64,000 nucleotides of DNA, from NCBI GenBank assembly GCA_964353775.1, contig CAYGWB010000002.1:69185-133184 (forward strand). The letters run 5' to 3'. Under the pieces are notes generated by a model. That model had not been told where the DNA came from, ran no database searches, and saw nothing but the letters and a program-made list of their open reading frames with translations. Positions 1-64,000 of the stretch are shown here, piece by piece (the first letter of the stretch is position 1; the number at the start of each line of letters is the position of its first letter). The position numbers and the translations under genes are program-made. This DNA is from an uncultured archaeon (lineage in GTDB: Archaea; Aenigmatarchaeota; Aenigmatarchaeia; Aenigmatarchaeales; JAHLMS01).

Positions 1-112
1 TAAAAATATACTTTATAGTCAGCAACATCAAAAAACACTATTGTCTGTTGAGCCACTAATCAATTGCATATCATTCTCAAATGAGAAAAAATCTCATTTT
101 CTTCCAAATTCC

Positions 113-126
113 CACTTTGGCGGGTG
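113..126. repeat. Left copy of a 14-15 bp direct repeat, CACTTTGGCGGGTG
   Basis: Near-identical copy at 841-855 (CACTTTTGGCGGGTG). The two copies bracket the AT-rich PIN-domain gene. Confidence 0.5.
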
Positions 127-175
127 AATAGGATGAAAACCACGCGAAACGGATGTTAACAGAAGAGATATCTGA

Positions 176-715
176 TTACAGTTCTATTTTACCTTCTCTA
201 ATCTTTACCATTAAGTCTCTTGGCGTTATCGATTCACAACCATGTTTTTTTAATATTTGTTGAACTTCGGGTTTCATAAAATGTTCAGTATTAGCTGTTA
301 CAAGAAATCTAATATCGTTCCTAACAACAAATTGAGCGATTTCGTAATCATCCTTTTTCAGATATAATCTAAAATTTTTCTCCTCGTTATTGCCTAATCT
401 ACTTAAATGTAAAATGCCATTAATGCGCTCACCTAAATTGAATGATGGATAAAATATCAAATCCGCACCTGCTAATGAGATCAGTTGCTTTGTCTGTTTG
501 GCTTTCACTATTTTTGTTTGGTCCTTTTCTAACATTCTATCTATTTCTTCTTCAACTTTTTTAGATAAAGCCAGGAATATTTTCCCTTCTTTTTTCAACG
601 TTATAATATCAAAAACTGCTGCAACATCTTCCTCTACAAATGGCTGCATGAAATATTGATCAGATGGTCTCATCCAAGATGACGTGTCAAAATAAATTCT
701 TAACATAGAACCCAC
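176..715 (-). CDS. PIN-domain-like protein (putative nuclease), hypothetical
   Basis: 179-aa ORF with an N-terminal IYFDTSSW motif resembling the first acidic strand of PIN domains. It lies in a visibly AT-rich region unlike the neighbouring sequence. Confidence 0.4.
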   Translation of the reverse strand: MGSMLRIYFDTSSWMRPSDQYFMQPFVEEDVAAVFDIITLKKEGKIFLALSKKVEEEIDRMLEKDQTKIVKAKQTKQLISLAGADLIFYPSFNLGERINGILHLSRLGNNEEKNFRLYLKKDDYEIAQFVVRNDIRFLVTANTEHFMKPEVQQILKKHGCESITPRDLMVKIREGKIEL

Positions 716-840
716 TACATTTATATTAGTATCATAAATTTATAAACCGTCGATATTGAATTCTACATGTGGGCCACCTTCCTGTCAGCCCCAACAAAAA
801 AATAAAAATCGTTTCTCCTTCACATTTTCTCACGAACTCT

Positions 841-855
841 CACTTTTGGCGGGTG
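841..855. repeat. Right copy of the CACTTT(T)GGCGGGTG direct repeat
   Basis: Matches 113-126 with one inserted T. Followed by GGACCCGGCCCATGGCCCACC, a GC-rich palindromic stretch. Confidence 0.5.
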
Positions 856-1268
856 GACCCGGCCCATGGCCCACCAAAATTATGTATTCTACACAATCTA
901 TTTTACAGCATATATTTAGTAATATATATAGCATAACAGATATTATTTAGCATACTCATTACGTAACATATATTTACTAATATGCTTTACAACATCACCT
1001 GTCTAACATATAAATCACGCTATACGCGATTTTGCCATTTTTCAGTGAAAACTCAGCGTTTCGGTCTTAGCAGATGATTCTCTTTGTCCACGACTTCTAT
1101 CTTGTGTTCCTCAATGAGCTTGGCCAACTCAATATAGAAGATAGCATAATGCCGTCAGTAGTTCTTCCATATATTGGAGCCCTTAGGGACCACCATATCA
1201 AGCAGGTGCTTATCGGTCAGCCTGCCTCTTTGTTCAAGCTTATCCAACATGGCATGCCTTAGGCCCAT

Positions 1269-1613
1269 TCAATCACTCTTAAGGCCGTCAGAGAACTCCT
1301 CGATCATCCGTGTCATGTAGCCGCTGAACGCGCCGGGATCAAGGAAGTAAACGGTCTGGTAAGTCTTCCTCTTATCGTCCACGTACACCCGCTTTTCCTT
1401 GATCAGGTGGACCTTCTTGAGCGGATTCACGACGAAATAGAACGTTCTTTTAGGCTTCTGGTACTTGTCGAAGCCTATGCCCAAAGCAGAGCAGAGCGCC
1501 TGGTGCTCCATCGAGCCCTTCTGCTTGAGCAGCCCGATCAGCTTCTCGGCCATCGCCCGTATGTGCGCATTCCTGGCAGACTTTCCGTACAGCCAGGTTA
1601 TTATTTCCTTCAT
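1269..1613 (-). CDS. hypothetical protein
   Basis: 114-aa ORF with a TATA-like TTTATATG about 30 bp upstream of the start on the minus strand. No recognisable domain. Confidence 0.4.
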   Translation of the reverse strand: MKEIITWLYGKSARNAHIRAMAEKLIGLLKQKGSMEHQALCSALGIGFDKYQKPKRTFYFVVNPLKKVHLIKEKRVYVDDKRKTYQTVYFLDPGAFSGYMTRMIEEFSDGLKSD

Positions 1614-1983
1614 ATTATCAGATTAACATTAAGTGTCCATACATATAAATCTGAGCAAAAGGCCGTGTACAGAGAGGTGTGTCATTCATATATCTGACCA
1701 AATGATACTGATGGCACGGGAGACGTGTTTTGATGCACCCATATGTAAGCATCAACTGTCCAGTCTGTTTTTGGCCCGTTTTTCGCTCTTTTGGATAGCC
1801 CCAATTTCTAACAACCCTGATAGTCAGTTTTCAGTGGATTATAGGAGTTCGTTATCAATATGTTCAGTACACGGGAACTGATTATGGGCCTAAGCACGAA
1901 CTCTCACAATCATTGGAGAATATCCGCATGTAGCCGGCGCAGAACATAAAATCTTCCGTCCGGGCTAGCCCAATAAGAACGAT

Positions 1984-2340
1984 TTACTTTACCTTCGTCA
2001 GCTTCAGGTCCTTCTCACTCGGAACGTCCTTCATCCCATTGGCGATCCGGCCGAACTTTCGACGCAGACCTTCGAAGTCGTGCGCGATCTCCTCGCCGTC
2101 CGAGGTCAACTTTATCATCTTTACCCTGCCTTTCTTGTCAAAAGTCACCAGTCCGAGCTTCTTGAACAGCTCCAGAACCTTCACCGTGTGCGAATAAGTG
2201 CAGTCAACGGTCTTAGAAACCTGGGTCGCGTACCGAACGCTGTCCGATCTGAGAGCTACGATCATCTTGACCGGCTTCGGATGTAAAAATAAGCCGTCTA
2301 TCGCCCCTTTAACCGCTTCTCTTTGCTTCATAACTCTCAC
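1984..2340 (-). CDS. winged-helix transcriptional regulator (MarR/ArsR-like)
   Basis: 118-aa ORF whose composition and length fit a wHTH regulator. It is divergent from the histone gene across an AT-rich promoter region. Confidence 0.5.
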   Translation of the reverse strand: MRVMKQREAVKGAIDGLFLHPKPVKMIVALRSDSVRYATQVSKTVDCTYSHTVKVLELFKKLGLVTFDKKGRVKMIKLTSDGEEIAHDFEGLRRKFGRIANGMKDVPSEKDLKLTKVK

Positions 2341-2455
2341 TTTTCTAATTAAAATTACCCGAACTGCTATTTAAGTCTTATGCAACCTTTACAAAACATG
2401 CTTTTTATACATCATTTTGTTAAATATGTTATGTAACTTATCTTTTATGCTAACT

Positions 2456-2481
2456 ATGTTATGTCACATGTAGCATAACAT
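2456..2481. promoter_or_regulatory. Inverted repeat ATGTTATG-N10-CATAACAT in the divergent promoter region
   Basis: Perfect 8-bp arms. A further direct copy of ATGTTATG lies at 2426-2433. Sits between the wHTH regulator and the histone gene. Confidence 0.4.
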
Positions 2482-2590
2482 ATAATTTGTAATATCTATT
2501 GTATAAGATATTCTTTACAAACATTGTTTTAAAACTCTCACAAGGCCCTTCAGCCAAAGGAATTTAAGGGAGAACGGACCATTCTGTTGC

Positions 2591-2794
2591 ATGGACCTAC
2601 CTTTAGCGCCGGTCGAACGGCTGTTAAGAAGGACGGCGATGCGCGTGAGCGACGACGCCGTCGAAGAGTTCGCCACGCTACTGGAGGAAATAGCTTCTGA
2701 TATAGCGGCCGAGGCTGCAGCGAACGCCAAGAAGTCCAAAAGGATGACCGTGAGCGTCGCGGACATAGAGGCGGCCAAGCGAAAGATTCTCTGA
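2591..2794 (+). CDS. archaeal histone (HMf family, histone-fold)
   Basis: 67 aa. The N-terminus (LPLAPVERLLRR) and overall layout match archaeal histone-fold proteins. Confidence 0.85.
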   Translation: MDLPLAPVERLLRRTAMRVSDDAVEEFATLLEEIASDIAAEAAANAKKSKRMTVSVADIEAAKRKIL

Positions 2795-3508
2795 TTAGGC
2801 CAGAACTGCGCCCATAATTGCGCCTATTCCATATCCTGCAAGCGCGGCCAGCATTCCTATGGCCGCCATCTCGATGCCGCCCTTGATCGGGTTGCCGACC
2901 GTCGTCTTCGTCTTGTACACGCCGACAAAGAAGAGGACGACGAGCGAGATTGTGAGAGCAACGTATACGGCCGTCTGGACGGGCAGAAGGAAGAAAGGAA
3001 CGGTCGGTATGAAAGAGCCGATGAAGGCGGATCCTCCGACGACAAGGGCGATGTTGACGGGGCTGAACTTGGCGGGCGTGAGCTTGAGCTCGTTCTCCAT
3101 CATGAAGTAGAGCCAGCGCTTCTTGTTCGAAGTGACGTGCCTTACAGCGCCCTTCAGCAACGAGCCGGCGAAACCCATCCTGCTGAAGATCGAGCGGACC
3201 TCGGACCGTTCAGCGTCAGGCTTCTCGTGTATCTCTCTTATTTCCCTGTTCAGCTCAGAACGGTAGAAATCGGCCTCGGCCTTGAAAGAAGTGTAAGCGA
3301 CAGCCATCATTGAGATCGATTCGGCAAAAGTGGCGGCCATCGCAGAGATTATTATTAGCTTTGCGTTATTGGTCGCGGTCGCGACTCCAAGAATGACGCC
3401 GAGAACGTTGACAAGCCCGTCCTGCCAGCCGAGGATGAAGTCCCTCAGCCTGGTCGGCTTCTTGTGCGGCTCCTTGTGCTTTAGCCTGAAAAGCGGCTGA
3501 CGAACCAT
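2795..3508 (-). CDS. VIT1/CCC1 family iron/manganese transporter
   Basis: Has the GWQDGLVNVLGVILGV motif and a C-terminal block of transmembrane helices. Start chosen at the internal ATG giving MVRQ; the longer ORF to 3601 is unlikely to be real. Confidence 0.7.
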   Translation of the reverse strand: MVRQPLFRLKHKEPHKKPTRLRDFILGWQDGLVNVLGVILGVATATNNAKLIIISAMAATFAESISMMAVAYTSFKAEADFYRSELNREIREIHEKPDAERSEVRSIFSRMGFAGSLLKGAVRHVTSNKKRWLYFMMENELKLTPAKFSPVNIALVVGGSAFIGSFIPTVPFFLLPVQTAVYVALTISLVVLFFVGVYKTKTTVGNPIKGGIEMAAIGMLAALAGYGIGAIMGAVLA

Positions 3509-3609
3509 GAAAATAGAGCACATCCTGATTAAAAAAGCGTTTCTATTCACCACTTGCGGTCGGCAGATACAAATAAATCCTTTCTGCTGCAGTATAAGCA
3601 CGTGAGAAA

Positions 3610-4629
3610 ATGGAAGTTGACGCAGTTCTTGAACGCATAATCGCGACGACCGGGATGAATAATGAGGACCTGGAGAGGAAGATAGCCGATAAGCAGAGGG
3701 AGCTGTCCGGTCTTGTCAGCCGCGAGGGCGCGGCCTACATAATCGCGAAGGAACTTGGGCTGGAACTGTTCGAGAAGTCCAAGCGCAGGCTGGAAATAAA
3801 GAGCGTCATACCTGGACTGAAGAACGTGACGCTCACCGCACGGATAGTTCGGATGTTCGAGCCACGACAATTTGAGAAGGACGGACAGAAATCGTGCGTG
3901 GCGAACGTCATACTGGGCGACGGGAGCGGCTCGTTAAGGCTCTCGCTGTGGGACCTGCAGTGCGACCTGCTCAAGCAGCTGCAACCCGGACTAGCTGTCG
4001 AGGTGTACGGAGCGTACACGAAGGACGACAGCCGGGGCGGGACTGAAATAAGGCTGAGCAAACGCGGCGGGATGAGAGTTCTGCCGAAGAGCGATCTGCC
4101 GAGCATGGATCAGATAAGGACGGCCTCGACGGAGACGCCGACAAGGGTGGACCTATCGGCGCTGAAAGAGGGCGGACTTTTCGAGGTGCGCGCGGCAATC
4201 GTGCAGCTGTTCGACAGCAACATGTTCTACGAAGTGTGCCCGACTTGCGGGACGCGCGTGCATAAGGAGACCGTAACGGAAGGCGCGAGACAGTATATGG
4301 TGTACAAGTGCGGCCAGCACGGGGAAGTGCAGCCGACGCATGCGATGGTCGTGTCCGGCGTAATAGACGACGGAACGGCGAACACGCGTGCCGTGTGGTT
4401 CAGGGACGCGGCGCTGAGCCTGATTGGAATGACCTTAGAGGACGCGGTCACGCACAGGGACGGACTTCTGGATAGCATAGACGTTCTCGGAAAGGAGTTC
4501 ATAATGGTCGGACGCGTTAAGAGGAACAAGATGTTCAATCGCATCGAATTCATAGTAAACAGCGTCAAGCCGGTCGAGCCGAAAAACGAGACTGAGGCGC
4601 TAATAAACGAATTGCGCAAGGGAAGTTAA
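3610..4629 (+). CDS. rpa: replication protein A (ssDNA-binding protein, OB folds plus zinc finger)
   Basis: OB-fold repeats and a CPTCGTRVH...YKCGQH zinc ribbon. The N-terminus is typical of archaeal RPA. Confidence 0.8.
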   Translation: MEVDAVLERIIATTGMNNEDLERKIADKQRELSGLVSREGAAYIIAKELGLELFEKSKRRLEIKSVIPGLKNVTLTARIVRMFEPRQFEKDGQKSCVANVILGDGSGSLRLSLWDLQCDLLKQLQPGLAVEVYGAYTKDDSRGGTEIRLSKRGGMRVLPKSDLPSMDQIRTASTETPTRVDLSALKEGGLFEVRAAIVQLFDSNMFYEVCPTCGTRVHKETVTEGARQYMVYKCGQHGEVQPTHAMVVSGVIDDGTANTRAVWFRDAALSLIGMTLEDAVTHRDGLLDSIDVLGKEFIMVGRVKRNKMFNRIEFIVNSVKPVEPKNETEALINELRKGS

Positions 4630-4671
4630 AGGATAAATAGTTTGCGGTCAATTGTTATAGGTCTGATTTTT

Positions 4672-5655
4672 ATGGCTGAGAAAGAGAAAGTGAAGGCTGT
4701 CGCGGATCTGCCGGGCGTCGGTGAGAAGATTGCGGAGAAACTGCACGACTCCGGATACGAGGACATGATGGCTGTTGCGGCCGCCAGTCCAGCCGAAATG
4801 GCCGAGGCGGCCGAGCTCGGGGAAGCGACCGCAGCAAAGATAATTTCTGCCGCGCGTGACGCGCTTGAGATGGGATTCGAGACCGCAACGAAAGTGCTGG
4901 AAAAAAGAGCGAAGGTCGGACACATCTCAACCGCCAGCAAGAACCTGGACAATTTGCTCGGCGGGAAGGGAATCGAGACCGGAGCGACCACGGAGTTCCA
5001 CGGTGCGTTCGGCTCGAGCAAGACACAGATTGCGCACCAACTGTCCGTTATGGTACAAATGCCAGTTGACAAAGGCGGGCTCAACGGAGCCGCCCTCTAC
5101 ATCGATACAGAGGCCACGTTCCGACCTGAAAGAATAAAGCAGATGGCCGAGGCCCTGAAGCTGGACCCGAAGAAGGTGCTGGAGAACATCTACGTCGCAC
5201 GTGCATATAATTCCGATCACCAGACGCTTTTGGCCGTGAAGGCGGGCGACCTGATCAAGGAGAAGAACGTCAAGCTGATTATAGTCGACTCCGTGACAGC
5301 GCTGTTCCGCTCAGATTTCTCAGGTCGAGGCGAACTAGCGCCAAGGCAGCAGAAACTCAACCGCCACCTGCACACATTGCAGAGGCTGGCGGACGTCTAT
5401 AATATTGCGATATATCTGACCAACCAGGTGATGTCCAGGCCGGACGTAATGTACGGCGACCCGACGACGCCGATAGGCGGCCACATCATGGGGCATTTCT
5501 CGACCTTCCGCGTGTACGTGAGAAAGTCGAAGGGCGACACGCGCATAGGCAGGATGATAGACAGCCCGAACCTGCCCGAGGCCGAATGCGTGTTCTGCAT
5601 AAAGCCCGAGGGCGTCCGTGACCCGGAAGAAGACGAGAAGAGAAAGCGAGAGTAG
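4672..5655 (+). CDS. radA: DNA repair and recombination protein RadA
   Basis: N-terminal HhH (LPGVGEKIAEKL), Walker A GAFGSSKTQ and RecA-fold motifs. Start moved to the ATG giving MAEKEK. Confidence 0.93.
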   Translation: MAEKEKVKAVADLPGVGEKIAEKLHDSGYEDMMAVAAASPAEMAEAAELGEATAAKIISAARDALEMGFETATKVLEKRAKVGHISTASKNLDNLLGGKGIETGATTEFHGAFGSSKTQIAHQLSVMVQMPVDKGGLNGAALYIDTEATFRPERIKQMAEALKLDPKKVLENIYVARAYNSDHQTLLAVKAGDLIKEKNVKLIIVDSVTALFRSDFSGRGELAPRQQKLNRHLHTLQRLADVYNIAIYLTNQVMSRPDVMYGDPTTPIGGHIMGHFSTFRVYVRKSKGDTRIGRMIDSPNLPEAECVFCIKPEGVRDPEEDEKRKRE

Positions 5656-5694
5656 CTACAGCTAACCATTTCTAAAACAGAAAAAAAGTGAAAT

Positions 5695-6273
5695 TTATTT
5701 GCGTCCGACCCAGCGCATAGGTTTGATTGTTATATCGGGCGAGTTCTTTGTGTCCGGCCGCTCCTGTGCATCGACATGCTCGCGCCTGACCGTGCCCTTG
5801 CGCGTGTAGACTGTGTATAGCATGTCCATTATGTTGCTTGCAGTAGAACCTATCGTACCTGATATATTGCGAAGGTTTTCAGCTGTGGTCAGAACAGGCC
5901 GCACAGTATCGATATCGATGGCCACACCGTCATCATAATGGACTTCGTCTATCTTTAACCGTAAATCGCCTTCTCCCTTGTAGTAGGAAGGCCGTATGAA
6001 AGAACTTCGGGCTATGTCGTCGAAATCCCAGTTGTTGCGCGGCTGGCCGAGCTCATCCATCCGGGTCGATATCGAAGCCCAGGAAAAGAACTTGTCCTTG
6101 CTCCGCTTTGCCACTGAATATTCGAAGCTTCTCAGCGGTGGCTTGAGTTCCTGGATGTAGAGGGCCTGCCAGGCGCCATGTGCTTCATCATAGCAGGGCG
6201 TCTTTGGATCGTTGAGTTTCACAATAGCCTTGTCGAGCTGTCTTGGTGTCAAAGGCTCGATTGTGATTGGCAT
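5695..6273 (-). CDS. hypothetical protein
   Basis: 192-aa ORF with protein-like composition, probably co-transcribed with the two upstream small genes. Confidence 0.5.
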   Translation of the reverse strand: MPITIEPLTPRQLDKAIVKLNDPKTPCYDEAHGAWQALYIQELKPPLRSFEYSVAKRSKDKFFSWASISTRMDELGQPRNNWDFDDIARSSFIRPSYYKGEGDLRLKIDEVHYDDGVAIDIDTVRPVLTTAENLRNISGTIGSTASNIMDMLYTVYTRKGTVRREHVDAQERPDTKNSPDITIKPMRWVGRK

Positions 6274-6319
6274 GCCCAGTGATGGAAATTAATCTTTAAA
6301 AAGTCGACGACGGCCAGAA

Positions 6320-6505
6320 CTATTCCACTGGTTGCACGGTCTGCGTCAGTCTTATTTTATTCGGCTTGCCCAGTTCCCTGTACTCCGTCTTTGACAGGGC
6401 GTAACTGTCGCCGCCCATCTTGTTGTACTCTACGACACCGTCGCGGCCTTTTTCTATAGTTTCGAGCGGCAAAGTAGACGTATGTGTGATCTTCTTGATA
6501 GCCAA
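6320..6505 (-). CDS. small hypothetical protein (61 aa)
   Basis: Tightly spaced between the PRC-barrel gene and the 192-aa ORF on the same strand. Confidence 0.35.
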   Translation of the reverse strand: MAIKKITHTSTLPLETIEKGRDGVVEYNKMGGDSYALSKTEYRELGKPNKIRLTQTVQPVE

Positions 6506-6516
6506 AAAAATCCACC

Positions 6517-6780
6517 TTAAACGATGTCTTTCTCGGCGATTATGATGAAGTCGCCAACGCTCTTCACTGCGCTGAAAGGTATCAGAAGACGGCCCTTGTC
6601 ATCCTCGCTGAGACCTAGATCCTGGGCGCCCTTCGTCGGCTCTGTAACAACAAGGTTCATGAGCTCGCCGCTCTCTGTAATGAATGCGACATCGCCAACG
6701 ACGCCGAACTTGCGGCCGCTCTCTTCGCTGACTATGACTTTGCCAAGGACTTCCTTACCGCGCACTCTTTCATCAGGCAT
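6517..6780 (-). CDS. PRC-barrel domain protein
   Basis: 87 aa with a typical PRC-barrel layout (GKEVLGKVIVSEESGRKFGVVGDVAF...). Confidence 0.6.
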   Translation of the reverse strand: MPDERVRGKEVLGKVIVSEESGRKFGVVGDVAFITESGELMNLVVTEPTKGAQDLGLSEDDKGRLLIPFSAVKSVGDFIIIAEKDIV

Positions 6781-6917
6781 AATAGCACCTCCAAATGATG
6801 TCTATACATCGAATAGCGAATATTTATACTTTTGCTTGTCGTGTTTTGAAATTGAGAATAATTATATTTCTGCTTATAATAACCGCAGGCGTGAATTTTG
6901 CATCCGGCAACTCGCAA

Positions 6918-7847
6918 TCACAAATATTTCAATTTTCCTTTCACGTCCCGGACCGATTCGTAGCCTTTTCTTTTTAGAATATCTTCCAACTCTTTGTCTA
7001 TTCTCTCGAAACTGGCCGGCCCCTCCTTCTCGAAGGCCGTTGCTATCTGAACGGCGTCCGCGCCGGCGAGCAGGAACTCGAAGGCGTCCGTGCCTGTTCT
7101 GACCCCGCCGACCCCGAATATCGAGACATCGTCCTTCAGGAGCTCGTAGAACGTCCGTACGTTCGCCAGGGCTATCGGTTTGATGTAATCGCCGCAAAGA
7201 CCGCCGAACCCTTTCTTAGGTTTTATGATCGGCCTTTCGGTTTCCGGGTCGATTATCAGCGTGTTCCCGACGGAGTTTATGCAGCTGATGAAGGAGACGT
7301 CGTATTTTCTGATCAGGCCGGCCATCTGCTTCTGGTGGACAGAGTCGAAATAGGGCGGCAGCTTCAGCCCGATCGGTTTTTTGCCCAAATGTGAGACTTC
7401 TCTCAAGACCTCTTCGGTATGTTCGAAGTCGTAAGCGACCTGCGGCTTTCCCTCAATGTTCGGGCAGGACAGATTGACCTCGATCAGGTCGGCATCGCTC
7501 TCCTGGAAGGCGCCGACCATTGTCCGGTAGTCTTCAGTGCACAGTCCGGCAACGCTCGCCACAACGGGTTTGCCGTATTTTCTCAGTTCTGAAGCGAACC
7601 TGACGTATTCTTTGTAGCCCAGATTCGGCAGCCCCATGCTTTGAATCGAACCCAACGGCAGCCTCACATATCTCGGCTCGTCGTTACCCTTTCTCGGCTC
7701 TATCGTGCTGGACTTCATCACGGTCGCGGCTGAACGTGATCTTGCGATAACTTCGAGCTCCTCGAGCGTAGAGTCATTCGGACCGGAAGCGTTCAGAACA
7801 TAGGAGCCGAGTTCTACCCCGGCTATTTTCGTATTTGTAGTCGTCAA
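6918..7847 (-). CDS. pyrD: dihydroorotate dehydrogenase (class 1 catalytic subunit)
   Basis: Carries the NASGP, LSCPN and FGVGGVRTGTDAFEFLLAGA...QIATA motifs. Confidence 0.85.
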   Translation of the reverse strand: MTTTNTKIAGVELGSYVLNASGPNDSTLEELEVIARSRSAATVMKSSTIEPRKGNDEPRYVRLPLGSIQSMGLPNLGYKEYVRFASELRKYGKPVVASVAGLCTEDYRTMVGAFQESDADLIEVNLSCPNIEGKPQVAYDFEHTEEVLREVSHLGKKPIGLKLPPYFDSVHQKQMAGLIRKYDVSFISCINSVGNTLIIDPETERPIIKPKKGFGGLCGDYIKPIALANVRTFYELLKDDVSIFGVGGVRTGTDAFEFLLAGADAVQIATAFEKEGPASFERIDKELEDILKRKGYESVRDVKGKLKYL

Positions 7848-7901
7848 AAACCTTCCTAAAATTCGTTTTGCGTATTTAAAAATTTATGTATCTTACAGCA
7901 A

Positions 7902-8465
7902 TCATACGTTTGTCTGTAGAAGTTCGGCCATCAACTTCGTCACCTTTTCTTCGAGTTCTTGCAGCGTGCCCTTGTTGCTTATTTTGTAATCGGCATTCTT
8001 GATCAGCCTGCCCTCGCCGTGGCTAAGCTCGAGCTTGTCGCGTTTTTTCAAGTAGGCCTCGGACTCGGTTTTTCCGAATCGGCCGCGTGCGTGCTCGCGG
8101 CTGTGCCGCAAACGGAAAGGCGCGGTTATCGCGATTATGACGGGTTTCTGGCCTGCCAGCTCGGCGAGATATTTTACGTGCTGCGGCGACCTGAAGCCCT
8201 CGATAATGATTATCGGCTTCCTGGCCAGTCTCACCTTATCCCAGACGCGCTGAGTGACCAGCTTCTCACGGCCGCCGGTGTGGAACCAGTGCGCGATAGC
8301 CATATCGGCCGTCGGAGAATACTCGAGACCGCGGTTATGTATCTCCTCGCGGATGATGTCGCCGCTATGAACTTCGGCTGCGTTGAATTTCTTGGTTATT
8401 ATATCTGCGGCGGCCGACTTTCCGGAACCGGCCATGCCGACTATAAGGAGCAGAAGCTTTGGCAT
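7902..8465 (-). CDS. P-loop nucleotide/nucleoside kinase-like protein (UPF0200 / dephospho-CoA-kinase-like)
   Basis: Walker A GMAGSGKS at the N-terminus; 187 aa. Confidence 0.6.
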   Translation of the reverse strand: MPKLLLLIVGMAGSGKSAAADIITKKFNAAEVHSGDIIREEIHNRGLEYSPTADMAIAHWFHTGGREKLVTQRVWDKVRLARKPIIIIEGFRSPQHVKYLAELAGQKPVIIAITAPFRLRHSREHARGRFGKTESEAYLKKRDKLELSHGEGRLIKNADYKISNKGTLQELEEKVTKLMAELLQTNV

Positions 8466-8490
8466 AACAAATGTGAGACTTTCTTATTAA

Positions 8491-9570
8491 TTAAGCTGTC
8501 ACGAAAAGCGTGCGCACCTTCGGCGTCAGAGCGTACATGAAGGCCTTGCCTTTCGACTCGCGCTGCACATAGCCTTCGAGCATGAGACGGTGAAGAATAT
8601 TGTTTATCGAGCGGATCGCATGACCCTTGGAGGCGTACGAGCCGCTGACCTGGTCGGCTAAAGCCGTTGGCGTCAGCCAATCGGTCTTGGCCAGCACTTC
8701 CAGGATCTGCCGCTGCTTCCTGGGCAGGTTGGCCACCTGGTTGTCCGTCGGCGGCTTCGGAGCGAACGTGACGACGGGCTCTTCCAGAACAGGCGCGGGC
8801 TCGAACTCGCGGTAGTCGGCCAGGTTCTGGGCGTCTATTTTCTCCAGGTTCTTCTCTATCGCATCGTTAACCAGCTTGTCGGCCAGCTTGAGCACCTCCC
8901 GCGGGAAGCCGCCTGTACGCTGGTAAATGGCTGAAATGGCCTCATCCGTGAACGGCTCGGTCCCTTTCCCGCCCGCGGCCGCTATCCGCTTGGCCATAAG
9001 GTCCTTACTCTCACTTTCCGAGAGTGCGGACAAGGTTATCCTGGTCGTTATTCGCTGGTCGAAGGTCTCCAAAGTGCTTTTGATGTTGCCCTCGAGCGCC
9101 GGCAGACCGGCCACTATAAGGCTCACATTATCAATCTGGTCAACGAGCACGCGCAGCCATTCCAGGACGTCCCGGCTGGTCTCGTGGGCCTCGTCTATAA
9201 GGAAAAGCAACTGAGTTCCGCTGAGCTTCCTGTTGACGTAATTTGGCAAAGTCCAGAGAGTCGGCTTTCCGGAAAACATCTTCTCGAAAAAGCCCAGTCC
9301 GTAAATATCGGTGAAAATCTGGATGAAATCGTCCGGCTTCTGAGGCGGTTTGCTTATGTAAAGCTTGGAGAGGTTCGGATTATTGGTCTCCAGGCGCTTA
9401 AGGAAGGTCGTTTTGCCGCTTCCTGTCGATCCTGTCAGAAGGGCTATCTTGTGCTTGCTCTCAATATGCCTCTTAGCGGCCGTCATCTGCTCATCATAGC
9501 CTGTAAAAAGAGTCGGGTCTATCTTCAAGGTGAACGGATTCTCTCTCCAGCCCCATTTTCCGAACGTCAT
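8491..9570 (-). CDS. ExeA/TniB-like AAA+ ATPase fused to a C-terminal winged-helix DNA-binding domain
   Basis: Has the NPF...P.LF...H....L opening, Walker A GSTGSGKTT, Walker B LLFLIDEAHE, QRIT.R and GGFPR motifs typical of ExeA/AAA_22 proteins. The last ~70 aa look like a MarR-type wHTH. The start codon abuts the repeat array. Confidence 0.75.
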   Translation of the reverse strand: MTFGKWGWRENPFTLKIDPTLFTGYDEQMTAAKRHIESKHKIALLTGSTGSGKTTFLKRLETNNPNLSKLYISKPPQKPDDFIQIFTDIYGLGFFEKMFSGKPTLWTLPNYVNRKLSGTQLLFLIDEAHETSRDVLEWLRVLVDQIDNVSLIVAGLPALEGNIKSTLETFDQRITTRITLSALSESESKDLMAKRIAAAGGKGTEPFTDEAISAIYQRTGGFPREVLKLADKLVNDAIEKNLEKIDAQNLADYREFEPAPVLEEPVVTFAPKPPTDNQVANLPRKQRQILEVLAKTDWLTPTALADQVSGSYASKGHAIRSINNILHRLMLEGYVQRESKGKAFMYALTPKVRTLFVTA

Positions 9571-9575
9571 GACAT

Positions 9576-10030
9576 CACGTGAACATTCACATTGCCTTCA
9601 CTTAGGCGATTTATATTCACGTGAACAAGTATTTAAGTATAAGTGAACTTCACGTGAACATAATGTGAAGATGAACATATATTTTCTAGGATATAAGTGA
9701 AGATTTCGTGAACCAAACGTGATTGTGAGAGTTCGCTTGGGAGTTTGGGCCGGTTTCGAGGGCAAATGTTAGGATCCGGCCGTTGACTGGAAATGAACGA
9801 AAAACTGCGCGTGAACAAAACGTGAAGTTCATTTCATGTTCACACGTTCACGCTATCTTCACGCTATCTTCACGTGAACATGCGTGAAGTTCACGTGAAC
9901 ATAGTTTCAATTGTTAATACAAAGTGAGGTAGAAGTGCGATGTTCACGTAATATTCACGTGAATATGGCGTGAACATCACGTGAAGATGTGAAGGCCGCG
10001 TGAACGATTCGTGAAGGTCTACGTGAATAC
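9576..10030. repeat. Dense array of about 25 CGTGAA(C/G)AT half-sites, including 5 or more perfect TTCACGTGAA palindromes
   Basis: Perfect palindromes counted at 9616-9625, 9649-9658, 9869-9878, 9888-9897 and 9954-9963. Many further CGTGAAC/CGTGAAG/GTGAAGAT units occur in both orientations with irregular spacing. No ORF of 60 aa or more looks protein-like here. Confidence 0.85.
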
Positions 10031-10070
10031 TTTGACCTTATTTGTCTCTCTCAAAATACTAAAACGATGA

Positions 10071-10087
10071 ATATAACACTGTTATAT
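10071..10087. repeat. 17-bp palindrome ATATAACA-C-TGTTATAT (copy 1 of the TATAACA-N-TGTTATA family)
   Basis: Perfect dyad, about 40 bp upstream of the ligT start and just right of the CGTGAA array. Confidence 0.7.
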
Positions 10088-10125
10088 TCCTTAAACTTTA
10101 AATAAAACCTAAGCCAAGAATCTAC

Positions 10126-10674
10126 ATGCGCACGTTCATTGCTGTCGAGGTCTCCGAAGCCTTGAAGCCCAAAATTCTGGCGATTCAGAAGAAAATCGAG
10201 GCTAGCGGAGCGGACATAAAGCTCGTCGAGCCTGAGAACATCCATTACAACCTCAAATTCATAGGCGAAATAGATGATCGGACAGTAGAAAAGACAAAAA
10301 AGGCACTCTCCGAAATATCCTTTCCTGCATTTGACGTCCATATAGCCGGCTTAGGAGCTTTCCCTAGCAAAACCTATATCCGCGTGGTCTGGCTAGGCTG
10401 TCGCCAAGGGACACAGGAACTGACTGCCCTGGCTTCCAGCGTAGAGGAGGCGCTTGCCGGGATAGTCCCGAAGGACGAAAGGCCTTTCACACCTCACCTA
10501 ACGCTCGGTCGTGTAAGCGGAGTAAAAGACAAAGAAGCACTGTCAAAGCTCATGCACGATCTTGAGAACGCTGACATTGGTAAATTCCGCGTTGACAAGC
10601 TCGTATTATTCCAGTCGCAGCTGTCTCCAAAAGGACCTGCGTACATGCCGATACTGACGGTCAACTTGAAGTAG
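10126..10674 (+). CDS. thpR: RNA 2',3'-cyclic phosphodiesterase / 2'-5' RNA ligase (LigT/ThpR, 2H family)
   Basis: Two H-x-(T/N)-x motifs (HYNLKF and HLTLGRV); 182 aa. Confidence 0.75.
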   Translation: MRTFIAVEVSEALKPKILAIQKKIEASGADIKLVEPENIHYNLKFIGEIDDRTVEKTKKALSEISFPAFDVHIAGLGAFPSKTYIRVVWLGCRQGTQELTALASSVEEALAGIVPKDERPFTPHLTLGRVSGVKDKEALSKLMHDLENADIGKFRVDKLVLFQSQLSPKGPAYMPILTVNLK

Positions 10675-11149
10675 AGCGTATTTTGCGTTTAACCTTTTCT
10701 TCCTTTAGGTCCATTAGCCATATTTCATCGGCTTTTTGCATAATACGCCCGATTTTAAGCGATTTATCATATTCTGCACAAATAATTATTCTTCCAAGCG
10801 ATTTTACGGCCTCAATATTCTTGTATATATGCTTCGATGAACTATTCCAACCATCATGATAGTGGCATTCTACAAAGATTGGCCGGCGCTTCCTAATAAC
10901 AATCACGTCTGGCCTGAATTTATGATGTTTGATCCTCTTCTCGATAAGAATCTGTTCTTTTTTGAAGCCCAATCTGTTGAATTCTTTTGCGGCTATCTCT
11001 TTCATCTTCTTGTGTCCGAAGGCCTCATTTTTTATTGTAAACGGTTTGAGAAGCGCCTGATCAGGAGCAAGACCTAATCTTTCATTCTTGATTCTATATA
11101 CCTCTTTTATCGCTTTAATCATCTGATTAAGCGTTTCGTCGTTATTCAT
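10661..11149 (-). CDS. hypothetical protein with a PD-(D/E)xK / Hjc-like nuclease-fold signature (possibly non-canonical)
   Basis: The layout LGF...RPDVIVIR...IFVECHYH resembles the Hjc/restriction-endonuclease core, but the lysine of E-x-K is replaced. The gene is markedly lower in GC than its surroundings. Confidence 0.45.
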   Translation of the reverse strand: MNNDETLNQMIKAIKEVYRIKNERLGLAPDQALLKPFTIKNEAFGHKKMKEIAAKEFNRLGFKKEQILIEKRIKHHKFRPDVIVIRKRRPIFVECHYHDGWNSSSKHIYKNIEAVKSLGRIIICAEYDKSLKIGRIMQKADEIWLMDLKEEKVKRKIRSTSS

Positions 11150-11487
11150 TTGTCCACCTCACGTGGGCTGAAAGCTGTCTGGATAGGCGTTTCCTTGACG
11201 TTTTTAATCAATTCCATGGCTTTCAGAAAACCGCTGAGCTTGATTCCTGGTTTTAGCTTTACCAAGCGTAGTCTGATGGACGGGTCGATATGCGTTTCCT
11301 CTATTGCTGCCGCCAAGTATTTGTCCAGATACCAGCGGACAGTTGCTTCATGAATACCGGTCTGGCGGGCTATGAAAGCTACATGGACCCAGTCATTTCT
11401 TGTAGCAAGAACTGCCCAAATTTTAGTTATTTTTGCGTGGTCCGGGCCTTTGAATGTTGTTCTATCCCGTTTTATTGCATTTTTCAT
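11146..11487 (-). CDS. winged-helix DNA-binding protein
   Basis: 113 aa. Overlaps the downstream nuclease-like gene by 4 bp (ATGA), so the two are probably co-transcribed. Low GC. Confidence 0.5.
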   Translation of the reverse strand: MKNAIKRDRTTFKGPDHAKITKIWAVLATRNDWVHVAFIARQTGIHEATVRWYLDKYLAAAIEETHIDPSIRLRLVKLKPGIKLSGFLKAMELIKNVKETPIQTAFSPREVDK

Positions 11488-11613
11488 TAGTCTATTACTA
11501 AGCTAGTAGTATTTATATCTTAATGTCATAGATGCTCTTTTTAGTCGCTTATAATCCAAAACAAGCAGTTTTGCAGGCTTTCAATATTTATCACACTCAC
11601 GTTGTGCGTGACT

Positions 11614-11628
11614 ATAACAGTGTTATAT
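11614..11628. repeat. 15-bp palindrome TATAACA-G-TGTTATA (copy 2)
   Basis: Perfect dyad. Immediately preceded by a TCACG-N5-CGTGA inverted repeat at 11597-11611. Confidence 0.7.
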
Positions 11629-12428
11629 CAGTGGCCGACGCTCGCGTAGTTCTTCATCCCGTATTTCCAAGAAGCGTAAGCTATGGCCAAAAGCACTACG
11701 CCGACAATCGGCGTCGCATAGGCGTAAGGCATCCACTGAGTGTTCTGGAAAAAGAACTGTGACGGGTAGAAACTGACAAATCCTATCGGCAATATGTATG
11801 TCAGTATCCAGATCATTGTCATGCTGTAGATATCTATGGGATATTCCGCGAAGCGTATCGCGCTCCAGAATAGTTCCATTAGAGAACGCACTGTCGTCAC
11901 CCAGAAGGCCATCGAACTGATGAAAAGCGTTATGGAAAAAATCACTAGCACGGAACCGGACATAAGAGCTACCAGTGCTAGTAACAGCTGCGGCGTCCAC
12001 ACGATACCGAGCTTGGCGGAAGAATAAATCAACAGCATGATGCCGGCGGCTATATCCCCAAACCCGTCATCGTCTATGTTCCGCATCATTACCAGCGCGA
12101 GCGTGTTCAACGGACGGAGCATGTACCTGTCCAGATCGCCCCTTCGGATAAGACGGTCCATCGAATTGGGCGAACAGCCCGTAAGAAAAACGTGCCATAT
12201 CCCTCCGGCCAGCGCGACAAATCCGAACATGAAAAGCAGCTGGTTGAAGCTCCAGCCGTTCAGCGAAGGTATGTGCTGGAACACAGCCCAGAAGAAAACT
12301 ATGGTTGTCACATTCGTCAGAAAAATGGCGACTATGCCTATTATGAAATCGAACCTTCCCTCGGCCCAGGTCTGGATGTTGAGCTTTATGAACTGAAGAT
12401 AGTTCCTTAGATAGAATCTCAGACGCAT
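11628..12428 (-). CDS. ABC-2 family transporter permease
   Basis: 266 aa, about 6 transmembrane helices, in an operon with a second permease and an ATPase. Confidence 0.75.
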   Translation of the reverse strand: MRLRFYLRNYLQFIKLNIQTWAEGRFDFIIGIVAIFLTNVTTIVFFWAVFQHIPSLNGWSFNQLLFMFGFVALAGGIWHVFLTGCSPNSMDRLIRRGDLDRYMLRPLNTLALVMMRNIDDDGFGDIAAGIMLLIYSSAKLGIVWTPQLLLALVALMSGSVLVIFSITLFISSMAFWVTTVRSLMELFWSAIRFAEYPIDIYSMTMIWILTYILPIGFVSFYPSQFFFQNTQWMPYAYATPIVGVVLLAIAYASWKYGMKNYASVGH

Positions 12429-13220
12429 TCAACCACCCTGAACCACTACCCTCTTTATCGATTTTTGCCACAAAACGTAAGCGATCACGAACATCGCCCC
12501 TATCCAGAAGAACTGTATAAGTATTCCGGACCACATCGCGGCTCCAGTGATCGTTCCGGTGTAAATCAGCAGGGGTGTGGAGAATATCGCCTGGAAGGGA
12601 AGCATGTTCAGTATGTTCTGCGACCACAGCGGAAAGAAGGCGATCGGAACGATCGCGCCCGATGCCAGTTCGGCTATTATAATCCTGGAGAGCCGCATGC
12701 CCCAGATGTAACCGGCTGTCCAGAAGGCCCACATGGCCGTGATGAAGACCATCAGATAGTTGATCACGTAGCCGAGCAGCAGGCTGAAGAAGAACACTGC
12801 TGATGCCGGACCGGCTATGCTCATGAAAATGAATGCGAAAAGAACGACGGGCGCTTTCGTAACAAGCCAGCTAAGGACGTCGCCTGTATCCCTGGCGAAG
12901 CAGAGGAGCGGATAGCTGAGCGGCTTTATCAGCGCACTGGCTATCGAGCCCGTCTTGACCTCTTCCTCGACCCAATACTCGGTGTTCGGGTTGATGAAGG
13001 AACGCATGATGACCGAGATCGCGGTATATGTGATCATCATCGTGAACGTGAAGCCGCCTATTGCCGGTTCGGGCGACGATTTGTAGACTGCAGCCCAGAT
13101 GAACCAGAGAACGGCCAGCTGGATGAAAGGATTCACGACCCCGACCAGGAAATCGAGGCGATAGGTGAGCTGCTCCTTAAGACGGACCATGGCTATGGCT
13201 GCATAAGGGCCGATCCTCAT
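12429..13220 (-). CDS. ABC-2 family transporter permease
   Basis: 263 aa, hydrophobic. Its start overlaps the stop of the ATPase gene. Confidence 0.75.
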   Translation of the reverse strand: MRIGPYAAIAMVRLKEQLTYRLDFLVGVVNPFIQLAVLWFIWAAVYKSSPEPAIGGFTFTMMITYTAISVIMRSFINPNTEYWVEEEVKTGSIASALIKPLSYPLLCFARDTGDVLSWLVTKAPVVLFAFIFMSIAGPASAVFFFSLLLGYVINYLMVFITAMWAFWTAGYIWGMRLSRIIIAELASGAIVPIAFFPLWSQNILNMLPFQAIFSTPLLIYTGTITGAAMWSGILIQFFWIGAMFVIAYVLWQKSIKRVVVQGG

Positions 13221-14209
13221 CAGACACCCTCTCTGTAGATCTTCCTTATGGTCTCCTCTATCGAAGGTTCTTCGGTCGCGATGTCATCGACCTTGTACTT
13301 GCCCAGGACGTGCCTTATCACGTCGGCCACGCTGGTCTTCTTGATATTTATGTTGATAACGGCACGGTCGCCTTCCCTGCTCACGATCTTGGCTCCGCTA
13401 GGCAGGGATATTCGCCCGGGCGATGGCTCCTTGAAATCGACTACCAGGGCGCGCTGCGTTGCCACACGCTGCCTGAACTTGGACGTAAGTCCGTCGTAGA
13501 TTATGCCGCCCTTGTCGATTATGATCGTGCGCGGACAGAGCTCCTCGATGTCGCCCATGTCGTGCGTCGTGAGGATGATTGTCATTCCCTTCTTGTTCTG
13601 CTCCTTCAGGAACTCGCGGATGCGGAACTTCGCCTCGACGTCCAGGCCGATGGTCGGCTCGTCAAGGAATACTATCTTCGGGTTGTGCAGCAACGAGGCC
13701 GCCAGGTCGCAGCGCATGCGCTCGCCTAGCGAGAGCTTCCGAACAGGCTGGTCCAGGTACTTGCCCAGGTCCAGGACTTCCGAAAAGCGTCGCATGTTCT
13801 CGTTGTATGTCTTAAGCGGAACGGAGTAGATGTGCCTGAGCAGGTCGAAGGTGTCCTTCACTGGCAGGTCCCACCAGAGCTGCGTGCGCTGGCCGAAGAC
13901 CACGCCGACGTTCTGCGCGTACTCCTGCCTGCTCTCGTACGGAACGACGCCCATGGCCGTTACCTTGCCTGAAGACGGCGTCAATATCCCGGTCATTATC
14001 TTTATCATCGTCGATTTACCAGCGCCGTTCGGTCCGATCATCCCGACGAACTCGCCTTCCTTGATCTCGAAGGAGACGCCGTTCAAGGCGCGGATCACCT
14101 TATACTTGCGGCTGAGGAGAGTCGCCAGGCTAGCCTTGAGCCCGGCCTTCTTCTTCAGCGTCCGGAACTCCTTTTTCACGTTTTTTACTTCGATTATGTT
14201 TTCGGGCAT
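13220..14209 (-). CDS. ABC transporter ATP-binding protein
   Basis: Walker A GPNGAGKST, signature LSLGERMR, Walker B IVFLDEPT. Confidence 0.9.
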   Translation of the reverse strand: MPENIIEVKNVKKEFRTLKKKAGLKASLATLLSRKYKVIRALNGVSFEIKEGEFVGMIGPNGAGKSTMIKIMTGILTPSSGKVTAMGVVPYESRQEYAQNVGVVFGQRTQLWWDLPVKDTFDLLRHIYSVPLKTYNENMRRFSEVLDLGKYLDQPVRKLSLGERMRCDLAASLLHNPKIVFLDEPTIGLDVEAKFRIREFLKEQNKKGMTIILTTHDMGDIEELCPRTIIIDKGGIIYDGLTSKFRQRVATQRALVVDFKEPSPGRISLPSGAKIVSREGDRAVININIKKTSVADVIRHVLGKYKVDDIATEEPSIEETIRKIYREGV

Positions 14210-14472
14210 TCACTCGCCTCTTTTAGTTCATTTTTCGTGGGTCTGATTTATAAGGTTGCCAGACCAAATTTTTTTATGGCGCTCGTCTGCTGCCACTGTA
14301 AGAGCACAAACCTCAGATTCGTACGCTCGTTCTCCGACATCGAAAACGGCGATATGTCGGCGCTATGTCTTGATTGTGGTGCAGAATTCTAGGGTCTAGC
14401 CAAATCTCCTATGCAAACATGGGTTTACTCATACTAGACACCGATAGAAATGGGTTTTCAAGGTATTTATTT

Positions 14473-15786
14473 CTACGTTTTGTAGCGATTGAAGAAGTCT
14501 GACAAAAGACCGATCCTCTCGTCAACCTTGTTCCAGCGTTCGATGAGCTTTCCTGTCTTCTTATGCAGCTCATTGTACTTGTCTATCGTACTTTTGTCTT
14601 TCTCAAATGTTTCGAGCGCTGTCATGAACTCTGATACGCCCGGACCGTCGAGCTTGAGGCCGGCGTGCTTCAGTCCTGAAGCGAGAATGAACTCGTTTCC
14701 TTTCGCGTAATTAACCATGCAGTCGCGGAAGTATCTTATGTTTTCCTGCGTTATCTCGCGCATCATCTGCATAATTTTCAGGTGTGCCCTTGCGTTCTTG
14801 TCGCCGTTCAGATGATCGTAGATGCTCGATATCTGATCGAGCGGCCTGTACTTTTCGCTCCTTAGCTCGTCATCGATTTCAACGGTCTGTTTTTCGACAT
14901 CCCTTTTCTCTTTTTCAGCCCGTTCCAGCTGATTCCTGTTCCTAGCGGTGAGATGATTGAGGACCACGATGGTGTCGCGGGCCGCTGCTGGCAGCATGTT
15001 CTGATAATTCAGCTTCAATTTAGATGTCATCTCGTCCTTGGCCTGACGTTCGTGCAGCGCATTGACGCCCTTTATTTGTTTAGAAACTTCCGCGCATTCC
15101 GCTTCAAGCATTTTGTATTCCGCCTCGACCGTGCCGTAATGTTTCGGGAATTTCGACACTTTATTTGCGATGTCGTTATACGTTTCGTATTTTTCTTTTG
15201 CGCTTCTGAAAAGCGATTCCACATACTCTTTCTCTTCGTCGGGTATGACGTCCGCCATCTTCGAACGCATGCTCTCCATCACAGAACCGGTGAAATCACC
15301 AAAATTTACGGCTGCTACGGCGGCGCTGTTCTCGATGGCTCTCACCTGGTTTCGGCCGAAGCCTTTCATGGCCTTGCCCGGTGCTTTTGCGATGCCCTTT
15401 CTGGTCCTGCGGCTCCAGTAAAGTATCTCTTTTAAAATTCTCACCGATTCCTGTTTGCTTGATACCATGCCGCGCGGGTTCCCTGATGCCATAAAGACCC
15501 TTGCGCCGACTTCCGTGTAACTCTTGTGGACTAACCCTTCGAAGTCAACATTGTTCTTGTTTGCGACACCATTGAATTTCTCATACGCTGACCGATAGAA
15601 ATTGATCATATCATGGTAAACGGCGGACTGGCGTTCCATATATTCGTCGTTGACAGCCTTCAGGACAACCATAGTCTTGCGTTTTTGTTCCTTCTTTCCA
15701 TTGAGCTCCGAGAGCATATTCTCAAGCTGTGCGATTTCAGGCGTTCCATTGGCCTGAATTTCAGGATGTTCTGCGTCGGAAGACAT
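14473..15786 (-). CDS. coiled-coil-rich hypothetical protein (437 aa)
   Basis: Very K/E/R-rich with long predicted helices and no recognisable catalytic motif. It sits upstream of, and on the same strand as, the ABC-2 exporter. Confidence 0.55.
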   Translation of the reverse strand: MSSDAEHPEIQANGTPEIAQLENMLSELNGKKEQKRKTMVVLKAVNDEYMERQSAVYHDMINFYRSAYEKFNGVANKNNVDFEGLVHKSYTEVGARVFMASGNPRGMVSSKQESVRILKEILYWSRRTRKGIAKAPGKAMKGFGRNQVRAIENSAAVAAVNFGDFTGSVMESMRSKMADVIPDEEKEYVESLFRSAKEKYETYNDIANKVSKFPKHYGTVEAEYKMLEAECAEVSKQIKGVNALHERQAKDEMTSKLKLNYQNMLPAAARDTIVVLNHLTARNRNQLERAEKEKRDVEKQTVEIDDELRSEKYRPLDQISSIYDHLNGDKNARAHLKIMQMMREITQENIRYFRDCMVNYAKGNEFILASGLKHAGLKLDGPGVSEFMTALETFEKDKSTIDKYNELHKKTGKLIERWNKVDERIGLLSDFFNRYKT

Positions 15787-15811
15787 GAGTTCAGATTCGA
15801 AGCAAAAGGAT

Positions 15812-17518
15812 TTAAGCTCTTGCGATGACGGCCATGCCGCGCTTGAACTGCTTCATCTCTTCGGAGTTCAGCAGCGCTTGGCCGACAGAAATGACGTTCT
15901 TCTTGCTAGTGACGGCGACCTCTTCGCCCGGAAATATTTGGTCCTTGGTGCCCACGAACTTGACGAAAACGGAGCCGCCCTTCGCGACTATCTTTGCGAC
16001 ATCAGGGTCGGCTATCGCGACGTGTTTCATCTTATTTCCCAGCATCTTTGCGCCATCGACCGTCGGCAGGAAGAAACCGTCGGATGGTCGGATTGTTCCG
16101 AGCAAGGACTTGCGACCGGTTGTCCAGACGCGGCGGATCCTGCCCGTGCGTTTGGATATCTCCAGTTCGGCCTTTGCAAATTTCTTGGCCGAACCCTTGC
16201 CGAACTCGTAGTCCAATGTGGCAGCGAGTATGTCCTTCGTCTTCGCTTTGACCTTCGGCTCGGGCAGACCAGGAAGGATTGACTGACCGAAGGGATAGAC
16301 AGATTTCAGCCCGACTGGAATCTTTCCGAACGGCGGTTTTGTGAAATATTTTTTTGACTTTACGCGCTTCCTCCATTCGAGAGCTCGGAAAATCTCCGGC
16401 CTGTGGCCGCTCTCCTCGCCTGACCAGAGCAGAGCGGACTTCTTGCACACCCTGTCGAAGTTCGCCAGCCACTTTCCGTGGCGTGCGAGCGACCAGTGAA
16501 GCCCGGCCAGCAGGGCTGGGTGGCTGCGTGCGCGTTCCTGCACGAGTTCCCACAGCCACTGGCCGCGGATTGCCGTGCGAATCGTTCTCAACTCTTGGAA
16601 CGTAACATACAGATTATGTTTTGCTAAGAACTTGACGCGTTCAGGCTCTGCAAGCTTCTTTATCTCTGCTGGGTCCGCCTTCGAGCAGACCGGGCAGGAA
16701 CATGGGAACTCGACGAGGTCGAAAAGGTTGAGCGTACCGCTGGTTGTCAGGTAGCCGTCACGATAGGCGGCGAGCGAGTACATCGCGGAGTCGAACATGT
16801 CGCAGCCGAGAGCTGTCAGAAACGCGAACGCCATCGGGTGCCCAGCGCCGAAGGCGTGGACCGGCGTTGCGAACGGCAGGTTCTTCTTGCATGTGATTAT
16901 GATTTCCGCGAGCTCATCGAAGCGGTAAGCTTCCATCAGCGGAACTATGCCGCCGATGGCAAAGATGTCAGGCTTGATTTTGGCGATCTGCTTGCATGCG
17001 GTCGCGCGCTGGTCGAGATACATGCCACCCTGGATCGGGCCGACAAGACAGCGGTCCGGAACGGCCTTCCTGGCGGCTGCTGTCCTGCGGACGGTCTCGG
17101 CCAGTTTCTTCTTCGCGACCGAAGCCGGATCGTCCGGCAACGTGAACAGGTCGAGCGGCGTGATCACGTCCGAGCCGATCGCATGCTGGAACTTCACAAT
17201 TTCCTTCGGGTCGATGTCTGACACGCCCTGGCTGAACATCTGGAACGTCCCGGAGTCCGTGTAGATCGGCCCGGGCCAGTTCAGAAGCTTGTGCAGGCCC
17301 TGTTCGAGCGCCTTCTTCCTGAGCTCCTCATGCTTGTTGATGATGTAAGAATTGGTGATGATTATCTCGGCGCCGAACTCCTTGCGGAGCTCAGAAGGGG
17401 TAACGGGCATCTTGTTGGGGTTTATGACAATCGCGATGTTGGGCGTGCGGACGATATGTTTGCCGACCGACCATTTGCAGATACGCCCGCCTGCGTCGCG
17501 GTCGATAAGTTCGAGCAT
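15812..17518 (-). CDS. tgtA: archaeosine tRNA-guanine transglycosylase (TgtA) with C-terminal PUA domain
   Basis: Catalytic YTDSGTFQ and PLDLF motifs, zinc site CSCPVC...H, and a 568-aa length with a C-terminal PUA-like segment. Confidence 0.9.
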   Translation of the reverse strand: MLELIDRDAGGRICKWSVGKHIVRTPNIAIVINPNKMPVTPSELRKEFGAEIIITNSYIINKHEELRKKALEQGLHKLLNWPGPIYTDSGTFQMFSQGVSDIDPKEIVKFQHAIGSDVITPLDLFTLPDDPASVAKKKLAETVRRTAAARKAVPDRCLVGPIQGGMYLDQRATACKQIAKIKPDIFAIGGIVPLMEAYRFDELAEIIITCKKNLPFATPVHAFGAGHPMAFAFLTALGCDMFDSAMYSLAAYRDGYLTTSGTLNLFDLVEFPCSCPVCSKADPAEIKKLAEPERVKFLAKHNLYVTFQELRTIRTAIRGQWLWELVQERARSHPALLAGLHWSLARHGKWLANFDRVCKKSALLWSGEESGHRPEIFRALEWRKRVKSKKYFTKPPFGKIPVGLKSVYPFGQSILPGLPEPKVKAKTKDILAATLDYEFGKGSAKKFAKAELEISKRTGRIRRVWTTGRKSLLGTIRPSDGFFLPTVDGAKMLGNKMKHVAIADPDVAKIVAKGGSVFVKFVGTKDQIFPGEEVAVTSKKNVISVGQALLNSEEMKQFKRGMAVIARA

Positions 17519-17543
17519 AATCAGTATCTTGTTCGGCCGTATT

Positions 17544-18266
17544 TCAAACTATGCCATCTTTTGAATCGGCAAGAATTTTCTTCAGTTCCGATATCTCCTT
17601 GACCTTATAGTCGAACTTTTCCACAGGTTTAGGGTATTTGAAATTCGGATAGGTCAGCACCCAACAGACATCGATGCCGAGCTTCTTTGCATAGGCATCC
17701 TCGTCCAGCCTGTCGCCGACCATCAGGCACTCCGACGGTTTCAGCTTCATCTTTCGCATGGCGATCCTGAACGGCGTCAGGTCGGACTTCTTCGAGCCTA
17801 TGTCACCTGACACCAGAATCAGGTCGAAGTATTTGCATATGCCGAACTTCTTCATCTTGCGCGGCATGACGTTCGCCCAGCCGTTCGATATCAATACAAT
17901 CTTCATCCCTTTGCGTTTGATGTACGCGAGCACTTCCTTGGAATGCGGATAGAGCTTGACATTCTTCAGGTAAAATTTGATGTAGTCATCAAAGTCCTGC
18001 AGTGCCTGCTTCTTTGAAATTCTTATCCCGAGCCCGCGGCCGATCAACATCGGGCGCAGTTCCGGACGCCCTCTTGCTGACGCCCTGTAGTTGTCCATCA
18101 TCTTTTCCACCTTACGGACGACTACAAGGAAGTCCTTGTACGAACCTATGTACCCTCTGGAGCGCCACATCGGAAGGTTGAACTTGTGATGGATGTCCCT
18201 CTCGACCGGAGTGGTGTCGGCCAACGTACCGCCGAAGTCAAAGAACACCGCCTTGTATTTTTGCAT
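17544..18266 (-). CDS. HAD-superfamily hydrolase
   Basis: Motif I FFDFGGTL, then ISNG and a motif IV reading MVGDRLDEDAYAKKLGI. Start trimmed to the ATG giving MQKYKAV. Probably an operon with tgtA, with a 25-bp gap. Confidence 0.75.
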   Translation of the reverse strand: MQKYKAVFFDFGGTLADTTPVERDIHHKFNLPMWRSRGYIGSYKDFLVVVRKVEKMMDNYRASARGRPELRPMLIGRGLGIRISKKQALQDFDDYIKFYLKNVKLYPHSKEVLAYIKRKGMKIVLISNGWANVMPRKMKKFGICKYFDLILVSGDIGSKKSDLTPFRIAMRKMKLKPSECLMVGDRLDEDAYAKKLGIDVCWVLTYPNFKYPKPVEKFDYKVKEISELKKILADSKDGIV

Positions 18267-18302
18267 AATAGCTATTCGGTTCTGTGATTTAAGTTTAAAT
18301 AC

Positions 18303-18953
18303 TTGGCACTTCTCGTTCTTCTTATGCAAGAAGTCCGATATTTTGGTGACAATACAATCGAGTACGACGACGCAGGAATCAGGCATCCGGTGCTCGGAAA
18401 GCTGAGGCACAACGACAACTCCGTGAAGCGGATGGAACTGATATACGTCATGATGAACGCCCAGCGACTCCTCGAAGGCGAATTCCGGTATGTTGACATT
18501 GAAAAATGGAAGAGGAAGAGGCGGGTCACGGCCTGCGAGGATTCGATAGACAACAGACGTTTATTTCCCATTACCATGGTGCCTATGAAATGCAAACTGC
18601 TTGAAAGGGAGACGTGGGAGCACACGTATGATGCGAGGTTCGAGGTCGACTATCCTGGCGAACGGGTCTTCATGAAGGACGTTGACGTTGGCTACTACAA
18701 GCACGGTTACGCCCCGATCGAGAACAAAAGACTGCACACGTTCCTGAATGTGATAAGCCTAAATATTAGGGAGCTGCCAGACTATGAGTATGGAAAAAAC
18801 GATGCTGATGTCGAGCGGCAAGTGCGCGTGGGGGGAGTGCTTCGCGTGCGGATGGGGCAGGATGACGGGGCCGCCGCCGTCCATGCACAGGCTGAAAGAT
18901 ATCATAGACGAGAAGTTCCGAGAGCTCAGAAAGGAAAAGATTTCCAGGCTTAA
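18303..18953 (+). CDS. hypothetical ORF, possibly the N-terminal segment of the downstream radical SAM gene joined by a frameshift
   Basis: Protein-like through about 18800, then GC-rich nonsense. Overlaps the next ORF by 170 nt in another frame. An A6 run at 18794-18799 lies at the junction. Confidence 0.3.
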   Translation: MALLVLLMQEVRYFGDNTIEYDDAGIRHPVLGKLRHNDNSVKRMELIYVMMNAQRLLEGEFRYVDIEKWKRKRRVTACEDSIDNRRLFPITMVPMKCKLLERETWEHTYDARFEVDYPGERVFMKDVDVGYYKHGYAPIENKRLHTFLNVISLNIRELPDYEYGKNDADVERQVRVGGVLRVRMGQDDGAAAVHAQAERYHRREVPRAQKGKDFQA

Positions 18954-20079
18954 GATTTTCGCTTCCGGCTCTTTCTTGGACGACAAGCAGTTCCCGGCAA
19001 CGATCAGAAGGTATATTGCCAAAAAGTGCCTGGAGCAGGACATACACGAGCTGACGGTCGAGTCGAGGCCGGAGTTCGTCACGGCCGAACGGTTGGCCGA
19101 TTTCAAGAACATCAATCTTACGGTCGCGATCGGGCTGGAGGTCGCTGATAACGAGCTTCTGAAAAAATATCGCAAGGGGTTCACGACAGAAGACTTTGCG
19201 AAGGCAGCTGAGACCTTGCATGCCGCCGGCTGCAAGGCACGTACGTACCTGATGGTGGGCATTCCGTTCGCGGCCGACCAGGCGGCTACGACGAAAAGAT
19301 CGGTGGAGTTCGCGCGCAAGTACTCGGACAGCATCGTCCTGATAAACACGTTCCCGCATTCTGCCGCTCCGATATTCGACCTGTGGGTCAGCGGAAAGTG
19401 GAGACCGCTCGATAAAAGACAGTTCGCGGATATCATCAAGAACTATCCGGACTGCGAAACGGAATTCAACAATTTCGCGTTCGTGCCGAAGTTCCACAGG
19501 GAGAAGCAGGAAAAAATAAAGGGCGCGACCGAGAAGGAACTCCTGCACCCGCACTTCGAGCTGTGGCAGGACTACTTCGCCAGGTTCTACGAGCCTCCGG
19601 CCGGGCTGGAGGTCGCATTGTTCGTCCCGTGCGCGTTCAGGAAGCCCTACCGTTTCAGCCAGCTGCACAAGGCGATATTCGGTGTGCTGGAGAAGCTGAA
19701 GGTTTTCAGTCGGCTGCACGTAATAGTCATCAGCTCGCCCGGTGTGATACCGTACGAGTTCTCCAATCACTATCCGTTCACGAGCTACGACTGGCCTGAG
19801 TGGGAGGAGACGCCCGAGATAAAGAAAAGATATATCGAAGTGACGCAAGCACGCATTGAGAAATATTTCCATGCTCATGGAAAGCACTATAAGAAGTTCT
19901 ACAACTTCTTCAAGCCTGATTCAGAAAGCTACACTGCCTTGGCATCCGCATGCAAGAAACTGGATATAGAACTGATCGACTGTCTGGGTGAAAAAACTTA
20001 CGAGAGCATAAAGGACCAGAAGAACCCGCTGACGAACGAACAGGCGCTCGCCGACCTGAAGAACGCGCTCGATCAGTGA
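18784..20079 (+). CDS. radical SAM-like protein with non-canonical CX4CX2C cluster motif (candidate archaeosine-pathway enzyme)
   Basis: CAWGECFACGW sits at residues 14-24, followed by TIM-barrel-like radical SAM blocks (TVAIGLEV...TYLMVGIPF). The gene is divergent from the HAD-tgtA operon. Confidence 0.6.
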   Translation: MSMEKTMLMSSGKCAWGECFACGWGRMTGPPPSMHRLKDIIDEKFRELRKEKISRLKIFASGSFLDDKQFPATIRRYIAKKCLEQDIHELTVESRPEFVTAERLADFKNINLTVAIGLEVADNELLKKYRKGFTTEDFAKAAETLHAAGCKARTYLMVGIPFAADQAATTKRSVEFARKYSDSIVLINTFPHSAAPIFDLWVSGKWRPLDKRQFADIIKNYPDCETEFNNFAFVPKFHREKQEKIKGATEKELLHPHFELWQDYFARFYEPPAGLEVALFVPCAFRKPYRFSQLHKAIFGVLEKLKVFSRLHVIVISSPGVIPYEFSNHYPFTSYDWPEWEETPEIKKRYIEVTQARIEKYFHAHGKHYKKFYNFFKPDSESYTALASACKKLDIELIDCLGEKTYESIKDQKNPLTNEQALADLKNALDQ

Positions 20080-20083
20080 TAAG

Positions 20084-20296
20084 CTACAATTTGTAAAGCA
20101 AATCGAAGGTTAAATCCACGGTGTCTTCGCTGAAGCCGCAGTACAGCGGCCGTTTGCGCTCCTTCAACCGATTGTAGACGTTTCTGCACGCAGATGCAGT
20201 ATAGAAAACTGTGAAGCCCGGCCCGAATAATGGATGTATGATCAGCGTCGGCGTTGCTGCGACTGCCTTCATCTCTTTTATGGCTTTTGTTGTCAT
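20084..20296 (-). CDS. small hypothetical protein (70 aa)
   Basis: Own TATA-like TTAAATA about 27 bp upstream of the ATG. Confidence 0.3.
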   Translation of the reverse strand: MTTKAIKEMKAVAATPTLIIHPLFGPGFTVFYTASACRNVYNRLKERKRPLYCGFSEDTVDLTFDLLYKL

Positions 20297-20322
20297 GTCT
20301 GAGAAAGGGGATAATTATGTAT

Positions 20323-20547
20323 TTAAGCTTTTGTCGACGGGACGGCGCCGTGTATTTTTTCCCTGAGATGCTCGCGCACCTGGTCGCTGTTGAGGTTCTT
20401 CTGCTCACAAAAGAAGTCGTACATGATGCCGGACGAGTGGCATTTCATGTTGTCTATCTCGCATCTGTGTGGGTGGTAAGCCGGACACAGTGACACGTTC
20501 TGAGCCGTCTGTTCTGGTCGCAGCCTATACTCGTCCGTGTTTCCCAT
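20323..20547 (-). CDS. small Cys/His-rich hypothetical protein (about 74 aa)
   Basis: Possible metal-binding spacing C-x3-H-x-H-x-C...C-H...C. Has a TATA-like TTTTTTATA and GAGG upstream. Confidence 0.35.
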   Translation of the reverse strand: MGNTDEYRLRPEQTAQNVSLCPAYHPHRCEIDNMKCHSSGIMYDFFCEQKNLNSDQVREHLREKIHGAVPSTKA

Positions 20548-20623
20548 CAATCCGCCTCAGAAATAATTGGTATAAAAAACTTATATTTAGATACTTTCTG
20601 CCATTGAAAGTGTTTAAATCCTT

Positions 20624-21562
20624 TTGTGTTCAACTGCCTTAATGCGTCTCGACAAAAACGAGCAATATGGTTTTATCAGAAGACTCTATAAGGAGCACCA
20701 TGATGCGCCGAGAGACTATATTTTGGGCCATTTCGAAATTGGTAAGGGTGTGATGAAAAACTGGAGACGCGCGTGGAGGGAAAAGAGAGACTATATTGAT
20801 TTTCAGAAAAGCAAACCGATGGAAAAGGACAGGTATGATGAGCTGAAGCCTGAATTCGTTTATGAGTACACGCTTGACGTTATGCCGAAAATAATGGCCA
20901 TCGATATCATCAAAAGGCACCGTGAGCGCGGCCTGAACAAGAAAATATACGCCAACGACATAAACGAAGCGTTGTCCGCGCATTTCAACAAGAATATAGA
21001 ACTACCAGGGCGCACCCTGTGGGACTGGTCGAACGGATGCCAGCCCGATGACGTAAAAAGAAAGCTCATAAATGAAGAGCTTTGCAAAACAGAATTCTCG
21101 ATACTTGAGACGGAACTGACAGCGACGCATTGGCGCTATCATTACGTGCGCGAGGCAGTGGAAAGGAACGGCGCGGCCAGCGGAATATACCGCACACTCA
21201 TGATGCAACTAGGCGAGCCTTACGACAGGTTGCGCGGCTGGGTGTACAAGGGAAACGGACATTGTATGGCAAAATCTTTCCGAGATAATGAACTGGTCGA
21301 TGAAATATACGCAATTGCGTGCGAAGACGCTGACAAGACAGAGGCGGCCATGCGAGAAACTGCCGGACTCGGACGGAAGGTGTACAGCACCGTCGCCTAC
21401 GCCTTCAATCTCAAATATTCCAGGTTGGACAATACATTATCTGCTGATCTGGAAAATTTTGTTGGCCATGAATGTGCAAATATGAGCGAGAACGCGCAAA
21501 AAAGGATATTAAATTACTCAATCGATCAATTGAAAGCGTCGAACCTGGGATTCAAGATTTAA
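20624..21562 (+). CDS. hypothetical protein
   Basis: 312-aa ORF with balanced composition and no recognisable motif. The true start may be the internal Met at 20642. Confidence 0.5.
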   Translation: MCSTALMRLDKNEQYGFIRRLYKEHHDAPRDYILGHFEIGKGVMKNWRRAWREKRDYIDFQKSKPMEKDRYDELKPEFVYEYTLDVMPKIMAIDIIKRHRERGLNKKIYANDINEALSAHFNKNIELPGRTLWDWSNGCQPDDVKRKLINEELCKTEFSILETELTATHWRYHYVREAVERNGAASGIYRTLMMQLGEPYDRLRGWVYKGNGHCMAKSFRDNELVDEIYAIACEDADKTEAAMRETAGLGRKVYSTVAYAFNLKYSRLDNTLSADLENFVGHECANMSENAQKRILNYSIDQLKASNLGFKI

Positions 21563-22850
21563 TCGGCATGCCGTTCTTCATTACAAGTCTTCGGTCCGCC
21601 CACATGTTGCCGTTCCTTCCTTTCATGATCTTGATCATATCGAGGTGTGAGCTGGCGATGTTCTTTCCGTGGTAGGCGCCGGTGTTGTTTCCGATGGCGA
21701 TGTGAATCGAGCCGAATATCTTCTCGTCGACGATCGTCTCGCCGATGAAGGCGGCCGCCGGGTTCGTTCCGATGCCCAGTTCTGCTATGCGGTCCTTCTC
21801 GCCGGTGTTGCTGTCCAAGAACTTCTTGAACTTTTTCGCTCCGTCTCCGGGAGCTGAGTACTTGACAACTTTGCCGTCCTTGAACGTGATCTTAAGCTTC
21901 TTTACGAATCCGTAGCCATGCGTCACGACGTAATCGAATACTATCGTTCCGTTGGCGGAATACTCGAGCGGAGCAAGAAAGACCTCGCCGTCCGGGATGT
22001 TGAGACCGATGTCTCCGTTGCGCAGATCGTGCGCATCAATCACTCCGTCCGCCAGAAGCACAGGTCTGCCCTTGATAGAAAACGTCAGGTTTGTGCCGTC
22101 ATCGGATTTAATTGTTATTTTGTCCGTGTTCGCAAGCGCCTTTTTGTAATATTTGCACAGTTGCCTGACCTTCGGAGTGAACGTCTCGGCTATCGAGTCC
22201 AAGAAGACCTTCCTGTATTTTGCCGGGCTCACGAGGTATTCCTTCTTGTGGACGGGCCAGCCGAAGAGGCACCAACGCATCTTTCGCTTGTCCATTATCT
22301 GGTGCAGTTTGCTCGAGCCTGGCGCTCCGAGCTTCTCCTTCACCTCAAGACCGCGCACCCAGTTGTCGTCCTCATCACCGCCAAGGAAAATTCTGGCGTC
22401 GAACGTCTGGGCCGTGAGCTTTGCGGAAAGCGGCAGTTCTGCCGCGGTATCCCACGGCATCAGTTTCAGGTGCGCCCTGCTGTCGGCCGAACTATACGGT
22501 ATTGTCGCTATGTGAACGCCCCTTTTCCACGCCTCCTGTTTTATCAGGCGGGCCAGCTCGACGCATTCCGGCTCATTATCACTATATGTCATCCGGACGA
22601 GCTCGCCTACGGTCTTCTTGACGAAATATTTCTTCCCGCGCTTCACGAGCAGAGGGCCGTAGTCCGTGTCAGCCAGCTTTTGGAGCAGCTTCTTGTTCTT
22701 AAATCTGGTCGGGTCGATGTATTTTTTGGAAACTATCTTATCGACCGCCTTGCCGTACCGTTTGCGTGCCAGTGCAATCCCAGGATTCGGCTTGCGACCG
22801 ACAGGTATTGACTTGGCGAGAAGGTCGTGCGCGACTGTTTTCAAATTCAT
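21552..22850 (-). CDS. aminopeptidase, M29 (AmpS/PepS) family
   Basis: 432 aa. The C-terminal IAELGIGTNP...DEKIFGSIHIAIGNN...HLD block is typical of thermophilic M29 aminopeptidases. Confidence 0.7.
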   Translation of the reverse strand: MNLKTVAHDLLAKSIPVGRKPNPGIALARKRYGKAVDKIVSKKYIDPTRFKNKKLLQKLADTDYGPLLVKRGKKYFVKKTVGELVRMTYSDNEPECVELARLIKQEAWKRGVHIATIPYSSADSRAHLKLMPWDTAAELPLSAKLTAQTFDARIFLGGDEDDNWVRGLEVKEKLGAPGSSKLHQIMDKRKMRWCLFGWPVHKKEYLVSPAKYRKVFLDSIAETFTPKVRQLCKYYKKALANTDKITIKSDDGTNLTFSIKGRPVLLADGVIDAHDLRNGDIGLNIPDGEVFLAPLEYSANGTIVFDYVVTHGYGFVKKLKITFKDGKVVKYSAPGDGAKKFKKFLDSNTGEKDRIAELGIGTNPAAAFIGETIVDEKIFGSIHIAIGNNTGAYHGKNIASSHLDMIKIMKGRNGNMWADRRLVMKNGMPIKS

Positions 22851-23887
22851 GGAATCAACCTACGGGGATAGTTCGTTAGTAGTTTGAGGCCTTTCCTTGT
22901 TAATAAAAACATGTCCTCTACGCGTATACCGCCCCAGCCGCTGAAATAGAGGCCCGGCTCGACGGTGAAAATCATGCCAGACTTCAGCCTGTCCTTGGAC
23001 CGCTTGGAAAGGGACGGACTCTCGTGAATCTCAACACCCGTGCCGTGCCCAAGGCTGTGCGTGAACGCCTTGCCCAGACCGAGCTTGCGCGCGACGTCAC
23101 GTGCTGCGCGGTCGACCGCGGCAGCCTGCGCTCCGACCTTCACTTTCTTCAGCGCGGCCGCCCGCATGGCTAGAACAGTGTTGTAGACCTTTCTTTCCTT
23201 CTGGCCGGGCTTCAGACAGAACGTTCTCGTCATGTCAGAACAGAGCCCTTCGACCTGCGCGCCGATGTCGATTATCACCAGGTCCTTCTGTCCGATCTTC
23301 CGGTCGCTGACACCCATATGAGGGCTCGCGCATCTGTCGCCCGAGGCGACTATGCTGTCGAAAGAATATCGGTCGGCTCCGGCGCGGCGCATCGTCGATT
23401 CTGCGACCGCCGCCAGCTGGCGCTCCGTGACGCCAGGTCTGATCGCCTTGGCGACCGCCTTCATACCGGAAACAACTATGTTCGCGGCCTTGATCGTCTT
23501 TTTGATCTCGCCGCATGTTTTCACGCTCCGCATGCGTGTGAAGATGTCTGACGCTGGAACGAGCTTTCCTTTTATAATTTTTTGTATTCTTTTCATCATG
23601 CTGACAGAAATCTCATCATCCTCATAGCCTATGCGGCTCCTGCCGGTCATCTTTGCGACCGTGCGCCACCATTTGTGGCTTATTTTCAATAAGAAAGTTT
23701 TAGGTATCCTGGCATGCTCGAACTCCGTGCTGATTATGGTCGGCTCTCCTCTTGCAGGGATGACCAGGAGCGCCCCCAGCTCCCATTCGCCGGTGAGCCA
23801 CAGGAGATTCGGTTTGCTGCTCACAATAAGAAAATCGAGCTTGCGGGCTCGCAGCGCGCGCTGCAGCTCGGAAATGCGGTTGTCCAT
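22847..23887 (-). CDS. Xaa-Pro aminopeptidase / M24 family metallopeptidase
   Basis: Metal ligand blocks DIGAQVEG, HSLGHGTGVEIHE and VEPGLY. Confidence 0.85.
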   Translation of the reverse strand: MDNRISELQRALRARKLDFLIVSSKPNLLWLTGEWELGALLVIPARGEPTIISTEFEHARIPKTFLLKISHKWWRTVAKMTGRSRIGYEDDEISVSMMKRIQKIIKGKLVPASDIFTRMRSVKTCGEIKKTIKAANIVVSGMKAVAKAIRPGVTERQLAAVAESTMRRAGADRYSFDSIVASGDRCASPHMGVSDRKIGQKDLVIIDIGAQVEGLCSDMTRTFCLKPGQKERKVYNTVLAMRAAALKKVKVGAQAAAVDRAARDVARKLGLGKAFTHSLGHGTGVEIHESPSLSKRSKDRLKSGMIFTVEPGLYFSGWGGIRVEDMFLLTRKGLKLLTNYPRRLIP

Positions 23888-23892
23888 GCTGA

Positions 23893-23920
23893 TTTAATCT
23901 AGTGGCCAAAAGAAAAAGGC
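23893..23920 (-). terminator. Perfect 6-bp-stem hairpin GTGGCC-A(6)GA(5)-GGCCAC between the dnaG stop and the M24 start
   Basis: Stem-loop followed by a T/A-rich run. Could terminate or attenuate dnaG readthrough. Confidence 0.3.
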
Positions 23921-23925
23921 CACCG

Positions 23926-25137
23926 TCAGCTCAAATCAGCCGCCGTAACGACCTGGGTGTTCTCAGGCACGCTGCGTACGCTGCTCTTCATCGCGGCTAT
24001 CAGCTTGACTCCTCGCTGCGCGGCAAAGTTGACCAACCGTTGGTCGGCCTCACCATCCAGCACGAGTATGTCCGCTTGCAGCTCGCGCAAAGCGTTGAAG
24101 ACCTCGCGGAGCGGAACCTTGCCGATTATGTCTCCGCCTTCCTTCATCAGGTAGGCAGCTCGCGTTCCGGTCAGCTCCTCCAAGGTGCTTCTCAGCAGCT
24201 CGGCCTTGCCAGGTTCGAACTTACGGGTAGGCCTGCGCTCCTCGCGCCTTTCCGAACGTTCAGCGCGTTCCGGCCTCTCAGGGCGTTCGGGACGCTCGCC
24301 GTTCTCGGAAATCATCTTCGCCTGATCGAGCGGAACATGGTCGCGCAGGGACTTGAAGAGCTCCTTCTTGGTCAGCTCCTCGACCTCCTTGCCGCGCGGC
24401 GCGCGTGCAACGAAATCTATCTCCGAAGTGGCCATCAGCTCTTTCAAGATAAGGTCCCCGCCTCGGTCGCCGTCCAGGAAGACTGTCACTTCTTTCTGCT
24501 TGGTCAGCTCCGCAACAGCCGGCGGCACGGACGTGCCCTCGATGGCTACGACGTTCTTGATTCCGTGCTTGAGCAGATGGATGACATCTGCGCGCCCCTC
24601 GACTATGACTATGCTGTCATAGTTCTCTATTGCCGGGCCGGCCGGCAGCCCTTGCCAGCTCGTTATCTCCGCTCCACGCACGGACTCCTTCAGTTCTTCA
24701 GCAAGCTGAGCGACCTCCGGAATGCCCTCTTCGAATATCTTCGCAAGCAGTTCCTTCGCCCTTGTGACCACGTACTGTCTCTTCACCGAACGGACGTCCT
24801 CGATCTTGTCTATCAACAATCGTGAGTTCGCCGGTCCGATCCGTTCGATGGTCTCTATGCAAGCGGCTATCAGAGCCGTTTCCGTGCTGTCCAAAGAACT
24901 CGGTATCATTATCGTTCCTGAAGTCTTCCCGCCTTTCGTGTTCAACTCGACGTCTATTCGGCCTATTCGGCCGGTCCTTTGCAGTTCGCGCAGGTCCATG
25001 TCCGGTCCGAGCAGACCTTCGGTCTGTCCGAAGACGGCGCCGATCACGTCCGGCTTCTCAACCGTTCCGTCGGCCTCGAACTTCGCGAATATCGTGTATT
25101 TTGAAGCAGCCTGTGCTAGCTTCGCCATATTGATCAT
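23926..25137 (-). CDS. dnaG: DNA primase DnaG (archaeal Toprim-type)
   Basis: The archaeal DnaG N-terminus FAKFEADGTVEKPDVIGAVFGQTEGLLG plus Toprim motifs (VVIVEGRADV...DGDRGG). Confidence 0.85.
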   Translation of the reverse strand: MINMAKLAQAASKYTIFAKFEADGTVEKPDVIGAVFGQTEGLLGPDMDLRELQRTGRIGRIDVELNTKGGKTSGTIMIPSSLDSTETALIAACIETIERIGPANSRLLIDKIEDVRSVKRQYVVTRAKELLAKIFEEGIPEVAQLAEELKESVRGAEITSWQGLPAGPAIENYDSIVIVEGRADVIHLLKHGIKNVVAIEGTSVPPAVAELTKQKEVTVFLDGDRGGDLILKELMATSEIDFVARAPRGKEVEELTKKELFKSLRDHVPLDQAKMISENGERPERPERPERAERSERREERRPTRKFEPGKAELLRSTLEELTGTRAAYLMKEGGDIIGKVPLREVFNALRELQADILVLDGEADQRLVNFAAQRGVKLIAAMKSSVRSVPENTQVVTAADLS

Positions 25138-25369
25138 CTCCTTTGATTATCGTTTTCATTTTTTCACTGTCTATTTTCTTAGAAAGAGGCCCAGTCCTTA
25201 ACGCATCTGGCGTCTATATCGTATTTAGGACGCCGTACGCCCTTGCTTGCGGAATAACCCGCTTGATTATGATATGAGACTGAAAGGACCGAGCGTTCGT
25301 TGATGTAAAGGGCTCGTTCCGTACCTCTTTCTACAGATAGTTGCTTTTCACGTTATTTAAACGTATCTT

Positions 25370-25765
25370 TTAGAACTTGACGCACGTGAGCGCCATCGTG
25401 TTTATGACGCCGGGCACTTCGCGGAGAACGTCAGAAATGTAGGTGCCCACCGCACGAAAGTCCTTACCGCTGACCTTGACTACCAGATCGTACTCTCCGA
25501 ATAGCGGGGTCAACTCCTCTATATGGGCCTCCACTCCCTTAAGCGCCAAATATTCGCCGTAAAGGTTATCTCCCACAGTTTTCCGCAAAGCTTCCATACG
25601 TGTCGGATCCTTCTCCAGTTTCTGTATATTTTCCAATATTTGATAAGCCTCATGCTCTTTGGCCGGAGCAGAGGAAATGAGCACAAATGACAATGTATCG
25701 TACATCGTGGGTTCTCCGTTTTTTTCCTGTGTCTCGGGCTTCTTCGGGGTGCTTTCATTTGGCAT
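25370..25765 (-). CDS. Lrp/AsnC ligand-binding (RAM) domain protein
   Basis: C-terminal RAM-domain pattern (FVLI...YDLVVKV...PGV..T) with no N-terminal HTH. Confidence 0.55.
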   Translation of the reverse strand: MPNESTPKKPETQEKNGEPTMYDTLSFVLISSAPAKEHEAYQILENIQKLEKDPTRMEALRKTVGDNLYGEYLALKGVEAHIEELTPLFGEYDLVVKVSGKDFRAVGTYISDVLREVPGVINTMALTCVKF

Positions 25766-25810
25766 GAAAAATAACCGAGAGAAAAGGATTTAAAGGTTTA
25801 AAATCTGTTA

Positions 25811-26053
25811 TTGGCTATGGAGCGCAATGAATGGGCATCGAACGCGATTTCGTCCGTAAAGGACGTCCTGAAGGATGAGCATGACATACTCGCCAGCTAT
25901 CTCTTCCCTGTGGTATCTCCGTTGTTTCTTTGCATGGGACTATTTTCAGCCTATCGCGGAGATATGGAGAATGCGAAAATGGGGTTTGAGGTAGGCGCGG
26001 GCGCCGGTGGCTATTCTCTGATATCCAAATTGTACGGAAAAATGAGCAGATGA
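25811..26053 (+). CDS. small hypothetical (possibly membrane) protein
   Basis: 80 aa with a TATA-like TTTAAAGGTTTAAAA upstream. Confidence 0.25.
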   Translation: MAMERNEWASNAISSVKDVLKDEHDILASYLFPVVSPLFLCMGLFSAYRGDMENAKMGFEVGAGAGGYSLISKLYGKMSR

Positions 26054-26057
26054 TACT

Positions 26058-26606
26058 CTAGAGCTCGGCTGCCTCGTTCTTGCAGGCATCACAGACCCAT
26101 CGGTCGTTGATGTAATGCAGGTTCTCAGAATAGTTAGCGCACAGTTCGCAGTCGCCGGAATTGAACTCCTCTATCCCAGAACCGGGCTCTACCAAGGTTA
26201 GACGCTCGCGCAGGATCTCTATGCAAGCGGGGGCGACCCTCGCTATCTCCCGGTCGGACAGAATGCCGACCAGCTTGCCCATCTGAACGACAGGTAGACG
26301 CTCGAAGCCGTGCTTGGCCATCACTCTCGCAGCATCGGCCATGTCGTCGTCCGGCGAGCAGGTTATGACGTCGTAGGACATTATCTCCTTGATCATCATT
26401 TTGGACGCTGTCTTGTCGTCCGCCACGACCTTGTTGACTATGTCTTCCCTGGTCACGATTCCGACCGGCCTGCTGCCTTCGCAGACGACCACCATGCCGA
26501 CATCCTCGTCGCGCATGGCCTTGCTGGCCATCGTAACAGTGTCGCTCGGCTTGGCCGAAACGACCGTGCTTATCATGGCTTCCGACACTTTGATTCCAGT
26601 TGGCAT
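26058..26606 (-). CDS. CBS-domain pair protein with C-terminal zinc ribbon
   Basis: Two CBS repeats (VIT..PDD, VVQMGKLVGILSDREI) followed by CELC...CDAC. Confidence 0.8.
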   Translation of the reverse strand: MPTGIKVSEAMISTVVSAKPSDTVTMASKAMRDEDVGMVVVCEGSRPVGIVTREDIVNKVVADDKTASKMMIKEIMSYDVITCSPDDDMADAARVMAKHGFERLPVVQMGKLVGILSDREIARVAPACIEILRERLTLVEPGSGIEEFNSGDCELCANYSENLHYINDRWVCDACKNEAAEL

Positions 26607-26648
26607 GGTGAGAATATGTCACATGATTATTTAAAGGTTTTGCGCGGT

Positions 26649-27530
26649 TTACTGTTGGTCTATGATCTTTTTCGCAAGTTCTTCTTCCATTTTTTTATAG
26701 TTTTTATTGCGAAAGTATGCGTAGTCGAGCTCGGTTGACACTTCTCTTATTGTTTGGCCTTTGAATGATGTCGCTTGTGAGATATCAATCTGTTTTAAAG
26801 GCTTTTTGCATTCAATAGATGCCCTGTGAACGGCTCCGGCCGCAATTATATCTGGGGTGTGATTCTTTATCTGGGCCTCTCTTATAATCTCGCATGCCTT
26901 GTTCTGGATGTCTATTGCATCTGGCATGCCCAGTTTGATCATAATTTTAGGAACGAATGATTCTGGCGTTATCGTTCTCTGAACAGGTTTGACCAACGTT
27001 ATTATCTTTTTGTAGGCATTGAAGACGCTGCCCTTCCAAACACCCACCCCATCTCCTATTTCCCTGCCAGACATCGGCATTCCATATTCCCTGTAGGCCG
27101 CAAGGATGCTGCCGGCATAAACTTCTTTCATTCCAAGCCCGCTGCATCCTCTTTTTCTTTCGTTTTTAAATTTATTGAATATTCCTATTGCAGTCTCGAC
27201 TATGTAGTCCGGCGCATCCATTGCCGAGCATATCGATTCTATCTCGTCAGCATCTTTCTTGTGATAACCAATATCCTCATTGGCAATTTCTTCATGCATC
27301 GTCTTATGCCGCTTTTTAAGAACAGTGACATTTTTCCAATCGCTCGGCCCTACACCGTCGATAACCGAGCCCAACGGCTCCTTGTTTCCAGATTGTGGCC
27401 TTACTGCCTTATCATAGACCAAACCGCAATCCTCGCAGATGTGCTCGTCTTTGTGGTAAACTATCCTTCCGTTGCATTCACCGCACTTTTCCGATTCTGC
27501 AACGTCATCCTCGTACGTGTCCGGTGCCAT
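26649..27530 (-). CDS. tfb: transcription initiation factor IIB (TFB)
   Basis: N-terminal zinc ribbon CGEC...CEDCG and two cyclin-fold repeats, one with a GR helix. Confidence 0.9.
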   Translation of the reverse strand: MAPDTYEDDVAESEKCGECNGRIVYHKDEHICEDCGLVYDKAVRPQSGNKEPLGSVIDGVGPSDWKNVTVLKKRHKTMHEEIANEDIGYHKKDADEIESICSAMDAPDYIVETAIGIFNKFKNERKRGCSGLGMKEVYAGSILAAYREYGMPMSGREIGDGVGVWKGSVFNAYKKIITLVKPVQRTITPESFVPKIMIKLGMPDAIDIQNKACEIIREAQIKNHTPDIIAAGAVHRASIECKKPLKQIDISQATSFKGQTIREVSTELDYAYFRNKNYKKMEEELAKKIIDQQ

Positions 27531-27581
27531 GTTATTAGTAGCATGTAAAGGTTTATATACTTATCAGTAGTAATAATTATT

Positions 27582-27905
27582 ATGGCAAAATATAGCCCGC
27601 CCAACGGGGGCGACATAAAGGAGATCGACGTCGACAAGAACGAAGGCAACCTGAAAGTTGTCGTGGACGGCAGGACCATCATATATCGTAAGGACGGCGT
27701 AGAGGAAAAGACGTTCGAGGACGGGCTCCTGCGCAGCAGCCGTTTTATAGGCTACAGGGCCAGCGGTTATTCCGAAGCTTATGACAAGTACATAAGCGTT
27801 GTTGAGTCTGCCATGAAAGACTTCAGCGAAGAGGACAAGAAATTAACAGAATACGTGCTGGCGATAGTAAGAAATAAGGGCGAAATCGGCGTAAAGCTAC
27901 AATAA
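27582..27905 (+). CDS. hypothetical protein (107 aa)
   Basis: TTTATATA box about 30 bp upstream of the ATG. Confidence 0.45.
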   Translation: MAKYSPPNGGDIKEIDVDKNEGNLKVVVDGRTIIYRKDGVEEKTFEDGLLRSSRFIGYRASGYSEAYDKYISVVESAMKDFSEEDKKLTEYVLAIVRNKGEIGVKLQ

Positions 27906-27922
27906 CTTGAAGGGGTTTTGAT

Positions 27923-28204
27923 ATGGGTATCGGTAAAATGCTGTTCGGTGAAAAATTTATTGATCGCACGCCGGAAATGGAACGCCAGCAGACCGTCGAG
28001 TTCTATGAACGCGATGTTGACATGAACAATTCGGTCGTTGAGGAACTCGAAGTACTAAAACAAATTGAAAAGAAGCCTTCTTGGCATTACAGGCAGCTTG
28101 TCGATCAGTACCGTGACTTGCAGGAAGACATAAGCATAACTCGGGAAAACGCCGCAAAACAAGGCATAATTTTGCCTGATATGGAAATTCTGACTTACAG
28201 CTAA
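27923..28204 (+). CDS. hypothetical protein (93 aa)
   Basis: GAAGGGG Shine-Dalgarno upstream; probably co-transcribed with 27582..27905. Confidence 0.45.
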   Translation: MGIGKMLFGEKFIDRTPEMERQQTVEFYERDVDMNNSVVEELEVLKQIEKKPSWHYRQLVDQYRDLQEDISITRENAAKQGIILPDMEILTYS

Positions 28205-28251
28205 ATCAACACATATTTATATATTGATATTCGACAATAGATAGACTCATT

Positions 28252-28977
28252 ATGATAGACCAACAGGCGCTGGCGCGCGAGACGCTCGCCAAGCGGATCG
28301 CGGGTGAGATCGTTCTGGGTGATGATGCCGGCAAAGTGATCCAGAAGTGGAGAAACATCTTCAAGATACCGCAGCGGCGTTTGGCCGACGAGATGGGCGT
28401 AATGCCTTCGGTGATAAGCGACTATGAGAACGGCAGGCGCAAGAGCCCTGGAATAAAGGTCGTAAAGAAGATGGTTTCTGCGATGCTGAGCATGGACGAA
28501 AAGATCGGCGGAAAGGTGATAAAGGAGTTCAGCGAGTGGCCGAGCAAATTCGGCCTGTCGGAGGCCGTGCTGGACCTGAAGGAATTTTCCACACCTGTTA
28601 CTGTTAGGGACTTCTGCAAGGCCATGGACGCTGCCGTGGTCGCCAGAGAGGACCTGGCGGATAACAAACTGCACGGATACACAGTCATAGACAGCATGAA
28701 GGCGATAACCGGCATTCCGCCACTAGAGCTGGTCAAGCTGTACGGGCTGACGACAGAAAGGGCGTTAATATTTACAGGCGCACATAGCGGAAAATCCTCG
28801 ATGGTGGCAATAAAGGTGACAAACCTCAGGCCGGGCCTGGTTATACTGCACGGTGCGGAAGGGGTGGACGATTTGGCTAAAAGAATAGCGGAAATAGAAG
28901 AAATACCGCTGGCTGTCACAAGGATCAGGAACGTCGAGGACATTCTGAACGCATTAAAGAAGAGTTTCAGCGGCTAG
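28252..28977 (+). CDS. HTH (XRE-like) transcriptional regulator with C-terminal domain
   Basis: The RRLADEMGVMPSVISDYENGRR segment is a helix-turn-helix of the XRE type. Confidence 0.6.
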   Translation: MIDQQALARETLAKRIAGEIVLGDDAGKVIQKWRNIFKIPQRRLADEMGVMPSVISDYENGRRKSPGIKVVKKMVSAMLSMDEKIGGKVIKEFSEWPSKFGLSEAVLDLKEFSTPVTVRDFCKAMDAAVVAREDLADNKLHGYTVIDSMKAITGIPPLELVKLYGLTTERALIFTGAHSGKSSMVAIKVTNLRPGLVILHGAEGVDDLAKRIAEIEEIPLAVTRIRNVEDILNALKKSFSG

Positions 28978-29038
28978 CCTCCCCATCACTTCTTATAGAA
29001 CATCACTACAACAGAAAAAATACAGTTATTATTATTAT

Positions 29039-29055
29039 TTATAACATTGTTATAA
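29039..29055. repeat. 17-bp palindrome TTATAACA-T-TGTTATAA (copy 3)
   Basis: Perfect dyad in the AT-rich region upstream of orc1/cdc6. Confidence 0.7.
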
Positions 29056-29135
29056 GAAGTAAAGGTATGTTTGCTTTATTTTTCTAAAAATGTTTGCATT
29101 AGAAACATGCGGGTGTCTGCTTCCGATGGAGGGTA

Positions 29136-29152
29136 TTATAACAGTGTTATAA
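29136..29152. repeat. 17-bp palindrome TTATAACA-G-TGTTATAA (copy 4)
   Basis: Perfect dyad, 97 bp centre-to-centre from copy 3, flanking a very AT-rich stretch. Confidence 0.7.
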
Positions 29153-29232
29153 AGGTCATTTTTTCAAAAATGAAGGGTAAAATGAAGGTTTCTAAGGGAT
29201 GTTAACTTTCCACAGGAAGTCATGGGGTTAAC

Positions 29233-29258
29233 GTGAAGATAGAAATATATATCTTCAC
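29233..29258. promoter_or_regulatory. Inverted repeat GTGAAGAT-N10-ATCTTCAC about 40 bp upstream of cdc6
   Basis: Its half-site CGTGAAGAT is identical to units of the 9.6-10.0 kb array. The centre is AGAAATATAT. Confidence 0.5.
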
Positions 29259-29298
29259 GATAGTAAGATGGCTATTCGAAAGGAAACAGAGGTAGCAA

Positions 29299-30501
29299 GT
29301 GACGTACATGACACAAAAACTACAGGAAATATTCACACAGTTCATGGAGAACAAGCCGATTTTCACCAACCGTTCTGCCCTTACAATAGCCTTTACGCCG
29401 GAGACGATACCGCACAGGGAGAAGCAGATAGCCGATCTTGGCAGGATACTGGCGCCGGTCCTCAGGGGAGGCAGGCCGTCCAACATTTTCATCTATGGAC
29501 GGACCGGCACGGGCAAATCGCTTGTCGCCAGGTTCGTCGGTTCCGAGCTCTGCAAGGCGGCAAACGGACAGAACGTAAAACTGGTCTATATTAATTGCAA
29601 GATGAAGAAGGCGGCTGACACCGAATACAGGCTGCTGGCCGGTCTGCTCAAGGAGCTTGGCAGGAGCGTCCCTTTCACCGGTCTTCCTACAGACCAGCTC
29701 TATCACACGCTTTTTGAGGTGCTCGATGCAAAGGAGCAGACCGTGATTCTGATCATAGATGAGATTGATGCGCTGGTCGCCAAGACTGGGGACGAGATAC
29801 TCTATAACCTGACAAGGGCGAACGGCGAGCTGAAGAAGGCAAAGCTGGCCATGATAGGAATAACGAACGACCTCGGGTTTGTGGAAAGGCTCGACCCAAG
29901 GGTAAAATCCAGCCTTTCGGAAGAGGAGATGATATTCCCGCCTTACAATGCCGTTCAGTTGCAGGACATACTCAAGCAGAGGGCCGTGATGGCCTTTGCG
30001 CCCGGCGTGCTCGGTGACGGCGTCATCGAGAAGGCGGCCGCGTTGGCTGCGCAGGAGCATGGCGACGCCAGACGGGCACTGGACCTGCTAAGGGTATCCG
30101 GCGAGCTGGCCGAGCGGGTCGCAGAAGCTTCTGTCACTGTCGTACAGGTGGATGTCGCCCAGGACAAGATCGACCAGGACCGCGTGCTGGAGATAGTAAA
30201 GTCGCAACCAAGGCAGAGCCAGGCCGTTCTCTGGGCTGTGCTGCAATCATCCGAGAACACTCGAAATATCGAGAGCGGTGCGGTCTTCGACCTGTACAAC
30301 AATATATGCAATAATCATGGGCTGAAGCCTTTGACACAGAGGCGTGTCAGCGACCTGGTCGCTGAGCTGGATATGTTCGGAATCATATCAGCGAAGGTCA
30401 TTTCAAGGGGCAGAGGAGGCAGAACAAGGATTATAAACATTAATTTGTCAGATTTCACGCTTAAAAAGCTCAAAAGCACTATGCTTGAGATATTTCTATG
30501 A
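29299..30501 (+). CDS. cdc6: Orc1/Cdc6 replication initiator
   Basis: Walker A GRTGTGKS, Walker B ILIIDEIDAL, sensor TND, and a C-terminal winged helix. GTG at 29299, with a possible ATG start at 29308. Confidence 0.92.
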   Translation: MTYMTQKLQEIFTQFMENKPIFTNRSALTIAFTPETIPHREKQIADLGRILAPVLRGGRPSNIFIYGRTGTGKSLVARFVGSELCKAANGQNVKLVYINCKMKKAADTEYRLLAGLLKELGRSVPFTGLPTDQLYHTLFEVLDAKEQTVILIIDEIDALVAKTGDEILYNLTRANGELKKAKLAMIGITNDLGFVERLDPRVKSSLSEEEMIFPPYNAVQLQDILKQRAVMAFAPGVLGDGVIEKAAALAAQEHGDARRALDLLRVSGELAERVAEASVTVVQVDVAQDKIDQDRVLEIVKSQPRQSQAVLWAVLQSSENTRNIESGAVFDLYNNICNNHGLKPLTQRRVSDLVAELDMFGIISAKVISRGRGGRTRIININLSDFTLKKLKSTMLEIFL

Positions 30502-30515
30502 TTAATGGGTGATAA

Positions 30516-31499
30516 CATATCAACCAAAGGATACAACAATTAGTCGCTTCAGGACTGATTATAGAGGAAAATGCGGTTAAAAAGCTGTCTAATTTAGATG
30601 AAACCTTATTAAACAAGGTATTAGATAAAATAAAAACAGATAAGGTTAGTGTTTTAACAGAATCGTTCCTTTTCAATCTTTTGTACCCGCCAGTTAGAGT
30701 CATAAGACAATATGAAAATAAAAGCATAAACAACATACAAGAATGGACAAACACGCTCAATTTTAAATATAACGCATTACAAAGCATACTAATTGAAAAA
30801 AGTGACATAAAGAACACTATTTCAATCAAAAACTTAAGCTCAGAATACTCTACCATAATAGGCTTAGTAAAACAGGTTAAGGAAGGTCCAGAAAGAGTTA
30901 TAATAGATATGGAGGATATGACTGCCCATGTTTCTGTTTCTATGTCAAAAAGCGCCTTTAATGGTAAAATAATGGCAGATGATGTCGTAGCTGTTACGGG
31001 AAGGCTTGTTGGAAACATATTCGAGGCCGATACTCTGGTCTGGCCGGACATTCCTCTGAGAACAGCCACCAAGGGCTACGGGAAGATAGCACTGCTTGCG
31101 AATTGCCAAATAGACGATAAAATCGCCCAGAGCATACAAACGGCAGATTATGTGCTCGCTCATAATTGCACCGGGTGGGAGCCTGTTGCGGCAAAGGGCG
31201 GTGCGCAATGGGTAGTCACGGACGCGAACGCTTCCGGCGATCCGAACATGGTCAGCACCAAGATGCCATGTCTGCTAGAGGTAGACGGGCTCGTCGTACT
31301 AGTCTACTTCGGTCCTGAACAGGCGGCCGACATACTTCGCAGACGATATATTGTCGTCAATGGTTCCGACTTCCTGATAGACACCGTTCCGGACCTGGTA
31401 TTCACATCAACGAACGATGCCTACAATTACAAAGGCATTACGATAGTCGGAAAAGGAACGGTCGATGCGGCCACATGTGATGTCAAACCGTTCGATTAA
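30516..31499 (+). CDS. uncharacterised protein between cdc6 and polB (OB-fold-like segment plus C-terminal domain), start unresolved
   Basis: An open frame begins 14 nt after the cdc6 stop but holds no ATG, GTG or TTG before the TTG at 30681. The N-terminus is AT-rich and the remainder is GC-normal. Ends 50 bp before polB. Confidence 0.5.
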   Translation, partial: HINQRIQQLVASGLIIEENAVKKLSNLDETLLNKVLDKIKTDKVSVLTESFLFNLLYPPVRVIRQYENKSINNIQEWTNTLNFKYNALQSILIEKSDIKNTISIKNLSSEYSTIIGLVKQVKEGPERVIIDMEDMTAHVSVSMSKSAFNGKIMADDVVAVTGRLVGNIFEADTLVWPDIPLRTATKGYGKIALLANCQIDDKIAQSIQTADYVLAHNCTGWEPVAAKGGAQWVVTDANASGDPNMVSTKMPCLLEVDGLVVLVYFGPEQAADILRRRYIVVNGSDFLIDTVPDLVFTSTNDAYNYKGITIVGKGTVDAATCDVKPFD

Positions 31500-31548
31500 A
31501 CACAGAAAACGTTAAATGCTTACTTGACGAAGGAATGATGCTGATAAA

Positions 31549-34221
31549 ATGCAACTCCAACTTCTCGATTCGGACTACGTGCTCGTGAACGGCAGGCCGA
31601 TCGTCCGCCTGTTCGGAAAGACGGAATCGGGCGAGTCCGCATGCGCGATGGTCGAAGGCTACCAGCCTTATTTCTATCTGCATCCCAATCCGGAACTTGA
31701 TATCAAGGACGTGCAGTACGAGCTCGAGAAGAGCGGCATGATATACGAGGTAGTCGAACGCTTCCTGCCGATCGGCTGGTCGCCGAAACCGGCACAGGTT
31801 CTCAAAATCACCGGTCGCGACCCGTCGAAGATACCGGAGATGCGGGCGTGGGTTAGCAAGTTCGGCACGCCGTACGAGGCCGATGTGCTTTTCAAGTATC
31901 GTTACATGGTGGACAACGGACTGCGCGGCATGTCTTGGTTCGATGTTTCAGGAAAGATTGTGCAGACGAACACGGTGAAGTGCAAGACGATACGCGCCGA
32001 TGAGATACGGCCGATCGAGCTCCTGAACAACGCGCCGCTGAGATACATGGCGCTGGACATCGAGTGCGCGCCGACGCATGGCGGTCTTCCTGATCCGGAG
32101 GACGAGCCGATAATAATGATAGGCCTGTCGTTCTGGCCCGCTTGGAAAAACAAGACGTCGGTTGTTATTTTGTCAAAGAAGTCGAACCTTGCAGACAGCA
32201 TCGGCTGCCAGAACGAAGAGGAGATGATGCGAAAGTTCAAGGACATAATCGACGACTACGATCCGGACGTCATCACCGGCTACAACATCACGAACTTCGA
32301 TATGCCATACATACTGAAACGATTGGAGATGCTGAACCTTCCGAGGGACCTCGGGCGTTCGGACAAGTCCGCTTGGGCGCGCAAGCTCGCGCTAACGCAT
32401 GCGATAACGGTCACAGGCAGGGTGGTCGTCGATCCGTACGACATAATCAAGCGCGACCCGTGGGTCAAACTGAAACGATACGACCTGCGCACGGTCGCCA
32501 AAAACCTGCTGAACACGGAAAAGCACGACATGTCAGGCTCGGCCGAGATAACGAGATTGTGGAAGGGCAGCCCGGAAGACCTGAAACGGCTGGTCGACTA
32601 CAACCGCAAGGACTCCGAGCTCGCGATGCGGTTGGTGATCGAAAGAGGAATGCTGGACAAGTTCTTCGAGATAGCGAAGATTTCCGGCCTTGTGCTGCAG
32701 GACGCGCTCGGCGGCCAGTCCGCAAGGCACGAGTTCAAGCTGCTGCAGGAATTCAGGAAAAGAAAGTTCATCATGCCGTGCAAGCCTGAAGGCAACGAGA
32801 TAATAAAACGCAAGGAGGAACGTGAGGCGTCCGGGCTGAAAGGCGCTTTGGTCCTCGAGCCGGAGACAGGCCTGCATTCGGCCGGCTGCACGATAGTGCT
32901 GGACTTCACTTCACTATATCCGTCGATCATCAAGACGTTCAACGTCTGCCCGACGACCTGGATAAAGGAAGGAACGGAGAACCCGCCAGAACATCTGACT
33001 TCCCCATTCAACACACGTTTCGTACTTCCGTCTGTCCGCGAGGGCGTGCTGCCTTCGATAGTTCATGAACTGATAAGCACGCGCTCGGTAGTCCGCAAGC
33101 AGGCCAGGACAGAACCCGATATAGAAAAGAAAAGAATACTGAACGCGAAGCAGCTGGCGCTCAAGGACATGGCCAACTCGCTGTACGGCTACACGGGCTT
33201 CGCGCACGGCCGGATATATGTGATGGACATCGCGAACACGATAACGGCGTACGGCAGGGACATAATCACGACAGCGAGAAAGACCATAGAGGAGAACTTC
33301 CCTTACAAGGTCATCTATGCGGACACCGACTCAACGTTCATCAAGACGGACATCAAGGACCTGGAAGAAGCGCAGGCGATGGGCGAAAGGATTTCCAAGT
33401 TCGTCACAGAACGCCTGCCCGGGCTTGAGCTGAAGTTCGAAAAACTTTTCAAGACGTTCCTGATAGAGACGAAGAAAAGATATGCCGCACTTTCCATGGA
33501 GAAGGACAAGGACGGGAACTGGACGAGCAAGATGGAGATGAAAGGAATAGAGACCGTTCGCAGGGACTGGTGCACGCTGACAACGGAAACGATGAACCAC
33601 GTCCTGCAGGTTATCCTGAAAGAGGGCGACATAAAGAAGGCTTCGAAGTACGTCCGCGAGATCATAGCCGACCTGGCCGCAGGAAAGGTCCCGATAGAGA
33701 AGCTGACAGTGGTCAAAGGAATAACGAAAGAAATAGACGCATACGACGGCATACAGCCGCACGTCGAGCTCGCCAAGAAGATCATCGCGCGCGACGCATC
33801 GAAGCGCAACATGGTCGGCGAACGGCTGGAGTACGTGATAATCAAAGGGAACGCTATGCTCTCCAAACGTGCGGAGGACCCGCAGTTCGTGAAGGACAAC
33901 GGCCTGGAGATAGATTCGCACTACTACATCGATAACCAGATACTGCCGCCGCTGGAGAGGATATTCGAGGCCTGCGGCGTCACGAAGACCGAACTCATAC
34001 ACGGAACGAAGCAGATGTCGCTGCTGGCTGCGTTGAACGGGCAGAAGCCCGTGCTCGCGCCCGAGAAGACCGTGCTTAAAAACTATGAGGCGATCGTCTG
34101 CAGGAAATGCGACTGGACCTTCAGGCGCCCGACGCTGACAGGAATGTGCCCCTCATGCAGCGGCCAACTGTTCTTCTCGTCCGGCGGCTCGATCGGAAAG
34201 TTCATCGGCGCAGAATCTTAG
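31549..34221 (+). CDS. polB: DNA polymerase, family B
   Basis: Exo I LDIECA, SLYPSII, K-x3-NSxYG, polymerase motif C YADTDS, and C-terminal cysteine zinc fingers. Confidence 0.95.
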   Translation: MQLQLLDSDYVLVNGRPIVRLFGKTESGESACAMVEGYQPYFYLHPNPELDIKDVQYELEKSGMIYEVVERFLPIGWSPKPAQVLKITGRDPSKIPEMRAWVSKFGTPYEADVLFKYRYMVDNGLRGMSWFDVSGKIVQTNTVKCKTIRADEIRPIELLNNAPLRYMALDIECAPTHGGLPDPEDEPIIMIGLSFWPAWKNKTSVVILSKKSNLADSIGCQNEEEMMRKFKDIIDDYDPDVITGYNITNFDMPYILKRLEMLNLPRDLGRSDKSAWARKLALTHAITVTGRVVVDPYDIIKRDPWVKLKRYDLRTVAKNLLNTEKHDMSGSAEITRLWKGSPEDLKRLVDYNRKDSELAMRLVIERGMLDKFFEIAKISGLVLQDALGGQSARHEFKLLQEFRKRKFIMPCKPEGNEIIKRKEEREASGLKGALVLEPETGLHSAGCTIVLDFTSLYPSIIKTFNVCPTTWIKEGTENPPEHLTSPFNTRFVLPSVREGVLPSIVHELISTRSVVRKQARTEPDIEKKRILNAKQLALKDMANSLYGYTGFAHGRIYVMDIANTITAYGRDIITTARKTIEENFPYKVIYADTDSTFIKTDIKDLEEAQAMGERISKFVTERLPGLELKFEKLFKTFLIETKKRYAALSMEKDKDGNWTSKMEMKGIETVRRDWCTLTTETMNHVLQVILKEGDIKKASKYVREIIADLAAGKVPIEKLTVVKGITKEIDAYDGIQPHVELAKKIIARDASKRNMVGERLEYVIIKGNAMLSKRAEDPQFVKDNGLEIDSHYYIDNQILPPLERIFEACGVTKTELIHGTKQMSLLAALNGQKPVLAPEKTVLKNYEAIVCRKCDWTFRRPTLTGMCPSCSGQLFFSSGGSIGKFIGAES

Positions 34222-35111
34222 GAAAAGAAGCCGAGAAAGATGCTCGCGCCCAATGCGATGGCCGCGCCCAGATATTGATGCGCCCCTATCTTCTCATGAT
34301 TTATCATCAGCCCCAGGAATATCGCTATCACCGGATAGCTCTCGGTTATCGCAATCGTTATCGACAGCTCTTCACCGAACACTGCTAGCGAGAAGCACAG
34401 CCATGCAAGCGTGTCGAATATTCCCATCGCCAGAATCATGTACTTGAACTTTGACACGTTGCTTGCGAGCTTTTTGACGCCCTCACGTTTGCCTATGAAG
34501 GCCAGCGATATCATCGCACAGACTACCCAAGGAACCCATATTGCCATCAACGGAGATATATTTTTTGAGGAGAACGCGGTCAGGAAATTGACGAAAGACA
34601 TCCCGACAGCCGCAACTATCGCTATTAGCACGCCCTTTTCAAATTTGCTGAACATGTGCTTCAGTGAGTGCGGCCTCAGAGATATCAGAATTATTCCTAG
34701 GAACGCGACAAATATAGCGATTACTTGCTGCGCCGTTAAAATTTCACCGAAAAACAACAGGCCCAAGACGACGGTAATCGGCAGTTCGATCTCAAGAACC
34801 ACGTCGACTACGCACAGCTTTCCGCGTTTCAACGCCTCGAAATCGGCCATTGCGACAAAAAATGTGATTGTGCCTAGCGCCAACAGGATAAAAAGATTTA
34901 TCGGCGAGGAAAGCAACGACAGGCTGCTCATTACGAAAGGGAAGAGCCCGATCGTCCCGATAATTCCGATCATGGCAAGCGATTCGACATCTCCTATCTT
35001 CCTGGTAGTTCGTTGGATGAAGAAGTCACCGAAACCCCAGCAGAGCATCGCGCCGAAGGCCGCGAGCATAGCAAACTCGAACGTCATGAGAATTTCAAAG
35101 AACGGGAACAT
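34218..35111 (-). CDS. EamA/DMT family transporter
   Basis: About 10 transmembrane helices as two EamA-like halves. Confidence 0.8.
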   Translation of the reverse strand: MFPFFEILMTFEFAMLAAFGAMLCWGFGDFFIQRTTRKIGDVESLAMIGIIGTIGLFPFVMSSLSLLSSPINLFILLALGTITFFVAMADFEALKRGKLCVVDVVLEIELPITVVLGLLFFGEILTAQQVIAIFVAFLGIILISLRPHSLKHMFSKFEKGVLIAIVAAVGMSFVNFLTAFSSKNISPLMAIWVPWVVCAMISLAFIGKREGVKKLASNVSKFKYMILAMGIFDTLAWLCFSLAVFGEELSITIAITESYPVIAIFLGLMINHEKIGAHQYLGAAIALGASIFLGFFS

Positions 35112-35172
35112 ATAAACCTTTATTGAACGCGAAGAATTTCTGGTATAAATACTTTTTCATCGCAGTCTAACC

Positions 35173-36537
35173 ATGCAAAAGAACGTTCTCATGTCCGCAT
35201 ACGTTCCAGAGCTCGAGTTCGTACTAGGAATGAAATACGAGCCGGGCAAGGTGCGCGAGAACTATTCGGCTGGCGACAAGCGCATCATGATAACAACAGA
35301 CCGTATTTCTGCTTTTGATGTCGTGATGCGACAGGGCATACCAAGCAAGGGTGCGGCGCTTAACGGCATATCGCTCTACTGGTTCAATAACACGAAGGAC
35401 ATCGTTCAGAACCACATCAACGACGTAATAGACCCGGTGGTATGGTCCGTGAAGCAGTGCGATCCGCTTCCGATTGAGGTCATAGTGCGCGGATATTTGG
35501 CCGGCAGCATGGCGGCCGATTATGAGAAGGGAAAGCGGGAAAAGTCCGGGGTGAAACTGCCGGACGGGCTCGTACGCAACCAGAAGCTCGACGAACCGAT
35601 TATCACGCCGACAACAAAGGCCGCTCTAGGGCAGCACGATATGGACATATCGCGCGAATACATAATTGATAAGGGACTTGTTACGGCCGAAACATACAAA
35701 CAGATAGAGGAAGTGGCGCTTCGTCTTTTCAGCCGCGGTAAAAACATCACCGATGGCCAGAAACTGATAATTGTCGATACCAAATACGAGTTCGGACTGA
35801 AAGACGGCGAACTGGTGCTCACAGACGAGATACACACGCCGGACTCTTCGCGCTATTGGGAGCATGCCGAATACGACAAGGCGATGGAAGAGGGCCGCGA
35901 TCCGAAGCAGCTCTCGAAAGAGTTCTTGCGCGATGAGCTGCGCGCGATGGGCTTCAGCGGCCAGAATCAGCATCCGCCAGACCTTCCAGACGAGCTCGTC
36001 AAAAATATATCGGAACGTTACACGGAACTTTACACGCGCGTTACTGGCCTGAAACTTGAGAAAGAAACCGTCAATGCCGGCCAGCGCGTGATCAACGCGC
36101 TCCGTGAACACGGTTACATCAAGGGCAGTTTCGTGTCGATAATCGCCGGTAGCGAAAAGGACAGCGACCACTACAATAAAATAACGGAGCGCCTGCCGAA
36201 AACAAGGGCGGCGCACGTGTTCCACTATTCCGCTCATAAGGACGCCGAACAACTGCTGCCGCTGCTCAAGAAGCTGGAGAACTCGCTTGAGCCGCTTGCC
36301 ATAATCACCGTTGCCGGCAGGAGCAATGCGTTGGGCGGTTTTGTCGCGGGCAACATGAAGAACAAGCGACCTGTTATAAACTGCCCGGCATTTGCGGATA
36401 TGACAGCTTATTCAGTGGACATACACTCCAGTATGCGGATGCCCAGCAATGTTCCAGTTGCGACCGTAGTTGACCCGGCCAATGCGGCCTATTACGCCGA
36501 CGTCTTACTTTCTGAGGTCGAACGGCTGACGGCATAG
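35173..36537 (+). CDS. purC-purE: bifunctional SAICAR synthetase (PurC) - AIR carboxylase/mutase (PurE) fusion
   Basis: N-terminal GKVRENY and TDRISAFD (PurC); C-terminal VSIIAGSEKDSDH, SAHKDA and a glycine-rich PurE loop. Confidence 0.85.
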   Translation: MQKNVLMSAYVPELEFVLGMKYEPGKVRENYSAGDKRIMITTDRISAFDVVMRQGIPSKGAALNGISLYWFNNTKDIVQNHINDVIDPVVWSVKQCDPLPIEVIVRGYLAGSMAADYEKGKREKSGVKLPDGLVRNQKLDEPIITPTTKAALGQHDMDISREYIIDKGLVTAETYKQIEEVALRLFSRGKNITDGQKLIIVDTKYEFGLKDGELVLTDEIHTPDSSRYWEHAEYDKAMEEGRDPKQLSKEFLRDELRAMGFSGQNQHPPDLPDELVKNISERYTELYTRVTGLKLEKETVNAGQRVINALREHGYIKGSFVSIIAGSEKDSDHYNKITERLPKTRAAHVFHYSAHKDAEQLLPLLKKLENSLEPLAIITVAGRSNALGGFVAGNMKNKRPVINCPAFADMTAYSVDIHSSMRMPSNVPVATVVDPANAAYYADVLLSEVERLTA

Positions 36538-36539
36538 TT

Positions 36540-37736
36540 CTACGCAATACTGAAAAAGAAAATAACCGTCGGTACGATCAGACAACCCATTGCCCAGCTT
36601 CTGCGCACGCCGAGTTTTGTGGTCAGCAGGCCGATTGCTGTTGAGACGGCTAGTATGCAGAGCCCGGCAACGCCGGACAAGAGCGCTACGACCGACACTA
36701 TCCCGAACAGCACCCATGTGCACAATTTCTGATAATCTATGCGTCGCAACCATCGCAACGTCAGGTGCGCGAGCCGCAAAGTCAGAAAAGCGCCCACGCC
36801 AGCAGCGGCCAGACCTACAATGCAGAAAATCAATATCTCAGTCGGTCCGACCTTCATCAGTTGTCCGACAGCCACGGCTATGCCAGAACGCGGGTTGCCT
36901 ATCAGCCAGAGCGCGAACAGCGAGTAGATGACGTCGGCGGCGGAGATGCCGCCGAGCGCCACGAGGAATCGGCAGCCTCCATCGTCCGTGTCCTTGCCTT
37001 GAACGAGCATCGCTGCCTGCGAGGAGCCGATGCCGGGCAAGAGACCTGCCAGCAGGCCGGCCACTACCCCGGTAAAAATTCCCGGCAGATGTTTCGAGAG
37101 CTTCTCGCCGCCGGTCTCGCCGACAGTTTCTGGCAAGTGCGGTTTTTCTGAGAGGGCCACGATCAACGTAGGCACGCCGAAGAGACCGGAAAGCAGAGGT
37201 AGCAGTCCGTCCTGAATGACGAAATAGTCAAGCGCGGCGTAGCCAAGGATGCCAGCTAGAGCGAACACCAGCATCGCATACGCCATCTTCTTCGCGCCAT
37301 GTTCGCAGAACAGCAGATAGGACACGGTGGCTATCAGCAGCCAGTGCGTGTTCGGCCGGATGAAACTGTAGACGGGCGGTATGATCAGCCAGACCAGCGG
37401 CAGAACGGCTATGCCGAGAATTATTGTGCCCAGCCCGCCGAACACCGTGAGCCGTATGGCCTCCAGTCCGCGGCCCTGCATCAGCATGCGATGGCCAGGC
37501 AGGACGCCCATCGCTTCGGCGTCGTCCGGCGCGCCCAGGAATATGGACGGAATGAAAGCGATGAAGCTGTTCACGATGCCTGCGGTGATCAGAACTATCG
37601 AGGCGGCCAACGGTTGGAAGAAACTTGAAAGCGCCAGCACGAGCGGTATCGTGTTGTTCGGGTGTATGCCCGGTAGCAGTCCGGCGGCCACGCCTATTAC
37701 GACGCCAAGGACGAAACAGATAAAAAATTCGATCAT
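36540..37736 (-). CDS. TctA-family (DUF112) tripartite tricarboxylate-type membrane transporter
   Basis: 398 aa with repeated GLLPGI motifs and many transmembrane helices. Confidence 0.75.
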   Translation of the reverse strand: MIEFFICFVLGVVIGVAAGLLPGIHPNNTIPLVLALSSFFQPLAASIVLITAGIVNSFIAFIPSIFLGAPDDAEAMGVLPGHRMLMQGRGLEAIRLTVFGGLGTIILGIAVLPLVWLIIPPVYSFIRPNTHWLLIATVSYLLFCEHGAKKMAYAMLVFALAGILGYAALDYFVIQDGLLPLLSGLFGVPTLIVALSEKPHLPETVGETGGEKLSKHLPGIFTGVVAGLLAGLLPGIGSSQAAMLVQGKDTDDGGCRFLVALGGISAADVIYSLFALWLIGNPRSGIAVAVGQLMKVGPTEILIFCIVGLAAAGVGAFLTLRLAHLTLRWLRRIDYQKLCTWVLFGIVSVVALLSGVAGLCILAVSTAIGLLTTKLGVRRSWAMGCLIVPTVIFFFSIA

Positions 37737-37822
37737 AATCTCTGAGCGGGTGCAATCGGCTTATACGCTCTTCACCACGACTAGTAGTGAACTTTTTAAC
37801 CTTCACCGGACCATCAGAATGT

Positions 37823-38149
37823 ATGTTCAATCTAGGAAGCAAGCAGATGGAGAAGATGGCGAAGCAGTTAGGGATATCGACAGAGGAAGTCCCTGCGGAC
37901 CAGGTCATAATCAGGGGTCCGAACAAAGAGATTGTAATTGACAAGCCGCACGTCACCAAGGTGAAGATTTCAGGTCAGGATACGTTCCAGATAATGGGCG
38001 ACGTGTCCGAACGAACGAAGGAGAAGTTCTCGGACGAGGACGTCAAGATGGTCGCTGATTCGACAGGCGCCAACGAGGCCGACGCAAAGAAAGTCCTGCA
38101 GGAGACGGGCGACATCGCGGCCGCAATAATGAGGCTGAAAAAGGACTAG
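37823..38149 (+). CDS. nac: nascent polypeptide-associated complex protein (alpha-NAC) with UBA domain
   Basis: MFNLGSKQMEKMAKQLGI start, then the NAC domain, then a C-terminal UBA segment (EADAKKVLQETGDIAAAI). Confidence 0.8.
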   Translation: MFNLGSKQMEKMAKQLGISTEEVPADQVIIRGPNKEIVIDKPHVTKVKISGQDTFQIMGDVSERTKEKFSDEDVKMVADSTGANEADAKKVLQETGDIAAAIMRLKKD

Positions 38150-38532
38150 GGCCTCACGAAGCTTGCGCCCTCGAATTTTTTCAGTTCCTCGCCAATTTTC
38201 CAAACATATTCGCTTTTCAATCTTTGTGCCATGTAGTCATTGAAGGTCAATTCGACCGATAATGAGCAGTGCGTGTTCCTTCTGATGGAAACACTTTTCA
38301 TGGTCGGGAAGACGCCGTCCTTCATCCTGTTCCTGGAAAATTCCTCGCTTATTTTTGAAACAATAGCTTGGAGCTTGCTCTCATAATTCCTTTTAGCATT
38401 TTCATAGTCGGTGCTCAGTGGTTTGTATAGGGAGCAATCTTCGCACTTGTCGCTCTCGCAAATATAATGGAAGTCGAACGATGTAGAACCGCCGTTCATA
38501 CAGAATTTTGGAGAACAAAAACTTAAATACAC
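38146..38532 (-). CDS. Cys-rich hypothetical protein
   Basis: 128 aa with CESDKCEDC near the N-terminus; lower GC than neighbours. Confidence 0.35.
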   Translation of the reverse strand: MYLSFCSPKFCMNGGSTSFDFHYICESDKCEDCSLYKPLSTDYENAKRNYESKLQAIVSKISEEFSRNRMKDGVFPTMKSVSIRRNTHCSLSVELTFNDYMAQRLKSEYVWKIGEELKKFEGASFVRP

Positions 38533-40220
38533 TATGCTTCTTCCGCGCCGAGTATCTTCTCAGCCACGTGTCCGAAGGCCGGTCGCGTGATGAACACACC
38601 TATCAGTACGCCGAGCGTCGTCGTTATGGCGAAGCCGCGCATCACTCCGATACCGATGAACAATAGCGGCAGCATGGCCGCGACTATCGTGCCTGCGGCA
38701 CCGAACACTATGAACAGCGCGCGCTTCAGACGCTGGCGTATCGTGTAAACGCTCTTTTCACCTGTTCGGCCGAGCAGTATCTCGTCAATCATCATTATCT
38801 GGTCGTTCGTGCCCGTGCCGATGGCGGCGATAAGGCCCGCTATGCTCGAGATATCGAGCGTCCAGCCGATGGCAGCGGCGGCACCCAACGTCAGAACGGT
38901 CTCCGACACGGACCAGATCATCATCGGTATCAGTATCTTGATTCGGCGGTACCTGAAGTAGATTACGCCCATCACAGCGGCCGATGCGATCAGTGCGGCT
39001 AGCATGGCGGCTCGGACGAACTCCGCACCCAGCGATGCGCTGATGGCGTCAACTCGGGCTATCTCCAGCTGTATCGGCAGCTCGCCCGAGGACAGAACTG
39101 ACTGAAGCATGCGCCTTTCCTGGAGCGAGCCCTGCTGCGTGTCCCTGGCGCCTGTTATGGTGGCCGTTGTCATGGCCTTGCCTGCGAGATCGGACACTAT
39201 GTTCAGGTCGTTTATCACTTTTTCATCCAGGAAAAGTATTATCTTGCTTTCGAGGTAGCTGTCTCCGGTTCCAGGGTCGACGATAACTCGCATACCTTTC
39301 GTGACGTCTGCGAACCGCTGCGCACCTTCGTTGCTGACCTGTATGTCGAACGCGAACTGCCAGATGTCGCCGGCCTTCATCACGTTGGAACGACATATGC
39401 CCTGCTGTTCAACCATGCAGACCGTTTTTATGTCAGTTCCATTGAAGACGGTGGCGACCACGACCGCGCCAGCTGAAGTGGCATTTGCCAGTTGCCAGTG
39501 TATGCCTGCCAGATCGAAAGTGGAGTTCAGCGCTACGTTCTGTCCGTTTATCACGGTTACGTTGTCCGTTACTGTTACAGTGTAATTGCTGTTGCCTATG
39601 CGTAGGCTGCCAGTGTCGTTCGTGAGCGTCACTACTTTCGGTATCTTCGCTTCGAAGTGGCCCTGTCTGGCCAGCAGATTGTCTATCTCCTCACGGCTGC
39701 CGCCTGCCATCTCGATCTGGATATAAGAATTGCCGGCGACGTCCTTGATTGACTGGAACTTGGTCTCGCGGAGGCCGTACGTGTTTATTCGCGTCTCAAG
39801 CGTCGTAATGGTCTGGTCTATGAGTTCCTGGCTGACGTTCCCGACGGGCTTGAGCAGCACGCGCGTACCGCCGACCAGGTCCATTCCCAAATTGAGCTTT
39901 GATGCGGACTGCTTGCCGACGGTTATCTTTAGTCCGGGTTCCGAGACTTCTGCCAGATCCAGTTCTCCTTTGTGCATGAAACGGAACGTTCCGGTGAAGT
40001 TCTCGAACTGGAGCAGGTCCTCGGGCGTCTTGATGTCGACCTCATTGGCCCATGTCAGTATTTCGCCCGGATGCAGCTTGCCGACCAACGGGCTGTCCGC
40101 TGCTACGCTCTTGACGACAACACCGCTCTTCTGCCACGGGAACACCATGGCGACTGCGAGCAGAACGCAGACTATGACAAGCAGTATCCGCCAGTCCTTG
40201 AGAAGCTCTCTTATAATCAT
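38532..40220 (-). CDS. secD: protein-export membrane protein SecD
   Basis: Large periplasmic-type domain plus a 6-TM C-terminal block. Its start overlaps the secF stop. Confidence 0.85.
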   Translation of the reverse strand: MIIRELLKDWRILLVIVCVLLAVAMVFPWQKSGVVVKSVAADSPLVGKLHPGEILTWANEVDIKTPEDLLQFENFTGTFRFMHKGELDLAEVSEPGLKITVGKQSASKLNLGMDLVGGTRVLLKPVGNVSQELIDQTITTLETRINTYGLRETKFQSIKDVAGNSYIQIEMAGGSREEIDNLLARQGHFEAKIPKVVTLTNDTGSLRIGNSNYTVTVTDNVTVINGQNVALNSTFDLAGIHWQLANATSAGAVVVATVFNGTDIKTVCMVEQQGICRSNVMKAGDIWQFAFDIQVSNEGAQRFADVTKGMRVIVDPGTGDSYLESKIILFLDEKVINDLNIVSDLAGKAMTTATITGARDTQQGSLQERRMLQSVLSSGELPIQLEIARVDAISASLGAEFVRAAMLAALIASAAVMGVIYFRYRRIKILIPMMIWSVSETVLTLGAAAAIGWTLDISSIAGLIAAIGTGTNDQIMMIDEILLGRTGEKSVYTIRQRLKRALFIVFGAAGTIVAAMLPLLFIGIGVMRGFAITTTLGVLIGVFITRPAFGHVAEKILGAEEA

Positions 40221-41092
40221 TTACTCGCCTTCCTCTCGACGTACCATCTCAGAAGACCCGTGTTCATCAGCCATGTGTACGGAATGTCAGCCACCAAGCC
40301 GAGCAAGAGCACGGAAGCGATCTGGGTTATCACGGACGATGACGATATCATGTAAAGCGCAAGAAGTGCGGCCAACGCCGAACCGGTCATGGTCAGACCG
40401 GTGCGCATGGCGCCCCGCGACTTTGTCTTGAACGTGCCTTCTGGAGTCTTCAGCACTCGGGACGTCAACAGCACGTCCGTGTCGACCGAGTATCCGACCA
40501 ACATGAGCAGCGCGGCGAACGTGGCCAATGACAGCTTCACTCCCAGGAACTGGGAAGCGGCCAAGGCGGTTACTATGTCACCGAACGCGCAGAGGACGAC
40601 ATAGAAGCTGGGCATCGGTATGCGGAAGACGATGAAGATGGTGATAGCCATGAAGATGAACGCGACGATTAGTGCGATCTGTGCCTGCTGGAAGAAAGAC
40701 GCTCCGAGCGTCGGGCCGATGGTCTGGGATGCGACGTTCGAGAAGTCCCATCCGGACGATTTTAAAGTGGACATGACGGCGTCCGTGTCCGCATCAGCTG
40801 GCAGCTCGATTATTACGGTCCAGCCAGTAATGCCACGGGCCGTACGGACTGTTGCCTCATAGCTCTTCAGGGCGCCCTCTATCGCAGCGGCGTCCGGAGC
40901 GATTTTCGTGTCGGCCGTTATCTGCGTCCCGCCCTTGAAGTCTATGTCCAAGGCGAGGCCAGGTCCGACGGACAGCCAGACGACGTAGCTGGCCGCCACT
41001 ATCATCATCACAATCGGGATTAGCATCAAAAGCTTGTAGTTTACCTCAGGAAGGCTGAATTTGGCCTTTTGAGCGGTCTGCTGCGGCTCCAT
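40217..41092 (-). CDS. secF: protein-export membrane protein SecF
   Basis: Only the C-terminal 292 aa of the 627-aa track ORF looks real. The upstream extension is antisense to the GGR gene. Confidence 0.85.
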   Translation of the reverse strand: MEPQQTAQKAKFSLPEVNYKLLMLIPIVMMIVAASYVVWLSVGPGLALDIDFKGGTQITADTKIAPDAAAIEGALKSYEATVRTARGITGWTVIIELPADADTDAVMSTLKSSGWDFSNVASQTIGPTLGASFFQQAQIALIVAFIFMAITIFIVFRIPMPSFYVVLCAFGDIVTALAASQFLGVKLSLATFAALLMLVGYSVDTDVLLTSRVLKTPEGTFKTKSRGAMRTGLTMTGSALAALLALYMISSSSVITQIASVLLLGLVADIPYTWLMNTGLLRWYVERKASK

Positions 41093-41146
41093 AATCTCAC
41101 ATTCAATTCGATAAACTATATAAAGTAAGCGGGCTTTTAACTGTCT

Positions 41147-42157
41147 ATGCGAGTCGGCATTGTCGGAGCTGGAATAAACGGTCTGTGGCTGGCATGGCAG
41201 CTGGCCAAGCGCGGGCACGACGTGTCTGTTTTTGAGGCCAAGCACACGATAGGCAAGGAGGTCTGCTCCGGCATGGTATCGGAACGCATATGGAAGTTCG
41301 TGCCGAAGAAGCCCGAGCTCGTCAAGAACATCATTCACGGAGCGAGAATACACTTCCCAGAGAAGACCGTCAAGCTGATGTTCGAGCCGAAGATGCTCGT
41401 GCTCGACCATGCCGAGCTGGACAGGTACGTGGCCGAGCTCGCGACAGCGGCCGGCGCGAAGATATTGCTCGGTCACTCGTTCACTAAATTGTTCTTCCAA
41501 AAAAGCAAGAGGCCGCAGATAGCGGTTGCGGCGGATATGACAACAGAATCCGTGCCGGCGAAGCACAGCCACGTCTATGAGTTCGACCAGCTGATAGGGG
41601 CGGACGGTCCGCACTCGCTTCTGCGAAAGCAGCTGGGGCAGCCGGACCCCGATTTCATGCTTGGCCTGTTCTGCTACGTGGACAAGAAGTCCACTTCGGA
41701 CTTCGTCGACGTATATCCGCACAAGCGCGGCTTCAGCTGGATAATACCGAGGGGCGACAGCATAGAGTACGGAACGCTTGAGAGGCCGAAGGTGGCGAAG
41801 AAGCAGTTCGGCATATTCTGCGCTGCGCACAGGGTAAAGCCGAAAAATATTCTGTCGGCAACGATACCGCACGGCCTGGTCCATGCGAGCGCCGGCAGCA
41901 TAGCGCTTGTCGGCGATGCGATCGGACTTACGAAGAGCTGGTCGTTCGGCGGAATAGTCTGGGGGCTGACAGCGAGCGGGCTGCTCGTGAAAAGCTTCCC
42001 TAACTTCGGACGGTACAACCGGCAGCTGGAGCAGCACTTCGGTCCGCGCACGTTCTTCTCGGATATCGGCACGCGCGTTGCGGTCTGGACGGGCTTCCAT
42101 TTGCCCGGTCTTCTGCCGAGGCAGATGGTCATAGACAGCGACTGGGTGTTCGAGTGA
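41147..42157 (+). CDS. geranylgeranyl reductase family FAD-dependent oxidoreductase
   Basis: Rossmann GxGxxG at VGAGINGLWLA... and overall GGR-like layout. Confidence 0.8.
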   Translation: MRVGIVGAGINGLWLAWQLAKRGHDVSVFEAKHTIGKEVCSGMVSERIWKFVPKKPELVKNIIHGARIHFPEKTVKLMFEPKMLVLDHAELDRYVAELATAAGAKILLGHSFTKLFFQKSKRPQIAVAADMTTESVPAKHSHVYEFDQLIGADGPHSLLRKQLGQPDPDFMLGLFCYVDKKSTSDFVDVYPHKRGFSWIIPRGDSIEYGTLERPKVAKKQFGIFCAAHRVKPKNILSATIPHGLVHASAGSIALVGDAIGLTKSWSFGGIVWGLTASGLLVKSFPNFGRYNRQLEQHFGPRTFFSDIGTRVAVWTGFHLPGLLPRQMVIDSDWVFE

Positions 42158-43647
42158 CTGACGGAAAGAAGATAATCTCCAACATATTCTATTATTTTCT
42201 AGACTTGCTAACGGTCACGGTAGCGGGCTACATATTCTGGATGCTCATGGGAAAGATGCTTCCGCCCGAGCAGTACGGAGTGCTCACGGCCGTTGTCGCG
42301 TTGTTCTATGTAGTTAGCACGATAACGATGCTCGGGTTCACGGAGGCCCTGCCAAAGCTGTTGCCCGAGCTACTCTCAAGGGGCAGGCGAGAGGCGCTTG
42401 GCGGAATGATTAAATACGCTTTGAAAATCGCGACAGTTTTCGGCGTTTTCGTTTCTCTGGCCATATGGTTCGGTGCTGGCAAACTGTCACAGATGTTCTA
42501 CGGCAACACAGGGATGGCGATGCCGCTCCAGGCGCTCGCCGCGATGTTGTTTATAGCGAACATAGGAAACGTCGCAAAGGCGGCTTTGCAAGGAATGCAG
42601 AATTTCAGGGCCATGTTCGCCTCGGACCTTGTCGGCAGCGTCGGCAGGCTTTTTGTGGCCGCCGGGCTGGTCACGCTCGGTTGGGCGGCAATCGGAGGTC
42701 TGGCCGCATGGGTGTTCTATTTTGCCGTGCTGGCTGTGATATGCGGGGCTCTTGCGCTGAAGGCCCATCCGGCAGGCCAGTTCGATAGGCGAGAGTTGTG
42801 GCGATTCAGCTCCCCAAGCATGTTCTCGCTGCTAGGATACTATCTGATACTACAGGGCGGGGTGCTCGTTCTGGCGGCCCTTACGAACGCGCAGACCGTG
42901 GCGTATTTCGGTGTGGCCGTTCTGTTCGGGCAGGTGTTGATTTTCATTCCGACCGTCATCGCTGGTGCGCTTTTGCCTAGCATCTCCGAGCTCTGGGTTG
43001 GGCACAAGGAAAAGGTTCAGAAGCTGCTATCGGCTTCAATAAAGCTGACGTTCCTGACCGTATTGCCGTTCACGATATTGTTCATTCTCGGAAGCAGGCT
43101 GCTTGTGCAGTTGGTCTATAGCTCGCAGTATATATCAGCCGCAACGCTTTTCCCTGCGTATATGGCGGCCTCGTTCCTGTACGGGCCAGTCATACTACTG
43201 CTAATAACCCTGTATGCGATCGGGAAACCGATGACTAGGCTCGCGATAATCGCCGCTGGGGCGATAATCAACATCGGAGCGTGCTTCGTTCTCGTTCCAG
43301 CTATCGGCCTGACAGGCGCGGCGTTCGCATTCATGACCAGCCAGGTCGTGATGCTGCTGGCCTCGCTCGTTGTGGTCACTCGCAGTGCGCGTCTGCATTT
43401 CTCCAAGCGCAGCCTGATGGTGATTCCGGCCGCAATCGTGTTCGGAGCAATATTGTGGACGCACAATTTTGTCAGTTCGGTTTGGCTGAAGGTGCTGATA
43501 GCTCTTGTTGCACTAGCAGTCTATGGTCTCGTGCTTCTTGCTACAAAGGTTGTTGGTAAGAAAGAGCTGATACTGCTGGACTATTTTCCGGACAGCTTCG
43601 GGCCAGTGAAAAAGTTAGCTAATGCCATGGCTGGCATGTTTGCATAA
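42154..43647 (+). CDS. polysaccharide biosynthesis flippase (Wzx/MOP family)
   Basis: 497 aa with about 14 transmembrane helices. Confidence 0.8.
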   Translation: MTDGKKIISNIFYYFLDLLTVTVAGYIFWMLMGKMLPPEQYGVLTAVVALFYVVSTITMLGFTEALPKLLPELLSRGRREALGGMIKYALKIATVFGVFVSLAIWFGAGKLSQMFYGNTGMAMPLQALAAMLFIANIGNVAKAALQGMQNFRAMFASDLVGSVGRLFVAAGLVTLGWAAIGGLAAWVFYFAVLAVICGALALKAHPAGQFDRRELWRFSSPSMFSLLGYYLILQGGVLVLAALTNAQTVAYFGVAVLFGQVLIFIPTVIAGALLPSISELWVGHKEKVQKLLSASIKLTFLTVLPFTILFILGSRLLVQLVYSSQYISAATLFPAYMAASFLYGPVILLLITLYAIGKPMTRLAIIAAGAIINIGACFVLVPAIGLTGAAFAFMTSQVVMLLASLVVVTRSARLHFSKRSLMVIPAAIVFGAILWTHNFVSSVWLKVLIALVALAVYGLVLLATKVVGKKELILLDYFPDSFGPVKKLANAMAGMFA

Positions 43648-43685
43648 AATAATGCTTTTAAATGGTTTGACAAAAAATACTCGTT

Positions 43686-44345
43686 ATGAAAGTATATGCC
43701 GTAATACCGGCTTACAATGAGGCCGCTACCGTTGGCCAAATAGTTAAAATTGCCAAAAAATATTGCACTGTTCTGGTAGTAGATGACGGCAGTAAGGACG
43801 AAACTGCAGCGGTTGCCAAAAAGTCCGGGGCCGAGGTCGTGAGGCATGCTACAAACATGGGCTATGGCCGCGGACTTCGGGACGGAATTTCGGCTGCGCT
43901 TGAACGTGGTGCCGATGCAATAATAACATTGGATGCGGACGGGCAACACGATCCTAATGATATACCGAAGTTCATTGACGCGCTCAATAAAGGTTCAGCT
44001 GGTGTGGTCGGATCAAGATTCTTGACAGGTAATAGTTGGGGCACATGGAAACGCATGCTCGCATTACGTCTACTTGCCATACAGCTACGAGTTTTTACTG
44101 GTATAGAAATGACAGATGTGCAATCCGGGTTTAGGGCGTATTCGGCAGAAATGCTGAGAAGCATCAAGTTATCAGAAGAGGGCATGGCGTTTTCCGTTGA
44201 GCTGCCGATAAAAGCAAAGAGATTGGAATATCAATTTACAGAAGTTCCTATTCAAATAAAACAACCGCACAGAATAAAGACCTTTTGGAGCGCCATGAAA
44301 CAGGGGATAGAAGTCGGGAAGGCCATCATACGATATGCGTTGTAA
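43686..44345 (+). CDS. glycosyltransferase family 2 (dolichyl-phosphate sugar synthase-like)
   Basis: VIPAYNEA...VVDDGSKDET...DADGQHDP. Confidence 0.8.
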   Translation: MKVYAVIPAYNEAATVGQIVKIAKKYCTVLVVDDGSKDETAAVAKKSGAEVVRHATNMGYGRGLRDGISAALERGADAIITLDADGQHDPNDIPKFIDALNKGSAGVVGSRFLTGNSWGTWKRMLALRLLAIQLRVFTGIEMTDVQSGFRAYSAEMLRSIKLSEEGMAFSVELPIKAKRLEYQFTEVPIQIKQPHRIKTFWSAMKQGIEVGKAIIRYAL

Positions 44346-44365
44346 AATTGATGTTTCTCAGTCGT

Positions 44366-45751
44366 TCAACGATTAACGACATCCGTCAGCATCTTCAGCC
44401 CATTGATGTTGATGCGTATGTCGCCAAGGTTGCGTATAGACAACAGCTTTTTGAGCAGATATCTGGGGCGCAGATAAAATTCCTTATAGGCTTTGTTGTA
44501 CCAGACAACAAGCTGCTCGGGGGTTACGCTTTCTGCCAGTGAAACTGGTCGTGCCCCTGAGGTGACGTAGCTCATTCTGTCCCAGTCCGGTAATTCAATG
44601 CCGCGTTTCTTTGCCATGTCTGCCAGCTCTGTTCCTGGGAAGGCCGTACAAATTGAAAACTGGGCGAAATCTGGGTCAATCTTCTTTGCGAAGTCAATGG
44701 TCATCCTCATGGTAGTTTCATCATCGCCCGGAGAACCAAGCATGAAATAGGCAACAGTAAGAATTTTTGCGTCATGGGTAAGTGCAAATGCCGTTTCTAC
44801 CTGCTCAATGGTTATATCCTTTTTTAGGTTATTCAGGATTTGTTGGTTGCCGCTTTCTACACCATAGCTGATGATGTAGCATTTGGCAGCTGCCATATTT
44901 TTCAATAGTTCCTTGTCTACAAGGTTTACCCTGGTTTCACAGCTCCAAAGAATATTCATTCTCTTTTTTATCATCTGATCACAGAGCTCAACTACTCTTT
45001 TTCGATCAACAGTAAAACTGTCGTCGTAGAAAAGTAGTTCCTTGATACCGAATTTGTTATGAAGATATTCTATCTCTGCAATTATGGCATTCGGACTCTT
45101 CGCCAAAAATTTCCTACCATGGACGGGTTTGCTACAGAATGCGCATCGATATGGGCAACCTCGGCTTGTCATTATTGCCATATAGGGTAATCGCTTGCCG
45201 TGTGGTGGATATGGTCGATACTTATTGATCGGCAGTAGATGATATGCTGGCATCGGCAGACCGTCAAGGTCGGTCAGATGGGGTCGCGGCGGATTCATCA
45301 CAATGTTTTTATCATCTCGCCAGGCTATCCCGAGAATATCCTTGAAATCACGCTTTTTAATCGCAGCCACCAGTTCTGGTGCTGTTATCTCACCCTCGCC
45401 AAAAACAACTGAATCCAGTTCAGGCACGACCTCCAATAACTGTTGCGGCAGTAATGTTGCATGCGGGCCGCCCATGAAAATGAACAGGTTTGGATTAGCT
45501 GCCTTCAAAGCCTTTACGGTTGCTATAGCAGAGCTGACTGTGGGCGTCATGACAGTGATACCGACAGCATCGACACCCCCAGCTATGACCCTTTGATTAA
45601 TCTGCTCAATAGTCAGTCGTTCAGCAGGTGCGTCGATTATGTCAACCGTATGCCCAGCCTTTTCCAGCACAGCCGCCACATAGGCCAGACCCAATGGTGG
45701 CTGTGGGAATCTTGTTTTTTTTGGTGGATTGATTAATGAGATATGCATCAA
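44366..45751 (-). CDS. B12-binding domain radical SAM protein (class B radical SAM, putative methyltransferase)
   Basis: N-terminal B12-binding fold (PPLGLAYVAAVLEKAGH) and SRGCPYRCAFC. Confidence 0.85.
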   Translation of the reverse strand: MMHISLINPPKKTRFPQPPLGLAYVAAVLEKAGHTVDIIDAPAERLTIEQINQRVIAGGVDAVGITVMTPTVSSAIATVKALKAANPNLFIFMGGPHATLLPQQLLEVVPELDSVVFGEGEITAPELVAAIKKRDFKDILGIAWRDDKNIVMNPPRPHLTDLDGLPMPAYHLLPINKYRPYPPHGKRLPYMAIMTSRGCPYRCAFCSKPVHGRKFLAKSPNAIIAEIEYLHNKFGIKELLFYDDSFTVDRKRVVELCDQMIKKRMNILWSCETRVNLVDKELLKNMAAAKCYIISYGVESGNQQILNNLKKDITIEQVETAFALTHDAKILTVAYFMLGSPGDDETTMRMTIDFAKKIDPDFAQFSICTAFPGTELADMAKKRGIELPDWDRMSYVTSGARPVSLAESVTPEQLVVWYNKAYKEFYLRPRYLLKKLLSIRNLGDIRININGLKMLTDVVNR

Positions 45752-45870
45752 ATCACATCATAATCTAAAATATCATATATTTAAGTGCTTTATTAAAAGT
45801 CTAAATATTCAGACAATTTTAAGTGTTAAGAATGAAGGCCGTATCTGTTTTGCATTCACGATATTAGATT

Positions 45871-46842
45871 CTACCGAATAAATACTTCGTTCGTCTGATA
45901 TTTTTTAATATCACTCTTTTTGCTGTAAGCAGATTTATTTGTTAGAATCATTTTCAAGACCTTTATCATTTTTTGTCGATAGTAATGGCAGTTCCAGCAT
46001 AGTTCGTTCTTACCGATAGTTCCTGTTAGCAGACGCTCACGTAAAGCCTTCCATTTCGGGCTTGTCCATGCCTCCTTAATGCTCATGTCGTTTACATTGC
46101 CTACGCAGTTCTTTTGATAATAGTCAAAACAGCACGGAATAATTGAGCCGTCAGCGAATACGAAACAATGCCTGAAAGGCATCTTACATGGAGTTTTCAA
46201 TATGCCACCTGCTCGATTTATTAAATGCGGGTAATTCGTCTGCCCTGCCCAATCATGTGTTTCAAAATATGCGAACCTTGAATTGTCATGCATGTGTGGT
46301 CGAATAAAATCAATATATTCCTTTTGATCGTTATTTGAGAAAAACAACACACCGATATCTACCTGAATGTTCTTTCCTTTTGTTTGGTCAAGAAAGTCAG
46401 CTATTTTTTGCCATGTTTGCTTGTTCTGTTGCTTTTCAAATAGTGATATGAAGGTCATACCCGAATCGATAATCTTTTTTCCAATTTCTTTTGTGAGCAG
46501 AGAACCATTGCTCGAGAAATCTATTTTTGTGTTAGGCATCTTTTTTCTGACTATTCTTATGAAGTCGAATATTTCAGAATTCAAAAGAGGTTCACCAAAC
46601 TGGTGTAGTGCGATCTCCTTGATGTGTGGATTTTCTTTCTTTACCTCATCTATTATTTTGTTGAACATCTCTTTGTTCATCCATATTTCTGGTCGTCTGT
46701 CAGGGTTGTTGTTCGGACAGAACGGGCAGGACAGATTGCACTTGCTGTTGAGTTCTATTCCAATATATTCTGGGAAAGGTATATCTGAGAACTGTTGCTT
46801 GCCTATGCTCGTAGCCATTATTAGTTTTTTTCTTAGGGACAT
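45871..46842 (-). CDS. radical SAM / SPASM-domain protein
   Basis: CNLSCPFCPN cluster motif and a Cys-rich C-terminal SPASM region. Markedly AT-rich. Confidence 0.8.
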   Translation of the reverse strand: MSLRKKLIMATSIGKQQFSDIPFPEYIGIELNSKCNLSCPFCPNNNPDRRPEIWMNKEMFNKIIDEVKKENPHIKEIALHQFGEPLLNSEIFDFIRIVRKKMPNTKIDFSSNGSLLTKEIGKKIIDSGMTFISLFEKQQNKQTWQKIADFLDQTKGKNIQVDIGVLFFSNNDQKEYIDFIRPHMHDNSRFAYFETHDWAGQTNYPHLINRAGGILKTPCKMPFRHCFVFADGSIIPCCFDYYQKNCVGNVNDMSIKEAWTSPKWKALRERLLTGTIGKNELCWNCHYYRQKMIKVLKMILTNKSAYSKKSDIKKYQTNEVFIR

Positions 46843-46939
46843 TTTATTCGCTCCATTATAATTATATGTTGTTATAAGTTATAGCTTATCAGCTAGTTAA
46901 TATTTAAAAAGCTAGCGACAAACATATTAGGCGAGCTAT

Positions 46940-48457
46940 ATGGACGTCAAAACTATTGAAAAAAATATAGAGATGCTTTTCATAGTATTCCTGCTATTGT
47001 TAGGAACCTACTATGTAGTGTTGGCATACAGTACCCAGATGCTAGGTGAGGACGAGGCTGTTTATTACGGAGCATCGAACGAGTTTGCACAAGGAACCTA
47101 CAGGGCATTTTTACCGGCTGATAAACCATTCGTGAGTCCGGTTCTTATGTCGCTTACTGCCACACCGTTCTTTCTAATTTTTGGTTCGTCCTTAGGAGCA
47201 TTGAAGGCAGTGTCTGCATTATTCGGAATACTGTCATTATTCATAGTTTTTTTGATAGGGAAAAAAATTAATGTATATTACGGAATTTTCGCGGCAATCC
47301 TTCTGCTGTCAATTCAGATGTTTACACAATTCATGATGCTGGCATATGTCGAAACACCAATAACGTTCTTTTCCGCACTGTTAATATATTGTTATCTGAC
47401 TTTGGACAATACAAAAAAAGCGGTTCTCACAGGAGCGATACTGAGCTTGGCTTTTTATACAAAGGCCAGTGCCTTGGTGCTGGTTGCCGTGCCATTTGTT
47501 TACGGAGTTTTCCTATGGCTCTATGAAAAAAACAAGCAGTATGTCAAATTTGCCGTAGTATCGATATTGACGTTTGTAGCGTTAGTAGCACCATTCGCTA
47601 TTAGAAACATTTTATTGTATCATTATCCCTTTGTCGAAGGATTGAATGTACTTTTCGGAGCTTCACCTCTTCAATGGCCAACATGGTTATCTGATGTATT
47701 CAAAACGGTTTCTCCGGTGCGGCCTGGTATGGAAATGTATATATCCTCATTTGGATGGTTGGCCATAGTGCTCGGCATATTTGGTTTTGGATGGTTGGCC
47801 ACAAACTGGAAACATGAAAAAAAGGAACGTGATCTTCTCATCATGCAACTTTTGACAATATTTTTCTTCATAGCAGTCTTCAACATTGTATATTTTTTTG
47901 GAACCTTTCCACTTGAATCTCGATACCTATCTATTATATTTCCATCAATTGTGCTACTCGGTGGTTTCTTCATCTGGAAAATTAATCAATGGAACAAATG
48001 GCTGATACTATTAATAGTACCAATTTTGCTATTTAGTACCTATGTCAGTGCCACAACGGTGTTTTCAACACATGGTTCGCAACGATATCCAGCAGACTAC
48101 ATAGATGCGTTGCATTGGATAAAGGCCAATACGACCTCTGACGCTTTGCTTTTCACGACATATGGCGGCAGTACGAAATACTTCGGTGAACGAGAGAGCA
48201 TATGGACATGGGAGGTTAAGGAGTTTCCTGAACTCATGAACTCAAACAACGGAACCTACATTGCAGATACGTTAAAACATTATAATATTAGCTACATCTT
48301 GATATGGCGTGCGACTGTGGCACAGAATTATATCATTCCCGAGAGCAACCTTTGGGGCGTCTTTACATATAATTTTGTAGATGTTGTCAGCAAGGATACC
48401 GAAGACTTTGAAACAGTTTACTCCAACCAGGACAACTGGATACTTAAGCTGAAGTGA
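46940..48457 (+). CDS. GT-C fold membrane glycosyltransferase (ArnT/PMT-like)
   Basis: About 11 N-terminal transmembrane helices plus a soluble C-terminal domain. Lacks the WWDYG motif, so not AglB. Confidence 0.55.
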   Translation: MDVKTIEKNIEMLFIVFLLLLGTYYVVLAYSTQMLGEDEAVYYGASNEFAQGTYRAFLPADKPFVSPVLMSLTATPFFLIFGSSLGALKAVSALFGILSLFIVFLIGKKINVYYGIFAAILLLSIQMFTQFMMLAYVETPITFFSALLIYCYLTLDNTKKAVLTGAILSLAFYTKASALVLVAVPFVYGVFLWLYEKNKQYVKFAVVSILTFVALVAPFAIRNILLYHYPFVEGLNVLFGASPLQWPTWLSDVFKTVSPVRPGMEMYISSFGWLAIVLGIFGFGWLATNWKHEKKERDLLIMQLLTIFFFIAVFNIVYFFGTFPLESRYLSIIFPSIVLLGGFFIWKINQWNKWLILLIVPILLFSTYVSATTVFSTHGSQRYPADYIDALHWIKANTTSDALLFTTYGGSTKYFGERESIWTWEVKEFPELMNSNNGTYIADTLKHYNISYILIWRATVAQNYIIPESNLWGVFTYNFVDVVSKDTEDFETVYSNQDNWILKLK

Positions 48458-48519
48458 ACATCCTACACGTTTAAATAGTTCAAACCGACGTTTTGATAAT
48501 TATAGGGCTAGTGATTTGG

Positions 48520-49461
48520 ATGAAACAGGAAAAGATACTGATAACAGGCGGAGCGGGCTATCTGGGATCGATAGTAACAGAGTATTTCCTATCGAAAGGT
48601 TATGATGTCACGGTATATGACAATCTACTTTATAATCAAACCTCCCTATTCAACCTGTGTTATCATAAAAATTTTCACTTTGTATACGGGGATGTAAGGA
48701 ATCACGATCTGCTTGGAAAGATGATTGAAAAGGCTGATATCATATTCCCGCTTGCTGCGATAGTCGGGGCACCGGCATGTGAAAAGGCGCCGGACGTGAC
48801 GATTGCAGTAAATCAAAAGTCCATAGAGTGGTTAGCCAAACAAATAAGGCCGAACCAGAAAGTAGTCTTTCCGACAACTAACAGCGGATATGGCATAGGG
48901 CAGAAAGATATACATTGCACCGAGGAGACTCCACTAAAACCAATATCATTGTATGGTGTAACCAAAGTTGCGGCTGAAAAAGCGCTATTAGACACTGGAA
49001 ATGCGGTTACATTTCGTCTCGCAACAGTGTTCGGTTTTTCGCCACGTATGCGTCTCGACCTGCTGGTCAATGATTTCGTCTACAAAGCATTCAAGGACAA
49101 ATATATAGTAATGTTCGAGAAAGATTTCAAGCGTAACTTCTTGCACATACGCGATGTGCCAAGGCTCTTCGAACACGCAATAAATAATTATGACAAAATG
49201 AAGGGACAGACATTCAATGCTGGACTACCAGATGCGAACCTATCGAAGGAGGAACTGACACTGCTCATAAAGAAGTTCGTACAGGACTTCTACATAACCT
49301 GCTCGGAAATAAACAAGGACCCTGACAAAAGGAACTACATAATTTCGAACGACAAACTACTCGAGACAGGCTTTAAGTTCCAACACGGTCTTGAAGATGG
49401 TATAGTAGAGCTGCTCAAAGGTTATGCGATTCTGCGTGACAACCAATACAAAAACATATAG
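48520..49461 (+). CDS. NAD-dependent sugar epimerase/dehydratase (SDR family)
   Basis: TGGAGYLGS Rossmann motif; start moved to the ATG giving MKQEKIL. Confidence 0.8.
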   Translation: MKQEKILITGGAGYLGSIVTEYFLSKGYDVTVYDNLLYNQTSLFNLCYHKNFHFVYGDVRNHDLLGKMIEKADIIFPLAAIVGAPACEKAPDVTIAVNQKSIEWLAKQIRPNQKVVFPTTNSGYGIGQKDIHCTEETPLKPISLYGVTKVAAEKALLDTGNAVTFRLATVFGFSPRMRLDLLVNDFVYKAFKDKYIVMFEKDFKRNFLHIRDVPRLFEHAINNYDKMKGQTFNAGLPDANLSKEELTLLIKKFVQDFYITCSEINKDPDKRNYIISNDKLLETGFKFQHGLEDGIVELLKGYAILRDNQYKNI

Positions 49462-49469
49462 GCGAGAAC

Positions 49470-50420
49470 ATGAATTATAAGACACCGTTGTTGATTACAG
49501 GAGCTACAGGATTCATCGGTACGAACCTACAGGAGTCGCTACGCGATCGTGGCATAACGGATTTCGTTGCGCTTGGTTCGGAGCACTTCGATCTGACGGA
49601 ACAGACGCAAGTTCGAGCAATGTTCAAGAAATACAACCCGGAGAAGGTCATACATTTGGCCGCCTATGTCGGCGGGATACTGGCAAACAAGAGCTATCCG
49701 GCAGATTTCTGCTATCAGAACTTGATAATAAACACGCTAACTATACACGAGGCCAAGAACGCAGACGTGAAAAAGTTCCTGACGCTCATGGGCGGTTGCA
49801 GCTATCCGACGCATGCGCCGAACCCCATCAAAGAAGAATACATGTGGGACGGCTATCCGCAGAAGGAGAGCGCGCCCTACTCGGTCGCCAAGAAGATGGC
49901 AATCGTCCAGCTGAACAGCTACAGGCAGCAGTACGGATTCAACGGAGTCATGCTAATACCCGGGAACGTCTACGGACCACATGACAATTATTCCCTAAAC
50001 AATTCTCATGTAATACCTGGCCTCATACACAAATACTACAACGCGAAGAAGAACAACGAACCGCAGGTTGTGGTTTGGGGAACCGGCAACCCCACTCGCG
50101 ATTTCATATATGTGAGAGACGCGACCGACTGTATAGCAAAGGCATTTGAGGATTATAACGGAGAACAACTGATAAACATCTCCACGGGTGTGCGCACGCC
50201 GATAAAGGAACTGGTGAACACGATAGCTAAACACACCAAATATCAAGGCAAGATAGTTTGGGACACCACGAAGCCGGACGGACAGATGGAAAAGATATTT
50301 GATGTCACGCGAATGAAAGAAATACTCAAATTCACACCGAAGACGACGCTTGATGAGGGCATCAAGAAGACAGTAGCTTGGTTCGAAAATAATATGTCAT
50401 TAGGAAAGGTACGCATTTAG
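49470..50420 (+). CDS. fcl: GDP-L-fucose synthase-like epimerase/reductase
   Basis: TGATGFIG, then HLAAYVGGI..N..YPADF and other blocks typical of GDP-4-keto-6-deoxymannose epimerase/reductase. Confidence 0.65.
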   Translation: MNYKTPLLITGATGFIGTNLQESLRDRGITDFVALGSEHFDLTEQTQVRAMFKKYNPEKVIHLAAYVGGILANKSYPADFCYQNLIINTLTIHEAKNADVKKFLTLMGGCSYPTHAPNPIKEEYMWDGYPQKESAPYSVAKKMAIVQLNSYRQQYGFNGVMLIPGNVYGPHDNYSLNNSHVIPGLIHKYYNAKKNNEPQVVVWGTGNPTRDFIYVRDATDCIAKAFEDYNGEQLINISTGVRTPIKELVNTIAKHTKYQGKIVWDTTKPDGQMEKIFDVTRMKEILKFTPKTTLDEGIKKTVAWFENNMSLGKVRI

Positions 50421-50429
50421 GTTCTTTAC

Positions 50430-51098
50430 ATGAAAAAGTATGAGCACGTTGTTGCATATCGCATACCATATTCAATAAGAAGAATGGGTTTATGGATTTC
50501 TCATCCCGGGTTTGAAAAAAACCTAAAAAAACAACTTAATGATTGTGAAACTGTTTTAGATTTGGGATGTGGTCCGTCGTCACCAATAAGACCTTTTTCA
50601 AAAAGGTTTTACTCTGTTGGTGTCGATGCCTTTAGTAATTATATAAAGATTAGTAAAAAACATCGGATACACAATTCGTATCAGCTTATGAATATAATGG
50701 ACATCGATAAAAAATTTAAACCAAAATCATTTGACGGAGTAATTCTTATAGATGTTTTAGAACATTTAGACAAAGAAAGTGGTAAAATTATATTAAAAAA
50801 GGCTGAGCGAATTGCAAAGAAAAAGATTATAATTTCAACTCCAAATGGATTCGCTGCACAAAGTTTATATGATAAAAATCCATTACAACTACATAGATCC
50901 GGTTGGACTCCTCAAGAGTTAAAAAATAGAGGATATTGTGTGAATGGGTTACTTGGTTTGAAATGGATGCGCGGTGAATATGGTACGATTCGTTGCAAAC
51001 CATGGGTTTTTTGGATTTTGGTATCCTTCGTATCAGAGTTTTATGTATGGAATAGACCAGAAAAGGCAAGACAATTATTTTGCGTTAAAAATATTTAG
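50430..51098 (+). CDS. class I SAM-dependent methyltransferase
   Basis: VLDLGCGPS motif I; AT-rich. Confidence 0.7.
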   Translation: MKKYEHVVAYRIPYSIRRMGLWISHPGFEKNLKKQLNDCETVLDLGCGPSSPIRPFSKRFYSVGVDAFSNYIKISKKHRIHNSYQLMNIMDIDKKFKPKSFDGVILIDVLEHLDKESGKIILKKAERIAKKKIIISTPNGFAAQSLYDKNPLQLHRSGWTPQELKNRGYCVNGLLGLKWMRGEYGTIRCKPWVFWILVSFVSEFYVWNRPEKARQLFCVKNI

Positions 51099-51210
51099 TG
51101 ATTTGATATGAAATTTATAAACGAGAGATTGATACTACGAATTAGATTTTTCGAAGAGAACCTCTCATTTTTTAAGATGTACGAGACTAGGTACAATATA
51201 GGCGGTCCTC

Positions 51211-51870
51211 TTGGCTAAAGAAATAAATATAATCAATAAAATAAAAAATATTGTCTTTCCAACTGAAAGGGTTGTTCCAGGCGTTGCTCCTAATGAGCTA
51301 TTTCAAGAGCACATAACCAAATACGAATGGGTAAGCAAATATGTCAATGGCAAGACGGTTCTAGACATCGCTTGTGGTACTGGCTACGGGTCTTCTCTAC
51401 TTCTTTTTCGAGGTGCCAAACGCATATATGGTGGTGATATATCTGAGGAGGCAATAAAATTTGCAAAAGAACACTATAGGAACATAGATTTTCGTGTCAT
51501 GAATGCCGAGCAGCTACCATTCGAGGATAATTTTTTTGATGTGATAGTTTCTCTAGAAACTCTAGAACATCTCTCTAACCCTGAAAAATTTGTTGGTGAA
51601 GCGAAACGTTTGTTGAAGACTGGAGGAGTTCTAATAATTTCTACACCAGCAATGCGTGTTCGTAATCCATTTCATGTTAAAGAATTCTTTACAAAGAATG
51701 AACTGGAAGAAATGTTATCATCCTTTTCAAATATAGAATTCTTCGGCCAGTTCAGAAAAATATCACGTATAAAAAGATTGTTGAGGCTATTAGGCCTTAT
51801 AAGTTTAGATTATAGCATATCACCATATTCACCAAACCATATGTTTATGATTGTTGTGTGCATAAAGTGA
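51211..51870 (+). CDS. class I SAM-dependent methyltransferase
   Basis: VLDIACGTGYGS motif I. Confidence 0.75.
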   Translation: MAKEINIINKIKNIVFPTERVVPGVAPNELFQEHITKYEWVSKYVNGKTVLDIACGTGYGSSLLLFRGAKRIYGGDISEEAIKFAKEHYRNIDFRVMNAEQLPFEDNFFDVIVSLETLEHLSNPEKFVGEAKRLLKTGGVLIISTPAMRVRNPFHVKEFFTKNELEEMLSSFSNIEFFGQFRKISRIKRLLRLLGLISLDYSISPYSPNHMFMIVVCIK

Positions 51871-51876
51871 TGATAT

Positions 51877-52635
51877 ATGAAAATATTCATATTGGGTCAT
51901 AAAGGGTTTGTCGGGAGCGGCATATCTGACTACTTCACATCCAAAGGCGTCGAGTTCGAAGGCATAGACAGAAGCAACTATGGTAGTCTTGTTGGTAAGG
52001 AATGTGACCTTTTCATAAACGTGGCTGGAAGCTCAAAGAAGAGGCTGGCGACCACTGATCCAAAGATAGATTTTGCGGCAAACGTTGTCGATACCGCAAA
52101 TTCCATATTCGATTTTAAGGCGAAAAAATACGTCTACCTATCGACGATAGACGTCTACAACAATGTATCATCGAAACCGAAGGAGATAACAATCATAGAG
52201 CCTTTGAAGCTCAGCAATTACGGCTTTGATAAATATTTTGCCGAGCAGATAGTTAGGAAATACTGCCCGAGTTGGATCATAGTCAGAGCGGCTGGAATGG
52301 TAGGCAGAAACATGAGCAAGAACGCTGTTTTCGATATTCTCAATTTCGGCAAGACGTTCGTGTCTCCGAAATCAGAATATCAGTACATGAACACTCTTGA
52401 TCTTGGCAGAATCTTACATCAACTTTCAGAAAAGACAGAAAATGACATTTTTAATGTTTGCGGGGACGGGGCAATAGCTGTCGAGGAGATAGCAAAAATA
52501 GCTGGCGTCACATTGCCAAAGGAGTGCTACAAACTTCCAGCCGAAAAATATGAAGTCGATGTATCAAAAGCATCAAAATACTGTAAAATACCTAAGACGC
52601 GAGACACAATTATTGACTTTATGAAAAACAGGTAA
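51877..52635 (+). CDS. NAD(P)-dependent sugar reductase/epimerase (RmlD-like SDR)
   Basis: N-terminal ILGHKGFVGS Rossmann motif. Confidence 0.6.
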   Translation: MKIFILGHKGFVGSGISDYFTSKGVEFEGIDRSNYGSLVGKECDLFINVAGSSKKRLATTDPKIDFAANVVDTANSIFDFKAKKYVYLSTIDVYNNVSSKPKEITIIEPLKLSNYGFDKYFAEQIVRKYCPSWIIVRAAGMVGRNMSKNAVFDILNFGKTFVSPKSEYQYMNTLDLGRILHQLSEKTENDIFNVCGDGAIAVEEIAKIAGVTLPKECYKLPAEKYEVDVSKASKYCKIPKTRDTIIDFMKNR

Positions 52636-52639
52636 TACG

Positions 52640-53980
52640 ATGAAAAACGTTGATCAGTCTTTTAATGTAGAGATAATTTCACCTCTCAAGAAACAGTCTG
52701 ACATATGCGTAGTGATAATAACCTTTGCCAGGGTCGATTATGTTATTGACATTGTGAACAGGCTACAGAACCAGACATACAAACCTGACATTCTAGTGAC
52801 AGACAACAGTCCGGACTCAAAAATAGCTATGGAACTTAAGAAAAAATTTCCAAACATAGGAATAATAGAGATAAAGGGCGGTAATGTAGGACCCGCAGGC
52901 ACATTTTTTGTTGGCGAAAAGTTCGCATATGACGCTGGTTACAAATACATAATCATAGCTGATGATGATGCTTTTCCGGAGTCAAAGAAACTTATAGAAG
53001 TTGCAGTCAAGACGCTTGAGAAAGATACCGCAGCCAGTGTCGTGATTTCATCTCAAATCAACAATACGAAAACATATGACATAGCCCAGCTCAGTGTCAT
53101 ACGACGCGAGGTGTTTGAAAAAATAGGGTTCACGTTTGCACCAATATTTAGGGTTGGTGAAGACGTAGACTTTACACGTCGAGTGAGACTTGCCGGATTT
53201 AAGATTGTACACAGCCCTGAACTTTATAGACATCCACCAATGTTTATTTCAGGTCTGTCTCCAAGACAGACATATTATCTTATTCGAAATCATTGTTTTG
53301 GTTCTTGTTCAAATATAAATAAGATAACAAGTCCAACAGTAATATTCCCATTACTACTTATTGGATATTTTTGGGTACATCTGTTAGAGAAACGAAGCGG
53401 TTTTAGGAGAGCAATACAGCTAGCGCTGTCAGATTTTATTCATCTTAATTTTGGGCCAGTATGCGCAGAAGCCAATGTCAGTCAGTCGCACTGCCTTAAT
53501 AGAACCATATCTGGCGAGCAGCTTGCTGAAGCGCCAGCAAACACCAATAATTATACATTGATTGCGCGTTCGGATACAATAATTAATATGATGAAGCCTG
53601 ACTCCCGCAAACGGATAACTGATGTCTGTAATTTAGATATTTCTGGTGCCTATGAGGCTAAAAAGAGAAAATATCTAAAGACGCTGAAACTTTTCAGATA
53701 CAGCGGTCGAAATGTAATTTTAAACGAGCACATACCGCCGCCATTGCTGTATCTCTTCAGGTCCGTCAGCATATACGATTTTAATAAAGATAGATTTATG
53801 TCACTTACGAAAGAAAGAGGGACATTTTCCAGAACACTATGTCTAATAATAACGTTGTTTGGTTCTATAGCCCTGTTGTCATTAATGTTGCCTATGATGT
53901 TCATCTGGCACATTTTATTCTTGCCATATGATTTCTTCGAAAGAAAGTCAAAAGAGCTTAAAATAATATACGAGAAATAA
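52640..53980 (+). CDS. glycosyltransferase family 2 with C-terminal membrane segment
   Basis: GT-A fold with a DDDA motif, followed by a C-terminal hydrophobic segment. Confidence 0.65.
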   Translation: MKNVDQSFNVEIISPLKKQSDICVVIITFARVDYVIDIVNRLQNQTYKPDILVTDNSPDSKIAMELKKKFPNIGIIEIKGGNVGPAGTFFVGEKFAYDAGYKYIIIADDDAFPESKKLIEVAVKTLEKDTAASVVISSQINNTKTYDIAQLSVIRREVFEKIGFTFAPIFRVGEDVDFTRRVRLAGFKIVHSPELYRHPPMFISGLSPRQTYYLIRNHCFGSCSNINKITSPTVIFPLLLIGYFWVHLLEKRSGFRRAIQLALSDFIHLNFGPVCAEANVSQSHCLNRTISGEQLAEAPANTNNYTLIARSDTIINMMKPDSRKRITDVCNLDISGAYEAKKRKYLKTLKLFRYSGRNVILNEHIPPPLLYLFRSVSIYDFNKDRFMSLTKERGTFSRTLCLIITLFGSIALLSLMLPMMFIWHILFLPYDFFERKSKELKIIYEK

Positions 53981-56062
53981 CTAAATCACTTCGAATATCT
54001 TGACTTCTTCGTTCCTGAACACTTCTTTGAAGTGCTCAAGACCCTGGCCTTCGAGCATGAACATCTTTGTGAAGACGGCTTCCCGCAGGGTCGGCGGAAT
54101 CATTACAATATAGCTGCCATCAGACGGCATCCAGATGGTGTACGGGGAAGTCTGGTTGACGAACTTGATCTTAAGCTGGCTTTCAAGCGGCTGTAGCTGT
54201 TCTGTGATGGCTGTGACATTATAATCAGAGAACTTTGCTGTGACCGGAGTCGTCCCGTTGTAGAATATGATTTCGTTGAATATGGCCGCGCTCCTGCCCT
54301 GTATCACTATAGGTATCGGCGGCGTACCTGACAAAACAATTATGTTTGAATAGTAGCGGGCCGCTATGCTGCCGTCCTGGCCGTAGGCATACTTCTCCAG
54401 ACCGATCATGCCATATAATGGACAACGGCTCTCGGTTCGAGCGTCACAGCCGGTGCCGAAGTACTGGACCCATTGAAACTTACCGATCAGGTCGTTCGAC
54501 GCAATCCAATAAGCCTTTTCAGACGTGCCCTGATATTTGTGGATGAGCTCCACTGACTCGTTCTCATCCGAAGTTGCCATGATCTTGCCAAGGTCCGTTA
54601 TACGGTCATTTATGTTCCACATACATTGATAACCGCAGTGAGCACCATCTCCGATATTTCTTCGTTCTGCAAGCGCGGCGATCATGTGACCGGGATCCCA
54701 CCACGTTCCGATTATCGAAGATTCCGGAGTGCTCGTTTTGATCCATAACCATGCGTTGTCCCAGTTCGGACTCACGTCCGGTCCCACTTGCTGGCCGACC
54801 TGAAGACCTATGCCGGCCGCAATCAACATAATTGTCAACCCCAGTCCCAGTGCGAACGACTGCAAGAACTTGTCACGTTTTGACCAGTTCATGAAGTATC
54901 CCCAACCGGCCGCGACAGCGATCAGTATCAATGCTGAGCTGAACTCAGTAAATCGGATTCCACGCAGCGTTGTTATAACAGCTATTCCCAATAGCGCAAT
55001 CAGGAAACTCGCATTAAGAGTGTTCTGACGCCAACTTTGCCAAAGACCAAATATCGCAAGCGCAATGAAAGTAATGAACAGCGTGATGTCGACCATGCCT
55101 TCGCCGGTCACAAACCGTCCGGCGGCCATCATCCACGTTCCGATGCTCGTGAGGTCTACCAATTGCAGTTCGGCTATGCTTATGTTGACTATCCATGATT
55201 CTGCCCTTGTTGCGAAGCCTGTCAGATACGAGAGTGCCGTCACCACATTTATGCTAAGTATCGATCCGGCTATGCCCATTGCAACAAAAAGCATTATAAT
55301 AACAGCAATCATTTTTGATGAACGCTTCCAAGCCATGACAGCGCGGGTCGCCATCTTTGGTTTTGACAACTCGTCTTTTGAGCTGTGCTCTCCCAAAACC
55401 GTAGTCATTAAAAAGTATATCATTATTCCTCCAATCAGGAAGAACCAGCTGTACAAAAACATCGCCCACGACATCATGAAGCCGATAAAGCAACCGGCCG
55501 CCAGGCAAAAACTGGCAGGCGTACGTTTCCTGATCGCGTATATGCCGGCCCATAATGTCAGCAGAATGAATAGCAATGCGATTTGGTCTGTGTCAAAACT
55601 GGCACCGAATGTTCGTATTAGAATCTGCGGAGCAGTCCCGACTAGTGCTGCTGAAAGAAGTCCGCCCCACTTGTTCGACAGCTCACGGCCAAGAAGAAAC
55701 GCAGGTATCACTATGGCCGCACCGAGCAATGCCGACACATAATTTGCAATCGCCATCAGGCTGAACCCCAGGCCTTTGAGTAGCCACCATCCAAAAACAG
55801 TCAGAAACCACAACAAAGGCGGACTAGTGTTGAACTCCACCGCCCGCCCCATGTAATATGTCAGTTCGTCCCATGCCGGTAATGTTCCCCAATCAGCGAG
55901 ATACCTCGTGAACCTGAATTGATATATTGGGTCATAACCGAGCAATCTGTCCGGAATAGTGTTAATACCGCGTATGTAATAGCTGAAGAGAAAGATTATA
56001 GCCAGCGCCGCGACGGGCCACCACTTCAGAGCGAACGCTTTCAGCTTCTCCTTGTCCATCAT
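53981..56062 (-). CDS. aglB: oligosaccharyltransferase AglB (STT3 homologue)
   Basis: 693 aa, about 13 transmembrane helices, and the WWDPGH variant of the WWDYG catalytic motif. Confidence 0.85.
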   Translation of the reverse strand: MMDKEKLKAFALKWWPVAALAIIFLFSYYIRGINTIPDRLLGYDPIYQFRFTRYLADWGTLPAWDELTYYMGRAVEFNTSPPLLWFLTVFGWWLLKGLGFSLMAIANYVSALLGAAIVIPAFLLGRELSNKWGGLLSAALVGTAPQILIRTFGASFDTDQIALLFILLTLWAGIYAIRKRTPASFCLAAGCFIGFMMSWAMFLYSWFFLIGGIMIYFLMTTVLGEHSSKDELSKPKMATRAVMAWKRSSKMIAVIIMLFVAMGIAGSILSINVVTALSYLTGFATRAESWIVNISIAELQLVDLTSIGTWMMAAGRFVTGEGMVDITLFITFIALAIFGLWQSWRQNTLNASFLIALLGIAVITTLRGIRFTEFSSALILIAVAAGWGYFMNWSKRDKFLQSFALGLGLTIMLIAAGIGLQVGQQVGPDVSPNWDNAWLWIKTSTPESSIIGTWWDPGHMIAALAERRNIGDGAHCGYQCMWNINDRITDLGKIMATSDENESVELIHKYQGTSEKAYWIASNDLIGKFQWVQYFGTGCDARTESRCPLYGMIGLEKYAYGQDGSIAARYYSNIIVLSGTPPIPIVIQGRSAAIFNEIIFYNGTTPVTAKFSDYNVTAITEQLQPLESQLKIKFVNQTSPYTIWMPSDGSYIVMIPPTLREAVFTKMFMLEGQGLEHFKEVFRNEEVKIFEVI

Positions 56063-56115
56063 ACCACGTGTGCTAATTAGAAATTGGAAAGTTTAAAAAG
56101 GTAGGATAAAGAAGC

Positions 56116-56240
56116 TACCATTCTTCTTCCTCTTCGTTGGTCTTCTCTTCCGGCGCCTCCTCAACAACGAACTCCTGTTCCGGGACTTCTTCCGTTTCAG
56201 GTACCACAGGCTTCTTCAGCATCTTTTTTGGCTTGATCAT
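56116..56240 (-). CDS. 41-aa highly acidic small protein, not in the ORF track
   Basis: Strong GGAGGTG Shine-Dalgarno 5 nt upstream of the ATG. Ends EEEEEW. Lies immediately upstream of aglB on the same strand. Confidence 0.4.
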
Positions 56241-56297
56241 TGCGACACCTCCAATAAACCCATGCTTATTTTAGCTTTGTCATAGCTATTTAAAGTT

Positions 56298-57281
56298 ATG
56301 CAAAATCCTTTCCGGTACGCCAGAGGTGCGGACGCCAAACAGCTGATGGAGGACAAGTTCAGGCAGGCTGGCGTAGCCGCGAAGCGGGCGAAGGTAGAAG
56401 GATATATTGCGGAGAAGGCGGCCCAGAAGGAGGGCGTCAGGATCAAGATGGTCGGTTCGTCCATCAGCGGCGAGCTGAAGGCCGTTGCGAAGTCCTGGCC
56501 GCATTTCTATAGGATGCCCGCGATATACAGGGAACTCTCAGAAGTGCTGGTCGGCTCGTACAAGATAAGGAAGTCGGCCGAGTTCTGCGTGTGGACGGCC
56601 AACCAGATAAAGGACCTGCAGATGATATCGCTGAAACGGCTGGAGCACATACGCACGACGTTCGATGCCAGGAACGTGCGGCAGTATTTCTACGGAAGGA
56701 CGTCCGCTTATCTTAGGCGCTGCAGCCGTGAGCTGAAAGTGTTGACAGATGCCTCGACGCTGCTGAGGGACATACCGGACATACAGGACCTGCCAAACAT
56801 CATCATAGTCGGGCTGCCGAACGTAGGAAAGACGAGCATGCTGAGGGCGCTCACAGGCAGTTCGCCTGAAATCTCGCCTTGGCCCTTCACGACAAAAGGT
56901 CTCATGCTTGGCTACACCGAATTCGGGTTCCACAAGGTCCAGTTCATCGATACGCCAGGCCTTTTGGACAGGCCGGCATCTAAGCGCAACCCCATAGAGA
57001 AGCAGGCCGTGACCGTGCTGAAGCTGCTGGCCAACTTGATAGTCTACATCTTCGACCCGAGCGAGACCTGCGGCTATTCGCTCGAGCAGCAGATCAGGCA
57101 GTATCATGACATAAAGAAGACGTTCGATAAGCCCATCATTGCCGTTGCGAACAAGATAGACATCGTCGGCAGCAGGCCTGTCTTGGAGATAGGGCTGCCA
57201 GCAATCCCGGTGTCCACCGATACAGGAGAGGGTATCGAACTGCTCAAGAAAACGATAAGGGAAAAAATCAAGCCCGAGTGA
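56298..57281 (+). CDS. NOG1-family GTP-binding protein
   Basis: G1 GLPNVGKTS, G3 DTPG, and an N-terminal NOG1-like helical domain. Confidence 0.85.
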   Translation: MQNPFRYARGADAKQLMEDKFRQAGVAAKRAKVEGYIAEKAAQKEGVRIKMVGSSISGELKAVAKSWPHFYRMPAIYRELSEVLVGSYKIRKSAEFCVWTANQIKDLQMISLKRLEHIRTTFDARNVRQYFYGRTSAYLRRCSRELKVLTDASTLLRDIPDIQDLPNIIIVGLPNVGKTSMLRALTGSSPEISPWPFTTKGLMLGYTEFGFHKVQFIDTPGLLDRPASKRNPIEKQAVTVLKLLANLIVYIFDPSETCGYSLEQQIRQYHDIKKTFDKPIIAVANKIDIVGSRPVLEIGLPAIPVSTDTGEGIELLKKTIREKIKPE

Positions 57282-58272
57282 CGGTTATTGTTCTAGGCCC
57301 GCCTTCGATCCTGAACCTTACTGGAAGGAAGCTCTCGATGACCGAGATGTTCGTCAGCATGTGCTGGGTTATCTGGCCGACCGCGATTGTTCCTGAGCCC
57401 ACAATCGCCATGTACGGGAGTAGCATGTCACCCACATGTCGGTCGACCGTACTGTCAATGTCTGCCAGTAGGTTCTTCACGGCCTCCTTGGCCACGTCCT
57501 CTGCAGACTTGCTGATTTCGCCGATTGCATCGCCACCGATGACGGAATTTTCAGTTTTGGCGACCAACAGCAGACCAGTGCCCGGAGAAATAGAATCGAC
57601 ATATACGATTTCTACTTTCGGCTTCAAGCCGAACTTTTCTGTCAACAGCCTGGCAGCAGTTTCCGCCTGCCGTTCGGCAACCTTTCTTTCCTTCAGCCGT
57701 TGCGAGGCAATGGACAGGCAGAATATTTCTTTCAGTTTTCCCGCGTTTGTCAGTTGCAGCTCTTTAGGCTTCAGCGGCGCGGTCGTGACTTCTACTAGCG
57801 CGCCGCCTTTCGGATAAAAGCCGTCACGGACGACATTTATTTTCGTGTCGTCGCCCAGCAGGGGAAACAGCACGTGCTGCAGATAGTAAGGCGAGGGCGC
57901 CCACTTGCCGAACGTTCCACCGCCTTCGAACTTTATATTGATAGACTTGGGCAGCTGAGAAGTTGGAATCAGCAGAGCCTGCAGCACGAGTCCGATGGAG
58001 CCGGCCGTGTTGATTTTTATTTTCAGGTCTTTGGCTTGGAGCTTCTTTGGGATGAACTCAAGCTCGGACGAGCCGACTGCCAGCCCTTTAACTTCTGCGT
58101 CACAGAGCTCGGCAAGCGACCTTATGCCTTCCATGTGCTGGACCTTCAGACCGGGCGGTTCTCGCGAGCCGCGGATGTTCTTGATACGGACAGGTTTGCC
58201 GGTCAGCGCAGAAAAGGCAACGGCAGTGCGTACGAACTGTCCGCCAGCCTCTGCGCCGTCCAGTTCTATCAT
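57268..58272 (-). CDS. rtcA: RNA 3'-terminal phosphate cyclase
   Basis: MIELDGAEAGGQFVRTAVAFSALTGKPVRIKNIR signature N-terminus; 334 aa. Confidence 0.9.
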   Translation of the reverse strand: MIELDGAEAGGQFVRTAVAFSALTGKPVRIKNIRGSREPPGLKVQHMEGIRSLAELCDAEVKGLAVGSSELEFIPKKLQAKDLKIKINTAGSIGLVLQALLIPTSQLPKSINIKFEGGGTFGKWAPSPYYLQHVLFPLLGDDTKINVVRDGFYPKGGALVEVTTAPLKPKELQLTNAGKLKEIFCLSIASQRLKERKVAERQAETAARLLTEKFGLKPKVEIVYVDSISPGTGLLLVAKTENSVIGGDAIGEISKSAEDVAKEAVKNLLADIDSTVDRHVGDMLLPYMAIVGSGTIAVGQITQHMLTNISVIESFLPVRFRIEGGPRTITVTRA

Positions 58273-58931
58273 ATCAGGCCGAACCTTCTTTTCAGGAGCC
58301 AGAAGAAGTTCTTGAACCCTCTGATCATCGCGCCCTTCGGGTGGAAAACAGGAACCTTTATTTTTATTTCAGCGATTTTGAACTTGTTTCTCCATGCTTC
58401 GTATGCAGCATCCATCTCACGCTCGTAGCGCATCCCTTTCAGTTTCATCTTCTTTGCCGCGTCCAATGTCATGGCCCTGAAGCCGCATTCAGTGTCGTGC
58501 AGGCCGGTCGGACATAGTATATTCGTAAGTAACGTAAGGCCCCAGTTCCCGATTTTTCGGTCTAACGGATAGTTCGAGAGATCGCGCCAACCAGCGACGT
58601 AATCATAGCCCGTACGGAGCTTCGATATGAACTCAGGAATATATTTTGGGTCTAGCTGGCCGTCCGCGTCGACGAAAATTATTGCGTCGGGCTTCAATGA
58701 GATGGCCTTCGCAAGCCCGAACCGAGACGCGGCGCCGACGCCCATGTTGTGCGGAAGCTTCAAAACAGAAGCGCCAGCCTTCTTTGAAACATCAGCGGTC
58801 CCGTCTTCCGAGCCGTCGTCGACGACAATTACTTTTTGAATTGACGGCAGCTTTTTCGTCCTCTTGATGACCATGCCGATCGTATCGGCCTCGTTGTAGG
58901 CCGGTATAACCACAACTACTTGCATGGACAA
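58269..58931 (-). CDS. glycosyltransferase family 2 (dolichol-phosphate mannosyltransferase-like)
   Basis: VIPAYNEA...VVDDGSEDGT...VDADGQ. Confidence 0.8.
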   Translation of the reverse strand: MSMQVVVVIPAYNEADTIGMVIKRTKKLPSIQKVIVVDDGSEDGTADVSKKAGASVLKLPHNMGVGAASRFGLAKAISLKPDAIIFVDADGQLDPKYIPEFISKLRTGYDYVAGWRDLSNYPLDRKIGNWGLTLLTNILCPTGLHDTECGFRAMTLDAAKKMKLKGMRYEREMDAAYEAWRNKFKIAEIKIKVPVFHPKGAMIRGFKNFFWLLKRRFGLI

Positions 58932-59213
58932 GAGTTTGTAGAAGGCTTTATAAATATTAACAAGTCACTCATGGGCATGGACGAACACGAAGCAAGACGC
59001 ATGGATTACCTGTTGGATTTGGCCGAATATGGACCCATGAGCTACGGAGCTTTCCTCGAATACATTCGGGATAAAAACGGAACACAGCTCGACGTGCTCA
59101 TGCTGGGCAGAATGGGCTGCATAGAAACGGACGGTCCTGAACTTTGCAGCGTGACTCCGGACGAAACGATGCTGGAGGTCACGGAAAAGGGCAGGTACAA
59201 ATTGAGTTCTTAG
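58920..59213 (+). CDS. hypothetical small protein
   Basis: 97-aa ORF (the internal Met at 58974 is a possible start), convergent with the beta-CASP gene. Confidence 0.3.
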   Translation: MHGQEFVEGFININKSLMGMDEHEARRMDYLLDLAEYGPMSYGAFLEYIRDKNGTQLDVLMLGRMGCIETDGPELCSVTPDETMLEVTEKGRYKLSS

Positions 59214-60457
59214 AGTTTTATCTCGTCGCCGATGTGCGGTGCGATGGCGTCGATGCCGAACCGGCTCTTCAGCTCGGTCGCGAAGCGATCGCAGTAGTCG
59301 CCGTGCATGCAAACCACCTGCTTCGGTCTAATGTTCTTCACGAAGTCAAGCAGCTGCGTTCGACCGGCATGCGCAGAGAAGTCGAAAGTCTGGATGTTCA
59401 TCTTGACCGCCAGGTCCACGTCCTCCATCACGAACCTGCCCGTGTCCAGCAGGTATCGTCCGGCCGTGCGAGGTATCTGGAAGCCCGTGAACAGAAGGCC
59501 GCACTCCGGCCGTCCGTACAGATGCCGCATGTACATCACACCCGGTCCACCGTCCAGGCAGCCGCCGGTCGTGACAATAGCGCACGGTTTCTTTATTGCG
59601 TCCCTGCGCTCATCGTCGCTGTACAGCGGTATGACCTTGTCCATGGCCCTTTTCAGTGCGGTCGGATCGCGGAGCAGCTCAGGATAGTGAAGGATTATGT
59701 CGGTCGCCTCCCTGGCCATGCCGTCTATGTAAATCGGATAATCGGGCTTCGCAGAATGCAGGACCATCAATATCTCGGCTGCGCGTCCGACAGCGAAGAC
59801 AGGGATAAGAGCGATCCCGCCGTTGCTGATGGTGTTCTGGACGGTCTCGATCAGCTTCTTCTCGGTCTCGTTACGAGGCGGGTGGTCGCGGTTGCTGTAA
59901 GTGTTCTCCATCATCAGGACATCGATGTCCTTAAGTCCGCTCACCTGCGCGCCGTTCAGCAGCCTGGTCGGCAGGGTGTTGAAGTCGCTCGTATAAAGTA
60001 TCCTTTTCCCTTCAGCCTCGACCAGCGCCATTATCGATCCGGGTATGTGGCCGGCGTCATGCACGTCGAGTCCGAACGGCCCGATTTCGAGCCGCTGGCC
60101 GTAGGTTATGCGGTTCTCCTGCTTGGCCATCAGGTCCAACTCGCGGAAGCTAAAAATCTCCGGTCGACCTTTTAGGCGGGCTATCTTTATGCTGTCCTTG
60201 AGCAGCAGACGACCTTGGTCGATCGTGGCGGCAGTGGCGTAGACGTCCATGCTCCCCTTTCGGAAAAGCGCGGGCAGAGAGCCGATATGGTCGAGGTGCG
60301 GATGGCATATCACGGCCGCATCGGCCGCGGTAGGAACGGGCGTTTCGCCTGTCTCAACTTTCAGTCCGTAGTCCAGCAGCAGGCGCCCCTGTCTGGTCTG
60401 CAGTAGAACTGCATTTCGTCCTACCTCTCTGAATCCACCGAAACATTTTATAATCAT
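59210..60457 (-). CDS. beta-CASP metallo-beta-lactamase-fold ribonuclease (aCPSF2-like)
   Basis: HPHLDHIG MBL motif plus beta-CASP blocks; 415 aa. Confidence 0.85.
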   Translation of the reverse strand: MIIKCFGGFREVGRNAVLLQTRQGRLLLDYGLKVETGETPVPTAADAAVICHPHLDHIGSLPALFRKGSMDVYATAATIDQGRLLLKDSIKIARLKGRPEIFSFRELDLMAKQENRITYGQRLEIGPFGLDVHDAGHIPGSIMALVEAEGKRILYTSDFNTLPTRLLNGAQVSGLKDIDVLMMENTYSNRDHPPRNETEKKLIETVQNTISNGGIALIPVFAVGRAAEILMVLHSAKPDYPIYIDGMAREATDIILHYPELLRDPTALKRAMDKVIPLYSDDERRDAIKKPCAIVTTGGCLDGGPGVMYMRHLYGRPECGLLFTGFQIPRTAGRYLLDTGRFVMEDVDLAVKMNIQTFDFSAHAGRTQLLDFVKNIRPKQVVCMHGDYCDRFATELKSRFGIDAIAPHIGDEIKL

Positions 60458-61818
60458 TTATTTTCCCTCATTAATTTCTTGAACAGGCTGAACAACGCAC
60501 CGAGATATGAATTCTTGGCCTTGTCGCAGCACGCTTCTATGTAGTCATTTGACATGACACGCTCTTTAAGCTCAGGGAGCTCGCACTTGGTCGTCGAGTG
60601 TATATAGAACGGTATGCCGAGCAGCATCACCATCACGGCGACGAGAAGAGGCGTCGGTGGCAGCTGGGTGAGCGTGACAAGGATAACAATGGTTATCACG
60701 ATCACCGAATATGCAGGCTTCGGCTTCTCATACGGCTTGCGAGTGTAGTAACGTAGCAACCGAGCGTATGCCAGGCAACCGGATATCAGCGATATCGCTA
60801 GCAGGCTGAACGAGAAGAATATCAGCCCACCGATGTCGTTGCTGAGACTGGCAGCAAACGCCACGACAGCCTGCGTTGCAAGCGGTATCAGCAATATGTC
60901 GCCTCGCCTGTATTTTGCGATTATCTTCGGCAGCATGCCGTCGGCGGTCATGGCCATTGCCGTTGTGCAAACTTGCGGAACCCTGGCCGCGTTCGGGCTG
61001 GCAAACGCCGTGATGGCCGCAAGAGCCGCTATGGCGATACCGATCATTCCGAGGCCAATAGCCGTAGACATTCCAGCGGCCGCGGCAGACACCGAAATTT
61101 CCGTCTGCCCTGAGGCTGCCTGTATAAACAAGCTGAAAAGAACAAATATCACGACAGCAGCGCCAAACGCGTAGGTAACCGCCTTCCGGATATCGCACTC
61201 ATTGGATATGACAGGCAACGGCGCTATCTCGAATCCGCTGAAGGCCCACATCGCGATCGCCAGCGCCGGAAGTATGCCAAGCAAGTCTGTCGTCAATGGG
61301 AAAAATAGTGTTCCTGGTCTTGCAGCGACAAATATCGCCCCCATTGCCATGAAAATGAACAATAACAGCAGCCTGAACATCGACCAGGCACGCGGGGTCT
61401 TTGAACCAAAGACGGTCGCGACAACGACTGCGGCAATAAATAATGCTTTCAGGCCGACGGAAGCGATGAACGGCAGCTGGATCAAAAGGCTGATGAACTC
61501 GGAGACCGCTATGGCCATCATTCCGAGGATGACGGACTCGGCCCACAACGTGGACCAGCCGGCAATGAAACCGTAGAAGTGGCCGTATGCCGTGCGCACG
61601 CAGGACGAGCCACCTGACACTTGCGGTCCGAACGACGCGCAACGCAGGATACAAAGTGCAGCCATAGCCATGACTGCAGCCCCGGCCAGCCAGATAAGCG
61701 GGGAGAACGCCCCCATACCGGCGGTCAGACCGGCCGAAAGCCATATCTGGGCTCCGCCTATGCTTCCCAGAAGCATGGCAGCCAGACACAATGTTTCTTT
61801 ATTGACCATCAAAAGCAC
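60454..61818 (-). CDS. APC-superfamily amino acid permease
   Basis: 454 aa with 12 transmembrane helices. Confidence 0.8.
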   Translation of the reverse strand: MLLMVNKETLCLAAMLLGSIGGAQIWLSAGLTAGMGAFSPLIWLAGAAVMAMAALCILRCASFGPQVSGGSSCVRTAYGHFYGFIAGWSTLWAESVILGMMAIAVSEFISLLIQLPFIASVGLKALFIAAVVVATVFGSKTPRAWSMFRLLLLFIFMAMGAIFVAARPGTLFFPLTTDLLGILPALAIAMWAFSGFEIAPLPVISNECDIRKAVTYAFGAAVVIFVLFSLFIQAASGQTEISVSAAAAGMSTAIGLGMIGIAIAALAAITAFASPNAARVPQVCTTAMAMTADGMLPKIIAKYRRGDILLIPLATQAVVAFAASLSNDIGGLIFFSFSLLAISLISGCLAYARLLRYYTRKPYEKPKPAYSVIVITIVILVTLTQLPPTPLLVAVMVMLLGIPFYIHSTTKCELPELKERVMSNDYIEACCDKAKNSYLGALFSLFKKLMRENK

Positions 61819-61879
61819 CTTGCTTGAAACAAGTATGCGATGTTCTATATTTAAAAGTGCGGATGCTGAAAATTAGGTC

Positions 61880-62914
61880 ATGGACATCGAGAAGAGGCTC
61901 GAGCTGATAACGAGGAACGCTGAGGAGATCGTGACAGAGGACGAGCTCAGGCAGCTGCTAAAGGAAAAGAAGGCGCCCGTGGCCTACATAGGCTATGCGC
62001 CGACCGGCAAGCTGCACATAGGCTATTTCGTGCCGTTGATGAAGCTGGCTGACCTGATCAGCGCAGGCTTTACTGTCAAGTTCTTGATAGCCGACATCCA
62101 CTCTCACTTGGACGACCTCAAATCGCCCTGGGAACTGCTGGACGCGCGTTCCGAATATTATAAGTGCGGGATAACTGCGATGCTCAAATCTATAGGTGCG
62201 GACGTCAATAAGGTCAAGTTCATACGCGGGTCGGAGTTCCAGTTCGAGAAGAAGTACGTGCAGGACGTGCTAAGGATGGCTTCCATGACCACGCTCGCCA
62301 GGTGCAAGCGCGCAGCTGCCGAGGTCGTGAGGTTCGGCGAAGAACCGAGGCTCGGCGGTTTCATCTATCCGCTCATGCAATCGGAGGACGTGCCCGCTCT
62401 GGAAGCGGATGTCGCGTTCGGAGGCATAGACCAACGAGGGCCGTACATGCTTTCAAGGGAGATTTTGCCAGAAATCGGCTACAAGAAAACCATATGCGTG
62501 TTCATGCCGCTCATTCCTGGCCTGGTCGGTTCTGGAAAGATGTCTGCATCCGTTCCGGAATCGAAGGTGGACATAGTGGATGACGAGGCGACAGTAAAGA
62601 AAAAGGTGGAGAACGCCTACTGCCCCGCGAAAGAAGCGGAAGGCAACGGCGTCCTGTCCTTCCTCAAGTACGTCGTCATGCCGCTCAAGCAGGACGACAA
62701 GAAGGAACTGATAGTCGAGAGGCCGGAGAAGTTCGGCGGGCCGATACGCTACAAGGACTACAAGACGATCGAGAGCGACTTTGTCAACGGCAAGGTACAC
62801 CCGATGGACCTGAAGGCGGCGCTCGCGAAAGAAGTGAACGTCTTGCTTTCAACGGTCAGGAAAGATCTTGCCGGAAAGGAAAAACTTATTAAGAGCGCAT
62901 ATCCAAGTGACTGA
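61880..62914 (+). CDS. tyrS: tyrosyl-tRNA synthetase (archaeal type)
   Basis: HIGY (HIGH) and KMSAS (KMSKS) motifs. Confidence 0.92.
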   Translation: MDIEKRLELITRNAEEIVTEDELRQLLKEKKAPVAYIGYAPTGKLHIGYFVPLMKLADLISAGFTVKFLIADIHSHLDDLKSPWELLDARSEYYKCGITAMLKSIGADVNKVKFIRGSEFQFEKKYVQDVLRMASMTTLARCKRAAAEVVRFGEEPRLGGFIYPLMQSEDVPALEADVAFGGIDQRGPYMLSREILPEIGYKKTICVFMPLIPGLVGSGKMSASVPESKVDIVDDEATVKKKVENAYCPAKEAEGNGVLSFLKYVVMPLKQDDKKELIVERPEKFGGPIRYKDYKTIESDFVNGKVHPMDLKAALAKEVNVLLSTVRKDLAGKEKLIKSAYPSD

Positions 62915-62916
62915 TT

Positions 62917-64000
62917 ATGTTAGATCTAAAACTCATACGGGAGAATACGCAGCTGGTGCGTGCGAACCTCGAACGCAGACAGGACCCGAACCTGCTGAAG
63001 ATGCTCGATGAGCTGTTGAACGTGGACAAGCAGCTCCGCGAACTGACGGGCAAGGTCAACGGTCTGAGAGCCAGGCGCAACGAGATTTCTCTAGCGATAT
63101 CGAAGGCGAAGAAGAGCGGCGCTGACATAAACGCGCTTCGAAAGGAGGCCGAGCTGCTGCCTGACCAGATAAAGGCGGCTGAAGATGAGCTGGTGAACTC
63201 TCAGAAGAAGATGGCGAACCTGCACATGCGTCTGCCCAATCTGTTACACGAGTCCGTGCCGTACGGAAAGGACGACACCGAGAACGTGGAAGTGAAGAAG
63301 TGGGGCAAGCCCCCAAAGTTCGCCTTCGAACCGAAAGGGCATCTTGAGCTCGCGCTGGCCAACGGCTGGATGGATGCCGACAGGGCGAACAAGGTAGCCG
63401 GTCACGGATTTCTATATCTTAAGGGGCCGTTAGCGAGGCTCGACTATGCAATAATGATGTACGGGCTCGACCTGCTGATTAAAAGGAAATATGTGCTCAT
63501 CGAGCCGCCGTTCATGCTTCACAGGAAGCCGTACGAGGGAGTCACGGACTTGGCGGACTTCGAGAACGTCATGTACAAGATAGACGGTGAGGATCTGTAC
63601 TTGATAGCAACGTCCGAGCATCCGATGGCAGCGATGTACATGGACGAGGTGCTGGACGTGAAAGACCTGCCGATTCGATTCGCCGGCATAAGTTCGTGCT
63701 TTAGAAAGGAAGTGGGCGCGCACGGCAAGTACACGAAGGGCCTGTTCCGCATGCACCAGTTCAACAAGATCGAACAGTTCATATTCTGCCGACCGGAAGA
63801 CTCGTGGAAGTTTCATGACGAGCTGCAGCAGAACGCCGAGAAGCTCTACCAGGGACTGGGGCTGCACCACAGGATCGTCAACATCTGCACAGGCGACATC
63901 GGCATAATCGCGGCGAAGAAATACGACACGGAGGTGTGGATGGCCGACGGCAAGTTCAGGGAGGTCGGCTCGAACTCCAACTGCACGGACTACCAGGCGA
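62917..64000 (+). CDS. serS: seryl-tRNA synthetase, 3' end beyond the window
   Basis: N-terminal coiled-coil (MLDLKLIRENTQLV...) and class II core motifs. The ATG overlaps the tyrS stop. Confidence 0.9.
   Translation, partial: MLDLKLIRENTQLVRANLERRQDPNLLKMLDELLNVDKQLRELTGKVNGLRARRNEISLAISKAKKSGADINALRKEAELLPDQIKAAEDELVNSQKKMANLHMRLPNLLHESVPYGKDDTENVEVKKWGKPPKFAFEPKGHLELALANGWMDADRANKVAGHGFLYLKGPLARLDYAIMMYGLDLLIKRKYVLIEPPFMLHRKPYEGVTDLADFENVMYKIDGEDLYLIATSEHPMAAMYMDEVLDVKDLPIRFAGISSCFRKEVGAHGKYTKGLFRMHQFNKIEQFIFCRPEDSWKFHDELQQNAEKLYQGLGLHHRIVNICTGDIGIIAAKKYDTEVWMADGKFREVGSNSNCTDYQA

Follow-up and report, generated by a model that had tools for sequence, protein, structure and literature searches.

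Among the closest described counterparts of the proteins considered here is the ArcS–RaSEA complex, known from Thermococcus kodakarensis and from other Euryarchaeota (Yokogawa et al., 2019, cited after the summary in PMC11298593); the Thermococcus ArcS is reported to be active even on preQ0 nucleotides (PMC11298593). Stand-alone C1/DUF5591 proteins, named ArcS2, occur in phages and in some archaea, and the phage ArcS2 acts on preQ0 in DNA (PMC10516641). The catalytic motif of the ArcS C1 domain has been defined as PCx3KPYx2Sx2H (PMC10516641; PMC5699537).

With these systems in mind, we analysed the plus-strand interval 18303–20079 of a 64,000-nucleotide stretch of DNA from an uncultured archaeon of the Aenigmatarchaeota (the whole stretch being referred to hereafter as the window). 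The original prediction had read the interval as a single radical SAM gene of ca. 590 aa—split by an indel, by pseudogenisation, or by a programmed frameshift—and as a candidate for archaeosine formation; of this reading the link between the radical SAM enzyme and archaeosine stood, whereas the frameshift-split gene did not. The interval very probably holds two independent overlapping genes, for which no frameshift, indel, or pseudogene is required, and the apparent break would be the boundary at which a small gene, ORF1, extends across the beginning of a complete one, ORF2.

The layout of the site was as predicted. The AAAAAA homopolymer lies at 18794–18799, the ORF 18303–18953 is in frame 0, and the ORF 18784–20079 is in frame +1, the latter being closed upstream by a TAA that is read directly from the sequence (18760–18762, plus strand). 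The proposed switch of the coding signal at about 18800 proved real upon codon-usage scoring with a table derived from 34 long ORFs in the window (training-ORF chunks, mean 0.31 bits/codon; off-frame chunks, 95th percentile 0.05): ORF1 scored 0.30 bits/codon in frame over 18324–18797, and in the span 18798–18950 its tail yielded 0.00 versus 0.345 bits/codon for the ORF2 frame. The ORF 18272–18625 had non-coding scores, and the minus-strand ORFs 18759–19439 and 18766–19887, antisense to ORF2, were taken as shadows. The 520-bp gap had no Rfam match at E <= 1 and no tRNA; a bacterial promoter and terminator scan was disregarded, the host being an archaeon.

ORF2 (18790–20079, plus strand; alternative start ATG 18784) is complete and encodes a predicted 429-aa fusion of a RaSEA-like radical SAM domain with the ArcS core (DUF5591); the protein P0001, also of 429 aa, is 100% identical to it. 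The radical SAM domain (RaSEA/Elp3-like; 18799–19410, plus strand) bears the cysteine triad CAWGECFAC at 18823–18849, thus a Cx4Cx2C arrangement (C-AWGE-C-FA-C). That spacing, first noted as non-canonical, is present as described, but as an oddity it dissolves into a feature of the clade, being kept in 117 of the 120 listed orthologues and found in archaeal Elp3 as well. When radical SAM subfamilies were searched by HMM, the best NCBIfam family was TIGR01210 (RaSEA; 123.3 bits, E 1.2e-35), aligned over profile positions 17–230 of 313 from ORF2 residue 4 onward; the curated equivalog cut-off of 212 bits was not reached, though RaSEA was still by far the best of those families. The radical SAM profile PF04055 scored 55.9 bits. 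The AF2 model of ORF2 had a pLDDT of 95.8 from residue 1 and a pTM of 0.89, with the strand at residues 2–7 ordered, and its top Foldseek matches were radical SAM enzymes, including Elp3, MgmA, LipA, and HydE.

The DUF5591 domain, equivalent to the ArcS C1 catalytic core (19564–19905, plus strand), matched PF17884 at 56.5 bits (cut-off, 26) and contains PCAFRKPYRFSQLH at 19627–19668, in which stretch PCx3KPYx2Sx2H is intact; 113 of the 120 listed orthologues share this motif. The ArcS models NF040592 and NF053620 matched over profile positions 261–435 of 575 at 54.9 and 54.3 bits, below their respective cut-offs of 440 and 600, and ORF2 had no Pfam match to TGT, TGT_C2, or PUA. The association of RaSEA with ArcS is encountered here, at the sequence level, as a covalent fusion of the radical SAM domain to the ArcS C1 core within one ORF.

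The ORF2 family comprised 326 matches from DPANN archaea and some Crenarchaeota, mostly labelled just "DUF5591 domain-containing protein"; to judge by their domain matches, these proteins combine RaSEA with the ArcS catalytic core in a single polypeptide of ca. 430 aa. In the literature searched we found no description of such a RaSEA–ArcS-core fusion, an earlier description being possible. The 120 homologues listed all measured 374–457 aa and covered the ORF2 part only (ca. 73% of the fused query); single proteins of 580–600 aa, for which an alignment of orthologues had been proposed, were not seen among them. That the orthologues are counterparts of ORF2 only and are not extended at the N-terminus argues against a split gene, as do the opening of the TIGR01210 match at residue 4 and the confident fold from residue 1. 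We found no family homology across the ORF1–ORF2 junction, where the RaSEA profile begins in ORF2 and ORF1 has no family match.

Upstream of these genes, and divergent to them, lies tgtA (ArcTGT, tRNA-guanine(15) transglycosylase; 15812–17518, minus strand), with 463 bits to TIGR00432 (cut-off, 350) and with TGT, C1, C2, and PUA domains. Between tgtA and ORF1 there is a HAD-family hydrolase gene (17544–18269, minus strand; PF13419, PF00702) that is lineage-specific here: among the fetched fusion loci only L001, from the same genome, has one. A divergent upstream tgtA was present in 23 of the 62 fusion loci, within a fetched flank of up to 4 kb. The family and domain matches—RaSEA at the top—together with the intact ArcS motif, the frequent divergent tgtA, and the ArcS–RaSEA pathway described in PMC11298593 support the proposed link of ORF2 to the archaeosine pathway. 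Since ORF2 stays under the curated thresholds of both the RaSEA and the ArcS models, its activity is what we infer, and its chemistry is drawn by analogy with the ArcS–RaSEA complex of Thermococcus: from ATG 18790 (possibly 18784) to 20079 it would encode a full-length single-chain archaeosine synthase, whose C1 core would add lysine to the preQ0 installed by the neighbouring TgtA at tRNA position 15, and whose radical SAM domain, with Cx4Cx2C as the 4Fe-4S ligands, would cleave the resulting preQ0-Lys to archaeosine.

ORF1, for its part, has a conserved coding portion of 158 codons (18324–18797, plus strand), which would specify a small, hydrophilic, unannotated protein of ca. 19 kDa, followed by a tail of 51 more codons (18798–18953, plus strand) in the -1 frame of ORF2 that ends at the TAA 18951–18953. 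A TTTAAATA box at 18294–18301 (plus strand), with ATG 18324 located 23 nt downstream, is a putative archaeal TATA element for ORF1, and may be bidirectional, serving as a putative promoter for the divergent HAD gene (ATG 18269) too. The window has 14 TTTAWATA boxes, six of which are followed at 22–29 nt by an ATG that opens an ORF 50 aa or more in length. A single homologue of ORF1 was found among 1.84 billion proteins (P0121; E 9e-26, 40% identity over residues 1–147), encoded at the locus L062, where a fusion orthologue (78% identity) follows it directly. There, GTTTAAATAG stands ca. 22 nt before the ATG, a GTTTAAATA box at 22–23 nt upstream of the ATG being common to both loci. Nucleotide identity between the two by codon position was 0.55/0.64/0.39, a coding-type pattern with the third position lowest.

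The overlap on L062 is of 76 nt and reaches past the true start of the fusion gene (ATG 1096, MEKLLLLASGHC). The fusion there is in the -1 frame of the ORF1 homologue, as opposed to the +1 frame relative to ORF1 in the window, and this reversal, in the only homologue found, likewise speaks against a gene that has been split. The tails are unrelated, and their lengths fit chance (P = 0.16 for the 51 open codons in the window, and 0.21 on L062); from the opposite frame relations and the unrelatedness of the tails, it is most likely that the ORF1 tail is unselected read-through.

Further relatives of ORF1 were sought with little return: a word-index search gave none, a profile search gave P0121 only, and scans of genome, metagenome, and viral contigs gave none; tblastn located ORF1 in L001 (the same genome) and in L062, but in not one of the 56 loci that ORF2 had retrieved from the genome collection. 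No Pfam, NCBIfam, or PHROG family was assigned, and the AF2 model, for which just two sequences were aligned, had a pLDDT of 34.6 and no usable fold. On the grounds of its coding composition, its protein-level conservation, and its TATA box at a conserved spacing, ORF1 is, as far as sequence can tell, a real and separate protein-coding gene. Non-functionality of ORF1—whether as a decaying remnant or as an open frame arisen by chance within the 520-bp spacer, with ORF2 alone mattering—we regard as decidedly unlikely: such a reading would suit the lack of a gene call in the public assembly (none was made at ORF1 in L001), the one homologue among billions of proteins, the lack of family, fold, and own stop before ORF2, but it is opposed by a gene-like codon usage, by at least 158 open codons in both loci, by conservation of the protein with third positions saturated, and by the preserved TATA box and its distance.

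Within the reading of two overlapping genes, ORF1 (ATG 18324) would be a gene in its own right, lineage-specific and encoding a small soluble protein, probably with a TATA box of its own and a leaderless mRNA. Since ORF1 lacks a stop ahead of the ORF2 start, its frame stays open through 51 more codons, out of register with ORF2, and closes at the first stop that chance supplies; the resulting 164-nt same-strand overlap is probably why gene callers omitted ORF1. Same-strand overlaps of 164 nt in the window and 76 nt on L062 are unusually long and tell against two overlapping genes, as do the one known homologue of ORF1 and the want of a predicted fold for it.

The A6 run (18794–18799, plus strand) is located inside the ORF2 codons GAA AAA ACG (Glu2-Lys3-Thr4), and would be nothing other than the coding of the conserved N-terminus. 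At the same place L062 has ATG GAA AAA CTA (an A5 run), and L059 ATG GAA AAG ACA, GAAAAGAC. In the 120 listed homologues MEK or MKEK is the typical beginning, the pattern being M(K)EKT(I/L)(I/L)L.SGKC.WG.C..CGWG, and the first cysteine falls at residue 11–18 in 113 of the 117 that bear the motif. Ahead of the start, the A/T-rich TAAATATT (18760–18767, plus strand; 23 nt before ATG 18790) and AGGGAG (18768–18773, plus strand; 10 nt before ATG 18784) are possible signals for an independent expression of ORF2.

The A-run invites three explanations by a change of frame. In one, a -1 slip on A_AAA_AAC (18794–18800) would end ORF1 after GKKRC at the TGA 18806–18808, yielding a product of ca. 162 aa instead of, or beside, that of 209 aa. 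GGA AAA AAC does hold a canonical X_XXY_YYZ heptamer in the ORF1 frame, with the -1 stop three codons further on; nevertheless, the heptamer is not kept on L062—where the sequence is G_AAA_AAC and a -1 shift enters the fusion frame—no stimulatory structure is present downstream, and the Glu-Lys-Thr codons of ORF2 fully account for the sequence, so that we hold such a slip to be very unlikely.

Even less probable is a sequencing or assembly indel, with a true A5 and one ORF1–RaSEA–ArcS protein of ca. 585–590 aa. As predicted, the deletion of one A opens a continuous frame of 591 codons from TTG 18303, and the coding signal shifts frame exactly at the A-run; yet A6 is found in both assemblies, an N-terminal domain of that kind is missing from all 120 listed orthologues, the pair on L062 is unfused too and could be mended only by shifting the other way, and ORF2 has both a family-typical Met start and a complete fold. 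The second of those assemblies, L001 (run ERR4334727, Logan assembly), agrees with the window letter for letter over 14790–24079, A6 included, but may have been built from the same reads and is therefore not a fully independent confirmation; an exact-flank pattern search for the A-run in metagenome contigs gave 0 matches. The least probable is a programmed +1 ribosomal frameshift, or transcriptional slippage, producing an ORF1–ORF2 fusion beside the separate products: the A-run does sit at the junction and, in each of the two known loci, the beginning of the fusion gene is overlapped by a member of the ORF1 family, but direction and run differ (+1 at A6 in the window versus -1 at A5 on L062), A6 is a short run for transcriptional slippage, the fold of 18800–18890 is no stabler than that of shuffled sequence (z = 0.07), and ORF1 is missing beside most orthologues.

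With the interval taken as two overlapping genes, a wider proposal may be entertained, though we judge it improbable: that ORF1 and P0121 form a new small-protein family, a dedicated accessory or regulator of a minimal single-chain archaeosine synthase, whose placement over the fusion start would be no accident but would serve a function. In one version, ORF1 might replace the RNA binding lost along with the PUA, C2, and Nt domains; in the other, ribosomes translating ORF1 might, upon crossing a weak hairpin around the ORF2 start (18773–18818, z = -2.15), couple the expression of both genes.

The reading of two genes removes a false lead, there being no frameshift, pseudogene, or recoding to explain at the site, and exposes an annotation artefact in both directions: the callers of the window genome omitted ORF1, and those of L062 retained the ORF1 homologue and shortened the synthase gene by 37 codons, with loss of the Fe-S cysteines. 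If active, ORF2 would be a minimal archaeosine synthase devoid of the tRNA-binding domains of canonical ArcS, which minimal form, if true, would agree with the action of the Thermococcus ArcS on preQ0 nucleotides reported in PMC11298593. In PDB sequence and fold searches we found no structure matching the ArcS–RaSEA reaction, and a protein of the ORF2 type could serve as a handy single-protein target for structural work on it.

With respect to known systems, the site resembles the genes with dnaX-type -1 or prfB-type +1 frameshifts and the homopolymer pseudogenes in having an A-run between two coding-looking frames; in contrast to them, the downstream ORF2 is complete with a conserved Met start, and its orthologues are unfused. 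Neither is the direction of the shift conserved here, nor is there a stimulatory structure, as distinct from programmed frameshifting. The Elp3 of Methanocaldococcus infernus (PDB 6iad) is among the best structural matches to the N-terminal domain of ORF2, and archaeal Elp3 shares the Cx4Cx2C spacing (CPHGKCIFC in the alignment); ORF2, however, has no acetyltransferase (KAT) domain, the identity is only 12–19%, and NCBIfam puts RaSEA far ahead (E 1e-35 vs. 1.6e-9). ArcS2 has the same DUF5591 core with PCx3KPYx2Sx2H, and AF0587 (PDB 2q07) matches ORF2 by sequence (E 1.5e-7) and by fold, in the C-terminal domain only; unlike ORF2, neither is described in PMC10516641 as having a radical SAM domain. 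Compared with canonical ArcS, the ArcS part of ORF2 consists of the C1 core and a short helical C-terminus, with no TGT-like Nt or PUA domain detected. The ArcS–RaSEA complex, finally, combines a TIGR01210-type radical SAM enzyme with the ArcS catalytic domain and acts after ArcTGT/TgtA; ORF2 possesses both modules and adjoins tgtA but, unlike the complex, appears to join the two subunits in one chain of 429 aa.

ORF1 (18303–18953, +) and ORF2 (18790–20079, +; 429 aa, with an alternative ATG at 18784) had been taken in the original prediction for a single radical SAM gene of some 590 aa, probably split by a frameshift. Its reading of the junction was accurate: AAAAAA stands at 18794–18799, 18303–18953 lies in frame 0 and 18784–20079 in frame +1, the latter frame is closed upstream by the TAA at 18760, and in-silico deletion of one A joins both ORFs into 591 codons. 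The coding signal also switches frame at the A-run: with codon usage modelled from 34 long ORFs in the window (training-ORF chunks, mean 0.31 bits/codon; off-frame chunks, 95th percentile 0.05), ORF1 scored 0.30 bits/codon over 18324–18797, and 18798–18950 scored 0.00 in the continued ORF1 frame and 0.345 in that of ORF2. Positions 14790–24079 matched a Logan assembly of the same genome (L001, ERR4334727) base for base, A6 included, although that assembly possibly derives from the same reads; a search of JGI metagenome contigs for the junction gave no match.

The split gene itself was not borne out. The hypothetical fused protein, searched against 5.8 billion proteins, produced 326 matches, of which the 120 listed covered only about 73% of the query, namely the ORF2 part, and measured 374–457 aa (median 428), not the 580–600 aa anticipated for orthologues. 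The frameshift at A6 is accordingly not real, and ORF2 is a complete gene, which, together with its orthologues, we term the fusion gene for its RaSEA-like radical SAM domain and ArcS C1 core. Its database copy (P0001; 429 aa, 100% identity) starts at ATG 18790. The N-terminus is strongly conserved among the 120 listed homologues as M(K)EKT(I/L)(I/L)L.SGKC.WG.C..CGWG, with the first Cys at residue 11–18 in 113 of the 117 bearing the motif, so that the MEKTMLMSSGKCAWGECFACGWG of ORF2 constitutes a typical family start. In ORF2 the A-run is GAA AAA A(CG), the codons of Glu-Lys-Thr; the fusion gene begins ATG GAA AAA CTA (A5) on locus L062 and ATG GAA AAG ACA on L059. Since position 17 of the RaSEA profile TIGR01210 aligns to ORF2 residue 4, some 16 residues might be missing at most, not 160. 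In the AlphaFold2 model (97 homologues; mean pLDDT 95.8, pTM 0.89) the first strand, residues 2–7, is ordered.

ORF1, for its part, belonged to no family in Pfam, NCBIfam, or PHROG and had no match in a word-index protein search; exhaustive phmmer against 1.84 billion representative proteins recovered one homologue, P0121 (171 aa, E 9e-26, 40% identity across ORF1 residues 1–147). In that alignment the first methionines pair at ATG 18324, which rules out TTG 18303 as the start. At the three codon positions nucleotide identity was 0.55/0.64/0.39; saturation at the third equals that in the neighbouring fusion gene (0.41), a pattern that marks selection on the ORF1 protein, beside which a non-functional ORF1 appears improbable. 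A GTTTAAATA box lies 22–23 nt before the ATG in both genes. Of the 14 TTTAWATA boxes in the window (for example 10097+, 27552+, 26635−, 41124−), 6 have, 22–29 nt downstream, an ATG that opens a reading frame of 50 aa or more, and this spacing suggests frequent leaderless mRNAs in the genome. On the strength of the conservation in P0121 and the shared box, we regard ORF1 as a real, separate gene with a putative promoter of its own. The product is hydrophilic (~19 kDa), and its AF2 model from the two-sequence alignment had a pLDDT of 34.6, too low to be usable. The public assembly has no gene call for ORF1, probably because of the long same-strand overlap.

On L062 the P0121 gene is located directly upstream of a fusion orthologue 78% identical to ORF2, and the ORF1-family gene overlaps the fusion-gene start in both genomes. 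The true start on L062 is ATG 1096 (MEKLLLLASGHCAWGECFACGWG; interval 1096–1722); because the P0121 frame runs over it, the public annotation keeps P0121 (656–1171) and begins the fusion gene at GTG 1207, thereby losing 37 codons, the Cx4Cx2C Fe-S motif included—the reverse of the situation in the window's genome, where ORF1 is the gene left unannotated. Relative to ORF1 the fusion gene lies in frame +1 in the window but −1 on L062, the overlaps being 164 and 76 nt, respectively, and the codons past the junction 51 and 22; the tails (NDADVERQ... and YCYLLAAIALG...) are unrelated to each other. Their lengths are those expected by chance from the alternative-frame stop densities of 0.035 and 0.068 stops per codon (P = 0.16 for at least 51 codons; P = 0.21 for at least 22). 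The simplest reading is a chance read-through, in which ORF1-family genes, having no stop ahead of the fusion gene, would continue until a stop happens to occur, and the C-terminal tail would not be under selection.

A −1 slip on A_AAA_AAC, by which ORF1 would end at GKKRC* (TGA 18806) instead of in the 51-codon tail, is rather less probable than a non-functional ORF1. A true run of A5, giving a fused ORF1–ORF2 protein, is more doubtful still, as the window and L062 would each need an assembly error at this spot, with opposite signs, which is unlikely. A programmed +1 frameshift or transcriptional slippage is the least credible, since a fusion product would need opposite shifts in the two genomes at a non-conserved A-run, downstream of which there is no stable structure (z = 0.07). 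Chance read-through is the reading we retain. A hairpin within 18750–18830 (~18773–18777 pairing with ~18814–18818; MFE −23.5 kcal/mol, z = −2.15, with 7 of 200 shuffles folding as well, a marginal signal) spans both the A-run and the start codons of ORF2, and could mask that start unless ORF1 is under translation.

ORF2 and a bona fide tgtA (TIGR00432, 463 bits) are transcribed divergently. Of the 62 loci, 23 have a tgtA homologue upstream on the opposite strand (fetched flank up to 4 kb), only 50–70 bp away in several of them; in many DPANN loci other than those of close relatives the two genes are directly divergent at that distance. The intervening segment varies among close relatives: an HAD gene and ORF1 in the window (17544–18790), and an AsnC-type regulator with small ORFs in L002 (1807–4000) and L003; an 847-aa ORF, P-type ATPase-like by eye, stops 5 nt short of the fusion ATG in L059 (1391–4000), and an unrelated ORF lies upstream in L005 (1–223). 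Because of this variation we consider ORF1 a lineage-specific insert, outside the conserved archaeosine gene pair. Elsewhere in the neighbourhood, the ORFs at 14473–15786 (−), 20624–21562 (+), 20084–20296 (−), and 20323–20550 (−) matched no family in Pfam or PHROG beyond noise level; of these, the 437-aa ORF appears coiled-coil-rich, and the 312-aa one has a codon score (0.215) and GC3 (0.56) below those of its neighbours.

Orthologues of ORF2 occur in Aenigmatarchaeota, Micrarchaeota, Nanoarchaeota, Nanohaloarchaea, Iainarchaeum, and Woesearchaeota MAGs on the DPANN side, and also in Ignicoccus pacificus and in Desulfurococcales and Thermoproteales MAGs. Those in bins labelled non-DPANN (L031 and L053, Methanosarcinales MAG JAIWAJ01; L035 and L039, Desulfurococcales; L050, Thermoproteaceae), some on very short, low-coverage contigs, could reflect either mis-binning or a wider distribution; the complete genome of I. 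pacificus (L045) is a firm case outside DPANN. In Nanoarchaeum equitans (L060, AE017199.1, 4001–4693) the DUF5591 half alone matches (query residues 204–429), with no radical SAM half within 4 kb, and may represent another split gene of that organism or a stand-alone C1 protein.

The N-terminal part of ORF2 is a radical SAM domain (PF04055, 56 bits), whose top NCBIfam match is RaSEA (TIGR01210; 123 bits, below the curated cut-off of 212; E 1e-35; profile positions 17–230 of 313), Elp3 being a distant second (E 1.6e-9). DUF5591, which is the catalytic C1 core of ArcS, makes up the C-terminal part (PF17884, 56.5 bits); only the central part of the ArcS models NF040592 and NF053620 matches, and no TGT-like, C2, or PUA domain was detected by domain search. 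The published C1 motif, PC-x3-KPY-x2-S-x2-H (PMC10516641, PMC5699537), appears as PCAFRKPYRFSQLH and is retained in 113 of the 120 listed orthologues. Foldseek matched the first ~240 residues to Elp3, MgmA, LipA, and HydE, and the C-terminal domain to AF0587 (2q07); no ArcS or RaSEA structure was among the PDB matches by sequence or fold. The Cx4Cx2C spacing, earlier described as non-canonical, is indeed present, but as a clade trait rather than an oddity of this gene, being found in 117 of the 120 listed orthologues and in archaeal Elp3 (CPHGKCIFC). Two adjacent long ORFs at ~45157 (−) and ~46740 (−), with the canonical Cx3Cx2C (CPYRCAFC and CNLSCPFC), are probably other radical SAM enzymes. 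The proposed link to archaeosine was supported, with RaSEA as the best family in the profile search, the ArcS-core motif present, and tgtA divergent.

Two things are thus left at the locus: ORF1, an orphan gene lacking annotation, and ORF2, one of a widespread but poorly annotated family of proteins that combine RaSEA and the ArcS core in a single chain. Our literature search found no description of such a fusion, though its coverage did not extend to Yokogawa 2019 or Phillips 2010/2012, so that an earlier description is possible. According to PMC11298593, the Thermococcus ArcS adds lysine to preQ0-15 only in complex with RaSEA, which enzyme afterwards turns preQ0-Lys into archaeosine. On this basis we interpret ORF2 as a predicted single-chain version of the two-subunit ArcS–RaSEA enzyme, whose chemistry we infer by analogy; the Thermococcus modules reside on two subunits, whereas ORF2 carries both on one chain.
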